From: Candidatus Marinacidobacterales bacterium | Lineage (GTDB): Bacteria > Acidobacteriota > Vicinamibacteria > Marinacidobacterales > SMYC01 | Assembly: GCA_965237955.1 (NCBI GenBank) | Contig: OZ250169.1 | Location: 6,240,001 to 6,304,000 of the forward strand | Reading direction: 5' to 3' | Length of the DNA: 64,000 nt | In this document: piece after piece, positions 1-64,000 of the stretch | Position numbering within the stretch: position 1 is the stretch's first letter | Layout of the letters: each line of letters starts with the position of its first letter | The notes under the pieces: model-generated | The model's input: the letters and a program-made list of their open reading frames with translations, nothing else | Told to the model about the DNA's origin: nothing | The model's database searches: none | Program-made: the position numbers and the translations under genes

Positions 1-2
1 TT

Positions 3-746
3 CTCTTTCAACGTTTTGGCTGGGTGCCTCTGGTCGCCGCCGGCGCCATACTCTTCTACGCCGCCCGGGACCTTCCGTCGATGGGTGATCCGGGCGCGCC
101 CGCCGCATTGCACATCTCGCCGCGCTACATCGAAAAGGCCCAAGAAGAAACCGGGGCTCCCAACATGGTGACGGCAGTGCTCGCCGACTATCGAAGCTAC
201 GACACGCTCGGCGAGGTGGTCGTGATCTTCACCGCCGGCCTCGCCTGTCTCCTCGTTCTCGGGGCATTTACACGCACGGGCGCAGGCTCGGGGGAGAGCG
301 ACGAGGGCGAAATGGCGTACTCCTTCGGAAGCGACGTGCTCGACGCCACCATTCGAATGCTCACCCCGTTCATCGTGTTATTCGCAACCTATGTCGTCGT
401 TCACGGCCACACCAGCCCCGGCGGCGGTTTTCAAGGTGGAGCGATCCTCGCCGTGGCGGTTATGCTCGTTCGCCTCGTTCGTGGCGGTGCACCAGGGCTC
501 AAGCTTAGCTCGACTGCGACGCTCGCGGTCGCGAGCATCGGCGTTTTCGTGTACTTCGGAACCGGCCTCTTGAGCTTGTTCTTCGGGCGCAACTTCCTCG
601 ACTACTCGGCGCTTCCTTTTCCCTACGAAGGCGGACACCTGCGAGAGCTCGGCTCGCTCAGCATCGAGGTCGGCGTTTTCATCGCTGTCACCGCCATCCT
701 GGTGCTGATTTTCGACGTTCTCACCACGGGTGCCGAGGATCCGTGA
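3..746 (+). CDS. mrpB: Mrp/Mnh Na+/H+ antiporter subunit B (MbhE-MnhB fusion type), 5' truncated by window edge
   Basis: Frame is open from base 3; motifs NMVTAVLADYRSYDTLGE and GHTSPGGGFQGG; hydrophobic; overlaps the mrpC start. Confidence 0.85.
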   Translation, partial: LFQRFGWVPLVAAGAILFYAARDLPSMGDPGAPAALHISPRYIEKAQEETGAPNMVTAVLADYRSYDTLGEVVVIFTAGLACLLVLGAFTRTGAGSGESDEGEMAYSFGSDVLDATIRMLTPFIVLFATYVVVHGHTSPGGGFQGGAILAVAVMLVRLVRGGAPGLKLSSTATLAVASIGVFVYFGTGLLSLFFGRNFLDYSALPFPYEGGHLRELGSLSIEVGVFIAVTAILVLIFDVLTTGAEDP

Positions 747-1114
747 TGTTGGACGTTTCGCTCAGCGCACTCAACTATTGGCTGGCGGCGCTGCTGTTCC
801 TCATCGGATTGTACGGCATTCTTGCCCGGGCCCACCTGGTGAGAAAGCTGATGGCGATGAATATCCTTCAGGTCGCGGTCATCGTCTTTTTCATTGTCCT
901 CGCCTACAAGACAGACGCGACGCCGCCGATCGCGCGCTACGGAGACACCGAGCCGTCCGCGCGTGAATACATCAACCCTCTTCCCCACACGTTGATGCTG
1001 ACCGCCATCGTCGTCAGCGTGAGCACTACCGGGGTCGCGCTCGCGCTGCTCATTCGGATCCATCGCCGGTTCGGAACTCTGGACGAGACAGAGCTTCTCG
1101 AGAAGCTGAAGTGA
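743..1114 (+). CDS. mrpC: Mrp antiporter subunit C
   Basis: 123 aa, 3 TM, NPLPHTLMLTAIVV motif. Confidence 0.9.
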   Translation: MMLDVSLSALNYWLAALLFLIGLYGILARAHLVRKLMAMNILQVAVIVFFIVLAYKTDATPPIARYGDTEPSAREYINPLPHTLMLTAIVVSVSTTGVALALLIRIHRRFGTLDETELLEKLK

Positions 1115-2580
1115 GCCAATTAAGCTTGACGCACGCGCCGATCCTGATCCTGCTCGTCCCCTTGGCGACGGCGCTCTTCATTCCTTTGCTAGCACTGTGG
1201 GACGGGCGCGGCGCACGCACGCTCACCCTCCTCGCGATACTCGCTTCTGTCGTCTTCTCTGCGACTTGCTTGTGGCAAAGCCTTCAATCGGGTCCGATTC
1301 ACTATCATCTCGCGGGATGGGCACCGCCTTCGGGTATCGAGCTCGTCCTCGACCCGTTGAGTGGATTCATGGCAACGCTGGTTTCCGGGATGGGCTTGTT
1401 CGCGGCTTTCTACAGCGGTCCTTACCTCACCGGCTGGACCGCTCGTCGCGTCGGCACGTTCTACAGCGTTTACTGCTTGCTCGTCGTCGGGCTCCAGGGA
1501 ATCGTCATCACCGGCGATTTGTTCAACCTCTACGTGTTTCTCGAGATCTCGTCTCTCGCGGCTTACGCGCTGCTCTCCCAAGGTGGCAGCCGAGCCATCG
1601 TCGCCGTTTTCCGATACCTGCTCATCGGAACCATCGCTGCGAGCTTTTATTTGATCGGCGTGGGCTACCTCTACGCGATGACGGGAACACTCAACATGGC
1701 GGACATGGCATCACGCTTGCCAGACGCGGTCGATTCACCCGTCCTCGTCGTCGCCGCTTCGTTCATCGTGATCGGGCTCGCCATCAAGGCGGCGCTCTTT
1801 CCGCTCCATGGATGGTTGCCCGACGCCTACACCTACGCTCCAGGACCGGTCATCGGCTTCATCGCAGCGGTGATGACCAAGGTCAGCGCGTACGCGCTCT
1901 ATCGCATTCTTTATTTCGTCTTCGATGCGGCAGGAGGGCCGAGGGAGCCGATCGTCGCTCTCGGCTGGGCCGCGGTCATCGCGGTCGTCGCCGGCTCGCT
2001 CATGGCGCTCGCCCAGAAAGACGTCCAGCGGATGCTCGCGTATTCCAGCATCGGCCAAATGGGATACATCATGCTGGGGATTGCCATCGGCACTCCCATC
2101 GCACTCGCCGGCGCGCTTCTACACGTCGTCAACCACGCGGTGATGAAAGGGTGCCTGTTCATGGCTGTGAACGGCGTCCAGTGGAAGCTCGGTGTGTCTC
2201 GAGTGAAGGACTTCACCGGCATGGGCGCACGGCTCCCGCTGACCATGGCAGCGTTTACCGTGGCCGCGCTTTCCATGATCGGGCTACCTCCGACCGCGGG
2301 GTTCTTCAGTAAGTACTACCTCGCGCTCGCCGCGATCGAATCGGGGCAATGGGCGTTTCTCGTCGCTCTCGTCATCTCGAGCCTTTTGGGCGCAGTGTAT
2401 TTCTTCCGAATCATCGAGAGAGCGTATTTGATGGAGCGCGAACAATCCGCGGGGGAGACCCGTGAGCTTCCGGCGGCTATGCTGGCTCCTATCCTCGCAC
2501 TCGCCGTTTTGGTGTTGCTCCTGGGTGTGTTCAATCAAACGATCGTGAGCGGAATCGTTCTTCCCGGGCTTCCGTCTTGA
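1111..2580 (+). CDS. mrpD: Mrp antiporter subunit D family (proton-conducting membrane transporter)
   Basis: TGDLFNLYVFLEI, KAALFPLHGWLPDAY and LAYSSIGQMGYI motifs; GTGA coupling. Confidence 0.9.
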   Translation: MSQLSLTHAPILILLVPLATALFIPLLALWDGRGARTLTLLAILASVVFSATCLWQSLQSGPIHYHLAGWAPPSGIELVLDPLSGFMATLVSGMGLFAAFYSGPYLTGWTARRVGTFYSVYCLLVVGLQGIVITGDLFNLYVFLEISSLAAYALLSQGGSRAIVAVFRYLLIGTIAASFYLIGVGYLYAMTGTLNMADMASRLPDAVDSPVLVVAASFIVIGLAIKAALFPLHGWLPDAYTYAPGPVIGFIAAVMTKVSAYALYRILYFVFDAAGGPREPIVALGWAAVIAVVAGSLMALAQKDVQRMLAYSSIGQMGYIMLGIAIGTPIALAGALLHVVNHAVMKGCLFMAVNGVQWKLGVSRVKDFTGMGARLPLTMAAFTVAALSMIGLPPTAGFFSKYYLALAAIESGQWAFLVALVISSLLGAVYFFRIIERAYLMEREQSAGETRELPAAMLAPILALAVLVLLLGVFNQTIVSGIVLPGLPS

Positions 2581-4097
2581 ACGACATCGGCACTATCCTT
2601 AGTGATCGGCCCCTCATGGCCGTGCTCGTCTCCCTCGTCGCCGCTTTGGCCATTGTTGTCTCGCGCAACCACCCCAACTTGCGAGAGTCGTGGACCATCC
2701 TCGCCGCGTTTGCGAAATTCGCGTTGATTGTTTCGATGCTCCCCCGCGTTCTCGACGGCGGCGTCTTCGAAAGCCGGCCACTCGAGCTCGTGCCCGGGTG
2801 GTCGCTTCACCTGCGAACCGACGCGTTCGGCATGGTGTTTGCCCTCCTGGCGTCGAGCCTCTGGATCTTGACTTCGTTCTACTCGGTAGGCTACATGCGA
2901 GCCGGACGCTACCAGCATCAGACCCTGTATTTCGCCAGCTTTGCGATCTGCGTTTCGAGCGCCGTGGGGATTGCGTTCGCCGCGAACCTGGCGACGTTTT
3001 TCGTTTTCTACGAAATCTTGACCATCGCGACCTACCCGCTCGTCGTTCACCGGCGCACGCCGGAGGCTATCGCCGGCGGCCGAAAGTATCTCGCCTACAC
3101 GCTTCTCGCCGGCCAGGCGCTGCTGATAGCGGTTTTGTGGACGTCGAACCTCGCCCCGGGCGCCTCGTTTCAGCCCGGCGGGTTCCTCGCCGGGAATGCA
3201 TCGCCCATGGTAGTCAGAGTGTTGTTCGCGCTCTTCATCGTCGGTGTCGGCGTCAAGGCTGCGATCGTGCCGCTTCACGGATGGCTTCCGGCGGCGATGG
3301 TCGCGCCCACGCCGGTGAGTGCTCTGCTTCACGCGGTCGCGGTGGTGAAAGCGGGCACGTTCGGAGTTCTCCGGATCGTTGGGTTCGTCTTCGGAGTGGA
3401 CCTGTTGCGCGAGCTCGGACTCGATCTCGTGCTCGCGTTCGCGGCGGGGACCACCATTATCTTGGCCTCGATCCGCGCGCTCGGCGAAGACCACTTGAAG
3501 CGGCGACTGGCGTATTCCACCGTGAGCCAGCTCTCGTATATCGTCTTAGGCGCGGCTCTCGGTTCGCTCCACGCTCTCATCGGCGCGATCTTCCACATCG
3601 CCGCGCACGGGTTCATGAAAATCACGCTCTTCTTTTGCGCGGGCTCGATCTACACCGCCACCCACAAGGAGTACATCAAAAACCTCGCGGGGCTCGGCCG
3701 CACGATGCCGGTCACGTTCGGCGCGTTCACCCTCGGAGCGCTTGGTCTCGCCGGGATGCCGCTGTTTGCCGGCTTCATCAGCAAATGGAACCTAGGACTC
3801 GGTGCGCTGGAAGCGATGCATCCGATCTACGTCTTTGTACTCGTGCTTAGCGGGCTTTTGAACTTCGCCTACTTTTTCCCGATCGTGTACACCGGTTTTT
3901 TCGGTGGGGAGAAGGGCGCGTATGGTTTTCACGAGCCGAGAGCGCTCATTTGGGTTCCCCTTGCCGCCACCGCGGTGATTTCCATCGTGCTCGGCATCCT
4001 CCCCGACTACGGGCTCAATCTCTACGAGCTCGCGCGGCGCGCGGCCGAAAGTATCGTCGCGCCGGGACCGGTGATGATGGCGGGGGGTGGGTCGTGA
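2577..4097 (+). CDS. Second MrpD/MrpA-like antiporter subunit
   Basis: KAAIVPLHGWLPAAMVAPTPVSALLHAVAVVKAG; RRLAYSTVSQLSY. Confidence 0.88.
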   Translation: MNDIGTILSDRPLMAVLVSLVAALAIVVSRNHPNLRESWTILAAFAKFALIVSMLPRVLDGGVFESRPLELVPGWSLHLRTDAFGMVFALLASSLWILTSFYSVGYMRAGRYQHQTLYFASFAICVSSAVGIAFAANLATFFVFYEILTIATYPLVVHRRTPEAIAGGRKYLAYTLLAGQALLIAVLWTSNLAPGASFQPGGFLAGNASPMVVRVLFALFIVGVGVKAAIVPLHGWLPAAMVAPTPVSALLHAVAVVKAGTFGVLRIVGFVFGVDLLRELGLDLVLAFAAGTTIILASIRALGEDHLKRRLAYSTVSQLSYIVLGAALGSLHALIGAIFHIAAHGFMKITLFFCAGSIYTATHKEYIKNLAGLGRTMPVTFGAFTLGALGLAGMPLFAGFISKWNLGLGALEAMHPIYVFVLVLSGLLNFAYFFPIVYTGFFGGEKGAYGFHEPRALIWVPLAATAVISIVLGILPDYGLNLYELARRAAESIVAPGPVMMAGGGS

Positions 4098-4315
4098 AAC
4101 GGGTTTGGGTGGTGACGGCGATTTTCGTGGTGGTGGCGGCCACGCTCGATATCGCCCTTCGTCGCGACGCTCATGCCGAGTTCTGGTGGCATACGGTGCC
4201 GGCCTTCGATCTCGTTTACGGCTTTTGGGGTTGCGGCGCTATCGTGTTCTTCTCCAAGTGGCTCGGCCACAAGTTCCTCATGCGGAGCGAGGACTACCAC
4301 GAGCAGGAACGATGA
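4094..4315 (+). CDS. Small 2-TM Mrp-associated membrane protein (73 aa)
   Basis: GTGA overlap upstream and ATGA overlap downstream; MKRVWVVTAIF...LMRSEDYHEQER. Confidence 0.75.
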   Translation: MKRVWVVTAIFVVVAATLDIALRRDAHAEFWWHTVPAFDLVYGFWGCGAIVFFSKWLGHKFLMRSEDYHEQER

Positions 4316-6033
4316 TCAGTCCGAGTGTGGTCCTCTTCGTCACCGCGGCAACTGTCGCTCTCGTCCGCGGTGCCGCGCAGAAGATTGTTCTCGTCGTCGG
4401 CTGTCTCGCCGCGCTGGCGTCATGGGAGCTTCTCGACTTCAATTCGCAGTGGAACGTTCACATCGGAGAATACACGTTGGTGCTGTTGCGAGTGGACCCC
4501 TTGAGCCTGGTGTTCGGGCTCATCTTCACTCTCGTCACCTTCGTTGGGATTATCTACGCGCTTCACAACCACCACGGTCTCGACCATGCCTCGACACTCG
4601 TTTATGCCGGAGCCTCCGTCGGCGTCATCTTCGCCGGCGATTGGATGAGCCTGTTCGTGTTCTGGGAGCTCATGGCAGTCTCGTCTTTGTTCGTCATCTG
4701 GCAGGGCAGAACCGAGCGCGCGGCGCGGGCGGGCTACCGCTACATTCTCGTTCACATCTTCGGCGGGTCGCTCTTGTTCGCAGGCATCCTCATGCATCTT
4801 GCGGGCGGCGGTGGATACGAAGTTACCGCTCTCACCGAAAGCGGCACCGGAGAGCTCGCGTTTTGGCTGATCTTGTTGGGCGTTGCCGTGAACGCCGCCA
4901 TCCCCCCACTCCACGCGTGGCTCACGGATTCTTACCCCGAAGCATCGGTGACCGGAAGTGTTTTTCTCAGTGCGTTCACCACCAAAACCGCGGTGTACGT
5001 TCTCATCCGCGTCTTTCCCGGCACCGAAGTCCTCGTCTATGTGGGCGTCACCATGGCGCTCTACGGCGTCGTCCTCGCCGTGATCGAGAACGACATTCGC
5101 CGGCTTCTCGCCTATCACATCGTCTCTCAGGTGGGCTACATGGTCGCCGGTGTCGGTTTGGGAACTCCGCTGTCGCTGGACGGGGCGGCCGCGCACGCGT
5201 ATAGCCACATTCTCTACAAATCTCTGCTCTTCATGGGTACGGGCGCGGTGTTGTATGCGACCGGATTACGTAAGCTGACCGAGCTCGGTGGCATCGCCAA
5301 CCGGATGAAGCTCGTGGTCCTTCTGTACATGGTGGGGGCGTTCTCGATCTCGGGATTCCCTCTTTTCAATGGATTCATCAGCAAGTCGATGATCGTGTCA
5401 GCAGCGGTCGCACTCGATCGCCCCGGCGTCGAGCTACTCCTCAACATCGCGGGTATCGGAACGTTTCTGCATACGGGACTGAAGCTTCCCTACTTCACTT
5501 TCTTCGGGCCCAACAAAGCGCTCGAGGTCCGGCCGCTTCCGATGAACATGCTCGTCGCCATGGGCGTCGGCGCGTTGCTCTGCATCGTCTACGGGATGGT
5601 CCCCTCACTGCTCTATGGTCTTCTGCCCTACAGTGCGGAATACCATCCATACACGCTCGACCACGTGGTCGCTGCTACCGAGCTCTTGATTGGTACCGGT
5701 CTCGCCTTCTGGCTACTGCGCGACAAGCTCGGCGGCGAGCCCACAATCAGCCTCGACACCGACTGGTTCTATCGACGGCCACTCGCCGCCATGACCGAGC
5801 GGGTCATCGATGGCGTGCGCGCATTGGGAGAAGGGGTTTCGGCGCTCCGAGCCACGATGGTCGAAGAAGTCTGGAAATTCACGCAGCAGCCGATGTCGGC
5901 TCTCGACGTAGGACAGGATCCGCACTCCGAGGACTACGACCCGTACCGTTTCCGCCGCCCGATTGGCGCCACCGTTTTTTGGGTCGTAGTGTACTTCGTC
6001 CTCGTCGCCCTCGTCACACTGTGGATGCTGTGA
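4312..6033 (+). CDS. Third MrpD-like Na+/H+ antiporter subunit
   Basis: Start re-set to ATG 4312 (MISPSVVLF); PPLHAWLTDSYPEAS, RRLLAYHIVSQVGYMV. Confidence 0.85.
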   Translation: MISPSVVLFVTAATVALVRGAAQKIVLVVGCLAALASWELLDFNSQWNVHIGEYTLVLLRVDPLSLVFGLIFTLVTFVGIIYALHNHHGLDHASTLVYAGASVGVIFAGDWMSLFVFWELMAVSSLFVIWQGRTERAARAGYRYILVHIFGGSLLFAGILMHLAGGGGYEVTALTESGTGELAFWLILLGVAVNAAIPPLHAWLTDSYPEASVTGSVFLSAFTTKTAVYVLIRVFPGTEVLVYVGVTMALYGVVLAVIENDIRRLLAYHIVSQVGYMVAGVGLGTPLSLDGAAAHAYSHILYKSLLFMGTGAVLYATGLRKLTELGGIANRMKLVVLLYMVGAFSISGFPLFNGFISKSMIVSAAVALDRPGVELLLNIAGIGTFLHTGLKLPYFTFFGPNKALEVRPLPMNMLVAMGVGALLCIVYGMVPSLLYGLLPYSAEYHPYTLDHVVAATELLIGTGLAFWLLRDKLGGEPTISLDTDWFYRRPLAAMTERVIDGVRALGEGVSALRATMVEEVWKFTQQPMSALDVGQDPHSEDYDPYRFRRPIGATVFWVVVYFVLVALVTLWML

Positions 6034-6051
6034 TCGGAAATCGAAAGTCCA

Positions 6052-8662
6052 TCAATCGGCGGTGACTTCTGTCCCGTCCAGGTCGGGAAATTCGTAGTCC
6101 GGGTCGATCGCCTGCGCTTTCTCGAGTAGCGAGCTCGCACGAGTCGTCAGGCCCTCGCTTTCGTAGATGGCTCCGAGCATACCGAGGAACTCGACGTTGT
6201 TCGGCTCGAGCTCGGTTGCTTTCAGAAAGTTGTCGGCCGCCTCTTTGCGCCATTTCTTGTTCTGCAGGAGGGCGCGGCCGAGAAGTCCGTAGAACTCGGC
6301 GACCTGCTCGTCGACCTCGACGGCCCGTCGTCCGAGCTGGATCGCGTCCCAGTAGTCCGCTCGATCGTACGCGATCAACGCGCGATCGTACAGCTCGCGC
6401 GCATGGCGGCGTTTGTCAAAGGGCGCCGGGTCTCCACCATTCGACGACGCTGCCTGGTCGTTTGTCGGCGAAGACGCCCCGTTTTCTCGTTTTTTTTTCG
6501 CGGCAACGCTCTTCTCGAAATCGGTGACCGCTTCCGATGCTGAGGCACAGAGGTCCGAGAGCTTTTCTCGAAAGTCTTTGGCGGCGTTTGGGAACTTATC
6601 GGGATGGAACTTGGCGACGATCTTCAGATAGGCGCTCTTGCGTTTCCCTTCGGTCGCATCGGTCGAAAGCCCCAACAGAGCGGGATAGTCCTCGCTCTCG
6701 GCAAGCGCCAGCAGCCGATCGACTTCGGAGACGGTAGCCGCATCGGGTCCTTGGGGCGGCTTGGGCTTCGGCTTGGGCGGTGGCGGCGGCGGCTCGGGCA
6801 CGCGCGCGACCGGTTCCCTGGTGACGCCGCCGAGGCGGATCAGCCCTTTGCCCAGCAAGTCCATAAGCGCGCGAGCGGTGTCCGCATCCGCCATCGGGCT
6901 CACCGAGATGATGTCGTTCGGTCTGGAAGCACCGTCGATTCGCGACAGGAGGAAGCCCTCTTCGGGTGAGATCTGGACACCTTGGAGATCTCCAGAGAGA
7001 GTCGGAGACAAGTGAAGCACCTGCGATTCGTCCTTCAACGACTGGATTTCCTCGGCAGACGCAGCCGGTTTCTCCGGCTCGGTTTCAGCATCCTCGGGTT
7101 CTTCGGTTTTCGCCTCGGCCTCGGGCTCCTCGGACTTGGTTGCGGCCTCTGGTTCGTCGGCTTTCGCTTCCGTCTCCGACTCGTCAGACTCGGCCTCTGA
7201 CGCGGGTCGTTCCTCAGTGGCCTCATCAGCCTTGGCCTCGGCTTCAGGTTCGCCGGCGTTCTCTTCCGCTTCTGACTCGTGGGGCTCGTCTTCGACCGGA
7301 GCTTCGTCTGTCTTGGCTTCGGCCAGCGCCGGTTCCGCTTTCGCTTCGGCCTCCGACGCGTCAGACTTCGCGCTCGCCGCGGACTCTTCCTTCGCTACCT
7401 CATCGGGCTTCGCTTCAGAGTGGGCTTCAGGCTCAGCTGGGGTGGCGTCCTCCGAGGTCTCCTCGGATTTCTCTTCCTCCGGCGAAACTTCGGACTTCGC
7501 TTCGGCCGCGTTGTCTTCGCCCGTCGGAGACTCCTCCGGCTTTGCTTCCGCTGTCGGCACTTCTTTCGACTCCTCCGATACCGCTGTCGAGGACGATTCC
7601 TTTGCCTTCACTTCCTCGGGCGGGTCATCGGATTTGGCAGATTCAACGTCAGACGACGAGTCCGCTTTCGCTTCATCGGTGTCTACTGACTTGGCTTCTG
7701 GCTGGCTGGCCCCGGCGGCGACATCTGCAGCCTCAACGGCATCCTTCGAGATTGCGTCGAGCGCCGCCATCATCTCCTCACCGGACGCGTACCGCTTCTC
7801 CCGTTCTTTCTCCAACGAATGATGGAGAATCGGCTTCAACTCCGTCGGCAGGCCGAGCGTTCTCCAGTTCAACGGAAAAACGGGCTCGTCATTGATGATG
7901 CTCAGCAGCACACCGGTCAGACTCGGGCTTCGGAACGGCTTCTCGCCGACCGCCGCCTCGAACAGGATGCATCCCAGTGAAAACAGGGTCCGAGCGCGCG
8001 TCAACGTCTTCGCCTTTAGCTTGCTCGGGCGACATATAGTCCGGAGCACCGAGCACGCCTCCCGCCATCGTCAGGTTCGTGGACAGCTCTGATTTAGCAA
8101 TCCCAAAGTCCGTCACCCAGACATACATCGCGGGTGACACGAGGATATTGGCGGGCTTGACGTCGCGATGGACGACGTTGCGCCCATGTGCGTAGTCGAG
8201 GGCGCTCGATAGCTGCGACAGAATATTGATAGCGGTCGAGAGCGGAAGTCGCCCTTCTGACTCGATCAGCGATTCCAACGTGCGCCCCTCGATGAACTCC
8301 ATGATGATGTAGCCCCGGTTCGGAGTGGCGACGATGTCGTGGATAGTCACGATGTTGGGGTGTTGGAGTCGCGCCGCGATGCGGGCTTCGCGAACGAAAC
8401 GCTCCCGGAGCTCGTCCGGTCCCTGGTCGGCCAACGGCGTGTCCAGCCGTACGCACTTCACCGCCACGGGTCGGTCCAAGACCGTATCGAGAGCTTTGTA
8501 AACTGCTCCGATCGCGCTCGTCGAGAGACGGTCTACGATGTGGTAGCGCCCGCCTGGAATCTGATCCGAATATTCACCTTGCTCGGCATGTCCGGAGTTC
8601 TCGGCCTCGGTCGCTTGCTCGAAAGCGGACGAGGCCTGTGGGGTGTCTTCCTGTACGTCCAT
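6052..8662 (-). CDS. Ser/Thr kinase + acidic disordered linker + winged-helix-like segment + J-domain + TPR, split by a 1-nt insertion at ~7986-7988
   Basis: VAVK, HRDVKPAN, DFG and YMSPE in the 7889..8821 frame; removing one C from GACCCTG restores DARSDLFSLGCILFE and joins the 6052..8049 frame, which has FHPDKF and TPRs. Confidence 0.8.
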
Positions 8663-8674
8663 GCCCTTCGACAG

Positions 8675-8689
8675 GCAAGAAACGTGCCG
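8675..8689 (-). promoter_or_regulatory. sigma54 (-24/-12) promoter of the kinase gene
   Basis: Minus strand CGGCACGTTTCTTGC with exact GG-N10-GC spacing; predicted +1 is about 1 nt before ATG 8662. Confidence 0.65.
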
Positions 8690-8820
8690 AACGGACGCCA
8701 TGCAGGCAGGTGAGGAACACGTTCCGAATGAACCACTTGCAGCTTTACGGGCAGCGCGCCCCGGGGCAAAGCGAAGGTACGTCACCCGCTGGGGATTTCC
8801 CCACAGCGCGATACGGTTCA

Positions 8821-8908
8821 CATCAGCCTTCAGCTTCCAGTCACCAGCTGCCGGCTGCCGTCAGCTGTGCGCGGAAGAAGGACCGAGCTGAAAGCAGCTG
8901 GAAGCTGG
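8821..8908. repeat. Degenerate heptamer (CAGCTKC-like) arrays forming an inverted repeat
   Basis: catcagc cttcagc ttccagt caccagc tgccggc ... gagctgaaagcagctggaagctgg. Confidence 0.55.
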
Positions 8909-8924
8909 TTTGGCCCGAATGCCT

Positions 8925-9974
8925 CTAATTCCCCAGCTCCTCCTCGATGATCGACTTGAACGCATCGAACGGCTGCGCGCCGGACAGGAACCGACCGTTG
9001 ATGAAAAAGGCCGGAGTTGCGTTCACACCGAGCTTGTTCCCTCCGGTGTAGTCGTCTTGAACGACCTTTCGGAACTCACCGGAGTCGAAGCACTGGTTGA
9101 ACGAGGTGGTATCGAGACCCAAGTCGGCTGCGAACTGCTTCAAGTTCGACTCCGCGAGCGATCGCTGGTTCTCGAAAATCTTGTCGTGGTATTCCCAGAA
9201 CTTTCCTTGCTCGTGAGCGCACAGCGCAGCCTCGGCGGCCGGTGCTGCCTGCGGATGATTGGGGAGCGGATAGTCGCGATAGACCAGCCGAACTTTGTCA
9301 CCGTAGGTGGCTTCGACTTGCTGAAGGGTCGGACCGACCCTTGCGCAGAAGGGTCACTGAAAATCCGAATACTCGACGATGGTGATCTCGGCGTCCTCCG
9401 GTCCTCGAATGCGCTCGTTGCTCACCACAACGATGGGCACCCGCGGCGCCTCGAGAGCGATCGCGACGTTGGCGCCGGCACGCAGCCCGTCGATGAACGC
9501 TTGCCGCGCAGCATGCTCGTTGCGGGTTACCATGAACTCGCGAATTTGACCACTCATCTGCTCGAGCGTCTGGCCCCCGAAGCGAGCGCGATTCTGCTCG
9601 TAAAACGCTTGCACGGCGGCTTCGGCAACCGGCGGGACCTGCGCCGCGATTTCCTGGGCAACGAGCTCGTCCTGGGTGATCCCGCGAGCGGCTGCTTCCT
9701 CACTCAAGAGCAGTTCGGCAACGAGCCCGCCGAGCACCTCACGGCGGGCGTTGTAGAGCTCTTGGAACACCTTCATGTTCGTTTCGAGCAGTTTTTGGTC
9801 TACGTCCCCGAGGGTGATGGTGCTCTCGCCGATGGTGGCGACCACGGTTTCATCGGACGGCGGGTTGCCTTTGGCCTGAGCTTGTTGGGATTGTGACCCC
9901 GTGCCACAAGCAACGGCGAGCAGAAGTAAGCCGAGAGCGACGATTGCCCCATGGCGGCGGAAATTCAACTCCAT
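8925..9974 (-). CDS. DsbA/thioredoxin-fold lipoprotein, predicted selenoprotein (UxxC; Sec codon 9354-9356), 349 aa
   Basis: ORF 9354..9974 ends EYSDFQ-TGA; the same frame continues PFCARVGPTL...RDYPLPNHPQA...ATPAFFING to 8925; lipobox LAVAC. Confidence 0.88.
9319..9347 (-). promoter_or_regulatory. Bacterial SECIS-like stem-loop just 3' of the in-frame UGA
   Basis: UGC-GC-AAGGGUCG-GUC-CGACCCUU-CA-GCA; perfect 8-bp upper stem; the loop starts with GU, 19 nt after the UGA. Confidence 0.78.
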
Positions 9975-10030
9975 TGGTCAGTCCCCTTCCACAACATCTC
10001 AGACTAGCACAACTTCGCCGTGGATCTGGT

Positions 10031-10062
10031 CGTGCCCGTGCCCGTGTGCGTGCCCGTGCCCG
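10031..10062. repeat. Hexamer tandem repeat (CGTGCC)x5
   Basis: cgtgcc cgtgcc cgtgtg cgtgcc cgtgcc cg, intergenic. Confidence 0.8.
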
Positions 10063-10097
10063 ATCTTTTCCTACAACGTCACCCGAAGACTCGAAGC

Positions 10098-11593
10098 CTA
10101 GGTGCCGCCCAGGGCGTCCTTCATCACGTCGTGTACGTGGGTGTTGTCGTAGATGCCCCGCAGTCCCTCCGCTCCGGGTCCGCGTCCGAAAGTCAGCATC
10201 GGCGCTCCGTGGTGTGTCCGCCGGTCGACCACACGACAAACGTGTGACGGGCGAGGGCGCGGCCAAGCAGGCACGCGGGGTTGCTTTCCGTATCGCCGTA
10301 GAAGTGGCGGAAATCCTCTATCCACGCGTTCCCTTCGGAATCTCTCACCAACGCCTCACGAGCCTCTTCCATCGTCATCGACAAACTGGTGTGCTCACGA
10401 ACCGTCTCGATGAGGCGCTCGGGTGAGCCCGCTGCCTTTGCCAGCATGTAACCGAACGAGGCCGATTGGTTACGCAAGAGCTCGAGGTGACGTCTTTCCG
10501 GATAACGATGATCCGGGTGGTACGACAGACCGCTCGGTAGCGCTTGCCATTCGGGCTGCCCGTCGAAGTCTCCGTAGGTAAACGTAAACCCACCGGTCCC
10601 GTGGTCCGCGGTCACGATGACGAGCGTCTCCGGATGCGCGCGTTGGAAGTCGATACCTGCGCCGAGTGCGGCGTCGAAATCGAGGATCTCGTTCAGCATC
10701 GCCCCTGCGTCGTTGTCGTGCCCGCCGTAGTCGATACGACCCCCTTCGACCATCAGGAAGAAGCCGGCCTCCGAGCGAGAGAGCACTTCTAGCGCCGCTT
10801 GCGTCGAGTCCTTCAGGCTCGGCACGCCATCGAGCCCCAGGTTGCGGGTGTCGACGACGTACGGCACATGGGACGCGGCAAACAGACCGAGAAGCTTCTT
10901 CGCATCTCGAGACGCTCGTGCGAGTGAGTGACGGTCAGAGACGATCGTGTATCCTCGCTCCTTCGCCTCGGCGATGCGATCGAGCTCGTCGAGACGGTGA
11001 GAGCCGCCGTCGAGCTCTCGGGGGATGTCTGGCAGAAACTCGGACACGCGGCGGCCGTTCGGTATGAGCGCTCGCGCTCCGCCACCGAGGAGCACGTCGA
11101 CGTCATGCTCGAACACCACCTGATCCAAAATGACGGGTTCCGACTCGTAGCGGGAGATGACGTGCGCAGCGAAGCCGCCGGGCGTCGCATGGGATAGAAG
11201 CATGTTCGTTACCAGCCCTGTCGCCAACCCCCGGCCCTCGGCCCACTCCAGGATCGTTTCCGTTCGATAGCCGGACGGACTCAGGCCCAATGTCCCATTC
11301 CTCGCCTTGATCCCGGTGGCGAGCTGCGAGGCGGCGGCGGCCGAATCGGTGACTTGGCTTCCGTACGCGCTCGCGAGCGCGTAGCCGGTGTTGCCGTCTT
11401 TCATCAGCCGCTCCAGGTTCAGCTCACTACCCTCCACCATGCGTGCGTATCGGATGCCGAGCGCCATTTGCCCTGCGCCCAAACCGTCACCGATGAAAAG
11501 AATGACGTTCTTCGCGCGGGCATCCTCTTCGGCGCTCGTCGCGGTGACAGCGCGAAACAGACAAACCAGAAACATCATCGAACGCAGTTTCAC
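10098..11593 (-). CDS. phoA: Alkaline phosphatase (PhoA family), frameshifted near 10200-10206
   Basis: NVILFIGDG, VTDSAAAAS, VEGGRIDYGGHDND, TADHGTGG, GGHT; C-terminus PMLTFGRGPGAE...DNTHVH is in another frame; signal peptide; AGGAG RBS. Confidence 0.82.
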
Positions 11594-11674
11594 ATCTCCT
11601 CCTTGACCACTAGTGTGCCCGCGCGATGATACCTTCTTGCCGGCCGAGCGGCGACTTCGCTACAATCTCGCTCG

Positions 11675-12730
11675 CTAGGAATCGAGGTCGTTGATCGCGT
11701 CGATGAGCTGTCGCAGCCGCCCGAAGTCTTTCCGGTTGAAATCGAGCTCGATACGGCCCGGACGATGCAAGTCCGTGCCCACATCTTCCGGTAGCGGTTG
11801 CGTGCGCGCGATCGCTCCCGAGCGCAGGATGTCGGCAAAGCGATCGTTCAACGACGCGATCTCGTCATCGGTCACTTCTCGCTCGAGGCGAATGAGAAGC
11901 TTGTTGCCGACGTAGCGAGACGAGTGGTACACCCGATAGAAGCGCAGCACTTCTTTACAAGCTTGCTCAGGTTTTTTGACGATTCGGTAGAGCGCTTGGT
12001 CCTGTTCCGAGATCAAACCGTTCCCGAGCATGCGCGCTTCGATGAACCGCACCAGATCCTTGAAGTAGCCGGTCTCGGGACTCTCGACCATCACCACCGG
12101 AAGCGGCGTCTGCTTGCCGGTCTGCAGCAACGTCAGCACTTCGAAGCACTCGTCGAGGGTGCCGAACCCGCCGGGAAACAACGTCACCGCGTGCGATTCC
12201 TTCAGCAAGAACAACTTCCGTGTGAAGAAATAGCGGAAGTTCATGAGCTTCTTGTCGCCGCGAATCGTCTCGTTGGCCTTCTGCTCGAACGGAAGCTTGA
12301 TATTCACACCGATACTGAGATTGCGTCCCGCGCCTTCGTGAGCCGCACCCATGATGCCGCTTCCGGCTCCGGTGACTACCATCCACCCGGCGTCCGCCAT
12401 GAGCTTTCCGTACTCGAGAGCACGAGCGTGGTCCGCGTGGGAAGCCTCGGTACGTGCCGAGCCGAAAACCGTCACTTTCCGAGCCTGTCGAAACGGCGTG
12501 AACACTTTGAAAGCGTGCCGCATCTCTTTCAATGCGGCGTTCGCGATCTTGAGGTCGATGCGCTTGGCGCAGTCGATGCCAAGGCGCAGCGCCGTCACCG
12601 CGATCTCCTGAACGTATCGTCGCTCGGCGTCGATACAACACTGGTTTACCAGTTCTTGGAGCTTCTGATCGAGCTCGGGATCGCCCGTCGACGATCGTGA
12701 GGCGGACGCTAGCTTCGTTTTCTGATTCAT
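11675..12730 (-). CDS. LOG family (Rossmann-fold phosphoribohydrolase-like) protein
   Basis: VTVFGSART, TGAGSGIM, FRYFFTRK and PGGFGTLDE motifs. Confidence 0.88.
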   Translation of the reverse strand: MNQKTKLASASRSSTGDPELDQKLQELVNQCCIDAERRYVQEIAVTALRLGIDCAKRIDLKIANAALKEMRHAFKVFTPFRQARKVTVFGSARTEASHADHARALEYGKLMADAGWMVVTGAGSGIMGAAHEGAGRNLSIGVNIKLPFEQKANETIRGDKKLMNFRYFFTRKLFLLKESHAVTLFPGGFGTLDECFEVLTLLQTGKQTPLPVVMVESPETGYFKDLVRFIEARMLGNGLISEQDQALYRIVKKPEQACKEVLRFYRVYHSSRYVGNKLLIRLEREVTDDEIASLNDRFADILRSGAIARTQPLPEDVGTDLHRPGRIELDFNRKDFGRLRQLIDAINDLDS

Positions 12731-12773
12731 GAGTCGATCATAGCAAACGCAGTTGCGCGCTCACCGAAGCGGC

Positions 12774-14135
12774 TCACAACCAGATGTAGCGCACCAAAAA
12801 AAACAGCGCGACCACGTGAACCGGCCAATGAAGCTCCCGGTGCCGGCCGCTCACGAGGTAGAGGGCCGAAGTCGAGATAAATCCGAACGCGATACCTTCG
12901 GTAATGCTGGTGGTAAGCGGCATCATGATCGCCGTCAGAAACGCGGGGATCGCCTGGTGAGGTGCCGACCAGTCGATCTTCCCGACGGATACCATCATGA
13001 ACACGCCGACGAGGATGAGCGCCGGCGCGAGTGTGGGATAGAGGGTCACCCCGTCCCCTGCGTCGAAGCGCCCCCCGACGACCTGAAGAAGCGGAAAGAA
13101 AAAGACCGAAACGGCGAACAAGCTCGCGGTCACGATCGAGGTAAGCCCGGTGCGGCCTCCGGCAGCGACGCCGGCGGCGCTCTCCACGTAGCTGGTGACG
13201 GTGGACGTACCGAAGAAGCCTCCCGCGACCGAGCCGGCCGCATCCGCGAGGAACGCCTCCCGTGCTTTCGGAAGCTGGCCGCCTATTGTGAGACCCGCGC
13301 GTTCGCTCACCCCAATCAACGTTCCGACGGTGTCGAACAGATCCACGAAAAGAATCACGAAGACCACGGCGAAGATTTCGCGCTGGCGAAACAGACCCCG
13401 GAAGTCCGCAGCGAAAAAGTCGGCGCCCATGGAATCGGGGAGCCCGATGATCCCCTGGAACTCGCTCTGACCTGTGAGCACCGCGACCACCGTCGATGCG
13501 AGAATCCCAAAAACGAGTGCCGCAGGAACACGTAACACCGTCAGCACCGACATCACCGTGAGACCGAAGAGCGTTAGAAGCGCCGCCGAGCTTCCGAGGT
13601 CGCCGAGGCCGATGTAAGTACCAGGCGCGGCGACAACAATACCTCCCCAGCGAAGACCCACCAGCGCAATGAGGAGGCCGATCCCGACGCCCATGCTCGT
13701 CTTCAAGTGATCTGGGATCCACTCGATCAACCGTGCCCGCAACCTCCACACCGACGCCAGCATGAAGAGGCCGCCCGCGACCACGACTGCTGCCAGCGCC
13801 TCGTGCGCCGTATAGCCGTAGCCACCCATCGCGACCGGGCCACAGATGGTGAAGGCAAAAAAGAAGTTCTGCCCCATGCCAGGAGCGAGAGCGATGGGGT
13901 AATTGGCGCTTACGGCCATCCACAACGTCGCAAACGCCGATGCGAGGCAGGTCGCGAATATCACCGCGCCCGGATCCATCCCGGTAGTGGTCAGCACCGC
14001 CGGGTTGACGAGAATGATGTAGCACATGGCCATGTAGGAGGTCACGCCGGCCAGAAGCTCTGTCTTGACGGAGCTTCCTCGCTCTTGGATCCTGAAGGTC
14101 CTTTCTAGCCAAGGGATTAGGGAGTTGTCACTCAT
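12774..14135 (-). CDS. NCS2/AzgA-type purine permease
   Basis: YIILVNPAVL, APGMGQNFFFAF, FVDLFDTVGT, TSTVTSYVESAAG. Confidence 0.9.
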   Translation of the reverse strand: MSDNSLIPWLERTFRIQERGSSVKTELLAGVTSYMAMCYIILVNPAVLTTTGMDPGAVIFATCLASAFATLWMAVSANYPIALAPGMGQNFFFAFTICGPVAMGGYGYTAHEALAAVVVAGGLFMLASVWRLRARLIEWIPDHLKTSMGVGIGLLIALVGLRWGGIVVAAPGTYIGLGDLGSSAALLTLFGLTVMSVLTVLRVPAALVFGILASTVVAVLTGQSEFQGIIGLPDSMGADFFAADFRGLFRQREIFAVVFVILFVDLFDTVGTLIGVSERAGLTIGGQLPKAREAFLADAAGSVAGGFFGTSTVTSYVESAAGVAAGGRTGLTSIVTASLFAVSVFFFPLLQVVGGRFDAGDGVTLYPTLAPALILVGVFMMVSVGKIDWSAPHQAIPAFLTAIMMPLTTSITEGIAFGFISTSALYLVSGRHRELHWPVHVVALFFLVRYIWL

Positions 14136-14210
14136 TGTGCTAATATGTATTGTTTGTGGTGGACGAGGGTATGCTGCTCGGCTCTCTCGACTTCCTTCAA
14201 GGAGGATTCA

Positions 14211-14480
14211 GTGGCTCATAGTCTTTCCGCTATCAAGCGGGTGCGGCAGAACGAGAAGCACCGCCTACGTAACCGCGCCGACCGGACGCGGCTGCGGACT
14301 CAGATCAAGAAGCTTCGACAAGCCATCGACGCCAACAAAGCCGAAGAGGCGCAAAAGCTCATGCCCGAGACCATCTCGCTCATCGACGTCATGGTCAAGA
14401 AAGGCGTGCTTCACGACAACACCGGAAGCCGCTACAAATCTCGACTCAACCGCCGACTTGTCGCCCTGTCGGCGAGTTGA
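14211..14480 (+). CDS. rpsT: 30S ribosomal protein S20
   Basis: GTG start after AAGGAGG; SAIKRVRQNEKHRLRN...KGVLHDNTGSRYKSRL. Confidence 0.95.
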   Translation: MAHSLSAIKRVRQNEKHRLRNRADRTRLRTQIKKLRQAIDANKAEEAQKLMPETISLIDVMVKKGVLHDNTGSRYKSRLNRRLVALSAS

Positions 14481-15510
14481 CGCCCCGACCTCGCGCACAG
14501 AGCGATATCGTCAAACTCTCCAGCACCAGTCGTGCCGGGAGCTCGCTGGATTTGAGGATGCGATCCGTGTCCGCGAGTCTGCGAAGGGCGTTGGCCAGGC
14601 CGGCGCGATCGAATCGTCGCGCGGCCTCGGAAAGGCCCTTGACCGCGTATGGCGGAACCCCCAGAATGCGCGCCAGGTTCGCCCCACCGCGTCCACCTGA
14701 CGAGCTGGCTTGAACCTCCTTGGTCACTCTGAGCTGTCCAAAGAGACGATCGACGAGTGCGAGGATTTTGAGGGGAGGCTCCCCTTCCTCGAGCAATCGC
14801 CCGAGCTGTCGCAGCGCTTGCGCGGAGTTTCCCGCACCGACAGCATCGACGAACTTGAAGATGCTTTGAGCTTTCCCCCGCCCGAGAACGGTAGCAATCG
14901 TCTCGAGATCCATTTTCTTTCCGCCGCTCGGCAGGCTGGGCAAGCTGTACAGCGAGAGCTTCTCGAGCTCGTTTAGGAGCCGTCTGAGATCGGTGCCGAA
15001 CTCCGCGACGAGATAGCGGACGGCGTCGCGACCGAGTGGCAACTCCCGCTGAAAAGCTTGTTCTAAGACCCACTCTTCGAGCTCGACGGATTTCGGCGCA
15101 TCGCAGGAAACGACCGTCGTCGTTTTCTCTACCTGTTTCCACGCCTTCCGCCGCTTGTCGGGCGTTTTCGAAAGCTCGAGAACGAGAATCGTCGAAGGCG
15201 ACGGATTCCCGATGTAGCCCTGAAGCTCTTCCGATTTTTCCAGAAGCTTCTGGGCGCGCTTCACCACGACGACGCGACATCCGCCCAACATCGGGAGCAG
15301 GTTCGCGGCCATCGCCACGTGCGCGCCGTCTGAGTCTTCGCCGTCGAACCGCTCGTAGTTGAACGGCGTCCTTTCACCGTCCACAGCACTCTCGGTGAGC
15401 GCGTTCACGGCGAGCTCGCGTAGGAGATCTTGACTCCCTATTACGACGTAGACGGGGTCGAGCTTGCCGTTTTTGAGATGTTGCGGAAGCTTGTAATAAG
15501 AAAGCTTCAT
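14446..15510 (-). CDS. holA: DNA polymerase III delta subunit
   Basis: PVYVVIG, FNYERFDG, LLNELEKLSLY; leuS-lptE-holA synteny. Confidence 0.9.
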   Translation of the reverse strand: MKLSYYKLPQHLKNGKLDPVYVVIGSQDLLRELAVNALTESAVDGERTPFNYERFDGEDSDGAHVAMAANLLPMLGGCRVVVVKRAQKLLEKSEELQGYIGNPSPSTILVLELSKTPDKRRKAWKQVEKTTTVVSCDAPKSVELEEWVLEQAFQRELPLGRDAVRYLVAEFGTDLRRLLNELEKLSLYSLPSLPSGGKKMDLETIATVLGRGKAQSIFKFVDAVGAGNSAQALRQLGRLLEEGEPPLKILALVDRLFGQLRVTKEVQASSSGGRGGANLARILGVPPYAVKGLSEAARRFDRAGLANALRRLADTDRILKSSELPARLVLESLTISLCARGRGVNSPTGRQVGG

Positions 15511-15515
15511 GAAAA

Positions 15516-16070
15516 TCAGAAAGCTTCGAGGATGCTGCTTACGAGCGACTTCGCGAACTCTTCGGCGAGCCGTTGTAGCGTCAAACCTTCTTGATCGAAA
15601 AACTCTTCCGGATCTTCTCCGATCTCGTAGTCGTCGCGAAACTGGAAGCTGTTACTGGACCAGATCACGTCGTCCTGCACGAGGTCTTTGAACTCCACCT
15701 GGGCCCGCACGACCACGGTGTAGGTGGCGGCCTGGTTCGCGTCGCCGACGTTGCCACCACCTTCCAACACCGATGGTGCCGACGTCAGGGAAAGCACCAC
15801 GCCATGCATCACCGCGTCGGCGCCCGCCTCCTCCGCTTGAATCTTGTACTTCCCGCGAGAGTTGAACTCTTCGACCACCTTGAGCGTGAAGAGCTCTTCG
15901 ACCTCGATCTGGTCGCTTCGGTTCTCGAACGTCGGGATGGCAATGACCGCGATATAGTCCGGCAGAAAGTTTCCGCGCCCGGCAAGACTGTAGCCGCAGC
16001 CGGACATGCCTAACAGGCCCAGCAAGCCCAGCAGCGAGACCAACATGCACGCGACAACGAGGCTCCTCAT
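15516..16070 (-). CDS. lptE: LPS assembly lipoprotein LptE
   Basis: Lipobox MSGC-GYSL; lies between leuS and holA. Confidence 0.85.
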   Translation of the reverse strand: MRSLVVACMLVSLLGLLGLLGMSGCGYSLAGRGNFLPDYIAVIAIPTFENRSDQIEVEELFTLKVVEEFNSRGKYKIQAEEAGADAVMHGVVLSLTSAPSVLEGGGNVGDANQAATYTVVVRAQVEFKDLVQDDVIWSSNSFQFRDDYEIGEDPEEFFDQEGLTLQRLAEEFAKSLVSSILEAF

Positions 16071-18589
16071 CCGTCTGGCTCCTGTGCGAGCGCATCGAAA
16101 ACGACGACGTTGACGAGCCGGTTCGGCACGACGACCACCCGGCGCACCTCTTTGCCGTCGATGAGCCCTTTGATCTTCTCGTCCCCGAGCGCGAGGCGCT
16201 TCACTTCGTCCTCTTCCTGATTCACGGGCAAGGAAAGCCGACTACGCACTTTTCCGTTCACTTGGACGACGAGCGTCACTGTGTCTTCGGTGGCGATCTC
16301 ACGGTCGTAGCCCGGCCAGGTTGTCGCGGTGAGCCCCTTACGGTTTCCAAGGCTTTGCCACATCTCCTCCGCGATGTGCGGCGCGAACGGATTCAACAGA
16401 AGGACGACCGCTTCCGTGGCTTCCCGTATCGCCTTCCACGTATCCGAGCGGTACGGCCGCGGCTCGATCGCTTTATAGAGCTCGTTCACGAGCTCCATGA
16501 TGGCGGCGATGGCGGTGTTCAAGTGCAACCGCTCTTCGATGTCCCTGGTCACTTTCCGGATCGTTTGGTGTGTCTTCCGACGGAGCGCGACTTCGAGCTC
16601 GTTCCACTCCTCGTTTCCTTCCATTGGAGACGCGGACTTCAATGCGTCCGACTCGTTGGCAACGAACCGCCACACGCGCTGGAGAAACCGCGAAGGTCCC
16701 TCGAGGCGTTGGTCGGTCCAATTGACTTCCTTCTCCGGCGGGGCCTCGAACAGCACGTACATTCGAGTGGTGTCGGCTCCGTAGCGGGCGATGACTTCGT
16801 CCGGCTCGACGATATTGCCCTTGTTTTTGGACATCTTCGCGCCGTCTTTGATCACCATGCCCTGTGAGAGCTGAGTTGCCACCGGCTCGTCGATGTCGAC
16901 GAGACCGAGATCTCGCATCATCTTCGTCCAGAACCGACAGTACGTCAGATGCAGAATCGCGTGCTCGATCCCGCCGATATAGAGGTCGATCGGAAACCAG
17001 TATTTGACGACATCGGAGCGGAACGGCATCTCCGAGTACTTCGGGTCGCAGTAGCGATAGAAGTACCACGACGAGTCCACGAAGGTATCCATGGTGTCGG
17101 TTTCACGACGAGCGGTCCCGCCGCACTCCGGACACGTGGTTTTCATGAACGCTTCGTTCTCGCTGAGCGCGGACTCGCCTTTGCCGGTGATATTCACGTC
17201 GCGCGGGAGGATGACCGGAAGATCCTCCTCGCGAACCGGCACAATCCCGCACGCCTCGCAGTGCACCATGGGTATCGGCGTACCCCAATAGCGTTGCCGG
17301 GAGATACCCCAGTCGCGAATCTTGTACGTCACCGCTGTTTTGCCGAAGCCTTCGTTCTCAGCATGCGCGGCCATCGTCTCCAGGGCTTCTTTGGACGGAA
17401 GACCGGTGAACTGGCCCGAATCCACGACGGTACCGTAGTCGGAGAACGCGGCGGCGAGGGTTTCTGAGCTCGCGTCTCCATCCTGGGTTTGGATCACGAC
17501 ACGGATGGGAAGATCGTATTTCTTCGCGAACGCGAAATCTCTTTCATCGTGAGCGGGCACAGCCATGACCGCGCCGGTCCCGTAGTCCATCAACACGTAA
17601 TCAGCGACCCAGATGGGAACTTTCTCGCCCGTGAACGGATTGACCGCGTCATGACCGGTTGCGATTCCTGTTTTCGCGCGGTCGTCCGCGAGGCGGTTTT
17701 CTTTGTCTTCCGACTTCGCTTTTTGGATGTAGGCGGCGAGCTCGGCGTGCGAGCTCGCGAAACGCTCGGCGAGCGGGTGCTCGGGTGCGAGCACTACGAA
17801 CGTTGCACCGTAGATGGTGTCGAGTCTGGTGGTGAAGACGCGGATCGCGTCGTCCCTATCGGTGCCATCGGCGCTATCGGCGAGAGAGAAGTCGATCTCG
17901 GCGCCTTCCGAGCGGCCAATCCAATTTTGTTGGAGCGTCAGGACCGTCGCCGGCCATCCCTCCAAGGTCTCCATCGCCTGGAGGAGCTCGTCAGCGTAAT
18001 TCGTGATCCGGAGAAACCACTGTTCGAGCTCTTTGGGAACCACTTCGGCATCGCACCGCCAACAGCGCCCATCGATCACTTGCTCGTTGGCGAGCACGGT
18101 TCTGTCGATGGGACACCAGTTCACAGCCGCCTTTTTTCGGTAGGCGAGGTTCTTCTTCCACATCTGGATGAAGAACCACTGATTCCACCGGTAGTACTCC
18201 GGGTCGCACGTCGCAAACTCCCGCTCCCATGCGTACGAAAAGCCCAACCGTCGGAGCTGGGTCTTCATGTGCTCGATATTCGATCGAGTCCAATCCTCCG
18301 GATGCTCGCCGTGTTTGAGGGCGGCGTTTTCCGCAGGCAAACCGAGCGCGTCCCACCCGATGGGATGAAGCACATTGAATCCGCGCATCTTCTTGAAGCG
18401 CGCGACGACATCTCCAATGGAGTAGTTGCGCACATGCCCCATATGGATTTTGCCCGACGGGTAGGGCAACATTTCGAGGCAGTAGTACTTCGGACGTTTC
18501 GGGTCTTCGGTGACTTCGAAGACCCGACTATCGAGCCATTTCTTCTGCCACTTGAGCTCGATCGCCTCGTGATCGTAGGGCTTGGTCAT
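16067..18589 (-). CDS. leuS: Leucine--tRNA ligase
   Basis: PYPSGKIHMGH and KMSK motifs; start re-set to MTKPYDH (the upstream extension runs into a repeat). Confidence 0.97.
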   Translation of the reverse strand: MTKPYDHEAIELKWQKKWLDSRVFEVTEDPKRPKYYCLEMLPYPSGKIHMGHVRNYSIGDVVARFKKMRGFNVLHPIGWDALGLPAENAALKHGEHPEDWTRSNIEHMKTQLRRLGFSYAWEREFATCDPEYYRWNQWFFIQMWKKNLAYRKKAAVNWCPIDRTVLANEQVIDGRCWRCDAEVVPKELEQWFLRITNYADELLQAMETLEGWPATVLTLQQNWIGRSEGAEIDFSLADSADGTDRDDAIRVFTTRLDTIYGATFVVLAPEHPLAERFASSHAELAAYIQKAKSEDKENRLADDRAKTGIATGHDAVNPFTGEKVPIWVADYVLMDYGTGAVMAVPAHDERDFAFAKKYDLPIRVVIQTQDGDASSETLAAAFSDYGTVVDSGQFTGLPSKEALETMAAHAENEGFGKTAVTYKIRDWGISRQRYWGTPIPMVHCEACGIVPVREEDLPVILPRDVNITGKGESALSENEAFMKTTCPECGGTARRETDTMDTFVDSSWYFYRYCDPKYSEMPFRSDVVKYWFPIDLYIGGIEHAILHLTYCRFWTKMMRDLGLVDIDEPVATQLSQGMVIKDGAKMSKNKGNIVEPDEVIARYGADTTRMYVLFEAPPEKEVNWTDQRLEGPSRFLQRVWRFVANESDALKSASPMEGNEEWNELEVALRRKTHQTIRKVTRDIEERLHLNTAIAAIMELVNELYKAIEPRPYRSDTWKAIREATEAVVLLLNPFAPHIAEEMWQSLGNRKGLTATTWPGYDREIATEDTVTLVVQVNGKVRSRLSLPVNQEEDEVKRLALGDEKIKGLIDGKEVRRVVVVPNRLVNVVVFDALAQEPDG

Positions 18590-18630
18590 AGAAGTGCCAA
18601 TTCTAGCACGCAAAGATCCGTGCAGAATGC

Positions 18631-18774
18631 GCCATCGGCCATAAGCCATAAGCCGTCAGCCATCAGCACGGTCGAGTTGCACGCGCTTCGACGCTACAGC
18701 GGCGGCTCCGTTTGCGCCGTCCTTGGCAAGGGCAGTTCCGTCCTGCTGATGGCTGATGGCTGATGGCCGCTGGC
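18631..18774. repeat. Palindromic heptamer element: (GCCATCA)x5 - spacer - (TGATGGC)x4
   Basis: Left arm 18631-18668 and right arm 18744-18774 are imperfect reverse complements. Confidence 0.85.
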
Positions 18775-18877
18775 GTAACTGAGCGTCCTCCGAAGGAGAC
18801 TCCAATCCAGGCCAACATCTCCCTACGGAGACAACCCGGCACTTGCCTGGATGGACCACAACAACTATCTGTCTTAT

Positions 18878-18921
18878 TTTCAGTTAGTTACGGATCTGGC
18901 TCCTTTTGGCACTCGTTTTGC
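18878..18921 (+). promoter_or_regulatory. sigma54 promoter with upstream IHF-like site
   Basis: TGGCACTCGTTTTGC at 18907-18921 (GG-N10-GC); TTTCAGTTAGTTA at 18878-18890 has 2 mismatches to WATCAANNNNTTR. Confidence 0.72.
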
Positions 18922-18930
18922 CTATGGATA

Positions 18931-19152
18931 GTCCGTGAAGTTGCAATAAGGCCTCGGCGTGGACGGGGCGGTCGAAGTATCGAGGCTGCTGGGATTGGGC
19001 TGGGATGCTTGTGGCTTAGGCGGCGGCGAGTGTAGCCAGGGTTCCCAGCACTTTCCTGGCATCATCGACTGCTTCGACAATCGTCTCGGATTGATACCGT
19101 GCCGGAGCAGGAGGGGCGATAGCTTACCGGCTATCGCCCCTCTCACCTTTCT
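18931..19152 (+). ncRNA. Putative sigma54-dependent small RNA (~220 nt), family not recognised
   Basis: Lies between the promoter and terminator; long imperfect rod 18964-19088 with many G-U pairs; no credible ORF. Confidence 0.62.
19111..19152 (+). terminator. Intrinsic terminator
   Basis: Perfect 13-bp stem GAGGGGCGATAGC/GCTATCGCCCCTC, 6-nt loop, then TCACCTTTCTT. Confidence 0.75.
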
Positions 19153-20295
19153 TCACTCGAGACTCTGGATCGCTTCCCGAATGGCCTGCGCCTGCTCCTC
19201 GTCCAACGGGAGCTCGAGCGCCGCCTTGAGCGTGGAACGAGCTTCGTCGGATCTATCGAGTCTCTCGAGAAGCGCAGCAAGGTTCAAAAACGCCGGGACG
19301 AACTGGGATCGTTTTCGGATCGCTTCCCGGTAGGCCGTCTCCGCGGCGACAACGTCGCCCATGGCCTCGCTCACGATCGCCAACGAGAACGAAGCCCCCT
19401 CGAAGTCGCGGTTGCGCTCCAGCAGGATTTCGAGCACTTCGCGCGCCTCCGCGTAGTCCTCCGTGTATTGCAGCGCGAGCGCGAGGTTGAAGCTCGCCTC
19501 GTCGTGTGGCTCGGGGCGCATCGTCAACGAGCGCAGAATCTCGATCGCGTCCGCGTACTTGCGCTGGGCCAGCTGAATCGTTCCCAGATTGAACCTGACA
19601 TCTTCGTTGGTGGGTCGTCGCTCGAGTGCCTGGATGAACGACTCCTCCGCCTCATCCAGATCTCCGAGCCGGAACGCGAGCGCACCCAGTGACATCAAGA
19701 TCTCGAAATTCTCAGTCGTCCCGTGAGACGCGTGGCGCAAGTTCTCCTGCGCGAGCTCGGTCTTTCCCTGCGCGACCTGCCACTCGGCCAAAGCGATATT
19801 CGCCTCCGGATGATCGCGATCGATCTCGAGAGCGGCCGCGAAAGCTTTCGCCGCGACGTCCTCCTCCCCTTGTTCGCGCGCCGCCCGCCCGAGAATGTAG
19901 TAGGCGTCTGGATCGGACGGCTCGCGTTCCAGAGCAAGCTCGACTTTCTGGCGCGCGGCTTTGAAGTTCCCCATCTCCACGTAGGCGATTGCCGCTTGAA
20001 TCAGGACCATGGGCTCTTTGAGACGCGTCTCGCGCCGCATGCCCATCATCCCGAGCGCGGCCTCGAGCTCCCTCGCCGCTTCCTGGTTGCGGCCGACCTT
20101 CAAGTACGCGAGCCCGAGATGATAACGATAGTCGGGAATGTCGGATTCGAGAGCTCGAGCCCGGGAAAGTAGATCGACCGCCTGTTCGTACTCGCCCGCG
20201 TTGTAGCGCTCGACTCCGGCGGCATAGAGCTCAGCCGGGTCATCCTGCGCAATCGTGCTCGTCAGAACACTAGCGAGGATGTACGCTGTCCACAC
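19153..20295 (-). CDS. Secreted tetratricopeptide repeat protein
   Basis: Signal-like N-terminus; about 10 TPR-like repeats. Confidence 0.85.
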   Translation of the reverse strand: MWTAYILASVLTSTIAQDDPAELYAAGVERYNAGEYEQAVDLLSRARALESDIPDYRYHLGLAYLKVGRNQEAARELEAALGMMGMRRETRLKEPMVLIQAAIAYVEMGNFKAARQKVELALEREPSDPDAYYILGRAAREQGEEDVAAKAFAAALEIDRDHPEANIALAEWQVAQGKTELAQENLRHASHGTTENFEILMSLGALAFRLGDLDEAEESFIQALERRPTNEDVRFNLGTIQLAQRKYADAIEILRSLTMRPEPHDEASFNLALALQYTEDYAEAREVLEILLERNRDFEGASFSLAIVSEAMGDVVAAETAYREAIRKRSQFVPAFLNLAALLERLDRSDEARSTLKAALELPLDEEQAQAIREAIQSLE

Positions 20296-20348
20296 CCGTC
20301 ACTATAGCGCAGGAAGCAGCACAGAGCGGCCTAGCCGGAACCAAGAAA

Positions 20349-20606
20349 CTCAACGCAAAGACGCCAAGACGCGGAGACGCAAAGAAAGGTCAGCATCTGA
20401 ATGCAGATCTTTGCGCCCTGCGGCGCTTGTTCGGGCTACGCGCCTCCCATTTCGGCAGGAAAGCAGGAGTCTCAGGAACTCAGGACGGGAAAGAGGACGC
20501 CAAAGATCACGCCGGTGAGAAAGACGCCACGCCCAGAGACTAAACAGAGGATCAGCGCCGAAGGCGCCCACTTTGCGCCTTTGCGACTCTGCGCCTTTGC
20601 GTTGAG
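20349..20606. repeat. Octamer (ACGCAAAG) palindromic element, copy 1
   Basis: ctcaacgcaaagacgccaagacgcggagacgcaaag ... ctttgcgcctttgcgactctgcgcctttgcgttgag. Confidence 0.85.
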
Positions 20607-20655
20607 ATTTTTTTCGCCGGAAACAAGCTTACTGACGTTAGCCGGCGCCAGCCGG

Positions 20656-21762
20656 TCAGCGCCGACCTTTCCGACCCGTGGCTCTAGCTGATGGCTGATG
20701 GCCGATGGCTGATGGCGCGACCTCCCGAATGATCTTGTAGACCATCGATGACACCGGCACGGTCGCCAACTCGTCGAGCCGGACCCATTTGCTAAGGCGA
20801 TCGTTCGGGACAGGCTTGACAGGACCTTCGAGCTTAGCGGAAAAAGCATACAAATCGATTCTTCGGTTCATGATGTTGTGCTTCACGCGCGCGAGCTCGG
20901 CGTCGGGCTGTACCGTGAGTCCGTATTTTTCGCGCGACTCCCTCGCAAGCGCCGCACGAGGACTTTCGCCCGCCAAGCACTCTCCTCCCGGGAACTCCCA
21001 CATATCTTTCATCACTTCGGTTCCGGTACGCCGATACATGAGATAGCTACCTCGTCGTTCGATGAGGGCAGCAGCCATCGTCACCCTAACGCTTGCCGGA
21101 CGCGGGGGCAGCTCGGGGAGCTCTTCCTCGAGCCCGAGTTTTCGAGCCTCGCAGTGGGCCCGGACCGGGCATACGAGGCAGCGTGGGTTTCTCGGCGTGC
21201 ACACGAGTGCACCCAATTCCATGAGGGCCTGGTTGAACTCCGCTACGGAACGCTTCGGGAGTATCTCCTCGGCCACGCGCCAAAGCTCGCGATTCGTTTC
21301 ACCGGTGCGTGGGTCTCCACGAACGACAAACCAGCGAGACAACACCCGCATCACGTTGCCATCCAAGATCGGGGCCCACTTGCCGAACGCGATCGAAACG
21401 ACCGCCCCCGCGGTATAGCGTCCCACTCCGGCGAGTTTCATCCAACTGGCAACGGTGTCGGGGAACTTGCCGCCGAGCTCCTCGACGATGGTCCCCGCGG
21501 CGCGATGAAGTGCGCGCGCGCGACGGTAGTAGCCGAGCCCAGACCACGCCGCGAGCACGTCCTCCTCGGAGGCGTGCGCGAGTGCATGGACGTCGGGGAA
21601 CGCGTCGACGAACCGCTCGAAGTACGGCACCACGGTGGCGATCTGGGTTTGCTGCAGCATGACCTCCGACAGCCATACCCGATAAGCGTCGGGGCTCTCG
21701 CGCCATGGAAGCGGGCGTCGATGTCGCCGGTACCATCGCAGTAGACGCGCGTTTCGGCTCAC
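20656..21762 (-). CDS. mutY: A/G-specific adenine glycosylase
   Basis: WLSEVMLQQTQ, WSGLGYYRRAR, HhH GVGRYTAGA, CxxxxxxCxxCxxxxxC Fe-S motif, NUDIX-like C-terminus. Confidence 0.95.
   Translation of the reverse strand: MSRNARLLRWYRRHRRPLPWRESPDAYRVWLSEVMLQQTQIATVVPYFERFVDAFPDVHALAHASEEDVLAAWSGLGYYRRARALHRAAGTIVEELGGKFPDTVASWMKLAGVGRYTAGAVVSIAFGKWAPILDGNVMRVLSRWFVVRGDPRTGETNRELWRVAEEILPKRSVAEFNQALMELGALVCTPRNPRCLVCPVRAHCEARKLGLEEELPELPPRPASVRVTMAAALIERRGSYLMYRRTGTEVMKDMWEFPGGECLAGESPRAALARESREKYGLTVQPDAELARVKHNIMNRRIDLYAFSAKLEGPVKPVPNDRLSKWVRLDELATVPVSSMVYKIIREVAPSAIGHQPSARATGRKGRR
20687..20717. repeat. Heptamer array (GCTGATG)x4 inside the mutY 3' end
   Basis: gctgatg gctgatg gccgatg gctgatg. 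Confidence 0.8.
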
Positions 21763-21827
21763 GGCGGCATCGTATCAGACCCTTGATCAGCGACGGGATC
21801 GTTTTGGCGTCACGTCTTCGCCTTCGT

Positions 21828-21856
21828 TTGCACATCGAATCCGGCGAGGCTATCCT
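21828..21856 (+). promoter_or_regulatory. sigma70-type promoter of the TPR gene
   Basis: TTGCAC-N17-TATCCT, 12 nt before ATG 21869. Confidence 0.6.
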
Positions 21857-21868
21857 GGGCGCGCCATC

Positions 21869-22804
21869 ATGAGTCGCATTCCTCTGGACGAGCGCTACGT
21901 CGACCTCGGGGTCAAGGCTATCGACGAGGCGGACTTGGACAAAGCCCTCCGCTATCTGAGCCGGGCGCTGTCACTGAACCCGAGCTCCTATCTCGCGTAC
22001 TACAACCGCGGCGTAGCCTACGACCTGCAGGAGCGTCTCGAAGAGGCTCTCGCGGACTACGAGCGGGCGCTGGCCGTTCAAACGAACCACCTCGCGTCTC
22101 TGCACAATCGTGCCGTCATCCTCAGGGAGCTAGGCCGACCCGAGGAAGCAATCGTTGGGTTCGACCAGGTGCTTCGGTTCGAGCCCGACAGCAGCGACGT
22201 GCTCTACAACCGCGGCGCGGCGCTCGCAGACTTGAAGCGCTGGCCCGAAGCATTGCACGAATACGACCGGGCGATCGCAGCAGCCCCCGACACAGTCGCT
22301 GCGCGTATCGCGAAAGGCAACGCGTTTCTCGAGCTCGAGCAAATCGACATGGCCGTCGCCGCTGCAGAGGAAGTTCTCGCTATGGATGCCGGTTCGGTCG
22401 AGGGACATGTGCTCAAAGGTCTCGCGCGATTCGACGCCGGCAAGGCCGAGCAAGCGGTGCACGAGTTCACCCGTGCGCTCGGGACCACGCCCGATGACCA
22501 TAGCGCGCTGCTCCATCGCGGCATCGTGCTTCTACAGCTCGGTCGCAACCAGGAAGCGGCATTGGACCTCCAGTACGCGCTCAAGAATCATCCCGATTGC
22601 GATGAAGCGTTCTATCACCTGGCCATCGCTTACGTACACCTTGGCAATCGCGACGCCGCTATCGACGCACTTCAAACGGCAATCGACATCGATCCGCCCC
22701 GAAGAGCCGAAGCGAAGAAGGCGGCGGAGTTCGAACCGCTTCGCACCGAGCCACGGTTCAAAGCCGTCATCGGCGGAAAACGTGGAAGAAACCAAAGAAG
22801 CTGA
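21869..22804 (+). CDS. Tetratricopeptide repeat protein
   Basis: Repeated AYYNRG/LHNRA/LYNRG TPR units. Confidence 0.88.
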   Translation: MSRIPLDERYVDLGVKAIDEADLDKALRYLSRALSLNPSSYLAYYNRGVAYDLQERLEEALADYERALAVQTNHLASLHNRAVILRELGRPEEAIVGFDQVLRFEPDSSDVLYNRGAALADLKRWPEALHEYDRAIAAAPDTVAARIAKGNAFLELEQIDMAVAAAEEVLAMDAGSVEGHVLKGLARFDAGKAEQAVHEFTRALGTTPDDHSALLHRGIVLLQLGRNQEAALDLQYALKNHPDCDEAFYHLAIAYVHLGNRDAAIDALQTAIDIDPPRRAEAKKAAEFEPLRTEPRFKAVIGGKRGRNQRS

Positions 22805-22952
22805 AACGCCCGCCCCAGGCGAAACGCCCGCCGGCAATCCCGAGGCGCTCGTCAGGACCTGCCCCAACTGCTCATCGACACTGAACGAAACCCGCTGCAA
22901 GCTCGTTTGCCCGAGGTGTCACTACTATATGAGCTGCTCGGATTATTATTGA
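22782..22952 (+). CDS. Small zinc-finger protein (56 aa)
   Basis: GTG start; CPNC...RCKLVCPRCHYYMSCSDYY. Confidence 0.7.
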   Translation: MEETKEAETPAPGETPAGNPEALVRTCPNCSSTLNETRCKLVCPRCHYYMSCSDYY

Positions 22953-22954
22953 AA

Positions 22955-23983
22955 TCAGCATCCAGCATTCAGCGAGCTCAGCAACTGCTTCGCGAGTCTC
23001 TGATAATACGAAACCGCTTCCACCGCCTCGCGTTTCCCTAACTTCTCCGCGTTCGTGTGCGCGTCGTGGATCGAGCCTGGGCCCAAAAGAAGAGGCTTGC
23101 CGAAAGCGTGAAGGGCTGGGATATCGGTGCCGAAGGATACCGGGGCGGTGTCGAAGCCGGGCACCGTCTCGCAGAACACGGCGTCGGATTGATTGATGAT
23201 CTCGTAGCTCAACTTGGGGTGGCGCTCGAGAATGCGGTCTATTTTCGCTTGGACGTCCGCCACCTTCCCGACGACACGGATGAAGACATCGGATTCGGCC
23301 TCGGGTGCGAACACGTTCGCGGCGAGGCCTCCGTGAATCGTGCCCACGTTAATCGTAGCGTCGCCGAGCACCTCGTTCGTGCCCCAATCTTGGTTACGGA
23401 TCTCTGCGAGGGCGTCGAGTAAGAACGCGATCGCCGACTCGCCGAGATGCGGGTAAGCCGAATGCGCCGCCTTGCCGCGTGCCGTGAGCTTGAACTTGAA
23501 CGCGCCCTTGTGGCCCGTCGCCATGCGGTTTTCAGTCGGCTCGCCAACAACGACGTAGCGAGCGTCCGATTCGAGATCGTTAGCGACGATGGCCCCGGCA
23601 CTATCCACCTCTTCGCCGACGACGAAAAGAAGACCGACGTCGCGAATGCCGGCCTCACGAAGCGCCATCGTCGCCAGAACCATCGTCGCTGCAATCCCCT
23701 TCGCGTCGCACGAGCCCCGACCATAGATGTATTCGTCGTCTTCCGAGCTTTGATAAAACGGCGGTACGGTGTCGATGTGGGTGCAAAAGACCATGCGCGG
23801 TGAGACGCCTTCGTTGACCGCGTACACGTTCGGGCGTTCGGGCGCGACCTGTTGCAGGTTTACCGCAAACCCTTTCGCGGTCAGGTCGTCCCCGAGAAAA
23901 CGGGCGACCTCGCCTTCCTCGCCGCTGACCGATGGGATATCGATGATCTTCCGTATATAAGCAAAGAGCTCAAGCTCGTTCAT
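22955..23983 (-). CDS. M20 family metallo-hydrolase (ArgE/DapE-like)
   Basis: THIDTVPP, GRGSCDAKG, GEE, GEPT, GKAAHSAYP, GPGSIHDAHT. Confidence 0.9.
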   Translation of the reverse strand: MNELELFAYIRKIIDIPSVSGEEGEVARFLGDDLTAKGFAVNLQQVAPERPNVYAVNEGVSPRMVFCTHIDTVPPFYQSSEDDEYIYGRGSCDAKGIAATMVLATMALREAGIRDVGLLFVVGEEVDSAGAIVANDLESDARYVVVGEPTENRMATGHKGAFKFKLTARGKAAHSAYPHLGESAIAFLLDALAEIRNQDWGTNEVLGDATINVGTIHGGLAANVFAPEAESDVFIRVVGKVADVQAKIDRILERHPKLSYEIINQSDAVFCETVPGFDTAPVSFGTDIPALHAFGKPLLLGPGSIHDAHTNAEKLGKREAVEAVSYYQRLAKQLLSSLNAGC

Positions 23984-24519
23984 GACTTATTCTTCCCCAC
24001 CTTGGAGGCAAGCATAATGCTTCGGCCCTCTGGATCGGTCGTCGTCACCACGCGGTAGCCCCACGGCATTTCCTGGGGAGGCCCCATGAACGCTGCGCCT
24101 TTGGCAATGAGCTGCGCGTAGGCCTTGTCCACGTCTTTGACGACGAAATAGAGAGTCGGCTCTTTCGGAAGAGGCTGCTCCCCGTGCATGTCGGGATGAG
24201 GCGGCATGAAACCAATCGTCGAGCTTTCGGAGGTCCTCACCATCAAATAGTTGAGCCCTTCGGTATCGCGCGTCTCGGTCTCGAGCTCCAGAATCTGGTC
24301 GTAGAACTTCCGAAGCTGATCGACCTTGTAAGTCAGGAAGTCGACGTGTTGGGTCTGGATGCGGAGCGCGCTCGCACCTCGGCGTTTCCCAGGTTTTTTC
24401 GACGCGGCTTTGGCCCGTGATTTGGCTTTGATCGTCCTCGACTTCTTCGCGGCGGACGTTTTCGTCACCGCATTGCTCGCGCGACTCGTCTTCTTCGTGC
24501 GGCTGGCCTTTTTCGCCAT
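23980..24519 (-). CDS. VOC/glyoxalase-fold protein with Lys/Arg-rich histone-like N-terminal tail
   Basis: Start re-set to MAKKASR; LYFVVKDVDKAY and EMPWGYR...DPEGR motifs. Confidence 0.8.
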   Translation of the reverse strand: MAKKASRTKKTSRASNAVTKTSAAKKSRTIKAKSRAKAASKKPGKRRGASALRIQTQHVDFLTYKVDQLRKFYDQILELETETRDTEGLNYLMVRTSESSTIGFMPPHPDMHGEQPLPKEPTLYFVVKDVDKAYAQLIAKGAAFMGPPQEMPWGYRVVTTTDPEGRSIMLASKVGKNKS

Positions 24520-24523
24520 GGTA

Positions 24524-25567
24524 TTACTGTCGATCGGCGAGGCTCTTCCAATACCGGCTGTGAGACTTCCGTACGTCGCGCACCAGCTCACGAGCGGCGT
24601 CGCCAGGATCATCCACCGACGGACGCTCACCGCTCGACACCATCACTGTGAGCACCGACACGATCGATTTCTCGAGCGCACCGAGATCGTACCCCCCTTC
24701 GAGTACGAAAACAGTCCGCCCCGCGCACGTGCTTCGAGCCAGCCGCAAAATCTCCGCGGTCATGGCCGCATAGCCGTCCCGGGTGACGTTCATCCCTCCG
24801 AGGGGGTCGTCCCGATGGGCATCGAATCCCGCGGAGACGAGGACGAGCTCAGGAGCGAACTCCTGTCCAACCGGCACGACGACGTCCGAGAACACACTCA
24901 CGTACTCCGCATCGCCCATGCCCGGCGGCATCGGTACGTTCAGGGTGAACCCTTCGCCCTCGTCTTTTCCGACCTCATCCAGAGCGCCGGTGCCGGGATA
25001 GTGCGGTGATTGATGTGTCGAAACGTAGAGCACTTCGGGCGACGTGTAAAACGCCTTCTGCGTGCCGTTGCCGTGGTGCACATCGAAATCGATGACGAGG
25101 ATTCGCTTCAGCTGAAAACGCTGCTGTGCGTACCTCGCTGCGATGGCGACGTTGTTGAACACGCAAAACCCCATCGCCTTGTCCGGTTTCGCGTGATGGC
25201 CGGGAGGACGCGAGAACGCGAACGCACTTTCGACCTTGCCATCCAACACCGCCTCGACGCCTATTAGCGCCGCTCCCGCCGCCAGATGGGCCACCATCGC
25301 GGTATCTCTCGACGCGACGGTGTCGGCATCGAGAAACGTCTTGTCGCGGTTTCCAGACGCGATGACCTCTTCGTATAGGCGGTCCCAATGGACGAGAAGG
25401 ATTTCGTCTCGCTCCGCAGGTCGAGGCGTCAGCGGTTCGAGCTTGCCCGAAAGCGAGGCGTCGTCGAGAGCACGGGACACGGCGTCGACCCGCAACCCCG
25501 ATTCGGGATGTCCCTTACCGGTGTCGTGTTTCTTGAGCTCCTCGGTGAAAACGACGCCTGTCCTCAT
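24524..25567 (-). CDS. Zn-dependent histone deacetylase family protein
   Basis: GHPE, RPPGHHA, GFCVFNN, DFDVHHGNGTQ, SAGFD, LEGGY. Confidence 0.93.
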   Translation of the reverse strand: MRTGVVFTEELKKHDTGKGHPESGLRVDAVSRALDDASLSGKLEPLTPRPAERDEILLVHWDRLYEEVIASGNRDKTFLDADTVASRDTAMVAHLAAGAALIGVEAVLDGKVESAFAFSRPPGHHAKPDKAMGFCVFNNVAIAARYAQQRFQLKRILVIDFDVHHGNGTQKAFYTSPEVLYVSTHQSPHYPGTGALDEVGKDEGEGFTLNVPMPPGMGDAEYVSVFSDVVVPVGQEFAPELVLVSAGFDAHRDDPLGGMNVTRDGYAAMTAEILRLARSTCAGRTVFVLEGGYDLGALEKSIVSVLTVMVSSGERPSVDDPGDAARELVRDVRKSHSRYWKSLADRQ

Positions 25568-25624
25568 CCCCTCACCTGTCATGGAGCCGGACGTTCATGC
25601 AGGCGTACACGCTGGTGTCTCCCC

Positions 25625-26872
25625 TCATCCTTTCGCCGGATAGCGTCTGAACAAAAGGGCCGCGTTGGTGCCGCCGAATCCGAACGAGTTCGACAACGCA
25701 TAGTCGAACTCTAACTTTCGCGCTTCGTTGGGAACGTAGTCCAAATCACATTCCGGGTCGGGAGTCTCGTAGTTCATCGTCGGAGGCACGACCTGCTCTC
25801 TCAGCGCGAGCACGGTGATTCCCGCCTCGAGTCCACCGGAGCCGCCGAGGAGGTGCCCGGTCATCGACTTGGTAGAGCTCACCTTGAGCATCTCGGCGTG
25901 CTCTCCGAACACCGCCCGGATCGCCATCGTCTCGGTACGATCGTTGTAAGGCGTCGAGGTGCCGTGCGCGTTGACGTAGCCGACCACGCTCGGCTCGACG
26001 CCTGCATCCGATATGGCGTTTCGCATGACACGTTTCGCCCCATCACCATCCTCGGAGGGAGTGGTCATGTGAAACGCGTCGGAGCTCATCCCATAGCCGA
26101 CAAGCTCTGCATAGACCGGCGCGCCCCGCGCTCTCGCACTCTCGAGCTCCTCGAGGATGACAACGCCCGCACCTTCTCCGACGACAAACCCGTCACGGTT
26201 CTTGTCGAACGGGCGCGAAGCCGTGGCGGGATCGTCGTTGCGCGTCGAAAGCGCCCTCATCGCCGCGAACCCACCCACTCCCATCGGGGTGATCGCGGCT
26301 TCGGAGCCCCCGGCAATCATCGCGTCGGCGTCACCCCGTTGGATGATCTTCATCGCGTCGCCGATGGCGTGGGCACTCGCCGAGCATGCGGTGGCGGATG
26401 CGGAGTTGGGACCCTTTGCGCCGAATCGAATCGAGACGTGCCCAGCAGCCAGGTTGATAATCATGGCGGGAATGAAAAACGGGGAAATCTTCCTCGGCCC
26501 ACTCGTAAGCAGCACCGAATGTTCTTTTTCGATGGTGGCGAAGCCACCGATGCCGGAGCTGATGTAAACACCCACACGCTCGGCGTTTGCCTCCCCGATC
26601 GAAAGCCTAGAATCTTCCATCGCGAACGTCGACGCCGCGAGAGCGTACTGGATAAAGGCGTCCATCTTCTTGACGTCTTTTTTCGAAACGTAGCTGAGCG
26701 GATCGAAGTCCTTCACCTCGCCGGCGATACGAACGCTGAAATCGGCAGGGTCGAAGTGAGTAATCGGACCGATACCGGACGTGCCCGATAACAGACCGTC
26801 CCATGTCTGTTTGGTGCCTACGCCGAGCGCGGAAACGAGCCCCACGCCGGTGACGACGACTCTACGGCTCAA
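25625..26872 (-). CDS. fabF: Beta-ketoacyl-ACP synthase II
   Basis: [31 protein letters not shown]. Confidence 0.96.
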
Positions 26873-26884
26873 TCGGACCTCGCG

Positions 26885-27121
26885 CTACTTCTTGTTCGCG
26901 GTGATGTAGGACACCGCCTCTTTCACGCGGGTGATCTTCTCCGCATCCTCGTCCGGGATCTCGAGACCGAACTCCTCTTCGAGCGCCATGACGAGCTCGA
27001 CCTGGTCGAGAGAGTCAGCACCGAGGTCGTCGACGAAAGCAGCATCTTCGGTGACCTGATCTAGGTCGACGCCGAGCTGCTCGACGATAATGCCTTTGAC
27101 CTTTTCTGGAATATTGCTCAT
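26885..27121 (-). CDS. acpP: Acyl carrier protein
   Basis: [20 protein letters not shown]; GAGG RBS before MSNIPEK. Confidence 0.96.
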
Positions 27122-27132
27122 CGAAATCCTCC

Positions 27133-27867
27133 TCACATGTACAAACCACCATTAACTTGTAAAACTTGTCCGGTAACGTAACCCGCACCCTCGGATGCGA
27201 GATAAAGCACCGCGTTTGCGACTTCGCTCGGCTGCCCGATCCGATGCATCGGAATCGCCTCTCGCAACGCGTCGGTCGCGTCCGAGGGAAGAGCTCTCGT
27301 CATATCCGTCTCGATATATCCCGGGGCGACCGCGTTGACGGTAACGTTCCGGGAAGCCACCTCTCGGGCCAACGACTTGGTAAATCCGAGCATGGCCGCT
27401 TTCGAAGCCGCGTAGTTCACTTGACCTGCGTTTCCCATCAATCCCACGACCGAGCTCATGTTGATAATGCGGCCCGAACGCTGGCGAATCATAGGTCGCA
27501 AGACCGCTTGGCTGCAATAGTAGAGCCCGTTGAGGTTGGTGGCGATGACCGTGTCCCAATCCTCGGGCTTCATACGCATGAGCAAGTTGTCCCGGGTAAT
27601 GCCGGCGTTGTTGACGAGGATATCGAGGTGGCCACGCTTCTCGAGCACCGACTTGATCGCGGTGTCGACGGCCGCGCGGTCGGAAACGTCCATGGCGATG
27701 CCCGAGGCCGCCGCCCCGAGCTCTTCCGCGGCGGCGCGCGCCGTTTCCTGGTTACGTCCCGTCAAAACGACACTGACACCGCGCTCTGCAAGAGCGGACG
27801 CGATCGCGCGACCAATACCGCGCGAGCCTCCGGTGACGAGGGCGACCTTGCCGTCCCATTCAGACAA
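27133..27867 (-). CDS. fabG: 3-oxoacyl-ACP reductase
   Basis: [21 protein letters not shown]. Confidence 0.96.
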
Positions 27868-28804
27868 GGCTCGCCTCCCTCAAACGCTGGATACCCTCGG
27901 GAGAGCTCACCGAGAACGTTTCTGCGGCTCTCGTGATTTTCTTGACGAGGCGGGATAGCACCTTCCCCGGCCCGATCTCGACGAACCGGCGCACACCAGC
28001 GGAGACCATCCCATCGATGATTGCTTCCCAGCGTACTGGAGATGCCACTTGCCGCTCGAGCGCGTCTTTCGCCTGGGCGCCGCTGGTAATCGGTTTCGCG
28101 TCTACGTTGGTGAAAAGCGGCACGTCGAGCTCGGAAAAATCCGTGTTGTCCAAGTCACCCTTGAGCTTGACCGCCGCCGGCTCCATGAGCCGACAGTGAA
28201 ACGGTGCGCTGACGGCGAGAGGTAGCGCGCGACGGGCTCCGCGCTCTTTCGCGAGCTCGCACGCCCGAGCCACGGCTCCCTTGTGACCGGCAATGACGAC
28301 TTGCTTGCCGCCGTTCAGGTTCGCTGGCTCCACGACTTCGTTTTGGGCGGCATCGCGACAGACGCGTTCCACGTCTTCGACCGAGAGGCCAAGGACAGCG
28401 GCCATCGCGCCAACGCCGACGGGGACGGCTTCCTGCATGTAGCGACCGCGATTGCGGACGACTGTGACCGCGTTTTCGAGCGACAGAGCACCCGCGGCGA
28501 CGAGCGCGGAATACTCACCGAGGCTGTGGCCCGCGACGTAGTCCGGTTTTGCCCCTCTCGCGCGTAGTACTTCTGAAAGCGCTATGCTCGTGGTCAGGAT
28601 CGCGGGCTGGGTATTCTCCGTCAACTTGAGCTCGTCGTCAGGTCCCTCGAAGCAGAGCGTCGACAGTGAGAACCCTAGCGTCTCGTCCGCGACTTCGAAC
28701 ACACGTCGAGCCTCCTGGTAGCGTTCGGCGGCGTCTTTCCCCATTCCGGCGGCTTGCGAGCCTTGTCCGGGAAACAGAAACGCAACTTTACCTTCACGGC
28801 TCAT
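27860..28804 (-). CDS. fabD: Malonyl-CoA:ACP transacylase
   Basis: FPGQGSQ, GHSLGE, SAPFH. Confidence 0.96.
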   Translation of the reverse strand: MSREGKVAFLFPGQGSQAAGMGKDAAERYQEARRVFEVADETLGFSLSTLCFEGPDDELKLTENTQPAILTTSIALSEVLRARGAKPDYVAGHSLGEYSALVAAGALSLENAVTVVRNRGRYMQEAVPVGVGAMAAVLGLSVEDVERVCRDAAQNEVVEPANLNGGKQVVIAGHKGAVARACELAKERGARRALPLAVSAPFHCRLMEPAAVKLKGDLDNTDFSELDVPLFTNVDAKPITSGAQAKDALERQVASPVRWEAIIDGMVSAGVRRFVEIGPGKVLSRLVKKITRAAETFSVSSPEGIQRLREASLV

Positions 28805-28856
28805 CGCAGCTTGCTTCCTATGTCGAGGACGACGTGTGTGATCGAAAACGAACGAG

Positions 28857-28969
28857 CCGCCTTCTCGAGCGAGCCTGTCGAGCGGAGGGCTAGGCCGAAG
28901 GCCGAACTGGAACCCGCCTTCCGCAGCGAGCCTGTCGAGCGGAGGGCTAGGCCGAAGGCCGAACTGGAA
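28857..28969. repeat. Tandem duplication, period 57 bp, 45-bp identical core (REP-like)
   Basis: agcgagcctgtcgagcggagggctaggccgaaggccgaactggaa at 28868-28912 and 28925-28969. Confidence 0.9.
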
Positions 28970-29033
28970 GGATGCTGCAACGCCTCAGCGCCGAAAAGGA
29001 CCCGGAAATTGCGACAAGATCAGTGGGTCCAAG

Positions 29034-29216
29034 CTAGATTTCCTTGACTTCCATGACTTGGGCACCTTTGTAGTGCCCACAGCTAGGACATACCCGGTGT
29101 GGCTGTTTGGGCTGGTGACAGTTCGGGCACTCCGAGAGCGGTTTCTGGACAAGGGCGTCGTGGGCGCGACGCTTGCCTCTGCGGCTCTTCGAATGACGCC
29201 TCTTGGGATTAGCCAT
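29034..29216 (-). CDS. rpmF: 50S ribosomal protein L32 (Zn-binding form)
   Basis: MANPKRRHSKSRRGKRRAH, CPNC...CPSC. Confidence 0.96.
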   Translation of the reverse strand: MANPKRRHSKSRRGKRRAHDALVQKPLSECPNCHQPKQPHRVCPSCGHYKGAQVMEVKEI

Positions 29217-29269
29217 GTTTCAATAATCTCCATGTACTCGCGGGACGTTCTTCAACTGGCCTACTGGGC

Positions 29270-29800
29270 TCAGGGCTCGAGGAGCCTTTTCAGCGATTGC
29301 CACCTCGGATCGACAGCGTCGCGGACACAAGAACAGCTCTTGATGTTGCGGTTCACACCACAGTCCGGACACAGTCCCTGGCAGTCAGGCTTGCAAACGG
29401 GCTTCATCGGCAGCGCCAGCACAATCTGTTCCCAAATCATATGAGCGAGATCGATTTCATCATCTCGGTAGAAGCTGACAGCAAGCTCTTCGTCACCCAA
29501 ACCATGTTCGTTTTCCCCACCGAGGGCGACGTTATCGGATTGGGGCAGATACAAGAGGTCCAGATCTTCCAGCACCTCCGCTCTAAACGACTCTAGACAG
29601 CGGACACACGAAAACTCGACTTCGGAGGCGAGCCGACCGCTGAGGCGATAGGCGGCGCCGCCGGCTCTGACGAGCCGCCCGGAAACATTCACCTCCCCCG
29701 TGATCCGAAACTCGCGTGCGTCGATGGAAAGAGACGATGGGTCCACCGATCGATCGATGACCTGCCCCTCTGGGGGCACCCTCTCCAAATCGACTAACAC
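29270..29800 (-). CDS. yceD: DUF177/YceD family protein
   Basis: CVRCL, LALPMKPVCKPDCQGLCPDCG, DPRW; upstream of rpmF. Confidence 0.92.
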   Translation of the reverse strand: MLVDLERVPPEGQVIDRSVDPSSLSIDAREFRITGEVNVSGRLVRAGGAAYRLSGRLASEVEFSCVRCLESFRAEVLEDLDLLYLPQSDNVALGGENEHGLGDEELAVSFYRDDEIDLAHMIWEQIVLALPMKPVCKPDCQGLCPDCGVNRNIKSCSCVRDAVDPRWQSLKRLLEP

Positions 29801-29826
29801 CTTGAGCCCCTTGCGTTAAGCCGTGA

Positions 29827-29835
29827 ATTATAGCA
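29827..29835 (-). promoter_or_regulatory. Extended -10 promoter for yceD-rpmF-fab
   Basis: TGCTATAAT on the minus strand, with a T-rich tract upstream. Confidence 0.6.
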
Positions 29836-29903
29836 CGCGCGGGACCGCAGTCACCGGAGGGAGGCAAAAGGATATAAAAAACGAATATAAAAAGAGGCTT
29901 GAT

Positions 29904-30167
29904 CTACTCCTTTTTGTCACCCTGCCCGACAACCTCGTCGAGATTCATGTAGTTGCCGAACTGGCGGTTGCCACTTATCGTGGACACCGCGTGTTTGAAA
30001 AGCATCTGGTCCACGCCGTTGGTTTCGAGAATGATCGCGAAGCGATCGAAGTTCTTGATCCGGCCACTGAGCTTGGCGCCGTTGACGAGATAGACGGTTA
30101 CGTTGACGCGCTCTCTGCGGGCGTGGTTCAGGAAGGCGTCTTGCACGTTAGGAGGCGGTTTCTGCAT
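29904..30167 (-). CDS. hfq: RNA chaperone Hfq
   Basis: NVQDAFLN, YLVNGAKLSG, QMLFKHAVSTI; directly after miaA. Confidence 0.95.
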   Translation of the reverse strand: MQKPPPNVQDAFLNHARRERVNVTVYLVNGAKLSGRIKNFDRFAIILETNGVDQMLFKHAVSTISGNRQFGNYMNLDEVVGQGDKKE

Positions 30168-31152
30168 GAAGTGTCTCCTGATTCCGACGGCGCGCGTGTC
30201 GCCGAAGGTATCGCAGCACGCTCTCGAGGACGAGTGGATCGTCTCCGCTTCCCCGAAACCACTCGACTCCCTCTTCACGCCGGAACCACGTCATTTGCCG
30301 CTTGGCGTATTGTGACGTAGCGATGGCTATGAGCTCCTGGGCGCGGCGGAGATCGAGCTTGCCGGACAAGTAGCCGAGCGTCTCGCGATATCCAATCGCT
30401 TTGAACGCGGGAATGTTATCTCCATACTCTTGCCGAAGCTCCCGCACCTCGGATGCAAAGCCTTCGTCGAACATCCGCGTTACGCGACGATCGATTCTGC
30501 GCGCGAGTGCGGATTTGCTAGGCTCGAGGCCTACTAGTATAGCCTGGAAGCCTGCAATCGGGCTCACGCGCTCAGCCATAAGCGCACTCATGGGACGCCC
30601 GGTCTGAATACGAACTTCGAGTGCGCGCTCCAGCCGAACCCGATCGTTGGGATGGATGCGCTCGGCGGAGACCGGATCCCATCGCTTCAACAGACGATGA
30701 AGCGCGGGTGTTCCCCTCCGCGCGGCAATCCCTGCGAGTCGCTCTCGAATTTCCGGCAAACGTCCCGGCCCATCGAAGAGCCCACGCAAAAGCGCGCGCA
30801 GATAGAGCCCGGTGCCACCGACGACGAGGGGCAGTTTGCCACGCTCGGCAATGTCATCGATCACCGGCGCCGCGTGAGCGATGTAGCTGGCCGCCGAGAA
30901 CTCTTCGTTAGGCGATATCAGGCTGACGAGATGGTGCGGGATGCCGCGCCGGCCGCTCGGCCGGACCTTGGCGGTGCCGATATCGAGGCCCCGGTACACC
31001 TGGAGTGCATCGCAGTTGACGATCTCAGCGTCGAGCTCACGCGCGAGCACGAGGGCGAGCTCGCTCTTCCCGGATCCGGTTGGTCCAACGATGGCGACGA
31101 GATCGCGCCGTGGCGATCTCAATGCCTGCGGGCTCACGTCGCTCACGATCAC
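30148..31152 (-). CDS. miaA: tRNA dimethylallyltransferase
   Basis: GPTGSGKS, DALQVYRGLDIGTAK, VGGTGLY, YAKRQMTW; start placed at a GTGA overlap (uncertain). Confidence 0.94.
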   Translation of the reverse strand: MIVSDVSPQALRSPRRDLVAIVGPTGSGKSELALVLARELDAEIVNCDALQVYRGLDIGTAKVRPSGRRGIPHHLVSLISPNEEFSAASYIAHAAPVIDDIAERGKLPLVVGGTGLYLRALLRGLFDGPGRLPEIRERLAGIAARRGTPALHRLLKRWDPVSAERIHPNDRVRLERALEVRIQTGRPMSALMAERVSPIAGFQAILVGLEPSKSALARRIDRRVTRMFDEGFASEVRELRQEYGDNIPAFKAIGYRETLGYLSGKLDLRRAQELIAIATSQYAKRQMTWFRREEGVEWFRGSGDDPLVLESVLRYLRRHARRRNQETLHAETAS

Positions 31153-31250
31153 GAGGCTAGCCACCTGCCGACGAGGAAAGCCAAGAGGAGAGCTCCGAGG
31201 AGAGAAGCACCGACTAACTGTGCGCGCGTAAACGCGGCCCCCGAGGCCAC
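31149..31250 (-). CDS. Small single-TM protein (33 aa), not in ORF track
   Basis: MASGAAFTRAQLVGASLLGALLLAFLVGRWLAS; starts 1 nt after the upstream stop; GTGA overlap with miaA. Confidence 0.55.
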   Translation of the reverse strand: MASGAAFTRAQLVGASLLGALLLAFLVGRWLAS

Positions 31251-31251
31251 G

Positions 31252-32385
31252 CTAGACACCGCCGTTCTGCATTTCGCGAAACAGCTGGATGAGCTGGCTC
31301 TCGTGCGAGGCGCCCAAAGTACGCTTGACGGCCAGAAGCTCCGAGTACAGCAACTCGTTCAGCGAGGAGATCAATTGATCGCGCCGCGTGTCGTCGGGAA
31401 TACGCTGCAGATTGCGTTCGATCTGTGCTGGGTCGAGAGCACCGTCCTGTCTCAAGCGCACACGCTCGAATAGGGATCCGGGTCTCTCTTTCAGCTCTTT
31501 CAAATACTTCTCGAGGATGATCTCGGCAATCGGTCCTACTTCGTTCGACATGTGTCGGAAGAGATTGCGGAACATCTCGTTGTACAAGTCGACGACCGCC
31601 GCATAATCCTGACCGTCGTTCAGGGTCTGCTGCAGTGGAGCTTGTCTGGGGCCGCGGGATTTCAGAGTACGGATGGATAGGAAAGTATGGAGAACTTTGC
31701 GGGTCTCGGCCTCGCCGATCTCGCTCTCTTGGCAAATCTCGAACACGGTGCGCTTGCCGTCCGTGAGCTGGAGGACGTGACGTTCGTGTGGCTCGAGCTC
31801 GACCGGCGGATCTTTATCGGTGCGCTCGACGACGGAGTCGGTGGAGATGAAGTGCTCTCGGATCGCGCCGGTGCCGTCGGAGCGGCGAATACCTTCGACG
31901 ACGAGCTTCTCGACATCGAGATCGAACGTGATCTTCTCTCGCCGTGGAAGGTCATCCTCCTCGAAATGGAAGTAGCCGTCCTCCCAGTTGAAGATGCTCC
32001 ACACGATCTCCTTGATCTGGTGCTCGATAGCCCACCAGAGGTCCTTGGGCGATAGCACACCGCTCTCGACGAGCGCCTTGCCGAGGCGCTGGCCGCCGCG
32101 AATCCGCTGAGACAAACGAAGGTACTCGTCGGCCGAGATCTTGCCGCCCCGGAGGAGAACTTCGCCGAGGCGATCTTGTGTGAGGCTCGAGGCCGCGAAC
32201 ACCAGCCGGCCGTCTAGAAAGTAAATCGACTTGCGAACCCCGGCGTTGACGAGCGAGACCATTCCCGTACGCCGGGTCTCACGGAGGACCGCCAGAACCG
32301 TGGGTAGACCGACGTCCGAGAGTCTGCCGCGCAAAATCCCGCGCTCAGCGGGATTTTCGGCACTCATAGCGTTGGGAGCGCTCAT
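31252..32385 (-). CDS. DUF4388 (PatA-N-like) domain protein
   Basis: LRGRLSDVGLPTVL...RTGMVSL...IYFLDGRLVFA, RLGEVLL, FNWEDGYFHF. Confidence 0.8.
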   Translation of the reverse strand: MSAPNAMSAENPAERGILRGRLSDVGLPTVLAVLRETRRTGMVSLVNAGVRKSIYFLDGRLVFAASSLTQDRLGEVLLRGGKISADEYLRLSQRIRGGQRLGKALVESGVLSPKDLWWAIEHQIKEIVWSIFNWEDGYFHFEEDDLPRREKITFDLDVEKLVVEGIRRSDGTGAIREHFISTDSVVERTDKDPPVELEPHERHVLQLTDGKRTVFEICQESEIGEAETRKVLHTFLSIRTLKSRGPRQAPLQQTLNDGQDYAAVVDLYNEMFRNLFRHMSNEVGPIAEIILEKYLKELKERPGSLFERVRLRQDGALDPAQIERNLQRIPDDTRRDQLISSLNELLYSELLAVKRTLGASHESQLIQLFREMQNGGV

Positions 32386-32418
32386 GGTCGTTCAGCAGGC
32401 TGGGGTGTACGGGCTATG

Positions 32419-34722
32419 CTAAGGGGAGCGACGGTCCTTGTCAACATCTAGACTTGCCTGCGACAAGCTCAATTGGCTCCGACGCGCCACGCGGATTCCG
32501 GAATAATAGTGGCTCAGAATCTGGCGGTAGCCATAGCCTGCCGCCGCCATTCCGTACGCGCCGACCTGGCACATCCCGACACCGTGTCCCCAACCCCGTC
32601 CAGTGAAAACCCAGCCCTCAATCGTCCCATCCGGGCCGCGCTGGGTATCGACGAAGAACAGGTTTTCGCGAATCCCGAGCGCGCGTCTCACCGCGAGCCC
32701 TTCCAGATCCAACGAGCCTCTCGTCCCGACGATCTCGAGCTCGACGATACGACCGGAGCGCCCGTAGCGCTTGGGGCGAAGGTCGACGATCTCCCCGATG
32801 CGGCGGATCGCGTTCACCTCGCGGGAGAGGTCTTCATTCGATTTTCTCACGACCCAGTGGGACAGCCGCGAGCTGCGGTCGAAGCTGGCGCCTTCGGAGA
32901 CCAGCACGAGCATATCGATTCCCCCATCGCCCATGTGAAACTGCACGCTGTCGCCGGCAAGGAGCCGAAGCTCGCTCGCGTAGTACCTCGACGCGCCGGC
33001 TTTCCGATAGAGGTAGCGCTCGGTTGCGAGGATCGTGGAGAGCTCGTTCTCCTTGTCTCCGAGCGTCTCGTCGGTGACGAACAAACGACCCGCCTCGATC
33101 CTTTCGAGGGTCGCCGCCCGAAGAGGCGGCTCGCCGCGCTCGACAATCACCCGGTAGAGTGTCGCGAGCACTTCTCGCGGGCTGAGCGCTCTACCAGGGT
33201 CGAGACCTTCCGGATCGGGGCGGACCAGATCTTCTTGAATCGCAAACGCGAGATGGCGCCGATCGTTTTCAGATAGCCCAGAAAGTGGCCCCGAAGCAGG
33301 AACGATCCGGGCGGCGTCCTCCGCCGACATCAGAAACGGAAGCCGCCTCTCCCAGCAAAGAGCTTCACCGAGGAGCCTCCCGAGCCCGACGACATCCACG
33401 GGAGAAGATCGGTTTCGGGCGTCAGCGCTAAAACACGGTGTCTGCCCCAGATGCGCCAAGACCCGCTCCAGCCACTCGCGCGCTCTTGCTTCGCTCACCG
33501 CTGCACCCGTTGTACTCTTCGTGGGCGAGGTGATGCCGAGAAGGGACAGAGCCGCGGCTTCGAGTGAGAGCGGTTTCGGATTCGAAGAGCGCACGACGTT
33601 GCCGCGCGATTCGAGAAAACACGCGCGGCTCACGAGATACGGTTGAGCGCTCGAAAAAACATTCTCCGCGTTCTCGGTTCTCCCACCGCAGGTGGACGTG
33701 TAGAGCGCGTCTATTAGCTGGCCCTGGTAAGTCAACACTTCGCCGGTCGTCTCGCGTATCGCCTCATTCGCCATAGGGTGCTCGACCGACACACCGCGAT
33801 AGACCTGACAAGCGGGACTCGCGCAGATGTCGTAGCCGTCGGCCGCGAACTGCCCGCGCCGCTTCTCTGCGTACGTGCGAGCCGCAATCGCTTGCGCCTT
33901 GATGGCTTCTTTTTCAGGAAAGGATTTCGGCGACAGCTCGGCCGGGACCACACCCTTCAGGTAGTCCTCGAGATTCACGACGTTCACGAGCGTGAACGTG
34001 TTGGACGGGTTGACGAAGATTTCGAGGTAGCCGCGATAAGGATTTTCATCGACTTCGATCCACGCGCCGGCGAGCTGGGGCACGGCGAGAAGCGTCAACG
34101 AGGACGTCTGGATAGCGGCCTGCCCGAGAGGACGCAGCACTAGCGCCCGGGGGCGCGGCGTTCGGGTCGGTTCGCGCACGAGCTCGGCGGTCTCGAATCC
34201 GAGCTCGGTCAGCTCCAAAAGCCGAGCGCGCGCGCCGGCCTCGCTCGGGTACGAGCCGACTCGCAACGCGAAGCGTCCACTGCCCGGCGCGCGCCAGATC
34301 ACGAAGTCATCCTCGAGCTCGACCCGAAGCGTGGTGCGCAAAGCCGCAGCTTGCGCGCGAGTGGGAAAGCTACTCAATTGAATGCGGTACACGGCTCCCT
34401 CGAGCACAGCGGATGGGAGCGGCTCGACGAGCACGTCCTGAGTCTCGACGAGGTGTTGGGGCGCGCCCACCCGGAACGGCCGCGATGACGTCAGCCGAAC
34501 CCCTCGCGCGCTCGTCGACAGTCCCACGCGGATGCGTGGTGCAGGTGCGACAGAGTCTATCGACGGAGGCGTGAACGTGGAACGAATCGTGGCAGGTGGC
34601 GATGTCACGGCCTGAGCACTCGCGGGCTCGGGTCGCGGCATCGGACGCGCTGGCGAGCGCGGGGTCTTCCCGCCGCAGGCGAGGGCCAATGCCAGGAATG
34701 GAAGAACGGCTCGTCTAAGCAC
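32419..34722 (-). CDS. SpoIID/LytB domain lipoprotein with SPOR domain (lytic transglycosylase-like)
   Basis: Lipobox LALAC; NVVNLEDYLKGVVPAE, KAQAIAARTY, GWGHGVGMCQVGA. Confidence 0.9.
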   Translation of the reverse strand: MLRRAVLPFLALALACGGKTPRSPARPMPRPEPASAQAVTSPPATIRSTFTPPSIDSVAPAPRIRVGLSTSARGVRLTSSRPFRVGAPQHLVETQDVLVEPLPSAVLEGAVYRIQLSSFPTRAQAAALRTTLRVELEDDFVIWRAPGSGRFALRVGSYPSEAGARARLLELTELGFETAELVREPTRTPRPRALVLRPLGQAAIQTSSLTLLAVPQLAGAWIEVDENPYRGYLEIFVNPSNTFTLVNVVNLEDYLKGVVPAELSPKSFPEKEAIKAQAIAARTYAEKRRGQFAADGYDICASPACQVYRGVSVEHPMANEAIRETTGEVLTYQGQLIDALYTSTCGGRTENAENVFSSAQPYLVSRACFLESRGNVVRSSNPKPLSLEAAALSLLGITSPTKSTTGAAVSEARAREWLERVLAHLGQTPCFSADARNRSSPVDVVGLGRLLGEALCWERRLPFLMSAEDAARIVPASGPLSGLSENDRRHLAFAIQEDLVRPDPEGLDPGRALSPREVLATLYRVIVERGEPPLRAATLERIEAGRLFVTDETLGDKENELSTILATERYLYRKAGASRYYASELRLLAGDSVQFHMGDGGIDMLVLVSEGASFDRSSRLSHWVVRKSNEDLSREVNAIRRIGEIVDLRPKRYGRSGRIVELEIVGTRGSLDLEGLAVRRALGIRENLFFVDTQRGPDGTIEGWVFTGRGWGHGVGMCQVGAYGMAAAGYGYRQILSHYYSGIRVARRSQLSLSQASLDVDKDRRSP

Positions 34723-35982
34723 TTAAGGAAAGATATTGTAGGGGCGCTCGTTGACCCAGAACACAATGACGATGTCGAACGTCTCATCCGGGTAGTCGGC
34801 CGGAAGGGCGAGCAGGCTCGCCCCCTGGATGGCACCCTCGGCATTGTTGTCGAAGCCCGATACGCCGGACCGGTAGACGGTCTCCCACGCGATGACGCTT
34901 CCATCCCTAGCCACGGTGAAACCAACCGCCGTGTGCCCGGCGTATACGCCCGCTGCCAAGGGCATCGACGCAATCCACGTCCGCCTGACTTCCGCCAGCA
35001 TCCGTCGGATCCAGGGTACGAAGTTGGCCCCCTTGTCGTTGTAGTACAGCGTGTGGTCACGCCCCGTCACGACGAGACCGCCCGTGGGGTTGTGAAACTG
35101 AGCGCTCGCGAGAAATCGAGAAATATCAGTGAACCGACCATTCTCGCCGCCTTCGCCCAACTCGGCTCGGGTGACTCGCGGTTCCGGTGGTTGGATCAGA
35201 CGTTGCTGCTCCTCTTCCCTGCGGGCATCTTCGGTCGGCTCGAGCAACGAGTTCGGGAACAGAAGGTCTCCGAGATCCTTGGGATCGATACTGCTATCGG
35301 CAACTTCTACCGCATCGTTGCCGTTATCCGCGCCTTCGACTTCGTCGGAATCAACGTCGTCTTCTCCGGACTCTTCTGCGACGATCGGCTCGGTTTCGAC
35401 CTCGTCAACCTCCTCAGCGTCACCCTCTTCGCCGGGATCTTTCACTTCCTCGTCCGTGTAAAACTCTTCCGTATTGCCGGTCGAGAACGGCAAATCGTCC
35501 ATGACTTCCGCTCGGCGCTCCGGCTCGAGCATCGCTTTCGGAATGAGCAAAGCGTTCTCGTTGGCTTGCGGCTCGGGCGGAGTGGGTTGTGCGTCCGGCA
35601 TGGGAACCACCGGGACAACAGGAACAGCGGCGACTGGCGGTGGCGGTGGCTCTTCGATAAACAGGAGGAGCGGCTTCTCCTTGTCGATCTCGGCGACTTC
35701 CTGCTCGGACTGTACGGTCGAGTCGAGGAGATGGCTAGGGTCGATGAAAAAGAACAAGACGAGGAAGATGTGAGCGAACGCAGAGACGGCGATGCCGACA
35801 CGCGGATCCCCGAGAAGCGGGTCCTGATCATCACCGCGCTCGAAGAACTCGGCCGCATGCTCCGGGTCCGCGAGCAGCGAGAAGAAGAAATCCTCGGCTC
35901 CCCCCCGGGGGATGAGACTTTCGAACCCGCTCGTGGTCTTCCGAAACGGATGATCCTCGATAGACTCGCGCCGCTTCGGCAT
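34723..35982 (-). CDS. TonB/TolA-like membrane-anchored protein
   Basis: SAFAH TM helix, Pro/Glu-rich linker, C-terminal FTVARDG...SG...FDNNAEGAI domain. Confidence 0.72.
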   Translation of the reverse strand: MPKRRESIEDHPFRKTTSGFESLIPRGGAEDFFFSLLADPEHAAEFFERGDDQDPLLGDPRVGIAVSAFAHIFLVLFFFIDPSHLLDSTVQSEQEVAEIDKEKPLLLFIEEPPPPPVAAVPVVPVVPMPDAQPTPPEPQANENALLIPKAMLEPERRAEVMDDLPFSTGNTEEFYTDEEVKDPGEEGDAEEVDEVETEPIVAEESGEDDVDSDEVEGADNGNDAVEVADSSIDPKDLGDLLFPNSLLEPTEDARREEEQQRLIQPPEPRVTRAELGEGGENGRFTDISRFLASAQFHNPTGGLVVTGRDHTLYYNDKGANFVPWIRRMLAEVRRTWIASMPLAAGVYAGHTAVGFTVARDGSVIAWETVYRSGVSGFDNNAEGAIQGASLLALPADYPDETFDIVIVFWVNERPYNIFP

Positions 35983-36102
35983 GACCGGCTGGCCCCGCCG
36001 GATGGTTTTGCGCCTTCCGCCCTCTCCAATCCGCATTCGCGACTCTAGGGCCGCGTCGGCACTCCAAACTATTGAAGGGTAACGACCTTAACGACCTACC
36101 GG

Positions 36103-36131
36103 ATTATAGCCGCTGTCGATCCCCTGGGCAA
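36103..36131 (-). promoter_or_regulatory. sigma70-type promoter of the TonB-like gene
   Basis: TTGCCC-N17-TATAAT on the minus strand. Confidence 0.65.
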
Positions 36132-36202
36132 GAAACTGCCGGGAGGAGGCCGAGAAATTACATTCGTTACGTGACACGGCTTTTTACAGGTTGACATTAC
36201 TA

Positions 36203-36424
36203 AGGAACCTTGCTGATAACCCAATCGCAGGATTCGGGTACAACGCCTCGCTGCTGTGCTGCATGCCGTCGTCGGCGTGCGTCGAGGACGGTGGGGCACA
36301 TGGAACGATGGCGTTACCGGAGTCCAAGATGCGGAAGCTCGTCACCAACGCCGGCTTCACTCGTTTCCGTCGGATCCACGAGCTCGAGCATCCGTTCAAC
36401 GCCTACTACGAGGCGCGCCCCTAG
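36203..36424 (+). pseudogene. C-terminal fragment of a SAM-dependent methyltransferase (Rv2258c-like)
   Basis: NPIAGFGYNASLLCCMPSS...GT...AGFTRFRRI...PFNAYYEARP with no N-terminal part. Confidence 0.65.
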
Positions 36425-36539
36425 CAATATTCACTGAGTGGGGATTCGGCGGGCCGGGGTCTCGTCGTTTTCTCGCCCTAGCGGCCGCATCTTCGGGGCC
36501 TCTTTTTGCCACAGAGACACAGAGGCACAGCGCAGCATA

Positions 36540-36730
36540 GCCGCAACCAACTCACTACGCGCGGAGTGAACTGTCTCCGGACACAGTTGAAACGACGGCT
36601 CCGGTTCCCCGACGCGGTCGGCGGAACGACGGTACTGGTCCATTTTCTCTGTGCCATAGTTCAGTTCCGCCATATACAGGTTGTGGACACGACAGAGGAG
36701 CCGGATGTTAGTGGCACTTCGATCGCCTAA
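36540..36730 (-). pseudogene. C-terminal fragment of an HNH-endonuclease-like protein
   Basis: GDRSATNIRLLCRVHNLYMAELNYG is the second half of an HNH motif. Confidence 0.6.
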
Positions 36731-36777
36731 GCGATTTTTTTCAAAGTCGCTCACTGTTTCCGGACGTAGTTCAGCGC

Positions 36778-37232
36778 GTCAGAGCGAAACTCGCAACCGA
36801 GACGAAAGGATTTCTGCATAATTGCGATCTTCATCTCGAACGGAAACCGCTATCTCCGTGCCATCGTGCGACCACTGAGGTGATCCGCAAGGCCTCTTCG
36901 GCGGAGAACGATGTGAGTTTGCGAGGGCTGCCTCCGAGTTCGGACATCACCTGCAAAGTCCAAGACTCAGCTCTTTCGGACAGGAACGCGATCTGACGCC
37001 CGTCGGGGGACCAACTTGGTTGGCGCTGGTGTCCTCCGTGGTCGGACGTCAGGTTCGCACCCTCTCCACCACCCAGTTGTGCCACCCAGATGTCCCAGTC
37101 GCCACTTTGATTCGACTCGTATGCGAGTCTGATCCCATCGGGAGACCACGTGGGGTAGTCCTCGACGCCCGCGGCGGACGTTACTTGAACGGGATTCGTC
37201 AAACGTGACCGAGAGAATACGATCTTTCGCAA
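36778..37232 (-). pseudogene. Frameshifted fragment of a PD40/TolB-like beta-propeller
   Basis: PTWSPDG and PSWSPDG, then a third repeat PQWSHDG in a shifted frame near 36885. Confidence 0.7.
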
Positions 37233-37257
37233 GGCGAGACCACCCGGCTTGGTAGTT

Positions 37258-38217
37258 CTAGAGAGCCATCGCGCTGACGACTCGGAGGGCTAACTCCAGC
37301 GCGGCCCGGCCGTCCTCGCCGGTCACTCGAGGCTCGCGTCCGGTGGCAACCGCGTCGAGAAAGTCGCGGAGCTCGCGGCGCAGGGGCTCTTCGTTTTGGA
37401 CGTTGAGGTCGTCTTTTTGGATGTTGGGCCGTCCGGCGTCGCTGCCGTCACTACCGTCACTATTGGCCACGAGCTGGAAGCGCACGGCTTCCTGCGTCTG
37501 ATAGTCGAGCGACACGTATCGATCGCGTTCGAAGACGCGGAGCTTTCGGACTTTTTCTTGCGAGACCCGGCTGGCGGTGATGTTGGCGACCGCGCCGCCA
37601 TCGAATTTCAGGCGCGCGTTGGCGATATCGACCTTGGGCGTCAAAACCGGCACGCCGACGGCTTCGACGGAAACGACTTCCCTTCCGACGAGCGCGCGCA
37701 CCACATCGAGGTCGTGAATCATCAAATCCAACACGACGTCGATATCGAGGCTACGGGGGCTGAACGAGCCCAATCGATGCACTTCGATGAACCGCGGATC
37801 TTCGACCTGGGCGAGAACGGCTTCGAACCCCGGATTGTAGCGCTCGGTGTGTCCTATTGCAAGCCGGAGATTCTTCTCACGGGCTCGCGTCGTCATGCGT
37901 AGCGCCTGCTCAAGCCCCGGGGCAATGGGTTTTTCTACCAGCACGTGAACGCCCGCATCGAGAAGCGCCGTGGTAATCGCCTCGTGGTCGAGAGTCGGAA
38001 CCGCTACGCTCGCCGCGTGTACGTCAGGCACGAGCTCGTTGAAATCGTTAACACCTCGGATACCGTACTGCTCCGAAATCTCGCGGCATCGATTGCTATC
38101 GATGTCAGCGACGCCGATGAGCTCGGCGGCGTCGAGCTCGGAGTACAGCCGCGCGTGGCGGGATCCGAGCTCGCCGACACCGATGACGGCAACGCGAACG
38201 CGAGCGCGCTCAGGCAT
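37258..38217 (-). CDS. Gfo/Idh/MocA oxidoreductase, GnnA-like (UDP-GlcNAc 3-dehydrogenase)
   Basis: VIGVGELG, VEKP, GHTERYNP, DVVLDLMIHDLD; directly follows lpxA-lpxI. Confidence 0.85.
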   Translation of the reverse strand: MPERARVRVAVIGVGELGSRHARLYSELDAAELIGVADIDSNRCREISEQYGIRGVNDFNELVPDVHAASVAVPTLDHEAITTALLDAGVHVLVEKPIAPGLEQALRMTTRAREKNLRLAIGHTERYNPGFEAVLAQVEDPRFIEVHRLGSFSPRSLDIDVVLDLMIHDLDVVRALVGREVVSVEAVGVPVLTPKVDIANARLKFDGGAVANITASRVSQEKVRKLRVFERDRYVSLDYQTQEAVRFQLVANSDGSDGSDAGRPNIQKDDLNVQNEEPLRRELRDFLDAVATGREPRVTGEDGRAALELALRVVSAMAL

Positions 38218-39037
38218 CGGCAAACCCGTGCACCGCAATGCGGTGCTTGTCGGCCTTGCGCAGGAGCTCGTCTCGATCGACGAGCAGCACGCGCCCGGCT
38301 TGGAGTGCGAGAGCAGTCGCACCCGCGTCCACCATGGAATCGATCGTCGTCGGTCCGACCACGGGTACGTCGAAGCGCATATCCTGATTCGGGCGAGCCA
38401 CCTTCACGACCACGAGAGGTCCTTTCACGACGCTACCAGCCCGTCGAACGGTTTCGTCCGTCCCTTCCATCGCCTCGGCGGCGACCACGGATTTTCGTTT
38501 GACCACGACCGTCTGCCCGATGTCGAGGGCGGCGAGCCCTCTTGCTCGAGCAGCTCCGAAGTCGATGTCGTCAATCTCTTCTTTGCTCGGCTTGCGTTTC
38601 GCCATCGCCCCGTCACTCGCGAGAAACGTTGTCAAAAGCGTCGTCGAGTCGAGGAGCTCGACGCCTTCCTCAGCGAGGACGTCGGCAAGCGTTTTCAACA
38701 TGGCGTCGGTAGTCCGCGATGGAAGCCGAGACAGCACTTTGAGCATGAGCCGATCCGGCTTCAGGATCTGGAACACGCGCACATGCCGGACCCCACCAGC
38801 CATGATCGCCTGCGAAACGCCAGCATCCCGAAAAGTTTTCACACACCGCGAGACCTGGCCGATTCCGACCCACCGAAAGCTCTCGCACTCCGTTTCGAGC
38901 GCCTCGTCGGCTTCACCCTCGACACCGAGCGTCACTACCGAGATCCCCTGCCGTTTGGCCTCGGCAACGACCATGAACGGAAACCGCCCCTCTCCGGCGA
39001 TGAGCCCAAGGGTGGAAGGCAGAGACTTTTTTTTCAA
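38210..39037 (-). CDS. lpxI: UDP-2,3-diacylglucosamine diphosphatase LpxI
   Basis: LGLIAGEGRFP, DIGQTVVV, EAMEGTD, QDMRFDVPVVG. Confidence 0.93.
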   Translation of the reverse strand: MKKKSLPSTLGLIAGEGRFPFMVVAEAKRQGISVVTLGVEGEADEALETECESFRWVGIGQVSRCVKTFRDAGVSQAIMAGGVRHVRVFQILKPDRLMLKVLSRLPSRTTDAMLKTLADVLAEEGVELLDSTTLLTTFLASDGAMAKRKPSKEEIDDIDFGAARARGLAALDIGQTVVVKRKSVVAAEAMEGTDETVRRAGSVVKGPLVVVKVARPNQDMRFDVPVVGPTTIDSMVDAGATALALQAGRVLLVDRDELLRKADKHRIAVHGFADA

Positions 39038-39137
39038 CGCAAAGACGCCAAGGCGCCAAGGCGCAAAGGGGTTGTTCTTCGACTCAAGGTCCGTTTACGC
39101 GCCACGCGGATCTTTGCGACTCTGCGTCTTTGCGTTG
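39035..39137. repeat. Octamer (ACGCAAAG) palindromic element, copy 2
   Basis: caacgcaaagacgccaaggcgccaaggcgcaaag ... ctttgcgactctgcgtctttgcgttg. Confidence 0.85.
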
Positions 39138-39151
39138 TTCTTTTCGACGTG

Positions 39152-39967
39152 TCAGTCAGTATCTTCACGGCCGCGTTTGATGATCACACCCCGCTCGGAC
39201 GACCTCACAAAATCGATGAGCGTACGAACGTCTTCGTTGTCCTGAGACTCCTGGAGCTCGAGCTTGCTCATCGCCTGCGATACGTTGAGGTTCGACTGCT
39301 GTAGCACGCGGAACGCCCAGCGAATCTTGTCGACACGATCCCGGGGAAACTCATGACGCTCGAGGCCGATGGTATTCACCCCGTACAGACAAGCACGGTT
39401 CCCCACCGTCTTCGAGAACGGGAGTACGTCCTTGGTCACGACGGTGTAGCCGCCGATAAACGCGTACATCCCCACGCGGCAAAACTGATGGACACCGCTG
39501 AAGGCACTCACGATAGCGTTATCAGCCACGCTCACATGGCCACCGAGCGTCGCACCGTTACCGAAGATCGTCGAATTCCCGATGACGCAATCGTGGGCGA
39601 TGTGGGTATACGCCATGAACAGGTTCTTGTTGCCGATGGCGGTGCGACTGCCGCCGAGAGCGGTTCCCCGGTGGACGGTGACGAACTCGCGAAAGACGTT
39701 GTCGTTTCCGATCTCGAGCGTCGACACCTCGCCTTTGAATTTCAAATCCTGTGGCTCGAGCCCAATCGACGAGAACGGAAAAATGCGGCACCTTTCTCCG
39801 ATGCGCGTGTAGCCGTCGATCACCGCGCTCGCTTCTATTACGGTTCCTCGACCGAGGTGAACGTGCTCGCCGATGACACAGTAAGGGCCGACCCGCACAC
39901 CGTCTTCGAGACGGGCGCCCTCGTGGATCACTGCAGTGGGATGGCAATCGACGGTTGCCGTTTTCAT
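39152..39967 (-). CDS. lpxA: UDP-N-acetylglucosamine acyltransferase
   Basis: Hexapeptide repeats, [20 protein letters not shown]. Confidence 0.95.
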
Positions 39968-40404
39968 GTTGGGTCCACTCCGGCCAACGTGAGCTCTGCT
40001 TCTGCCGCGATCTGGCCATCGACTTCGGCTCTTCCGGCGAGCCTTCGGAAATTACCGCGCGCTCTGGACAGACTGACGTGGATCTCGAGGCGATCTCCGG
40101 GAACGACCGTACGCCGGAACTTCGCGTGCTCGATGCCCACCAGGTAGAATTCCTTCCCCGCCCCGCTACCGTCCTCGGGCATGACCAAGAGCCCTCCCGC
40201 CTGGGCGATGGCCTCGAGAATGAGGACACCCGGCATCACCGGCAAACCGGGAAAGTGCCCCTGGAAAAACTCCTCGTTGATGGTGACGTTTTTGACGGCA
40301 ACGATCCGCTCGTCGGGCTCGAGCTCGAGAACGCGGTCCAGCATCAGCAGCGGATACCGATGCGGCAGCCGCTCCATGATCCACTGGATGTCCTTGTCGG
40401 GCAT
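39964..40404 (-). CDS. fabZ: 3-hydroxyacyl-ACP dehydratase
   Basis: [27 protein letters not shown]. Confidence 0.95.
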
Positions 40405-40447
40405 CAGCGTTTGTTGATCAGTCCGTCACAAAACGTAGCGTTCGCGG

Positions 40448-41050
40448 TTACTTCGGGTTGGCGTCCCCGCCTCCACCGGCGGGCGGCGTGGCCTCATCCA
40501 GCTTCTGGACGATGAGAGGACTGATGTCGAGAGATGGATCGAGCACGAACGTCAATCCAGGCGTTGCGCGAAAAATCAACCCAATGCCCTGCTCCTTAGC
40601 CACAGCCTCGACGATCGGAGCGAGCTTCTCCTGAAACTTCGCTTCGCCGTCCTGTCGCTTCGCTTCGAACGCCGCCTGGGCATCCTCGAGCCAACGCTGA
40701 GCGTCGGTGGTCTTGCGCTCGACGTCACGCTGGAGGCGCACCCTCGCATCCTGCGAGAGGATCTCGGAGTTAAACTTGGCCTGCATGTCCCCGATTTCCT
40801 GCTGGAGGCGAGTGCTCTCCTCTTGCAACTTCTCGTTCTCGGTCCGGAGCTCCTCGAAGAGCGCTTTGCCTTCCTTCGACTCAGCCGCGATCAGTTCGAT
40901 ATCGATCACCGCGATCTTGGTGTTGGCGCCGGTTGGACTCGTCACCGTGGCGCCGGCGGTTTGAGATCCGGCCGTCTGTCCGGCCTCTCCGACGACGAGG
41001 CCCGGGACAAGCACCAAAGCGGCCACGCCTGCCACTTTCAATAGCTTCAT
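40448..41050 (-). CDS. skp: OmpH/Skp periplasmic chaperone
   Basis: Signal peptide, KIAVID, coiled coil; after bamA; start re-set to MKLLK. Confidence 0.88.
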   Translation of the reverse strand: MKLLKVAGVAALVLVPGLVVGEAGQTAGSQTAGATVTSPTGANTKIAVIDIELIAAESKEGKALFEELRTENEKLQEESTRLQQEIGDMQAKFNSEILSQDARVRLQRDVERKTTDAQRWLEDAQAAFEAKRQDGEAKFQEKLAPIVEAVAKEQGIGLIFRATPGLTFVLDPSLDISPLIVQKLDEATPPAGGGGDANPK

Positions 41051-41081
41051 GGTTGATGTTACTCCTTCATGCCAAGGGGGA

Positions 41082-43499
41082 TTAAAAGGTTGTACCAATA
41101 CCGAACCGGAACGCGGTTGCTGGCTGCAACGCGTCGCGGTGGGGATTATAGGCCCAAATCAAACGGAATGGAACGTTCAGCATCGGAACGAAAAACCGCA
41201 TCTCCGCGCCCGTCGACGTTCTGAGGTCACGAAACATCGAAAGGCTCCACGAGTCCGTCTCGAGATAGGCCTGGCCGGCGTCGAAGAAGAGCACGGCGCG
41301 AAGCGGGCCGGCGATAGGGATGTAGTACTCGACGTTGAAGAGCATCATTTTGGTGCCGCCGAGGAATGCACCGTTTTCGCCGCGCGGTCCCACGGTTCGG
41401 ATATCGTAGCCTCGAATTTGATTCTCACCGCCGAGGAAGAACCGCTCGAAAAAAGGAATGCCGGTCTTCTCGACATCGAAAATGAGATTGCCGTCATCTG
41501 TGCGCGGATTGAAGTCCGGCGGAAGTTCTGTCGTCCCCTTGAGCCACGACACCATGGCCCGGAAGCCGAAGTTCGTGGTGCGGCTGACGGGCACATACCA
41601 GATTCCCTCGAACGTGGGCTTGTAGTAGTTGACGGTGCCGCCCAGGACTCCGCCGGCCACGGCGAAGCTGGTCGTATACTGCTTGCCCTTGAAAGGGTAC
41701 AGCGGGTTGTCGGTCGTGTTGTGCACGAACGACGGGGTGACTTTGCTCGAGATGAAATTACCCTGGATGCCGAAAAAGCGAGGGTCGAAAAAGATGGGGT
41801 TGGTGTATAAATCGGCGATTCTAGGGACCAAGTCGGGATCGGGGTCGGATGTCGTGATAACCGAGTAATTGTAGTTCAAGAACAATCGCGAGAACCGCTT
41901 GACCGGGATGCCCCAAATGAGACCCGCCCCAGTGTCTTCGCGCGTGAATTGCGGGAGTCGCAGCGTGCGTTTGAACACGTTGAAGCCCATGGTGATGGGT
42001 TTGTCCATGAAATAGGGATCGGTCAACGCAATCTGGAAGTTCCGCGTCCGGGCACCGGTTACCACTGAGAACGACGCCGTCTCTCCGCGTCCCATGAAGT
42101 TCGTCGTCGAAAACCCCACGTTGATGAACGCACCCTCGAGCCCCGACACACCGCCACCGAAGTTGAACTGGTTGCGGTTTTGCTCCGCGAGCCGGAGAGT
42201 CACGTTGAGCTTGGTCTCTTCGCCTTCGACCGGTTCGATTTCAGGCTCCTGGATCGGCTGGAAGTACCCGAGCTGGTTGATGCGCTGAATGGACATCTTC
42301 AGGAGCTCCATGTTCATGACGTCCTGCTCGTTCAGAAACATCTCACGGCGAATGACCTTGTCTCGGGTCGTGGTATTCCCTTTGAACTCGATCAAGTTCA
42401 CGAAATACTGCTCGTCTTCGTTGAGGTTGATGGTGACGTTCACGAGGTCGGTATCGGGCACCGGCTCTTTGATAGGAAACCCGGTGAACTGGATGAAGCC
42501 GCGCGCACCGTAGAGCTCTCTGAGCTTCTCGAGCCCCTTCGTCACCTTGGACTCGTCGTAAATCTCCCCCGGCACCATCTTGAAGTAGCTCTTGACGAAC
42601 TCGGCCGGCAGTGTCTCGGCGCCCTCCACTTCGACGTTTCCGACGCGATACTGTTTTCCCTCGACCACGGGAATGGTCATCCGAAGCCACCGCCGCGGCT
42701 TCTTCCAGAATAAGAAGGAGCGCGAATACCCGTCTTCGTACTCCATTTTTGGAGGTCCGAACGAAACATCGACGAAGCCGTTGTTGAGGTAAATCTCACG
42801 AACGGCCTCGATGTCGGTGGCGTACTGCTCTTCGGTGTAGGTGCTACCGCCCATGAGAGACCCGAGAAAGTGACTCTCCTTGGTCTTTTTCATTCCCCAG
42901 CGGAGCCGCCAGTCGTCGAAGTTCTCGAGGCCTTCGAAATGGATCTCTTTGATCCGAATCTTTTGCTCGTCCTTGATGTCGAACACGACTTTCACGCCGC
43001 CGGCGTCGAGGACGTCCACGCGGCTGGTCACGCTGCCGTCGGTTCTTCCCTTGTCGATCAGCATGGCGCGGATGATGTTCTCGACTTTGACTACTTTTGC
43101 GGGGTCATAGAACGATTCGATGGGGATTTCTGCATTTTCTTCTTCGAGCTTCTCAGTAATCGAAGAGGCGCTGAGCTCTTTCGAGCCCACGAAATCGAGC
43201 GCTTGCACTCTCGGCCGCTCGACCAAGGTGTAGGTGACGATCTTGCCTCGCTCGCCATCGGTGACGTCGAGGGTGAGGTCGTCGAGGAACTCGGTCCCCC
43301 ACAACGCACGAAAATCACGCAGCGCGTCGTCGCGGTCGTACGGATCTCCGACCTTTTGCGCAATGTGATTCAGATAGGTTTCGGTAACGATGATTTCGTT
43401 TCCTATTATCTCGATACGCTCGATGTTGTCTCGTTGCGCAAACGAAGACAGCGGGAAGGCGAGAAACAAGAAAATGCTGAGGAAACGCATGTTGGGCAT
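41082..43499 (-). CDS. bamA: Outer membrane protein assembly factor BamA
   Basis: POTRA repeats (GNTTTRDKVIRRE), IRGY motif, C-terminal Phe. Confidence 0.95.
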   Translation of the reverse strand: MPNMRFLSIFLFLAFPLSSFAQRDNIERIEIIGNEIIVTETYLNHIAQKVGDPYDRDDALRDFRALWGTEFLDDLTLDVTDGERGKIVTYTLVERPRVQALDFVGSKELSASSITEKLEEENAEIPIESFYDPAKVVKVENIIRAMLIDKGRTDGSVTSRVDVLDAGGVKVVFDIKDEQKIRIKEIHFEGLENFDDWRLRWGMKKTKESHFLGSLMGGSTYTEEQYATDIEAVREIYLNNGFVDVSFGPPKMEYEDGYSRSFLFWKKPRRWLRMTIPVVEGKQYRVGNVEVEGAETLPAEFVKSYFKMVPGEIYDESKVTKGLEKLRELYGARGFIQFTGFPIKEPVPDTDLVNVTINLNEDEQYFVNLIEFKGNTTTRDKVIRREMFLNEQDVMNMELLKMSIQRINQLGYFQPIQEPEIEPVEGEETKLNVTLRLAEQNRNQFNFGGGVSGLEGAFINVGFSTTNFMGRGETASFSVVTGARTRNFQIALTDPYFMDKPITMGFNVFKRTLRLPQFTREDTGAGLIWGIPVKRFSRLFLNYNYSVITTSDPDPDLVPRIADLYTNPIFFDPRFFGIQGNFISSKVTPSFVHNTTDNPLYPFKGKQYTTSFAVAGGVLGGTVNYYKPTFEGIWYVPVSRTTNFGFRAMVSWLKGTTELPPDFNPRTDDGNLIFDVEKTGIPFFERFFLGGENQIRGYDIRTVGPRGENGAFLGGTKMMLFNVEYYIPIAGPLRAVLFFDAGQAYLETDSWSLSMFRDLRTSTGAEMRFFVPMLNVPFRLIWAYNPHRDALQPATAFRFGIGTTF

Positions 43500-43514
43500 T
43501 GCTGATTCCTTGTT

Positions 43515-45956
<2,442 letters not shown>

Positions 45957-45982
45957 GTCCTCCACCCGAACTGCTGCTAGGC

Positions 45983-45991
45983 ATTATATCA
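45983..45991 (-). promoter_or_regulatory. Extended -10 promoter for clpC
   Basis: TGATATAAT; GGAGG RBS downstream. Confidence 0.6.
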
Positions 45992-46082
45992 CACGCGGCT
46001 AAATCATTGCGTGGGTTGGGGTTCAAGCTTTCCGATGCCCGTTGCATCGTTGAAAGCATAGCATTAATCATGCGTTTCATAC

Positions 46083-46107
46083 CAGCCATCGGCCATCGGC
46101 CATCAGC
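46083..46107. repeat. Heptamer array (CRGCCAT)x3.5 overlapping the lolD stop
   Basis: cagccat cggccat cggccat cagc. Confidence 0.8.
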
Positions 46108-46789
46108 CTGAACTCACTTTGCCATCTTCCATGTATAGGACTCGATCGCAGTCGGAGGCGGTGGCTTCGCTGTGAGTGACGATCACTGAAGTCAGCCCGC
46201 GGTTGTCGTGAAGCTCGCGGAAGAGAGCAATGAGCTCGTTACTGTTGCGAGTGTCCAAGTTTCCGGTGGGCTCATCAGCGAGGATCAGGCCGGGCTCGGC
46301 GACAAGGGCGCGAGCGACGGCGACCCGCTGCTGCTCCCCGCCGGAAAGCTGCGCGGGCCGGTGCGCGATTCTCTCGCCGAGCCCAAACTCGGACAACAGA
46401 GCGTTGGCACGCCGGAACGCGTCCTTCTCGTCGCGCTTCGCGATCAAAAGCGGCATGGCAACGTTCTCCGAAGCGGTGAACTCCGGCAAGAGGTGATGAA
46501 ACTGAAAGATGAACCCGATGCTCTCGTTCCGAAGCCGGTCTCGAGCCTCCTCGTCCAGGTTAAACACGTCCTGGCTCCCGAGAAGAACGGTCCCCGCGTC
46601 AGGGACATCGAGCGTCCCGAGACAGTGCATGAGCGTGCTCTTCCCGACACCCGAAGCCCCCACGATAGCGACCATCTCCCCCTGCTCAACGCTGATATCG
46701 ACACCGCGAAGCACTTCGACGCTCCGCTCATCCGAGCGATAACTCTTCCGAAGCCCGGTCGCCCGAATCAGCGGCTCAGCCACACCCAA
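46103..46789 (-). CDS. lolD: Lipoprotein-releasing ABC transporter ATPase
   Basis: [35 protein letters not shown]. Confidence 0.92.
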
Positions 46790-46818
46790 AGCTCCGCGCC
46801 ACAGTACAACGAAAACCT

Positions 46819-46846
46819 GCTGATGGCTTATGGCCGATGGCCGATG
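46819..46846. repeat. Heptamer array (GCYGATG)x4 between lolE and lolD
   Basis: gctgatg gcttatg gccgatg gccgatg; inverted relative to 46083-46107. Confidence 0.8.
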
Positions 46847-46852
46847 CCTGCC

Positions 46853-48121
46853 TCATTCAAATCTTAACGCTTCCGTGATCACGAGCTGCGCTGCCCGTCG
46901 CGCCGGATAAAGCGTCGCCAGGAAACAGATCAGCGGCGCAGCAAAAACCACCAGCAGGAAGTCCGCGGGCAGCAGCTTGAAGGGTACCCACGCTACCTGG
47001 TAGACGTCTTCCGGGATCGTAACCAACCGGTAGTGGTCCAAGACCCACGAGACCGTCACCCCGAGAGCGGCACCGATCAGCGTGCCCACGACGCCGATGA
47101 TCGCGCCCTGCAGCATGAAGATGCGCATGATGCTCTTCGCGCTCGCCCCCATCGAGCGCAGGATCGCGATATCGCGGGTCTTGTTCATGACGATCATGAT
47201 CTGACTCGCGACGATATTGAGGGCGGCCACTCCGACGATGAAACTGATGAATATCGTCGTGACCATCTTTTCGAGCCAGAACGCGGAGAACAAACTTGCG
47301 TTCGTCTCTTTCCAATTCATCGAGCCGTACTCTGAGCCGAGGGCCTTCATCGCTTCTATCTCGATCGCTTCCACACCGAACAGATCACGCACCTTCGTCT
47401 CGACGTACATCGCCTCGTCGCCGACGCCGAGCAGCCGCTGCGCTTCGGGGAGATGGAGAAGCGCCCACGAATTGTCGAAATTGTAGAGACCGAGACGAAA
47501 GATACCGACGACACGAAAGCTCCTCGTACGCGGGATCATCCCGAACGGCGTCAGATGTCCTTCGGGCGTCGTCACCTTGATGACGTCACCGATGAAGACG
47601 CCGAGCGTCATCGCCAGCTCATCACCGACGACGATACCGGGAGGCGTTTTTTCCGGGTCCGTGCTATCGTCCTTCGGCTCGACCAAGCGCGTCAATCCCA
47701 TCAGTCCCATCAGTCCCCCGGCCATCATCTTCTGCCCGAACTCCGTCACCGTCGCTTCCTGCATCGGCTCGATCCCCTTCAACGTGACCAGACCCGTTCC
47801 CGTTGCGCTCGAAACCAGCGCCTTGCCGTAGAGGACGGGTGCGGCACCTTCGATCCCGTCGATGCCACCGAGCTTTGCGATGACCGCACGATAGTCGTTG
47901 AACGGTTCGCCCCCGCCCTTGTAGATGCTCAAGTGAGAGGCAGCGCCGAGAATGCGCGAGCGGAGCTCACCTTGAAAGCCGGTCAAGATCGCAAGCGCGA
48001 TCAAGAGGATCATCACGCCGACGATGACGCCGAGCGTCGAGATCGTAGAAATCACCGAGATGAAAAGCTGGCGTCTCTGAGCAATCAGATACCTGAGGGC
48101 GATCCGAAGCTCGAACGACAC
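46853..48121 (-). CDS. lolE: Lipoprotein-releasing ABC transporter permease (LolC/E)
   Basis: FELRIALRYL, KTRDIAILRSMGA, ATLYPARRAA. Confidence 0.9.
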   Translation of the reverse strand: MSFELRIALRYLIAQRRQLFISVISTISTLGVIVGVMILLIALAILTGFQGELRSRILGAASHLSIYKGGGEPFNDYRAVIAKLGGIDGIEGAAPVLYGKALVSSATGTGLVTLKGIEPMQEATVTEFGQKMMAGGLMGLMGLTRLVEPKDDSTDPEKTPPGIVVGDELAMTLGVFIGDVIKVTTPEGHLTPFGMIPRTRSFRVVGIFRLGLYNFDNSWALLHLPEAQRLLGVGDEAMYVETKVRDLFGVEAIEIEAMKALGSEYGSMNWKETNASLFSAFWLEKMVTTIFISFIVGVAALNIVASQIMIVMNKTRDIAILRSMGASAKSIMRIFMLQGAIIGVVGTLIGAALGVTVSWVLDHYRLVTIPEDVYQVAWVPFKLLPADFLLVVFAAPLICFLATLYPARRAAQLVITEALRFE

Positions 48122-48122
48122 G

Positions 48123-49651
<1,529 letters not shown>

Positions 49652-49652
<1 letters not shown>

Positions 49653-50071
49653 TATCGGCTCTCCGAAGCTCCTTCGATGCTGGTACACACGGCGTCGAGC
49701 ACACCGTTGACAAAGCTTACCGCGTCCGGCGCGGAGAAACGCTTCGTCACCTCGAGCGCTTCGTTGATGACGACGCTCTTGGGAGTCTCCGTCTCCATGA
49801 GCTCGTAGATCGCGACCCTGAGAATGTTGCGATCCACCGTCGCCATCCGACCCAGACGCCAGCTATCGGATTGTTGCGAGATGTTGGCGTCGATATCATC
49901 GATGCGTCGGATCGCACCTTCGGCGAGAGCGTGCGCAAACGTGCGCGCCTCCTCACCTGCGTTTTGCAGTACACCCATGGACTCGACGATCTTGTCGAGC
50001 GGCTCGCGGGTCACATCCCACTGATAGAGCATTTGGAGCGCCAGCTCGCGACCTTTTCTCCGCGCACCCAC
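49652..50071 (-). CDS. nusB: Transcription antitermination factor NusB
   Basis: RRKGRELALQMLYQ, VDRNILR, FVNGVLD. Confidence 0.95.
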
Positions 50072-50073
50072 GA

Positions 50074-50556
50074 CTATTCAGCACCCAGGCGAGAGTAGAG
50101 CTCGGCCATTTCGACGGCGGCGAGTGCCGCGTCGTAGCCCTTGTTGCCCTTGTTGTTGGCCGCTTTGCCGGCGCGCTCGAGAGCTTGTTCCATGTTCTCC
50201 GTCGTCAGCAACGCATTCGTCATCGGCACACTGGTTAGAAGCGAAGCTTCAACCAGAGCGGTGGTCACGCTCGCGCTCAAATAGTCCCAGTGGGGTGTCC
50301 CGCCTTTGACGATGGCGCCGAGACAGACGACACCAGCGACCCGACCCGTTTCCGCCAAACGCTTCGCCGCAAGTGGCATTTCGAACGCACCAGGGACTCT
50401 GACGACTTCGATGTCGTCGGCATCGACGTGGGCGCGGCGGAGCGCTTCGAGAGCTCCTTCGAGGAGCTTGTCGGTAACGGTGCTATTGAACCGCGCGACG
50501 ACGATACCGAAGCGTCGGCCCTTACCGTTTGGCTTGCCTTCCCAGATCTTGGTCAC
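50074..50556 (-). CDS. ribH: 6,7-dimethyl-8-ribityllumazine synthase
   Basis: IVVARFN, VPGAFE, NKGYDAA; start re-set to GTG 50556. Confidence 0.92.
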   Translation of the reverse strand: MTKIWEGKPNGKGRRFGIVVARFNSTVTDKLLEGALEALRRAHVDADDIEVVRVPGAFEMPLAAKRLAETGRVAGVVCLGAIVKGGTPHWDYLSASVTTALVEASLLTSVPMTNALLTTENMEQALERAGKAANNKGNKGYDAALAAVEMAELYSRLGAE

Positions 50557-50574
50557 GTTACTGGCATACTCGAC

Positions 50575-50659
50575 GTACTCGTAGAAGCCCCGCCCGGATT
50601 TCTTGCCGAGGTGTACGGCTAGCAGCATAAACCACGCCGACTTTTTTTATCTCGGTCAC
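50575..50659 (-). pseudogene. Internally deleted 3-hydroxybutyryl-CoA dehydrogenase remnant
   Basis: GTG-coupled MTEIKKVGVV joined, in a shifted frame, to MLLAVHLGKKSGRGFYEY. Confidence 0.72.
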
Positions 50660-51030
50660 TTGCGATCTCCTCCGACGCACCAAAATAGACTGAGCGCGAC
50701 CCCGGCAAGCAAGGTGCCCACGCCGTCGTACAGCAGATCGAGCCAGCTACCTACTCGCTCGGGAACCCACGACTGGTGCCATTCGTCGCTGGCGCCGTAG
50801 GCGACGGCGATGGCGAGGCCGCCGAAAAGCGCGCGGCGCGAAGCCGGCTCGCGTAGACCTCGAGCCACGGCGCGCACGGCGAGAAGCGCCATCACGAAAT
50901 AGGCTCCCGCGTGGAGCACGACGTCGGGGGTCTCGTCGAACGCTCCCGGACGAGGTCTCGAGGAAACGAAGAATATGAACGCCATGTAGAGCCCCAGAGG
51001 TCCCCACCAGCGCCAAAACGACGCGCTCAC
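50656..51030 (-). CDS. VanZ family membrane protein
   Basis: LHAGAY, YGASDEWHQSWVPER...DLLYD. Confidence 0.88.
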   Translation of the reverse strand: MSASFWRWWGPLGLYMAFIFFVSSRPRPGAFDETPDVVLHAGAYFVMALLAVRAVARGLREPASRRALFGGLAIAVAYGASDEWHQSWVPERVGSWLDLLYDGVGTLLAGVALSLFWCVGGDRK

Positions 51031-51200
51031 GAAGGGAAGGGGTACATCAACCACCCGATGACGAAAGCCGAGCCCACGAAGCAGACGAAGGAAAAGACGG
51101 CGAACCGGAGCTGCTCTTTGCGCGTGTCGCGCATCAGGAGCGCGAACGCGATGGAGATGAGAAACGCGAAAATACCCAAAATAAGAAAATGACTCGTCAC
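51027..51200 (-). CDS. Small 2-TM protein (57 aa), not in ORF track
   Basis: MTSHFLILGIFAFLISIAFALLMRDTRKEQLRFAVFSFVCFVGSAFVIGWLMYPFPS; GTGA overlap with vanZ. Confidence 0.75.
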   Translation of the reverse strand: MTSHFLILGIFAFLISIAFALLMRDTRKEQLRFAVFSFVCFVGSAFVIGWLMYPFPS

Positions 51201-51208
51201 GGCGGTGT

Positions 51209-51616
51209 CTATTCTTTCCTACCGACCGCGATGTCGAAAACGTCGAGCACGATGAGTATGTTCAAAAGGCCAGCGACGATGAGAAACGTGTAGCCGTACT
51301 CATACGTTACCGAGGTCACGGTGCCGTCACCACGCCCTAGAAGGTCGGTGACAAAATAGGGCAAGCCCACACCGATCTCGGCCAAGCCCGCGAGCAGCCT
51401 CAACAAATCGCTTCGATCGAGCTCGACGAGCTCACCGCCCCAATAGAGCCCGAGCAGAAACAACGTCATGACGACCGCGAAGAAGATGAGGCCACGCCCG
51501 CGGCGACCGAGCATGAAGTGCCCCAGCCCGGGGACGAGCCAGCCCGACACGCACGCGGGGATCGCCGCGGCGACGTTCTCCTTCTCGTTCGCGCGCTCGC
51601 GTTGTTTTGCCGGCAT
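51209..51616 (-). CDS. Membrane protein, DUF6677-like
   Basis: WLVPGLGHFMLGRRGRG...GLLNILIVLD. Confidence 0.72.
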   Translation of the reverse strand: MPAKQRERANEKENVAAAIPACVSGWLVPGLGHFMLGRRGRGLIFFAVVMTLFLLGLYWGGELVELDRSDLLRLLAGLAEIGVGLPYFVTDLLGRGDGTVTSVTYEYGYTFLIVAGLLNILIVLDVFDIAVGRKE

Positions 51617-51647
51617 GACTCCTGATTTTAACCGATCGCGAAACTAG

Positions 51648-52268
51648 CTACAGGGTTCCGTACAAGCGATCCCCGTAGTCACCGAGGCCGGGCATGATGT
51701 ATTTTTGTTCGTTGAGCGCACGATCGACGGCCGCGGTATAGATGTCGACGCCAGGGTGGTCCTCGCCTAGGCGCTCGATGCCTTCGGGCGCGGCGACGAT
51801 GCAGAGTAGCCGCACCCTGGTCGCTCCTTGCTCCTTCAAGAGCGCCACCGCGGCGCTCGCCGAGCCTCCGGTCGCCAGCATCGGGTCGAGCAAGAACACG
51901 AACGCGCCGGAAAGATTCGGGAGTTTACGATAGTACTGTCGCGCCACCGCCGTGGATTCATCGCGTTCGAGCCCGACGTAGCCAACCGACGCTTTCGGAA
52001 AAATCGACAGCATCACGTCCAACATACCCATCCCGGCCCGTAGCACCGGAACCAGCACTACGACCGCATCGAGCCGCTTGACGTCGGTCTCTTCGAGCGG
52101 GGTGCGAACCTTGTCCGCGCGGCTCGGTAGATCGCGCGACGCGTCGAAGGCGAGAAGGGTCGTCAGCTGGCGCGAGAGCAGCCGAAAGCGCTCCGGTGGC
52201 GTCGATTGGTCCCGCAACTCGGCGAGGACTTCCGCGATGAGAGGATGCTCGACATGATGGAGCGCCAC
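51648..52268 (-). CDS. upp: Uracil phosphoribosyltransferase
   Basis: VLRAGMGM, DPMLATGGS, PGLGDYGDR. Confidence 0.95.
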   Translation of the reverse strand: MALHHVEHPLIAEVLAELRDQSTPPERFRLLSRQLTTLLAFDASRDLPSRADKVRTPLEETDVKRLDAVVVLVPVLRAGMGMLDVMLSIFPKASVGYVGLERDESTAVARQYYRKLPNLSGAFVFLLDPMLATGGSASAAVALLKEQGATRVRLLCIVAAPEGIERLGEDHPGVDIYTAAVDRALNEQKYIMPGLGDYGDRLYGTL

Positions 52269-52316
52269 GCTAACGTCCTTCCTTTCGCAAAGCTGGTATC
52301 ATCATAACCCTTCGCG

Positions 52317-53627
52317 ATGAGAGCGGTCGATATCCTCCACAAAAAAAGACACGGGCTGGCACTCGAGCGCGACGAGATCGCGTTTCTCGTCGATGGCTTC
52401 ACCGCCGGCGACATTCCCAGCTATCAGATTTCCGCGTTCCTGATGGCGGTGAGCCTCACGGGAATGAACCAGGTGGAGACACGCGCTCTCACCGAAACCA
52501 TGCTGGCGAGCGGCGCCGTTTTGGATCTCTCCGACATTCCCGGCGAGAAAATCGACAAGCACAGCACTGGAGGTGTCGGCGACAAAACGTCGCTCATCAT
52601 CGCCCCTCTCGCGGCAGCCGCGGGTGTCCGCGTTCCCATGATCTCGGGCCGCGCGCTCGGACACTCCGGGGGAACTATCGACAAGCTCGAGGCGATACCA
52701 GGCTTCGACGTTCATCTCGACGAAAAGCGATTCAAGGACGTCGTCGGCTCAATAGGATGCGCGATCATCGGCCAAAGCGAAGACATCGCCCCCGCGGATC
52801 GAAAGCTCTACGCTCTGCGTGACGTCACCGCAACCATCGAGAGCCTTCCTTTGATCACCGGCAGCATCCTCTCGAAAAAGCTCGCCGAAGGTATCTCGGG
52901 TCTCGTCCTCGACGTGAAGTTTGGAAGCGGTGCGTTCATGAAAACGATCGACGAGGCGCGCGCCCTCGCGGATCTCCTTCTCGATACCGCAACGCACATG
53001 GGGAAGAAAGCCACAGCTCTCCTCACCGATATGAATCAACCGCTCGGCAACTACGTCGGAAACGCGCTCGAGGTGGAAGAATCCATCGCCGTTCTCAGCG
53101 GTGACGGAGCGGCCGATCTCACCGCCCTGTCGGTGACGTTGACCGCCCACATGCTCGTTCTCGGTGGAGTGGCGGCTGACGCCGAGGAAGGCGCAGAGAA
53201 AGCCGAGCGCGTGCTCGCCTCCGGGCAGGGTCTCGAGAAGTTTCACGAGCTCGTGAACGCTCAAGGCGGGGACGCGAGTCGGTTGCCGCGCGCCAAGCGG
53301 CGGAAGATCCTCGAAGCTCCCCGAGCGGGCTATGTAGCAACGATCGCAACCGAAACAATAGGGCGCGCGGCCATGATGCTCGGGGCCGGGCGCGAGACGG
53401 TGGACGACACCATCGATCCCGGCGCCGGGCTCGTCGTGCACAAAAAGCTCGGAGACGAGGTCGCTTCCGGTGAGCCCCTGGTCACGCTTCACTTCAACGA
53501 CGAGTCGAACCTCGCCGAAGTCGAGAAGCTCGTGGCCCACGCGTACCAGATCTCAGATACTGCCCTTGCCGTGAGTGAGCTCGAGCTCGTACGTGCCGTT
53601 CTCACTCCGCTCGAAAGGAAGGCTTGA
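52317..53627 (+). CDS. pdp: Pyrimidine-nucleoside/thymidine phosphorylase
   Basis: DKHSTGGVGDK, SGRALGHSGGT, LYALRDVT. Confidence 0.94.
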   Translation: MRAVDILHKKRHGLALERDEIAFLVDGFTAGDIPSYQISAFLMAVSLTGMNQVETRALTETMLASGAVLDLSDIPGEKIDKHSTGGVGDKTSLIIAPLAAAAGVRVPMISGRALGHSGGTIDKLEAIPGFDVHLDEKRFKDVVGSIGCAIIGQSEDIAPADRKLYALRDVTATIESLPLITGSILSKKLAEGISGLVLDVKFGSGAFMKTIDEARALADLLLDTATHMGKKATALLTDMNQPLGNYVGNALEVEESIAVLSGDGAADLTALSVTLTAHMLVLGGVAADAEEGAEKAERVLASGQGLEKFHELVNAQGGDASRLPRAKRRKILEAPRAGYVATIATETIGRAAMMLGAGRETVDDTIDPGAGLVVHKKLGDEVASGEPLVTLHFNDESNLAEVEKLVAHAYQISDTALAVSELELVRAVLTPLERKA

Positions 53628-54826
53628 TGGAGCGCTACATCGGAATCCTGGGCCTCGTCGTCATCCTCGGCATCGCGTACGCCGCCTCGCTCGATCGAAA
53701 GGCCATCAAGCCGCGCATCATCGTGTGGGGCCTTGTCCTCCAGTTTACCTTCGCCCTGTCCGTGATGAAAATTCCCGTCGGCATGGCGAGTCTGAGCGGT
53801 CTGGCCACGGCCACCAACGGGTTGATGAACAAGGCGAACGCCGGCGCCGAGTTCATTTTCGGCGATCTGGCCACGACTGATAACCTCGGCTTCATCTTCG
53901 TCGTCAAAGCGCTCCCCATCATTATTTTTCTATCGTCGCTCTTCTCCATCCTTTACTACGTTGGCGTGTTGCAACTAATCGTGCGCGTGATGGCGAAAGT
54001 GATGGTGCGGACGATGGGCACGAGCGGAGCCGAATCCCTCGCCACCGCCGCGAACGTCTTCATGGGGCAAACCGAAGCGCCTCTCGTCATCGCCCCCTAC
54101 ATCGACAAGATGACGTACTCCGAGGTCGCGTTGGTGATGATCGGCGGCATGGCGACGATCTCCGGCGCAGTACTCGGGGTGTACATCGGCTTCGGCGCCC
54201 AGGCGGAGTTTCTTCTCGCCGCGAGCATCATGAACGCGCCCGCCGCAATCGTGATGGCCAAGATGCTGGTCCCCGAGACCGGCGAGCCTCTCACCCGGGG
54301 CGAGGTCAAGCTCAAGCTCGAACGCAAAGAGGTCAACATCATCGACGCGGCCGCCCGTGGCGCCGGAGCTGGGATGACGCTATCGCTCAACATCGCCGCG
54401 ATGCTCATCGCGTTCGTCTCGCTCATCGCTCTCGTCAACTGGCCTCTTCAATATTTAGGGACATCCCTCGAGCAGATCTTTGCTTTGGTGTTCGCCCCGC
54501 TTGCCTACTTGATGGGTGTCCCCTGGAACGAGTCCGGCGTCGTTGGCAATCTCATCGGACAGAAAGTGATCGTCAACGAGTTCGTCGCCTACCAATCGCT
54601 CGGAGTGCTCAAGGCCGCCGGTGAGATCTCTGCGCGCGCGGAGCTCATCACGACGTACGCGCTCTGTGGCTTTGCCAACATCGCGTCGATCGCGATCCAG
54701 ATCGGCGGCATCGGCGGACTGGCACCGACTCGGAAGCCCGACCTCGCGCGCCTCGGCATGCGCGCGCTCCTAGGCGGTTCCCTGGCAACATTCATGACCG
54801 CCTCCATCGCGGGTCTACTGAACTAA
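53627..54826 (+). CDS. nupC: NupC-family concentrative nucleoside transporter
   Basis: GQTEAPL, NEFVAY, LCGFAN motifs. Confidence 0.92.
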   Translation: MERYIGILGLVVILGIAYAASLDRKAIKPRIIVWGLVLQFTFALSVMKIPVGMASLSGLATATNGLMNKANAGAEFIFGDLATTDNLGFIFVVKALPIIIFLSSLFSILYYVGVLQLIVRVMAKVMVRTMGTSGAESLATAANVFMGQTEAPLVIAPYIDKMTYSEVALVMIGGMATISGAVLGVYIGFGAQAEFLLAASIMNAPAAIVMAKMLVPETGEPLTRGEVKLKLERKEVNIIDAAARGAGAGMTLSLNIAAMLIAFVSLIALVNWPLQYLGTSLEQIFALVFAPLAYLMGVPWNESGVVGNLIGQKVIVNEFVAYQSLGVLKAAGEISARAELITTYALCGFANIASIAIQIGGIGGLAPTRKPDLARLGMRALLGGSLATFMTASIAGLLN

Positions 54827-54870
54827 TAGGGTGATGAAAGACTGAAAATGCTGATGACGCGGAAAAAAAA

Positions 54871-54973
54871 CAACGCAAAGTCGCAGGGACGCAAAGACGC
54901 AAAGGGGTTGGTTCACTTCGCTTCACTCGACTCGCTTTCTTTGCGCCTCCGCGTCTTGGCGTCTTTGCGTTTG
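54871..54973. repeat. Octamer (ACGCAAAG) palindromic element, copy 3
   Basis: caacgcaaagtcgcagggacgcaaagacgcaaag ... ctttgcgcctccgcgtcttggcgtctttgcgtttg. Confidence 0.85.
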
Positions 54974-55013
54974 TTTTTGGGAATCACAGGCACGCACTCT
55001 CTCTAGACAAGAC

Positions 55014-55844
55014 ATGAACATCGTCGCGAACATTCGAGAAGCCGCCACGTTCGTCGGCTCGAAAACGAAGCTTCGGCCGTCAATCGGGATCGTGCTCGGC
55101 TCGGGGCTAGGCGGTTTTACTGACTCGCTCACCGGCGCCACCGAACTCCCCTACGAGGAGATCCCCCATTTCCCGCGCTCGAGCGTGACCGGGCACAAGG
55201 GACGTCTTCTCGCGGGCACGTTCAAAGGCGTTCCGTTGTTCGTCATGTCCGGGCGCGTCCATGCTTATGAAGGCTATGCGGCGCAGGATGTAGTCTTCCC
55301 CGCGCGTGTCCTCGGCACCCTCGGTGTGAAAGTGTTGATATTGACGAACGCTGCCGGCGCGGTGAATACGGCGTTCTCACCGGGCGAGCTCATGATCATC
55401 ACCGATCACATCAACTTGACAGGACTCAATCCCCTCCTCGGTCCGGAGCTCACCGAGCTCGGACAACGTTTCACCGACTTGAGCTCCGCGTACGATACCA
55501 AGCTCGCCGAAACTTGTGACCAGGCGGCGCGGCGGATCGGGCTGAACTTGAGAAAAGGAGTCTACGCCGGCTTTCTCGGACCGAGCTTCGAAACGCCGGC
55601 CGAGATCAGGATGGTCCGCACCCTCGGCGCCGACGCCGTCGGAATGTCGACGGTGCTCGAGACGATCGCGGCCAAGCATATGGGAGTTCGGGTGCTCGGA
55701 ATCTCATGCATGACCAATATGGCGGCCGGCATCCTGCCCCAAAAGATCAATCACGTCGAAGTCATGGAGATTGGACGGCAGGTACACTCCGTATTCATCG
55801 AGCTTTTGGCGTCAATGCTTCCCGCTCTCCACAAACAAGCGTAG
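55014..55844 (+). CDS. punA: Purine-nucleoside phosphorylase (trimeric type)
   Basis: LGSGLG, GRVHAYEG, GPSFETPAE, VGMSTV. Confidence 0.93.
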   Translation: MNIVANIREAATFVGSKTKLRPSIGIVLGSGLGGFTDSLTGATELPYEEIPHFPRSSVTGHKGRLLAGTFKGVPLFVMSGRVHAYEGYAAQDVVFPARVLGTLGVKVLILTNAAGAVNTAFSPGELMIITDHINLTGLNPLLGPELTELGQRFTDLSSAYDTKLAETCDQAARRIGLNLRKGVYAGFLGPSFETPAEIRMVRTLGADAVGMSTVLETIAAKHMGVRVLGISCMTNMAAGILPQKINHVEVMEIGRQVHSVFIELLASMLPALHKQA

Positions 55845-55854
55845 CGGAGATCTC

Positions 55855-56250
55855 ATGAGGGAAGCACCCGAGGACCTCGTGGAAGCGGCCACCGCGGTAA
55901 GGGAGAACGCAATCGCCACGTTTTCCAAGTTCAAAGTCGGCTCGGCCCTTAGGACCGACAAAGGCACCGTCTACACCGGCTGCAACGTAGAGAACGCAAC
56001 CCTCGGCCTCACCGTGTGCGCCGAACGCGTTGCTCTTTGGAAGGCACTCTCGGAGGGCGAGCGGGCATTCACCGAGATCGCCGTCGTCACCGCAGCGGAG
56101 AGACCCACCCCACCCTGCGGCGCCTGCCGCCAACTACTATGGGAGTTCTGTGGCGACATTCCCGTCTACATGGTGAGTACGTTGGGAAAGCGAGCAACGC
56201 TTCTGCTGAGTGAGCTCGTTCCGTACGCTTTTGATAAGCGTGATCTTTGA
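55855..56250 (+). CDS. cdd: Cytidine deaminase
   Basis: GCNVEN, CAER, PCGACRQ; start re-set to ATG after GGAG. Confidence 0.93.
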   Translation: MREAPEDLVEAATAVRENAIATFSKFKVGSALRTDKGTVYTGCNVENATLGLTVCAERVALWKALSEGERAFTEIAVVTAAERPTPPCGACRQLLWEFCGDIPVYMVSTLGKRATLLLSELVPYAFDKRDL

Positions 56251-56269
56251 TCCAGCGTCCAGTCAACAA

Positions 56270-56782
56270 CTACTTCACAACTGCCACATAAGGCAATTCC
56301 CGATACCGTTGGTCGTCGTCCAAACCGTAACCGACCACGAAACGATCCGGTATCTCGAAGCCGATGTAGTCCACCGGGACATCGATTTGTCTTCGTGAAG
56401 GCTTCGACAAGAACGCGGCGACTTTCAGCGACGCTGGCGGGCGCGAGCGCAGCATCGTCAACAAGTAGTTCAATGTCAGCCCGGTGTCGGCGATGTCTTC
56501 GACAACGATCACGTCTCGTCCCGCGAGCGACACGTCGAGATCCTTGGTCAGCTGCACTTCCCCGCTCGATGTCTTGCCTTTGCCGTAGGACGACACCGCG
56601 AGGAAATCCATGGTGACCGGAATTTCCATGGCGCGAAAGAGATCCGCGAGAAACGTGTACGCGCCCTTGAGAACGCACACGAAGTGGACGGTCTTACCCT
56701 GATAGTGGCCGCTGATCTCTTTGCCTAGCTCGCGGACCCGAGCGGCGATCGCTTCTTCGGAGATGAGGATCTCGAACGCCAT
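56270..56782 (-). CDS. hpt: Hypoxanthine phosphoribosyltransferase
   Basis: VLKGA, VEDIADTGLT, FVVGYGLD. Confidence 0.94.
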   Translation of the reverse strand: MAFEILISEEAIAARVRELGKEISGHYQGKTVHFVCVLKGAYTFLADLFRAMEIPVTMDFLAVSSYGKGKTSSGEVQLTKDLDVSLAGRDVIVVEDIADTGLTLNYLLTMLRSRPPASLKVAAFLSKPSRRQIDVPVDYIGFEIPDRFVVGYGLDDDQRYRELPYVAVVK

Positions 56783-56794
56783 CTACCAACGGAT

Positions 56795-57742
56795 TCAGCT
56801 CATGGCGCTTCTCGCCCAGAAGCCCTCGCCGAACGTAACGGTGATGATGCCCCAAGCCTCGACCGGCTTGCCTTCTTTGAGAGCCGGCTTCCAACGGAAG
56901 AGCTTCGCGTTCTCCTTCGCGGACTCGACGCAGCCGTACCGGAGCGACTTGATCACGCCGGTCACTTGAGTCGACCCGTCGAGCTTTACCAGGATTCGGA
57001 GAATGACTTCGCCGCTCACCATCTTCTCTTTCGCCGAGGGCGGGTACACAGGGTCGGGTGGCTTGAACACGAGAATCGGGTCGATGTCCCACGCGCCCGG
57101 AGAGAAGTCTCCACCGCCGAATCCACCGCCGCGACCGGGACCCACACCCCAGCCTTCGCCGCCTCCCACGCCGGTACCGTCACCGCCGCCGATACCGGCC
57201 TCGGTGCCGGCACTCACCGTGGTGTCGAGGCCGCCGAAGTCGCGAGAATCCGTTAGCGACAGCCCCGGAAACTCCCGTTCGTCCGGGGAGAATATACCTT
57301 CGAAGAGAAGGTCCGTCTCCGTCGGCAAGTCGGGTATGTTGAGCTCATCGAAATTCAGCTGCGGAGGCTTTCGGGGTGCGACCGGCGCTTGCCGCAGCTC
57401 GGGCTCTTCTGCCTCCGGTTCGGAAGGTTCGTCGCGGACCGGAATAAACGCGGTAATGCGATCACCGTGATCGCCGCCGCCACCGCCGCCGCCGCCCTGT
57501 CCTGAGCCGCCTGGAATCCAGAAGCGAACGATAACCTCCCCAGGAATGAAAGGCTCGTCCCACAACCACTTCGCGAGCGGACCGACGATCATCAGCAAAA
57601 GAACGAGAAAATGAGCTAAACTTGATGACCCAAACCACTTCCGGTGACGGTCCCACTTGAGCTTGAGCGTACCCTCCTCGGAGAGACGCACCATCCCAGC
57701 GAAAAACTCAGGTTTCCTGTGCATGTCGCCCGCGTCACCCAT
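56795..57742 (-). CDS. Energy transducer TonB family protein with Gly-rich linker
   Basis: SSLAH TM, Gly-rich stretch, PVYPPSA...GEVILRILV...WKPALKEGKPV. Confidence 0.8.
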   Translation of the reverse strand: MGDAGDMHRKPEFFAGMVRLSEEGTLKLKWDRHRKWFGSSSLAHFLVLLLMIVGPLAKWLWDEPFIPGEVIVRFWIPGGSGQGGGGGGGGDHGDRITAFIPVRDEPSEPEAEEPELRQAPVAPRKPPQLNFDELNIPDLPTETDLLFEGIFSPDEREFPGLSLTDSRDFGGLDTTVSAGTEAGIGGGDGTGVGGGEGWGVGPGRGGGFGGGDFSPGAWDIDPILVFKPPDPVYPPSAKEKMVSGEVILRILVKLDGSTQVTGVIKSLRYGCVESAKENAKLFRWKPALKEGKPVEAWGIITVTFGEGFWARSAMS

Positions 57743-57846
57743 TGCCGCCTAAATGTTAGCACGGCGTAGAAATGATCGCCCATTATGGACCCGATTTCTT
57801 CGGTGAGGCTTGCAACCACAACCTGGTGCGTCATAGATTGAACACC

Positions 57847-58488
57847 GTGGCCGAAACAAAACGCCGCATCCTTACGGGTGAAGACGTCCAAGCAATCCCG
57901 GAAGGAGGCATCCTCGACGTCGCTCCGGGAACGGTGCTCACCGATGTCGCGCGCGAATGGATCACGAAGCGCAAGATTCGTGTCGTCGAACAAACGAGCG
58001 AACAAACGAGCGCTCGCGACGCGATCGAGGTCGCGCGCGTCGCCATCGGCTCGGACCACGGTGGTTTCGATATGAAAGAATCGCTCAAGGGGTACTTGGA
58101 CGAGCTTTCCGCGACTTTCGTCGACTACGGTACCTATTCCAAGGAGTCCGTCGACTATCCGGACTTCGCGCACGCGGTGGCGCTCGCGGTGGCCGTCGGC
58201 CACGCGCGCCAGGGCATCGTCATCGATGGCGCCGGCATCGGCTCGGCCATCGCCGCCAACAAAGTCCCCGGGATCCGCGCGGGCGCGTGCTACCAGGAGG
58301 CGGGCGCCAGAAACGCGCGCGAGCACAATGACATCAACGTCCTGACGCTGGGCTCGACGCTCATGCCGCCGGAAAAACTCAGACCGATCGTCCACATCTT
58401 TCTGACCGCGCAGCATACCGAGTCGCGTCACAAAAACCGCGTCGCCAAGATCATGGACGTGGAAAAAAGGTACTATCGCAAACTATGA
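57847..58488 (+). CDS. rpiB: Ribose-5-phosphate isomerase B with N-terminal BMC-associated extension
   Basis: [30 protein letters not shown]; catalytic Cys position is Asp (IDGAGIG). Confidence 0.88.
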
Positions 58489-59345
58489 CGTGGGATCTGG
58501 ATCGACTCACCGAGCTCGTGACCGATGCGGTCATTGCTCAGCTCCGGGCCCAGCTCGGGGCCCAATCCGGTTTGGCCGAGCCCCCATGCGCGTGCCACCA
58601 TCTCAGCCCAGGCCAATGCCCCGATGTCATGCGGCCTCTCGTCGAGCGCGGCGCCGAAAGGTTCGGGCTGACCGCGTCGGCGCCCCACGCCGGGCTATCC
58701 GCGCTTATCGACCACACGCTCTTGAAACCCGACGCGACCGAAGAACAGATTCGAAAACTGTGCGCGGAGGCAGCCGAGTACAAGTTCGCGACGGTATGCA
58801 TCCAGCCCACGTGGGTGCGCTTCGCCGCCCGTCTGCTTCATGGAACCGGCGTTGGTGTGTGCACCGTCGCCGGGTTCCCGCTCGGCGCGAACACTCCCGA
58901 CGTCAAAGCCTACGAGACCCGCCGTGCGGTTTTCGACGGTGCAACGGAAGTCGACATGGTCATCAATATCGGCGCTCTCAAATCGCGCGATTACCAAACG
59001 GTGGAAGACGATATCCGCGGCGTCGTTCGTGCCTGTCGTGAAGGCGGAGCGTTGAGCAAAGTGATTATCGAGGCCGCTCTCCTCGACGACGATGAGAAAG
59101 TGAAAGCATCTACCCTCGCGGCGGCCGCGGGGGCGGACTTCGTCAAAACGTCTACCGGGTTCGGCCCCGGAGGCGCCACGGTGGAGGACGTCGCTCTCAT
59201 GCGACAAGTCGTCGGAGAGAACATGGGAGTCAAGGCCGCGAGCGGCGTTCGCGATCGCGCCACCGCAAAACAGATGGTGCAAGCCGGCGCTACTCGCATC
59301 GGCGCGAGCGCGGGGATTCGTATCGTTAAGGAAACCGAGCTATAA
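58485..59345 (+). CDS. deoC: Deoxyribose-phosphate aldolase with N-terminal encapsulation-peptide-like helix
   Basis: [28 protein letters not shown]; extra ~70-aa N-terminus. Confidence 0.93.
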
Positions 59346-59939
59346 GAGCTTGAGCGCCAACGCGTAGTCCTCGGGCGTGTCGATGTCGAAGCACACGCCG
59401 GCATCGTCGACCGGAACGGCGAGCGCCTCGAAACGATGCGCGTCGAGCAGGGATTTGGCACCGCGGTCCCCCTCGACGCCAGACAGCTCATCGACGAGCG
59501 CGGCATCCCAGAGGACTGGATGTCCTTGCTGCCCGCGATACACGGGGTAGACCACTTTGGCGTCACCTTCTTCGGCCACGGCTTCGAACACATCGAGGAG
59601 TTTGCGGATCGTCTCGGGTTTCACCAAGGGTTTGTCGGCGAGGGCGACGAGCACGACGCGCGTCGCGTTGGGTAGACCCCGGAGCCCCACCCGCAACGAG
59701 CTCGAAATTCCCTCGTCGCGGTTGGGATTCCGAATGACTTCGAGGCTTTTCGTTGCAGCCAGGGCTCTTGGACCGAGCGCCGAGCCGGGCGGAACGACCA
59801 ACCGCACGCGATCCACGGACCCGTCCAACAGATTTTGAACGCTTCGCTCTACCAGCGTCATACCCCCGAGCTCGAGCTCGAGCTTTGGCCGTCCCATGCG
59901 GCGAGACGCGCCCGCCGCGAGCACAATCGCAACGCGCAT
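59340..59939 (-). CDS. mocA: Molybdenum cofactor cytidylyltransferase-like nucleotidyltransferase
   Basis: [30 protein letters not shown]. Confidence 0.82.
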
Positions 59940-59943
59940 CGTT

Positions 59944-60738
59944 CTAATCGCTCGACACCCGCATGCGATAGAAGCACTCGTTGGGCTTCAGGGCTTCGCC
60001 GAAAACGACTTCGGAGACACCGCCCCTGAGCAGTCTCTCGCCGAGACGCTCGGCCGCGAGCAAACGATAGTCACTCGCTTTGTTCAAGAACACCGCATGC
60101 CGACTCCCCTTCGGGAGCTTCGGTAGATAACCCTTGATCACGGCGGCGGCAATGACGCCTTCGGTGACCTCCATTCCCGGGGCGGTGCCGGAAAGACTGG
60201 TGACGACCTCGAGGCGGTGCACTTGATCCTCATCGAGACGCTGGTCGAGAACGTCCAGTCCGACGAGGATGATCGATAGCGTGGTTTCCTCGGGAATCAT
60301 AGGCTCGTGTTGTGCCGGAGCCTTGAGGGAGCGGTTACGAGCACCGTCGGCCTCGATGACGACGCAATCCGCAAGGCTTCGTAGCGGATCCACCATCACC
60401 AGCTCGACGCCTTCGAGCTTGTCATCGCGACCACGTTTCTGAATGACAGTGACCGAGCCGTAACGAGCAAGGCGGGCCTTCACCGTGGTGAGCCAGTTCT
60501 CCTCGTCGCCGACGACGACAAGTGGCGGTGTCGTCGTCGCGGCAACCGGCATTTGCATGTGAGTCGTCGACGTCACGACAACGCTCAACCCACGCTTGCG
60601 CAGCTCGGTGGCAAGGGCATAGAGAACGGTCGTTTTGCCGCCCGCTCCGACGAGACTTACGACGTCGCCCGCGCCCACCGAAAGTGCGTCGACGAGGCCG
60701 AATCCGGAGTCGATCTCGATCTTGGTTGTCTGACTCAT
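59944..60738 (-). CDS. yqeC: Selenium-dependent hydroxylase accessory protein YqeC
   Basis: SLVGAGGKTT, TSTTHM, IEADGA...LKAP..HEPMIP; adjacent to mocA. Confidence 0.88.
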   Translation of the reverse strand: MSQTTKIEIDSGFGLVDALSVGAGDVVSLVGAGGKTTVLYALATELRKRGLSVVVTSTTHMQMPVAATTTPPLVVVGDEENWLTTVKARLARYGSVTVIQKRGRDDKLEGVELVMVDPLRSLADCVVIEADGARNRSLKAPAQHEPMIPEETTLSIILVGLDVLDQRLDEDQVHRLEVVTSLSGTAPGMEVTEGVIAAAVIKGYLPKLPKGSRHAVFLNKASDYRLLAAERLGERLLRGGVSEVVFGEALKPNECFYRMRVSSD

Positions 60739-60776
60739 GTGCCTAAAGGGTAGTATAGGTCGTTCGGCAGGGAACA

Positions 60777-61496
60777 ATGCACATCACCGTTTGGGCTCTT
60801 CTTGCGCTCGTCGTCATGTCGCCCTTCGGGGAGTGGGCCACCCGATGCACGAGACAGGAAGACTACGTGCACGAGCGCGAGGCGATGGTGCGCGATCAGC
60901 TCGAAGCGCGCGACATCGATGACCCGGCAGTGCTCGAAGCGATGGGAGCCGTGCGCCGTCACGAGTTCGTGCCCGCGATGCTCAAGACGCGCGCCTATGC
61001 AGACCACCCACTACCCATCGGCAATCAACAAACGATTTCGCAGCCTTACATCGTCGCGCTCATGACCCAGCTCGCCGAGGTCTCCGCGAACGACGTCGTT
61101 CTAGAAGTGGGGACCGGCTCCGGCTACCAGGCTGCGGTGCTGGCCGAGATCGTGGACCAGGTCTACACCATCGAGATCATCTCTGAGCTAGCAGCCAGCG
61201 CACAGGAGCGTTTGACATCGCTTGGGTACGACAACGTGAGCGTCAGAGCAGGCGATGGCTACCTCGGCTGGGAAGAGAAAGCTCCGTTCGACGCGATACT
61301 CGTCACCGCGGCAGCGCCGGAGGTCCCGCCCCCGCTCGTGGAGCAGCTGAAGCGGGGAGGCATCATGATCATTCCAATAGGACCGCGGTCCCAAGTCCAG
61401 AGCCTGCGCCGCATCCAAAAAGCCGAAGACGGATCGACGACGAATGAAGAAGTGATCCCCGTCGTGTTCGTACCACTGACGCGCGAAGTCCGTTAG
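60777..61496 (+). CDS. pcm: Protein-L-isoaspartate O-methyltransferase
   Basis: QTISQPYIV, VLEVGTGSGYQAA, APFDAILVTAA. Confidence 0.93.
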   Translation: MHITVWALLALVVMSPFGEWATRCTRQEDYVHEREAMVRDQLEARDIDDPAVLEAMGAVRRHEFVPAMLKTRAYADHPLPIGNQQTISQPYIVALMTQLAEVSANDVVLEVGTGSGYQAAVLAEIVDQVYTIEIISELAASAQERLTSLGYDNVSVRAGDGYLGWEEKAPFDAILVTAAAPEVPPPLVEQLKRGGIMIIPIGPRSQVQSLRRIQKAEDGSTTNEEVIPVVFVPLTREVR

Positions 61497-61502
61497 AAGC
61501 GA

Positions 61503-61533
61503 GCTGATGGCCGACGGCTGATGGCCGATGGCG
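61503..61533. repeat. Heptamer array (GCYGAYG)x4 between convergent genes
   Basis: gctgatg gccgacg gctgatg gccgatg. Confidence 0.8.
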
Positions 61534-61536
61534 GAC

Positions 61537-61821
61537 CTAATCAACCACTTCCACATCCCGCCAAAACGCCACATAACCCTCGATCCGTTTAGCGGCGTCC
61601 TTCGCCTCCGGGTAATACCACGCGGCGTCCACACTTTGCTGGCCGTTGGCAGAGACGGTGTAGTAGCTCGCCGTGCCCTTCCACGGACACACGGTCTGGG
61701 TCTCGCTCGATGTAAGGAACTCTTTTTTCACGGAGTCCGGCGGAAAATAGTGATTCCCCTCCACCACTTCAGTCGCGTCGGACTCCGCAATCACGGTACC
61801 GTTCCAAATCGCTTTCGGCAT
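61537..61821 (-). CDS. DUF427 family protein
   Basis: IAES, EGNHYFP, CPWKGTASYY, AAWYYP. Confidence 0.9.
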   Translation of the reverse strand: MPKAIWNGTVIAESDATEVVEGNHYFPPDSVKKEFLTSSETQTVCPWKGTASYYTVSANGQQSVDAAWYYPEAKDAAKRIEGYVAFWRDVEVVD

Positions 61822-61840
61822 GTCGTTCCTCCATTTTGAT

Positions 61841-61869
61841 TTGCTTCGGATCCGACCCCTTGCTATCCT
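61841..61869 (+). promoter_or_regulatory. sigma70-type promoter
   Basis: TTGCTT-N17-TATCCT with TG extension. Confidence 0.55.
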
Positions 61870-61893
61870 CGTTTGCCGAGTGTGTCATCCACT

Positions 61894-62421
61894 ATGAAAC
61901 ATCACATCGCATCGGCGGCCGTACTTCTCTCGAGTCTCTTGGTACTCTCCTGTGGGGACAGCGGACCGTCACGCCCGACTACGACCACCTCCACCACTGC
62001 CACGACCGCGCCGCCGGTCTCTCGATTCGAGATCAAAACGCTGCTGACTGTCTATCGTAACGCGGCGTCGCTCGCCGAGTTCACCGAGGGAACAACGACC
62101 AACGAAGACCTCGGCAAAACGATACTCGGCGTCGACGAGCTCAGCCCCGGCACCACGGTCTTGGACAACGAAGAAAAGCGCCGCGAGCTTCAAGATGCGA
62201 TCGAGCGTATCAACGAGCAATTCTCCGACGCCAACTTCCAGGCTGCCTTCGGCGAGAGCCGGGCAAACCTGCGGCGTTTCTTCAACGACGCCGACAACGA
62301 TGGCTGGGCGGTCGACGGGCGTCACGGCGAAGGCCGTGATTGGCCCCACGACGGACGCGGCAACGGCAACGACCCGGACGGCTGGACAGCCCAGATGATC
62401 GTGACCGTCACGCGCCGCTAG
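61894..62421 (+). CDS. Hypothetical lipoprotein
   Basis: Lipobox VLSC, Thr-rich linker, Asp/Gly-rich C-terminal domain. Confidence 0.7.
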   Translation: MKHHIASAAVLLSSLLVLSCGDSGPSRPTTTTSTTATTAPPVSRFEIKTLLTVYRNAASLAEFTEGTTTNEDLGKTILGVDELSPGTTVLDNEEKRRELQDAIERINEQFSDANFQAAFGESRANLRRFFNDADNDGWAVDGRHGEGRDWPHDGRGNGNDPDGWTAQMIVTVTRR

Positions 62422-62459
62422 ATTCCGCCCGTCTCTGCCCCCGCCGACGTCAACGACCT

Positions 62460-62490
62460 GCTGATGGCCGATGGCTGACGGCTGATAGCA
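62460..62490. repeat. Heptamer array (GCYGAYG)x4 between convergent genes
   Basis: gctgatg gccgatg gctgacg gctgata. Confidence 0.8.
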
Positions 62491-62494
62491 GGCT

Positions 62495-63286
62495 CTAAGT
62501 AACACCCAACGCTTCGAGGGCTTCTTCAATCGTCTCGAACCACGTCTGCGCCATCATCTCGTAGCCGATGTTGTTGGGGTGCACGCCGTCGGAACCCTGC
62601 CCGCGGAAATCGTTGGCCGCCGCCTTCTCGTGATCCGCGATCACAACGTTTTTCCCCTTCGCCTCCTGACGGATGACGTCGTTGAGGCGGGCGATGTTCT
62701 CGATGGCGAACACGCGAAACCCGTCGGGGTTGACCGGAGGATAGGTCCCGATGATGGGGAACTTTCCGCGAAGCTGGACGATCCGCATCATCTCGGCGAT
62801 ATTGGTTCGGACGACGGGAAACCTCACGACCTCGACGTTGACGTCGACAATCCCGGTAAGGATGAGCACGACATCGGGATCGTGGCGGCGGATCATCGTG
62901 TCGATGCGGTCGAGGGCCTCTCGGGTGTTCTCGCCCCCGACGCCCTCGGTGACGAGCTCGAATCCAGTGCCATAGCGCTCTTCGAGGCGTCGCCAAAGCT
63001 TGGGAACGTATCCCTCGGCCATGGTCAATTCCGTCCGAAGCCCGCCGTCACCACCGCTGTGCTGAGTGACGCCAACGGTTACGCTGTCGCCGAAGCACAG
63101 AATTTTCTGAAAGGGGAAATTGTCCGGTATTTGCGCGCGGCGGTTTTCACTCAACCCCGCTGACGTCGATCCGGAATTGGTGAGCGCCACTGTCTCGGGC
63201 GCGACGGGTGAGCGGTCGCCCCCACAACCCACGCTGATGAAGATTCCAAGGAGTATACCTATGGTGCCTGTGGTGCTGGTCCTCAT
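62495..63286 (-). CDS. SGNH/GDSL hydrolase lipoprotein
   Basis: GDSVT, GVGGENT, DGVHPN; lipobox SVGC; start re-set to MRTSTT. Confidence 0.85.
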   Translation of the reverse strand: MRTSTTGTIGILLGIFISVGCGGDRSPVAPETVALTNSGSTSAGLSENRRAQIPDNFPFQKILCFGDSVTVGVTQHSGGDGGLRTELTMAEGYVPKLWRRLEERYGTGFELVTEGVGGENTREALDRIDTMIRRHDPDVVLILTGIVDVNVEVVRFPVVRTNIAEMMRIVQLRGKFPIIGTYPPVNPDGFRVFAIENIARLNDVIRQEAKGKNVVIADHEKAAANDFRGQGSDGVHPNNIGYEMMAQTWFETIEEALEALGVT

Positions 63287-63289
63287 TAT

Positions 63290-63463
63290 CAAATACGCTC
63301 CTCCAACTCTTTGCTGATCTCGCGCGCGAAGTCGCGCTTCGTCGACGTGTGCGAACTCTCCATTTTGATACAGAATGCTCCCGTTGACAACGACAGTGCG
63401 CACCCGGCCCATGCCCGGGCTCGAAAAGAGGTGCTCCGCGAGATTCGATTCGTGGAGAATCAT
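63290..63463 (-). pseudogene. Internally deleted amidohydrolase (SsnA/MTA-deaminase-like) remnant
   Basis: ATGA-coupled MIL joined to NLAEHL...VRTVVVNGSILYQNGEFAHVDEARLRA, a typical amidohydrolase C-terminus. Confidence 0.6.
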
Positions 63464-63999
63464 GAACCGAAGATGCCGTTTTCACGGAGTCTTCGGAGCG
63501 TTTGGTCGTCCACCCCGAGCCGCTCCCTCAGAACCGACTCCGTGTGCTCCCCTAACATCGGCGGTGGAAGGTGGTCGCGCTCGCCGGCTTCCGAGAGTTT
63601 GATGGGGTTCCCCGTCAGAGGAAGCGCTCCGAGCTTCGGGTGATCGACGCTCAACCGCATATTGCGGGGCTCGACCTGGGGGTTCGCAAATACTTCGGCA
63701 ACATTCCGAACTCTCCCGACGGGAATTCCCTCCTCGTCGAGGATCTCGACCCACGCATCGGTCGTCTTCGACGCGAAGATCGGTTGGAGGAGAGCGCGAA
63801 GCTCACCGTAACGCATGACTCGATCGGAGTTGATCTCGAACTCCGGAACGTCCAAAGGGGCCAACTCGGCAACGGCCACGAGTCGTTTCCACAGTGAGTC
63901 GTTGCCCGCTCCTATTATCACGTAGGAGTCCTTGGTGCGGAACGTCTCGTACGGTGTCAGGGACGAGTGACGGTTCCCGAGCCGCGTGGGAACATCCCC
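63460..63999 (-). CDS. CaiB/BaiF family CoA transferase (5' part outside window)
   Basis: RLGNRH...PYETFRTKD, GNPIKLS, PPPMLGEHT. Confidence 0.9.
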   Translation of the reverse strand, partial: GDVPTRLGNRHSSLTPYETFRTKDSYVIIGAGNDSLWKRLVAVAELAPLDVPEFEINSDRVMRYGELRALLQPIFASKTTDAWVEILDEEGIPVGRVRNVAEVFANPQVEPRNMRLSVDHPKLGALPLTGNPIKLSEAGERDHLPPPMLGEHTESVLRERLGVDDQTLRRLRENGIFGS

Positions 64000-64000
64000 C

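Follow-up and report, generated by a model that had tools for sequence, protein, structure and literature searches.

A mis-annotated selenoprotein gene of Candidatus Marinacidobacterales, predicted to encode a DsbA-like lipoprotein with a SurA/PEB4-type chaperone domain

An in-frame UGA codon at a DsbA-type active site

The DNA analyzed in this study (hereafter the window; 64,000 nt of contig OZ250169.1 of a Candidatus Marinacidobacterales bacterium) contains a gene whose reading frame is interrupted by a TGA codon within the active-site motif of a DsbA-like protein. The locus raises the question of whether this codon is a genuine stop or is read as selenocysteine (Sec) and, in the latter case, what the function of the complete protein may be.

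Translation of the minus strand between positions 8925 and 9974 (genetic code table 11) gave 206 aa, the TGA, a further 142 aa and a TAG. The sequence around the interruption reads EYSDFQ*PFC and, with TGA decoded as U, the active site becomes U-P-F-C (Table 1). The original prediction had described a gene split by the ORF caller, with the UGA exactly at the first Cys of EYSDFQ-[C]-PFC, followed by 142 open codons of thioredoxin-fold sequence including an ATP motif. All of this was confirmed, on the minus strand (the prediction had named none): the ORF lister yielded two pieces (9354..9974, 206 aa, and 8925..9143, 72 aa), the UGA is codon 207, and the frame beyond it carries A319-T320-P321 within a Thioredoxin_4 match that extends across the TGA. 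The corresponding protein database entry (P0029) is the 206-aa truncation; its relatives P0042 and P0098 end at the same residue, and all four members of the P0098 cluster are 209 aa long. A plus-strand reading (antisense shadow ORF, 8910-9896) was rejected, there being nothing else that backs this ORF.

Table 1. Features of the selenoprotein gene and its product (positions are those of the window).
Feature	Position	Strand	Details
Purine-rich RBS-like stretch GGAAGGGGA, 7 nt 5′ of the ATG	9982..9990	minus	Sequence; putative function
Selenoprotein CDS, 349 aa with UGA as Sec207	8925..9974	minus	ATG 9974, TAG 8927-8925
Signal peptide (residues 1-22) and lipobox Cys23	9906..9974	minus	Lipobox pattern LAVA-C23
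SurA/PEB4/HP0175-type N+C chaperone domain without PPIase, residues ~41-177	9444..9854	minus	Profile match and helical model
DsbA-type thioredoxin domain (Thioredoxin_4, residues 186-345)	8940..9419	minus	Pfam match across the TGA, E 1.4e-34
In-frame UGA at the first position of U-P-F-C, predicted to be Sec207	9354..9356	minus	TGA = codon 207
C210 of U-P-F-C	9347-9345	minus	
SECIS upper stem-loop AAGGGUCG-GUC-CGACCCUU	9324..9342 (loop 9334-9332)	minus	Folding and comparison
Cys252 and Cys295 in helical insert	9090..9221	minus	Invariant in 31/31 rows
cis-Pro loop A319-T320-P321	9012..9020	minus	T320 and P321 invariant; cis geometry predicted from the fold

A short-read contig of run X2, which may be the source sample, covers positions 8898-9464 with zero differences, the TGA included, and there is no change at 9354-9356 among the rows listed for four runs. 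Metatranscriptome run X15 contains two contigs identical to the gene (8940-9144 and 9803-9960); since neither bridges the UGA, and DNA carry-over is possible, they were not taken as evidence of transcription. A scan for promoters and terminators detected no promoters and two terminators (1.7 expected), none of the latter on the strand of the gene.

The genome, of 8.13 Mb, is 98% complete with 6% contamination and carries selA, selB, selD and a tRNA-Sec gene (selC; anticodon TCA), all scoring above curated cut-offs. Orthologs detected at E ≤ 1e-30 in 16 of 18 genomes of the same family each contain one TGA, in the same column in all 16 cases, followed by 141-150 open codons. They share 53-66% aa sequence identity, or 62-78% within the catalytic domain. 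The two family genomes in which no ortholog was found are 75% and 83% complete. Orthologs from other families lack the stop, and the 13 that were fetched carry Cys. The TGA is aligned with a conserved catalytic Cys, and this column shows TGA/Cys interchange. Among named loci (the best 80 of 584 matches), TGA forms were identified in five: three of Planctomycetota, one of Vicinamibacterales and one of Myxococcota; this is an undercount, because only the best 80 matches were kept and one search pattern demanded Cys. The selB gene is present in all five genomes of these named loci, as well as in all 18 family genomes. One ortholog (L047, from an 84% complete genome) reads U-P-D-G, the resolving Cys being absent.

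A SECIS hairpin tied to the UGA codon

The UGA is followed by a hairpin of 8 bp with a 3-nt GUC loop. Its stem begins 12 nt and its loop 19 nt past the UGA, and a weaker lower stem is predicted out to about 9351/9311. According to the Fig. 2 legend of PMC13188914, the bacterial SECIS consensus comprises a loop of 3-9 nt starting with G[G/U], an upper stem of 4-16 bp, a spacing of 16-37 nt and a minimum free energy (MFE) of -7.5 or below. The hairpin conforms to all four criteria published there, which bears out the GU-starting loop at SECIS distance that had been predicted. The folding energy is -10.7 kcal/mol for the upper stem and -17.1 kcal/mol for the 44 nt past the UGA (z -2.68). Given this z value, and the fact that 6 of 200 shuffled sequences folded as well as the native 44 nt, the hairpin by itself exceeds chance only modestly, and the strong evidence comes from comparison.

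When hairpins were called by rule (an upper stem of -7.5 kcal/mol or lower, a loop starting with G[G/U], and a distance of 16-37 nt), 26 of the 32 TGA domains qualified, as did 2 of the 124 Cys domains of all architectures and 90 of 3000 TGAs taken at random from genomic sequence. Of the six TGA domains that failed, five represent a second type of Sec-DsbA, whose hairpin is weaker, and the remaining one scored -7.4. In domains where the peptide V-G-P comes next, it is encoded by GTC GGT CCG in 26 of 27 TGA cases versus none of three Cys cases. Synonymous positions within the hairpin are almost frozen: in 21 Sec orthologs, the four-fold sites of codons +6 to +9 have entropies of 0, 0.28, 0 and 0.34 bit, against a mean of 1.46 bit for the other 74 four-fold sites, of which one is at ≤ 0.3; as these sequences are related by descent, the P value of this contrast is too strong. 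On 23 distinct sequences, 90.8% of the cells of the stem are paired, compared with 20-59% in slid control structures. Covariation is present to a limited extent: three of the eight pairs changed on both sides, in only five cells and among kin that are not independent, and the inner pairs are invariant. In two Planctomycetota MAGs (L062 and L064) a tandem pair occurs in which the first copy has Sec and the SECIS, and the second has Cys and no hairpin.

An alternative hairpin that would bury the UGA (GACCCUU/AAGGGUC) was rejected; it is not the MFE fold and needs a CCC codon present in 1 of 21 orthologs. A Cys-type DsbA paralog (L028; G000:C1:1499327, plus strand) has a hairpin of -19.6 with a CGAA loop 19 nt past its Cys codon. 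This loop does not fit the G[G/U] pattern, and the hairpin is either a relic SECIS or a product of chance.

The sequence-based checks proposed with the original prediction were positive: the Sec genes are all there, Cys and UGA interchange at the same column among homologs, and conservation of the hairpin, including some covariation, is confined to the TGA forms. Neither of the two observations named as grounds for its rejection (a lack of Sec machinery, or relatives that all carry TGC/TGT without a hairpin) was made. We are almost certain that the UGA of this gene is read as Sec207, and hold with the same high confidence that SelB would bind the GUC loop and bring Sec-tRNA, so that the ribosome reads through to the TAG. 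The opposite explanation is that the UGA is a real stop, in a pseudogene or through an assembly error, and that the gene yields a chaperone-domain lipoprotein of 206 aa at most. It can point to the 206-aa form stored in databases, a real frameshift in the neighbouring kinase gene of the same genome, and the two of 20 read-through candidates elsewhere in the genome that look false. It is nevertheless very improbable in view of (i) the identical TGA in all 16 orthologs, with 141-150 open codons beyond, (ii) the 62-78% identity of their catalytic domains, (iii) the linkage of the hairpin to the TGA and its frozen synonymous sites, and (iv) the full Sec machinery of the genome and the TGA in the short-read contig.

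Domain architecture and related proteins

The N-terminus carries a signal of basic and then hydrophobic character, ahead of a lipobox recognized with a PROSITE-type pattern. The lipobox is present in all nine same-family Sec sequences, in agreement with the predicted lipoprotein nature of the protein, and in 19 of 31 rows overall. It is missing from both Sec forms of Planctomycetota; on this distribution, export seems to be conserved and lipid anchoring would be lineage-specific.

The chaperone-like N-domain that had been proposed is homologous to SurA/PEB4-type chaperone domains. Pfam SurA_N_3 matches the N-terminal part of the protein and was found in 28 of 34 N-domains. A profile built from these 34 domains matches HP0175 (E 1.6e-9), LIC12922 and PEB4 (E 1.4e-5), and PrsA at 0.17. 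In HP0175 it aligns with residues 43-152 and then directly with 260-297, the latter stretch being weak alone (i-E about 0.9); residues 153-259 are skipped. No match to a rotamase (parvulin PPIase) domain was found on the window protein. According to the description of HP0175 in PMC12428200, domain 1 (residues 54-152 and 261-296) provides the chaperone and dimer interface, and the parvulin domain spans residues 157-254. As shown by homology, the N-domain corresponds to the chaperone/dimerisation N+C domain of HP0175/PEB4 from which the parvulin domain was removed, with the two halves joined directly. An AlphaFold2 model (Cys for Sec; pLDDT 87, pTM 0.75) predicts that the chain up to residue 39 is a disordered tether, that a helical domain (pLDDT 81-96) follows as far as about residue 170 and that a DsbA fold comes last. 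A single-sequence fold of the N-domain (pLDDT 55) was set aside.

The catalytic domain also matches DSBA (PF01323) above the cut-off (86.7 versus 25.6 bits). The cis-Pro motif of 31 Sec domains is GTP in 16, ATP in 11 and STP in four. Cys252 and Cys295 likely form a second, structural disulfide, a pairing that we presume from class-II DsbA proteins. The nearest matches of this domain, by sequence and fold, are DsbA/TsdA of C. diphtheriae (4PWP, 4PWO, 7UNN), CcScsC, Wolbachia alpha-DsbA1, 3GYK and BdbD.

This is not a new kind of system. UxxC selenoproteins termed DsbA-like (COG2761) and DsbG-like (COG1651) were introduced in 2005 (PMC1088965) and appear again in the lists of PMC1794560 and PMC2398784. 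Table 1 of PMC13188914 includes DsbA-like form 1 and DsbG-like (NF041057) among high-confidence predictions, and this 2026 review describes both families as predicted only, their function being largely uncharacterised. Our literature search retrieved no paper, and no row of a selenoprotein catalogue, describing a SurA-N/DsbA selenoprotein, which may be included among BSepDB entries and supplements; the text of the BSepDB paper, as distinct from these, does not name DsbA (PMC13326102).

The best NCBIfam match of the window protein is NF041057 (Rcas_1661 family thioredoxin-like (seleno)lipoprotein; E 1.5e-36), which is likewise a lipoprotein with UxxC, one Sec and a Thioredoxin_4/DsbA-type fold. 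However, the score (126.2 bits) is under the curated cut-off of 190, and for this reason the protein was not filed under NF041057; only residues 189-345 are covered, and the model (247 positions) does not match the 140-residue chaperone domain. FrnE, which we took as an example of COG2761, the founding family of DsbA-like form 1, matches the window protein weakly (E 1.4e-4). With DsbA-like form 1, as characterized in Table 1 of PMC13188914, the protein shares PF01323, UxxC, one Sec and a SECIS within the CDS.

CcScsC (7RGV), PmScsC (4XVW), Wolbachia alpha-DsbA2 (6EEZ) and E. coli DsbC resemble the window protein in having a DsbA-type catalytic domain, a helical N-terminal extension and the T-cisP motif, but they contain Cys, G-T-P and stems of 50-60 residues (87 in DsbC) in place of the predicted Sec, A-T-P and a SurA/PEB4-type domain of ~140 residues. 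HP0175, PEB4 (Cj0596) and PrsA (the last only at 0.17) possess a homologous N+C chaperone domain carrying a parvulin PPIase insert, whereas the window protein lacks the insert and has a DsbA domain after the chaperone domain. The same architecture is seen in Acidobacteriota, Myxococcota, Bdellovibrionota and Planctomycetota, in Cys-type SurA-N + DsbA proteins that are up to 58% identical and differ by TGC/TGT at the Sec site; 122 of the 124 Cys domains, whatever their architecture, had no hairpin.

The occurrence of Cys versus Sec is not explained by missing Sec machinery, as selB is present in 57 of 61 relatives and in three of five genomes with Cys forms. A quick tree of 124 domains, from which 49 of the 156 locus domains were omitted and in which 17 proteins from databases were included, requires 12 changes between Sec and Cys, four or more of which are forced by strong branches. 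These changes, together with the almost identical SECIS core in three phyla, would fit a single ancient Sec form that repeatedly reverted or was transferred.

Three further Sec-DsbA arrangements were observed. A Myxococcota MAG whose genome has selB contains a single ORF (L113:3866-6500, plus strand) with four tandem DsbA domains, each with a UGA, U-P-[FY]-C and the same SECIS; the 2026 review mentions no more than 2-3 Sec residues per protein (PMC13188914). The second Sec-DsbA type (L163-L167, in G014 and G010) has a coiled-coil N-terminus, the motif U-P-[FY]-C-SRHVRE and a different, weaker hairpin; its copies are near-identical, and G014 is 7% contaminated. A third, short Sec-DsbA (L162) has the standard hairpin.

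Genomic context and possible function

Across 10 loci of the same family, nine have kept the downstream kinase gene, eight the upstream LOG-family gene and seven the alkaline phosphatase gene; in none of five loci from other families are these neighbours syntenic. The selenoprotein gene is a core chromosomal gene with no obvious client and no sel genes nearby. The idea of a dedicated client or operon was rejected, the family-conserved neighbours being functionally unrelated. A GTGCCC-type short repeat (window 10030-10065) lies between the alkaline phosphatase and selenoprotein genes and draws many unrelated contigs. On the other side (6052-8821, minus strand), a Ser/Thr kinase ORF and a DnaJ-TPR ORF constitute one gene split by a 1-nt insertion near 7986; both parts are in one frame in all eight relatives in which both were matched. 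This looks like a strain-level frameshift and not an assembly error, because contigs of X1 and X2 have the extra base and those of X3 and X4 do not.

From the rest of this selenoprotein-rich genome, 20 UGA read-through candidates were picked by hand. Fifteen of them show either a Pfam domain that extends across the UGA or a redox motif that fits (OsmC, deiodinase-like, DUF3179, two FdhA, four Prx/AhpC, redoxin, rhodanese, AhpD/CMD, DsrE, arsenite-methyltransferase-like and FG-GAP). Of the other five, three have no Pfam match (one is ArsC-like by NCBIfam) and two look false. An FG-GAP + ASPIC/UnbV + redoxin protein (L145; G000:C1:5941982-5943946, plus strand) is encoded by a frame that includes a TGA (KDT-U-SLFWR) and a hairpin of 8 bp whose loop is GUC; this TGA occupies the same column in 12 of 12 family matches, and one TGA is present in 21 of 21 matches of the order. 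This type was not found in the table of PMC13188914, and our literature search found no paper on it. In four genomes of family f2 (G019, G021, G025 and G033), selB is arranged head-to-head with a short, stop-free DsbA-type gene, at a distance of about 200 nt. In addition, the genome of the window (G000) contains selD inside a 750-aa open frame without a stop (L014; G000:C1:4040942-4041856, minus strand), which we take to be, probably, a Cys-type Ndh-SelD fusion as described in PMC2398784. A near-identical short element occurs in G000 at no fewer than 17 places (e.g. C1:6232998, minus strand, and 808423, plus strand) and a second repeated element at about seven; both are probably mobile elements.

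With regard to function, we lean towards a membrane-tethered, DsbD-fed, chaperone-coupled disulfide isomerase/reductase. After removal of the signal peptide, Cys23 would very probably be lipidated, leaving the protein tethered outside the cytoplasmic membrane. The steps that follow are somewhat favoured but considerably less secure: the chaperone domain may bind unfolded clients and probably dimerise as in HP0175/PEB4, pairing two catalytic domains (cf. DsbC, ScsC and alpha-DsbA2); the low-pKa selenolate would attack mispaired disulfides, with C210 as the resolving residue, while DsbD would keep the enzyme reduced and a VKOR-DsbA fusion supply oxidation. The genome encodes one DsbD (582 aa, with a C-terminal WCKNC domain), one VKOR-DsbA fusion and two further Cys DsbA paralogs; a search of the genome for DsbB found none. 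The isomerase/reductase reading is favoured on the basis of the long N-domain, the dimerising family to which this domain belongs, the lowering of pKa and potential by Se, and the separate oxidative route. An N-terminal oligomerisation extension of at least 50 residues is given in PMC6450060 as the best discriminator of DsbA-like isomerases; in the window protein the N-terminal extension covers about 160 residues past Cys23. The values in PMC10096412 place the pKa of Sec at about 5.2 and Se-Se potentials below S-S potentials, the latter being for Se-Se and not Se-S.

Several observations count against an isomerase. All five isomerases treated in PMC6450060 have G-T-P, as opposed to A-T-P in the window protein, the residue at +2 is Phe and not Tyr or His, the best structural matches are mixed, with DsbA-type oxidases ranking beside CcScsC, and the SurA-like relative Cj1289 is described as a monomer (PMC12428200). 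ScsC proteins are noted in PMC11634996 as both oxidases and reductases in vivo.

The main rival, which we consider possible but rather doubtful, is a DsbA-type dithiol oxidase: its chaperone domain would hold nascent exports, and its selenenylsulfide, handed on as a disulfide, would be restored by the VKOR-DsbA fusion or O2. The top sequence and fold matches, which include C. diphtheriae DsbA/TsdA, Wolbachia alpha-DsbA1 and BdbD, would be consistent with such an enzyme, as would A-T-P in place of G-T-P and a genome with VKOR in which DsbB was not found. On the other hand, an N-terminal domain of this length is a mark of isomerases by the discriminator of PMC6450060, the lowering of the redox potential by Se, as given in PMC10096412, disfavours an oxidant, and the VKOR protein has a DsbA domain of its own. 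A role in envelope redox defence (sulfenic acid repair, or peroxide/metal scavenging, as in DsbG or ScsC) with little general folding is improbable: the Se-rich genome with several Sec peroxiredoxins and redoxins, the ScsC-type fold neighbours and the "DsbG-like" NF041057 as the nearest selenoprotein model are in its favour, but the conserved neighbourhood is without copper or stress genes, and the PEB4-type domain points to protein clients.

More tentatively than the oxidase reading, the protein could be a DsbC analogue assembled from SurA parts, that is, a domain-swapped dimer with a PEB4-type cradle in which Sec-armed DsbA domains replace the PPIase domains, acting as an envelope seleno-isomerase. 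Because the UGA sits just past a complete chaperone domain, Se shortage would, on this proposal, switch the gene to a stable 206-aa chaperone-only lipoprotein.

In conclusion, the locus is a real, well-supported selenoprotein gene of known kind, mis-annotated in databases, and its analysis corrects the annotation of a core, syntenic, family-wide gene that is stored as a fragment of 206-209 aa minus its catalytic domain. Its fresh aspects are the reading of the N-domain as a putative PEB4/HP0175 cradle that lacks the PPIase, the adjacent Sec and Cys copies, and the relative with four Sec residues. Sec and Cys versions of what is predicted to be one exported enzyme with a DsbA fold occur naturally, in two genomes side by side, and may serve as a test system for the role of selenium in envelope disulfide chemistry.

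Follow-up and report, generated by a model that had tools for sequence, protein, structure and literature searches.

The sRNA OxyS, as a preprint describes it, replaced a peroxidase gene at its own locus, arose from the 3' end of that gene and kept the old promoter and regulator, and two routes are left open, with RNA function arising before or after loss of the protein (bioRxiv 10.1101/2021.10.18.464853). CpxQ is derived from the 3' UTR of the cpxP mRNA, with cpxP retained, and acts on the mRNA of another envelope protein (PMC4817254), and Myxococcus Pxr has a predicted sigma54 promoter with an upstream enhancer, with pxr located beside the activator gene pxrR (PMC5684412). How new sRNAs are born and how they gain targets is an open question.

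The locus described here lies in a 64,000-nucleotide stretch of DNA (the window; GenBank assembly GCA_965237955.1, contig OZ250169.1, positions 6,240,001 to 6,304,000) from a Candidatus Marinacidobacterales bacterium, and its features are listed in Table 1. It is assigned to a new base-pairing sRNA family with an OxyS-like origin and a predicted target in one clade only. The favoured explanation, given a probability of roughly 0.55, is that the window RNA is the remnant of a sigma54-controlled gene and would act as a trans sRNA on META lipoprotein mRNAs; that it is a functional non-coding RNA appears highly probable.

Table 1. Features of the sRNA locus and predicted target sites (window positions, except where a genome coordinate is marked G000:C1).
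Feature	Position	Strand	Remarks
leuS, divergent upstream neighbour, syntenic anchor	16067..18589	-	TIGR00396 above cut-off; start 18589
Distal enhancer palindrome, YGTC-N10-GACA type, exact core	18784..18801		Predicted sigma54 activator site
Proximal enhancer palindrome, one mismatch in the window's genome	18816..18833		91 nt before sigma54 box
IHF-like site	18878..18890	+	2 mismatches to the consensus used for scoring
Sigma54 -24/-12 promoter	18907-18921	+	Predicted +1 near 18933 by usual -12 spacing
Predicted sRNA, ~215 nt, ends inferred	18933..19152	+	RNA contigs and fold
Likely remnant, 3' arm of the family's 5' leader hairpin H1	18950..18959	+	Read by eye
Rod H2, former 3' coding end (Gly-rich tail) of ~210-aa ancestral gene	18964..19088	+	
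Apical loop 19017-19033 and adjoining stem, predicted seed	19017..19037	+	Two META-lipoprotein 5' UTR complements
Terminator hairpin, perfect 13-bp stem 19111-19123/19130-19142	19111..19142	+	Weak U-tail
TPR-repeat gene, convergent neighbour	19153..20295	-	Stop at 19153
Loop-complementary 5' UTR sites	G000:C1:1486942 and G000:C1:2450879		Same distance from start codon

The sRNA locus is a single-copy element, and the region 18878-19152 is flanked by leuS and the convergent TPR gene, which the terminator stem probably also serves. The first-pass annotation had proposed a sigma54 box, a rod and a 13-bp terminator here, and all three were recovered where it had placed them, with the rod arms that were located pairing at 18964/19082, 18971/19070, 18987/19054, 18999/19043 and 19012/19034. 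The folds reach -115 kcal/mol on the + strand (z -5.33, 0/200 shuffles as good; 12 of 80 pairs are G-U) and -90.9 kcal/mol on the - strand (z -3.96, 1/200 shuffles). The 4-bp 5' stem also proposed was dropped: it spans the predicted +1 (18931-18934), and neither of the two closest relatives, L055 and L058, retains it. Given its mismatches, and with 8 of 29 loci having their best site at this offset, the IHF-like site is plausible and not strong. Inverted 7-nt repeat arrays, which form a long hairpin upstream of leuS, lie at 18631-18780 (also at 20687 and 62474); the repeat is REP- or MITE-like and occurs in 71 clusters in the genome.

Transcription was looked for in public runs listed with this stretch (selected with 18700-19400), 11 in number, of which five are RNA. 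One RNA contig was obtained from each of four of these five metatranscriptomes (two studies); these contigs are 152-172 nt long, lie within 18947-19118, differ from the window at 0, 0, 0 and 3 positions, and none reaches beyond the predicted unit. The contigs carry no strand, ends or level, and DNA may be present, so that they are supportive but weak evidence that the unit is transcribed; stretches of the surrounding 3 kb that no RNA contig covers were given no weight.

The sequence had not been recognised as SRP, 6S, tmRNA or RNase P, and a scan of the window against Rfam 15 agreed, with no match at gathering score. The same held for ten loci including four homologs, with Pxr and CrcZ among the models, and the 12 matches up to E 10 were all far below gathering and unrelated to any of these families. 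An SRP identity was set aside separately, as RF00169 gave no match even at E 10 and the canonical SRP RNA is found at C1:2513410 (72 bits); that gene (L014, G000:C1:2513410-2513508) begins, by eye, right after a tRNA-like gene. The genome's 6S RNA, likewise, is at C1:6563662, over cut-off. Searches of the open literature, with subscription journals outside their scope, gave no description of the sRNA, which supplementary genome-wide ncRNA tables could list.

The apex was found by BLAST in four genomes of genus g6 (61 genomes searched), and anchoring on LeuS yielded 28 loci out of 30 genomes. Among these, 15 of the 16 loci from family f1 have a sigma54 box (with one box short by a base), as do all 8 from f2 and none of the 4 from f3. 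The box thus occurs in 23 of the 24 leuS-linked loci of f1 and f2, and also in all 11 metagenome loci collected with the apex pattern, some of which duplicate genomes already in the set. Promoter, enhancer palindromes and hairpin are syntenic in two families of Ca. Marinacidobacterales. Outside f1 and f2 no element was found with the apex pattern (301 class genomes), an H1 model (55 order genomes) or an H2 model (146 class genomes; all 16 matches were training loci). BLAST matches L006-L013 and pattern match L016 were rejected as chance (in coding DNA where examined), and the extra H1-model matches L091-L093 as other promoter-like or coding sites. In small genomes (L028 of G003, and L046-L049 of f3) mutY abuts leuS, and the RNA unit and the TPR gene are absent there.

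Two enhancer palindromes upstream of the box had been overlooked. Of 29 loci, 25 have the exact core no more than 200 nt upstream, where 1.8 would be expected, with a palindrome ~91 nt (f1) or 83 nt (f2) before the box and a second often near 124 nt; the proximal one is exact at the same offset in L055, L058, L059 and the g6 loci. A single rpoN was found in the genome, and sigma54 activator-domain matches number 22; at G000:C1:3521079-3521578 such a domain lies in two adjacent pieces and is possibly frameshifted. A conserved box, upstream activator sites and rpoN together mark the unit, as far as sequence goes, as a sigma54-dependent sRNA, and the proposal of a new sigma54-driven structured sRNA family is borne out by promoter, enhancer and hairpin being conserved, by the absence of any Rfam match and by the RNA contigs inside the unit.

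A literature search gave no usable match to the enhancer motif. Over all 313 sigma54-like boxes the core was not enriched (5, background 2.3%); after a filter for good sigma54 boxes, chosen by the analyst, it exceeded the 99th percentile at 6 of 30, the own locus included, with a matrix trained on relatives. A candidate regulon of one sigma54 activator (YGTC-N10-GACA) comprises G000:C1:5122117-, 1372583-, 2101584+, 7229273-, 4312553- and 6002269+. Of six downstream proteins scanned, one has BON domains, one DUF6600 with FecR, two gave sub-threshold OB-fold or Gly-zipper matches and two gave none; by eye, their N-termini resemble signal peptides. The inducing cue is likely an envelope condition, because the other genes with an enhancer site mostly encode signal-peptide envelope proteins. 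A pilin-type control was rejected, the pilin gene's sigma54 box being without enhancer (score -7.4).

By homology, the rod is the 3' coding end of a gene for an orphan membrane-anchored protein of ~210 aa. Behind the same promoter an intact ORF (210-219 aa) is present in L024, L026 and L059 (f1) and in L040 and L043 (f2), in the order sigma54 promoter, 5' hairpin H1, ribosome-binding site and ORF, and in L032 the ORF is present with a late frameshift. The family profile matches the window at 18917-19069 with two stops (E 0.0096), and by tblastn the rod matches residues 208-240 of P0001 at 50%. The statement that the region has no credible ORF therefore stands for the window's genome, with the correction that the sequence is an ORF remnant. 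The ancestral protein has a single hydrophobic segment in its N-terminal part and is rich in Pro in the middle and in Gly in the tail, with pN/pS of 0.37-0.41 in two close pairs; it belongs to no Pfam family, has no Atlas match above 0.78 (structure model pTM 0.12), and 22 homologs were found among the candidates scored from a protein collection. An intact paralog elsewhere in the window's genome (G000:C1:7536852-7537574; L064:1504-2226), where no sigma54 box was found, has a longer Gly/Arg-rich tail and lies directly behind a small lipoprotein-like gene, a pair also seen in L071-L073.

On a quick LeuS tree (34 rows, four of them short, L058 and near-duplicate loci omitted) the intact genes fall in three separate branches, so by parsimony the gene would have been lost at least five times (seven if nodes of 80-90 support hold), mostly leaving the hairpin behind. 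The remnants differ. H1, the old ribosome site and H2 are all kept in g6, and G012 keeps ~200 nt more; g2 and g3 have H1 fused with a short H2, after which a U-tail comes in g2; in g11 and g13 nothing but H1 is left, and H2 has been lost in three loci. The window lineage (window, L055, L058) has lost H1, with z -0.6 for the H1 region and an H1-model match to the promoter only. The same locus and promoter, together with homology to the 3' end, mark it as an sRNA derived from an eroded gene, the OxyS route.

A candidate target was found by scanning 3918 roughly called start regions. Ranked first was a META-domain lipoprotein gene (C1:2450912) whose positions -33 to -19 are perfectly complementary to the loop over 15 nt, pairing at -36.2 kcal/mol (minima of -27.5 to -35.5 in 12 shuffled loops). 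A second site, of 17 nt, precedes META gene C1:1486977, which was absent from the calls and found by pattern search, and whose protein is 52% identical to the first. Complements of at least 15 nt to the whole RNA number eight in the genome, six of them inside open frames of 237-372 codons; the only two to the loop (17 and 15 nt) are both in META 5' UTRs. Complements of this length are not significant by themselves (of 40 shuffled apexes, one gave 17 nt and six gave at least 15 nt). The site at -35 to -17 is kept in G017, G012 and G006 (one G-U), lies within a UTR hairpin in four of five UTRs, and is shared by three META lineages (native, g7 and g6-type genes) at 39-52% four-fold identity, so that it persists despite saturated silent divergence. 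META gene G000:C1:2450912 (L101) adjoins IS-like sequence and has 82% silent-site identity to the g6 copy; it is likely a recent intergenus transfer that included promoter and UTR, and because of this identity the two copies were counted as one lineage.

Of 20 META UTRs tested, four have the full site, four (g10, g5) a partial site and 12 none. Lineage-specific patterns gave no UTR target for the g2 and g10 loops, and a complementary site was not found for g2, g9, g10 or f2. G006 keeps the META site, its RNA locus being unassembled. A viral scan for META promoter plus site found none. The META genes carry a sigma54-like box of their own and are likely under another activator, since the enhancer is missing at five of six scored boxes. 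A conserved, accessible seed facing a conserved 5' UTR site, the sequence mark of a trans-acting base-pairing sRNA, is thus seen in one clade only.

The 28-nt apex is identical at 27 of 28 nt between the window and g6, at 43-52% four-fold identity, and agrees at only 15 of 28 between the window and g2; the positions invariant across clades are GG-N-GG only, and the G018 loop has a 3-nt deletion. The RNA could be a functional non-coding RNA with some other conserved job, on other mRNAs or on a protein that recognises a GGY-GGY loop carried by a long rod, with the META sites late and clade-specific. This is the strongest alternative, though an unlikely one. It would account for the small invariant core, for hairpin and loop core being kept in lineages whose META UTRs are without the site, and for the g6 genomes that keep them with no META match (three of five keep the loop, one with a 3-nt deletion). 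However, neither CsrA (PF02599) nor ProQ was matched in the 98% complete genome, H1 and H2 showed no sign of kissing (own -12.6, other -12.4 kcal/mol), the leuS start was not consistently paired, and it is exactly the clade with matching META UTRs that conserves all 17 nt of the loop. A CsrB-type sponge of CsrA/RsmA was rejected, there being no csrA and a single conserved loop without GGA. The hfq gene noted earlier in the window is at 29964-30146, and a second, weak Hfq-family match at G000:C1:7684566-7684715 (27.1 bits) lies at cut-off; the U-tail is weak in the window clade, which does not favour Hfq dependence, and strong in g2.

The hairpin itself is under selection at the RNA level. H2 has z <= -2.4 in 20 of 22 loci (leuS controls, +1.7 to -2.1), and in 21 of 22 its + strand fold is the more stable of the two. 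Against synonymous recodings it folds better in four of five intact genes (z -3.1 to -4.0) and no better in the two paralogs, so the selected hairpin predates loss of the gene. In a covariation check on an alignment of 25 sequences, with a structure drawn up by hand after the folds of the window and g2, 73.4% of cells pair; both-side changes numbered 43 against 24.2 in shuffles (0/500), with slid controls lower; two other measures fell within the shuffles (375/500 and 124/500). H1 is based on single-sequence folds whose z is modest (between -5.2 and +0.2 in loci outside the window clade); six of eight f2 loci were found at E < 0.06 by a model trained on f1, with promoter columns adding to the score, and MAFFT with RNAalifold missed H1 because bulges shift its register.

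These data also bear on whether the transcript is that of a decaying pseudogene, with H1 and H2 as mRNA-stabilising hairpins that persist through incomplete deletion. Remnants of graded length, as in G012, the loss of H1 in the window, of H2 in g11 and g13 and of the whole unit in G003, and the lack of an excess of fold-keeping changes between L055 and the window (P 0.5) are what decay would leave. Against it, the apex exceeds silent-site identity within ORF-less clades (28/28 in g6, 27/28 in the window clade, 23/28 in g2), substitutions disturb the fold less than they would if placed at random in 12 of 13 pairs (six of them with P < 0.05; the pairs are not independent), enhancer and promoter are intact in ORF-less loci, and independent deletions spared the same hairpin, which together make decay improbable. 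Least credible of all is translation from a downstream GTG into a short peptide, the old protein's C-terminal GGGEC tail: a start codon in the ancestral frame does lie within the transcript in the window, L055 and L058, but none of these three starts (124, 62 and 54 aa) has a Shine-Dalgarno match, the window frame runs into the terminator with no stop, an in-frame start is missing from 9 of 20 ORF-less loci and is SD-led in only 1 of 20, with no shared peptide, and the silent positions of the loop are conserved.

For the remnant acting on META lipoprotein mRNAs, the following course is proposed. A sigma54 activator would bind the two palindromes under the envelope cue, and the ~215-nt RNA would present its 17-nt loop on a stable rod. 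The loop may then meet the hairpin loop of the lipoprotein UTR, and pairing would grow into a duplex of 15-17 bp that covers -35 to -17 relative to the start codon, immediately ahead of the Shine-Dalgarno sequence. The predicted opening of the ribosome site shifts by just 0.6-2.7 kcal/mol upon binding, too little to decide the sign of regulation. Upstream pairing beside the ribosome footprint can repress, and since a bulky duplex would adjoin that footprint, repression with lowered META translation is preferred to activation or stabilisation, at odds of about 60:40. Where relatives have kept the gene intact, this hairpin lies inside the mRNA, which would then serve two functions.

A broader reading, offered tentatively and at somewhat less than even odds, is that at least five parallel gene-to-sRNA conversions took place, that loops drifted to lineage-specific targets, and that here two sigma54 envelope regulons became linked by loop-loop pairing. 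Dual-function mRNAs (as proposed), part-deleted forms and minimal two-hairpin or one-hairpin forms would all still be alive, and parallel conversion, if true, would be a replicated natural experiment on sRNA birth and target gain. With a selected hairpin in intact genes and repeated conversion, the RNA-first question becomes testable by comparing mRNA-borne and stand-alone forms. For a marine group of Acidobacteriota that has received little study, the analysis also provides a concrete predicted sRNA-target pair as well as an activator motif.

Compared with bacterial small SRP RNA (RF00169), the window RNA has a similar rod of ~120 nt, with an apex that we take to resemble SRP helix 8, and differs in its coding origin. 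The likeness to CrcZ and Pxr suggested at first stops at sigma54 control; features to set beside Pxr are a predicted sigma54 promoter with enhancer, a stem-loop RNA (loop-dependent in Pxr) and confinement to a single lineage, whereas the window RNA is without an Rfam match and lies between leuS and a TPR gene. CpxQ offers a model for how the intact gene could serve two functions, with a single regulated transcript that yields both an envelope protein and an sRNA, whereas at the present locus the RNA module is part of the coding region and the protein has been lost. Closest is OxyS as portrayed in its preprint, with replacement at the same locus, 3'-end origin and retained promoter and regulator; the window RNA is unrelated to it in sequence, sigma54-controlled and from Acidobacteriota, with at least five parallel losses and several surviving intermediate states. 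Because the hairpin is selected inside intact coding sequence, the present locus favours, of the two routes in that preprint, the one in which RNA function came first.

What the first reader, a model, noticed from the sequence alone, without database searches (positions are those of the whole stretch)
51648..59345. Microcompartment-type RpiB and DeoC beside a nucleoside scavenging cluster, with no shell genes
Seen: DeoC begins with an amphipathic helix ([17 protein letters not shown]), then a CxC-x7-C linker. RpiB has an extra ~55-aa module (RRILTGEDV...[10 protein letters not shown]...IRVVE) and Asp in place of the usual catalytic Cys. Neighbours are pdp, nupC, punA, cdd, upp, hpt and a TonB. 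Known: sugar-phosphate-utilisation (SPU) bacterial microcompartments have DeoC and RpiB as signature enzymes, and encapsulation peptides are short terminal amphipathic helices; DeoC releases acetaldehyde. Inference: a satellite locus linking nucleoside or DNA scavenging to an SPU metabolosome encoded elsewhere. No phosphopentomutase is present in the window.
Basis: partly seen in the sequence, partly recalled or inferred. Interest (0 to 1): 0.7.

Follow-up and report, generated by a model that had tools for sequence, protein, structure and literature searches.

The report
Hidden DNA-sugar cargo for acidobacterial microcompartment
Two genes here encode a DNA-sugar-splitting enzyme and a partner protein with packaging-type extensions but no shell genes nearby, and they likely supply the catalogued Acidobacteria (ACI) protein organelle encoded elsewhere in this genome, which would give that organelle of unknown function a testable substrate.

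Summary
The sequence features are real. The genome (an Acidobacteriota MAG, close to Ca. Marinacidobacterales) has shell genes 0.39 and 2.8 Mb away. They form the catalogued ACI type (class II aldolase, BMC-H, three BMC-P; BMC-H plus aldehyde dehydrogenase satellite), not an SPU operon. In 301 sampled Acidobacteriota genomes, shell genes occur in 89 of 89 with an extended DeoC and 62 of 62 with a module-bearing RpiB (baseline 156 of 301). The RpiB module is the same domain that ends the ACI dehydrogenase (profile probability 96.7). Among 121 ACI genomes, about 71 have the extended DeoC, mostly with pdp (69) and deoB (62). Another 36 lack DeoC, so it is optional cargo. Best reading: a shell-less third ACI locus that feeds deoxyribose-5-phosphate-derived acetaldehyde to the ACI dehydrogenase. 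Encapsulation is inferred, not shown. The Asp-RpiB and the DeoC extension are published SPU traits, and distal DeoC was suggested for HO microcompartments. I found no paper linking DeoC to ACI. This scan earlier noted ACI loci, SPU loci and the DeoC cysteine motif on other DNA, but my look-ups showed no note making this link.

The parts
51648..52268 (-). upp, uracil phosphoribosyltransferase
   Evidence: PF14681 E 3.8e-64; near rpiB-deoC in most Vicinamibacteria loci
52317..53627 (+). pdp, pyrimidine-nucleoside phosphorylase (releases (deoxy)ribose-1-phosphate)
   Evidence: TIGR02644 533.8 bits, over cut-off
53627..54826 (+). nupC, CNT-family nucleoside transporter
   Evidence: PF07662/PF01773/PF07670
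55014..55844 (+). punA, purine-nucleoside phosphorylase
   Evidence: TIGR01700 314.7 bits, over cut-off
55855..56250 (+). cdd, cytidine deaminase
   Evidence: TIGR01354 over cut-off
56270..56782 (-). hpt, hypoxanthine phosphoribosyltransferase; the most conserved neighbour of rpiB-deoC
   Evidence: TIGR01203 over cut-off; present in 18 of 30 compared deoC loci
56795..57742 (-). TonB-like protein, divergent from rpiB; probably unrelated
   Evidence: PF03544; at this position only in L012-L017
57847..58488 (+). rpiB with Asp for the catalytic Cys; likely start GTG 57847 (alternative ATG 57772)
   Evidence: PF02502; alignment to solved RpiBs; homologue starts; only RpiB in the genome, RpiA present elsewhere
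57862..57990 (+). 43-aa folded N-terminal module of RpiB, homologous to the C-terminal domain of the ACI aldehyde dehydrogenase
   Evidence: hhalign probability 96.7, E 4.5e-10; model pLDDT 89-97; weak PF15953 match below cut-off
58225..58227 (+). Asp152 codon at the catalytic-Cys position of RpiB
   Evidence: invariant in 29 of 29 aligned homologues
58485..59345 (+). deoC, deoxyribose-5-phosphate aldolase with 70-aa N-terminal extension; overlaps the rpiB stop by 4 nt; only DeoC of the genome
   Evidence: TIGR00126 285 bits, over cut-off; D157, K221, K250 invariant; second PF01791 hit is DusB
58494..58559 (+). Predicted encapsulation-peptide helix of DeoC (residues 4-25)
58587..58619 (+). C35-x-C37-x7-C45 linker (with H38, H39), possible metal site
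   Evidence: exact motif in 45 of 71 shell-less Acidobacteriota homologues, 0 of 21 SPU-locus and 0 of 40 other homologues

Best explanation
The rpiB-deoC pair is likely a third, shell-less locus of the ACI microcompartment whose shell genes lie elsewhere in this genome: DeoC is predicted to be packed into that shell by its N-terminal helix, where it would split deoxyribose-5-phosphate and pass the acetaldehyde to the ACI acylating aldehyde dehydrogenase. Steps: NupC imports nucleosides. Cdd, Pdp and PunA release bases (salvaged by Upp and Hpt) and (deoxy)ribose-1-phosphate (family assignments shown, activities inferred). A mutase makes deoxyribose-5-phosphate: DeoB in most relatives, while in this family DeoB is missing and a PGM/PMM-family mutase is a candidate (weak inference). 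Inside the shell DeoC gives glyceraldehyde-3-phosphate plus acetaldehyde (active site shown intact; activity shown only for an SPU6 homologue, PMC11585597). The dehydrogenase makes acetyl-CoA (inferred). Asp-RpiB is probably a packaging or scaffold partner rather than the housekeeping isomerase (inferred). The ACI shell would be a shared aldehyde-trapping organelle with two aldolase inputs: the constant class II aldolase and this optional DeoC module.
For: Shown: the genome has aldII-H-P-P-P at G000:3487540-3489526 and H-AldDH at 6687195-6689261, matching the ACI description (PMC8217296 Suppl. Data 2); no other BMC-H or BMC-P gene was found. BMC-P is in 89 of 89 genomes whose DeoC aligns into the extension versus 19 of 61 core-only, and in 62 of 62 with module-RpiB; baseline 156 of 301. 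0 of 28 DeoCs from shell-less genomes score on the extension profile (at most 1.9 bits, versus 10-45 bits for six shell-linked ones). Within-group contrasts agree: f54 has G085 and G097 with shell and extension, G152 and G261 with neither; sister family f92 lacks both shell and DeoC, 0 of 4. The RpiB module is homologous to the ACI AldDH tail. The AldDH scores best on acetaldehyde dehydrogenase (acetylating) TIGR02518, 614 vs cut-off 620. Within ACI genomes pdp is in 69 of 71 and deoB in 62 of 71 with extended DeoC, versus 2 of 36 and 1 of 36 without DeoC. deoB lies 5-24 kb from deoC in 11 f39 genomes and pdp 5-16 kb away in 10 f14/f32 genomes. The nearest homologues outside this group sit inside SPU loci. 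FRAG5 and FRAG8, whose dehydrogenases are closest to ACI's, carry DeoC.
Against: No experiment or expression data shows encapsulation or co-regulation. 36 of 121 ACI genomes have no DeoC match and 14 have a core-only or weak one, so DeoC cannot be the defining ACI enzyme. Genomes are related, so the counts overstate independence. Co-occurrence of pdp, deoB and deoC is expected for any deo pathway and supports the substrate, not the packaging. The alignment-start proxy had one false positive (G140) and at least two false negatives (G034, G086) on inspection. The single helix is not significantly amphipathic on its own. Shell-less family f40 has DeoCs with a different helix-plus-Cys extension (no detectable homology, probability 0.8). 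deoB is absent from this family (0 of 13), there is no PduL, and no BMC-T was detected. This RpiB has no encapsulation helix. The quick tree does not show one origin for the satellite DeoCs.
Confidence: 0.7

Rival explanations
1. DeoC is an ordinary cytosolic deo-pathway enzyme inherited from a broken-up SPU locus. The extension is a relic or serves oligomerisation or metal binding, and the ACI shell handles only the class II aldolase's product.
For: ACI shells persist without DeoC in 36 of 121 genomes. DeoC is the genome's only DERA and sits among salvage genes. Shared ancestry alone can give co-occurrence. Shell-less f40 DeoCs also carry N-terminal helix-Cys additions.
Against: The extension is kept across about 25 families but was found in 0 of 28 DeoCs from shell-less genomes, including within-family contrasts. 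The RpiB module is shared with the shell-linked dehydrogenase.
Confidence: 0.17
2. The pair is encapsulated, but the real substrate is another sugar phosphate that Asp-RpiB isomerises to feed DeoC or the class II aldolase; the nucleoside genes are chance neighbours.
For: RpiB keeps its other conserved residues. The class II aldolase reaches no family cut-off (best OtnC-like 133 vs 250 bits). The full nucleoside cluster is adjacent only in some lineages.
Against: DeoC passes the deoC equivalog cut-off with an intact active site. pdp and deoB track it and recur near it in separate families. The SPU6 Asp-RPI had negligible ribose-5-phosphate activity (PMC11585597). f14/f32 loci showed deoC without an adjacent rpiB.
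Confidence: 0.1
3. A separate, complete SPU locus exists but is missing from this assembly.
For: The genome is a MAG (98% complete, 6.2% contamination). Contiguous SPU loci occur in other Acidobacteriota (L191; 11 SPU3 rows in PMC11585597 Suppl. Dataset).
Against: The assembly is a single contig. All 15 relatives with BMC-P have exactly three. The same split is seen in near-complete genomes (G002, G017, G078, G131).
Confidence: 0.03

Closest known systems
ACI microcompartment type (Sutter et al. 2021, PMC8217296; main-text passages and Suppl. Data 2 parts 1, 2, 4 read)
   Same: Main locus with class II aldolase bearing a C-terminal peptide, BMC-H and BMC-P triplet; satellite with BMC-H and a dehydrogenase that has a peptide followed by a ~50-aa domain of unknown function; Acidobacteriota host.
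   Different: The published description lists no DeoC or RpiB. This genome's main locus lacks the hydroxyacid dehydrogenase and the small Cys-rich protein. The '~50-aa domain' is here shown to recur on RpiB.
SPU microcompartments, subtypes 1-7 (Axen 2014 PMC4207490, passages; Dwyer 2024 PMC11585597, parts 1-4 of 10 and supplement searches)
   Same: Adjacent rpiB-deoC, Asp for the RpiB catalytic Cys, ~70-aa DERA extension, BMC-P triplet and dehydrogenase in the genome.
   Different: No shell or dehydrogenase gene in the locus; no BMC-T, PduL or PduS locus found; the shell and dehydrogenase are ACI-type; RpiB carries a folded module and no helix in this genome.
HO, FRAG5, FRAG8 and SPU7 types (Sutter 2021)
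   Same: Dispersed organisation. HO genomes were noted to have a distal DeoC with an EP-like extension; FRAG5 and FRAG8 have DeoC and ACI-related dehydrogenases; SPU7 has DeoC in a satellite.
   Different: Those are other phyla and shell sets. In FRAG5, FRAG8 and SPU7 DeoC was catalogued through shell-anchored loci; here it has no shell neighbour.
deo pathway for deoxynucleoside catabolism (Pdp/DeoA, PunA/DeoD, DeoB, DeoC; established knowledge, recalled)
   Same: Phosphorylases, transporter and aldolase present.
   Different: DeoB is absent in this family, and DeoC has a packaging-type extension.

Membership tests
ACI BMC (genome level) | Main locus: class II aldolase with C-terminal EP, BMC-H, BMC-P triplet | tested here: met
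   the EP is judged by position and pattern (moment p=0.11)
ACI BMC (genome level) | Satellite AldDH with EP near the C-terminus followed by a ~50-aa domain, beside BMC-H | tested here: met
   BMC-H beside it in 30 of 30 fetched loci
ACI BMC (genome level) | Hydroxyacid dehydrogenase and ~80-aa Cys/EP protein in the main locus | tested here: not met
   Not in this genome's main locus; a 46% homologue of the dehydrogenase lies elsewhere, no hit for the small protein. The dehydrogenase was in only 14 of 38 main loci compared.
ACI BMC (genome level) | Shell-protein clade assignment by BMC Caller HMMs | not testable with these tools
   HMMs not available; BMC-H is 74-90% identical across aldII-H-P-P-P loci
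SPU BMC | DeoC/DERA with catalytic Asp, Lys, Lys and N-terminal extension | tested here: met
SPU BMC | RpiB with Asp at the catalytic Cys, next to DERA | tested here: met
SPU BMC | DERA, AldDH and shell genes in one BMC locus | tested here: not met
   Nearest shell gene 0.39 Mb away, main locus 2.8 Mb away
SPU BMC | At least one BMC-T | tested here: not met
   Only two single-domain PF00936 matches; a divergent permuted BMC-T could be missed
SPU BMC | RPI with N-terminal EP helix | tested here: not met
   The model shows a folded alpha/beta module directly at the N-terminus; some relatives (f39, Anaerolineae) have a helix before the module
SPU BMC | DERA-RPI complex and encapsulation | not testable with these tools

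The most novel reading that the evidence does not exclude
The ACI microcompartment, one of the commonest uncharacterised types and found across Acidobacteriota, is a dispersed, modular organelle. In about 60-70% of carriers it takes the SPU signature pair from a locus with no shell gene, invisible to shell-anchored surveys, and so processes DNA-derived deoxyribose phosphate. The ~45-aa domain shared by its dehydrogenase and Asp-RpiB is a second, non-helical cargo-assembly signal.
Probability: 0.5. Interest if true: 0.72.

Novelty: new variant of a known kind. Interest (0 to 1): 0.57.

Why it matters
ACI has 125 catalogued loci and no assigned substrate. Dwyer et al. state that among microcompartments DERA occurs only in SPU loci. 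If the pair is ACI cargo, a major soil and marine phylum uses a protein organelle for deoxynucleoside catabolism, SPU-type chemistry is more widespread than counted, and locus-based catalogues miss cargo that has no shell neighbour. It yields direct tests: substrate, targeting peptide and a shared domain.

Tried and rejected
Single-helix hydrophobic moment: not significant. EP-profile scan of the genome for more cargo: nothing credible beyond DeoC itself (E 0.08; next 0.57); it also missed the aldolase and dehydrogenase peptides, so it is insensitive. Module-profile scan: only RpiB and, weakly, the dehydrogenase (E 0.07). Module against PDB sequences, ESM Atlas and Foldseek: no informative match (the Foldseek hits are all to the RpiB core or weak). 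Promoter and terminator scan: uninformative. DeoC tree: quick method only; satellite DeoCs need 5 changes, one origin neither shown nor ruled out; the group labels were mine and not all genomes were verified as ACI. Class II aldolase substrate: unresolved. The idea that Asp-RpiB is the housekeeping isomerase was rejected because RpiA is present. Homology of the f40 extension was rejected. The 20 paired genomes were chosen because the tables showed shell and deoC apart, so 'no shell near deoC' there describes them and is not an unbiased test. Paper searches found no ACI-DeoC link. The library lacks most subscription papers, two large supplement archives of PMC8217296 and one scanned file of PMC11585597 could not be read, and locus diagrams are figures I could not see.
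Full report
Setting. The window is G000:C1:6240001-6304000 of an 8.13-Mb single-contig genome, 98% complete and 6.2% contaminated. The closest DeoC relatives are Ca. Marinacidobacterales and Vicinamibacteria, phylum Acidobacteriota.

Observation. All quoted features are present. The genes read upp(-), pdp-nupC-punA-cdd(+), hpt-tonB(-), rpiB-deoC(+), so they form several units; rpiB and deoC overlap by four bases. Family assignments are from Pfam and NCBIfam. DeoC has D157, K221 and K250 invariant in 26 aligned sequences, a modelled N-terminal helix at 5-25 and a low-confidence Cys linker. The helix alone is not significantly amphipathic (p=0.18). The aligned set is (24 of 26 rows used, 0 of 2000 shuffles). 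RpiB has Asp152 for the catalytic Cys. 84 of 91 fetched homologues parsed as Asp; 5 were unparsed and 2 were mis-parsed or other. Its N-terminal module is 43 aa and confidently folded in the model.

The genome. There are two BMC-H and three BMC-P genes: a class II aldolase-H-P-P-P locus at 3.488 Mb and an H-dehydrogenase pair at 6.687-6.689 Mb. This matches the ACI type as described in Sutter 2021 (main-text passages; Suppl. Data 2), including the small domain after the dehydrogenase peptide. That description names no DeoC or RpiB. The genome has one RpiB, one DeoC and one RpiA, no PduL and no deoB. It has four PGM/PMM-family mutases, two PF01515 matches and two Fe-ADH matches, none at the BMC loci.

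Comparative test. One sample of 301 Acidobacteriota genomes (at least 90% complete) was searched with DeoC, BMC-P, RpiB, the dehydrogenase, deoB and pdp. Only the best 150 of 194 DeoC rows and 150 of 371 RpiB rows were listed, and the classes rest on those. BMC-P is in 156 of 301 genomes. It is in 89 of 89 whose DeoC alignment starts at or before query residue 50, in 19 of 61 of the rest, and in 62 of 62 whose RpiB alignment includes the module. Direct inspection of 40 N-termini (39 parsed) found none of 28 from shell-less genomes scoring on the extension profile. It also exposed one false positive and at least two false negatives of the proxy. The ACI-type dehydrogenase (E<1e-140) is in 127 genomes, 126 with BMC-P. 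Leaving out five f29 genomes, most of which have six pentamer genes, 121 remain: 71 with extended DeoC (25 of 36 families), 14 core-only or weak, 36 with none. Seventeen extended-DeoC genomes lack the ACI dehydrogenase; at least one is a contiguous SPU locus (L191). pdp and deoB follow the extended DeoC (69 and 62 of 71; 2 and 1 of 36 without DeoC), and lie near it in separate families. Among 20 nearest relatives, family f92 lacks both shell and DeoC (0 of 4), f91 has both (4 of 4), and f1 has DeoC in 10 of 12 and shell in 11 of 12, the misses being 75-84% complete. Kin are not independent, so these are descriptions and not statistical tests. G023 (unpublished) only contributes to the denominators.

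Synteny. hpt-rpiB-deoC without shell genes recurs in Vicinamibacteria, Pyrinomonadales and Terriglobia. The full nucleoside cluster is adjacent in six closest relatives and in G002. Extended homologues from Anaerolineae, Eisenbacteria, Thermoanaerobaculia, Woeseiaceae and Spirochaetota lie inside rpiB-deoC-shell-dehydrogenase loci. A quick tree interleaves some satellite DeoCs with these.

Shared domain. A profile of 69 RpiB modules aligns with a profile of 30 dehydrogenase C-termini at probability 96.7, E 4.5e-10, and the dehydrogenase is the top non-self hit in this genome, though weak. It weakly matches PF15953 in 15 of 29 members, below cut-off. A resemblance to the EutQ N-terminus is recalled, not tested. 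This ties RpiB to the ACI core independently of gene position.

Mechanism. See Best explanation. Shown: genes, motifs, distribution, domain homology. Inferred: encapsulation, substrate channelling to the dehydrogenase, RpiB as scaffold. Dwyer 2024 (parts 1-4 of 10 read) showed DERA activity, a DERA-RPI complex and negligible isomerase activity for an SPU6 pair, and reported Asp in all SPU RPIs. The gap at deoB is family-wide (0 of 13). A 548-aa mutase is present in 12 of 13 of this family and absent from the deoB-bearing sister family (0 of 4); this is one evolutionary event, so a lead only.

Against. ACI persists without DeoC, so its constant chemistry is that of the class II aldolase, whose substrate I could not assign. 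A relic extension on a cytosolic enzyme cannot be excluded without experiments. Shell-less f40 DeoCs have an unrelated helix-Cys extension.

Novelty. The protein features are published SPU traits, and distal or satellite DeoC has precedent in HO, SPU7, FRAG5 and FRAG8. The link of a shell-less rpiB-deoC locus to ACI was not found in seven paper searches, in passages of Axen 2014, BMC Caller and a sponge-symbiont paper, or in four look-ups of earlier scan notes. Verdict: new variant of a known kind, interest 0.57.

Noticed in passing
G000:C1:4531897-4533543 (-), L213: 548-aa PGM/PMM-family mutase that reaches no NCBIfam cut-off; present in 12 of 13 genomes of this deoB-less family and 0 of 4 of the deoB-bearing sister family. 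Candidate replacement phosphopentomutase.
   Followed up: partly
L278, L279, L281, L295, L299 (family f40): DeoCs of shell-less genomes carry a different ~60-aa N-terminal extension (helix plus 1-3 Cys), not detectably related to the BMC-type one. G245, of another family, has a near-identical copy.
   Followed up: partly
window 58620-58670 (DeoC residues 46-62): The second helix of the extension ends in a G-A-x-R-hydrophobic-G motif that echoes the last strand motif of the barrel; present in 64 of 71 satellite homologues, 7 of 21 SPU, 1 of 40 others. Possibly an old partial duplication.
   Followed up: no
window 59340-60777 (-): mocA-like cytidylyltransferase and yqeC-like gene converge on deoC; conserved only in close relatives.
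   Followed up: no
G000:C1:3486624-3487535 (+): TPR protein and YHS-domain protein directly upstream of the ACI aldolase; TPR in 19 and YHS in at least 12 of 38 main loci.
   Followed up: no
L160, L161, L167, L168, L185, L188, L189: ACI-like H-P-P-P loci with no class II aldolase match within the fetched stretch; in f39 and f28 DeoC may be the main aldolase.
   Followed up: no
window 54826-55014: Intergenic stretch between nupC and punA with an imperfect inverted repeat seen by eye; not folded.
   Followed up: no
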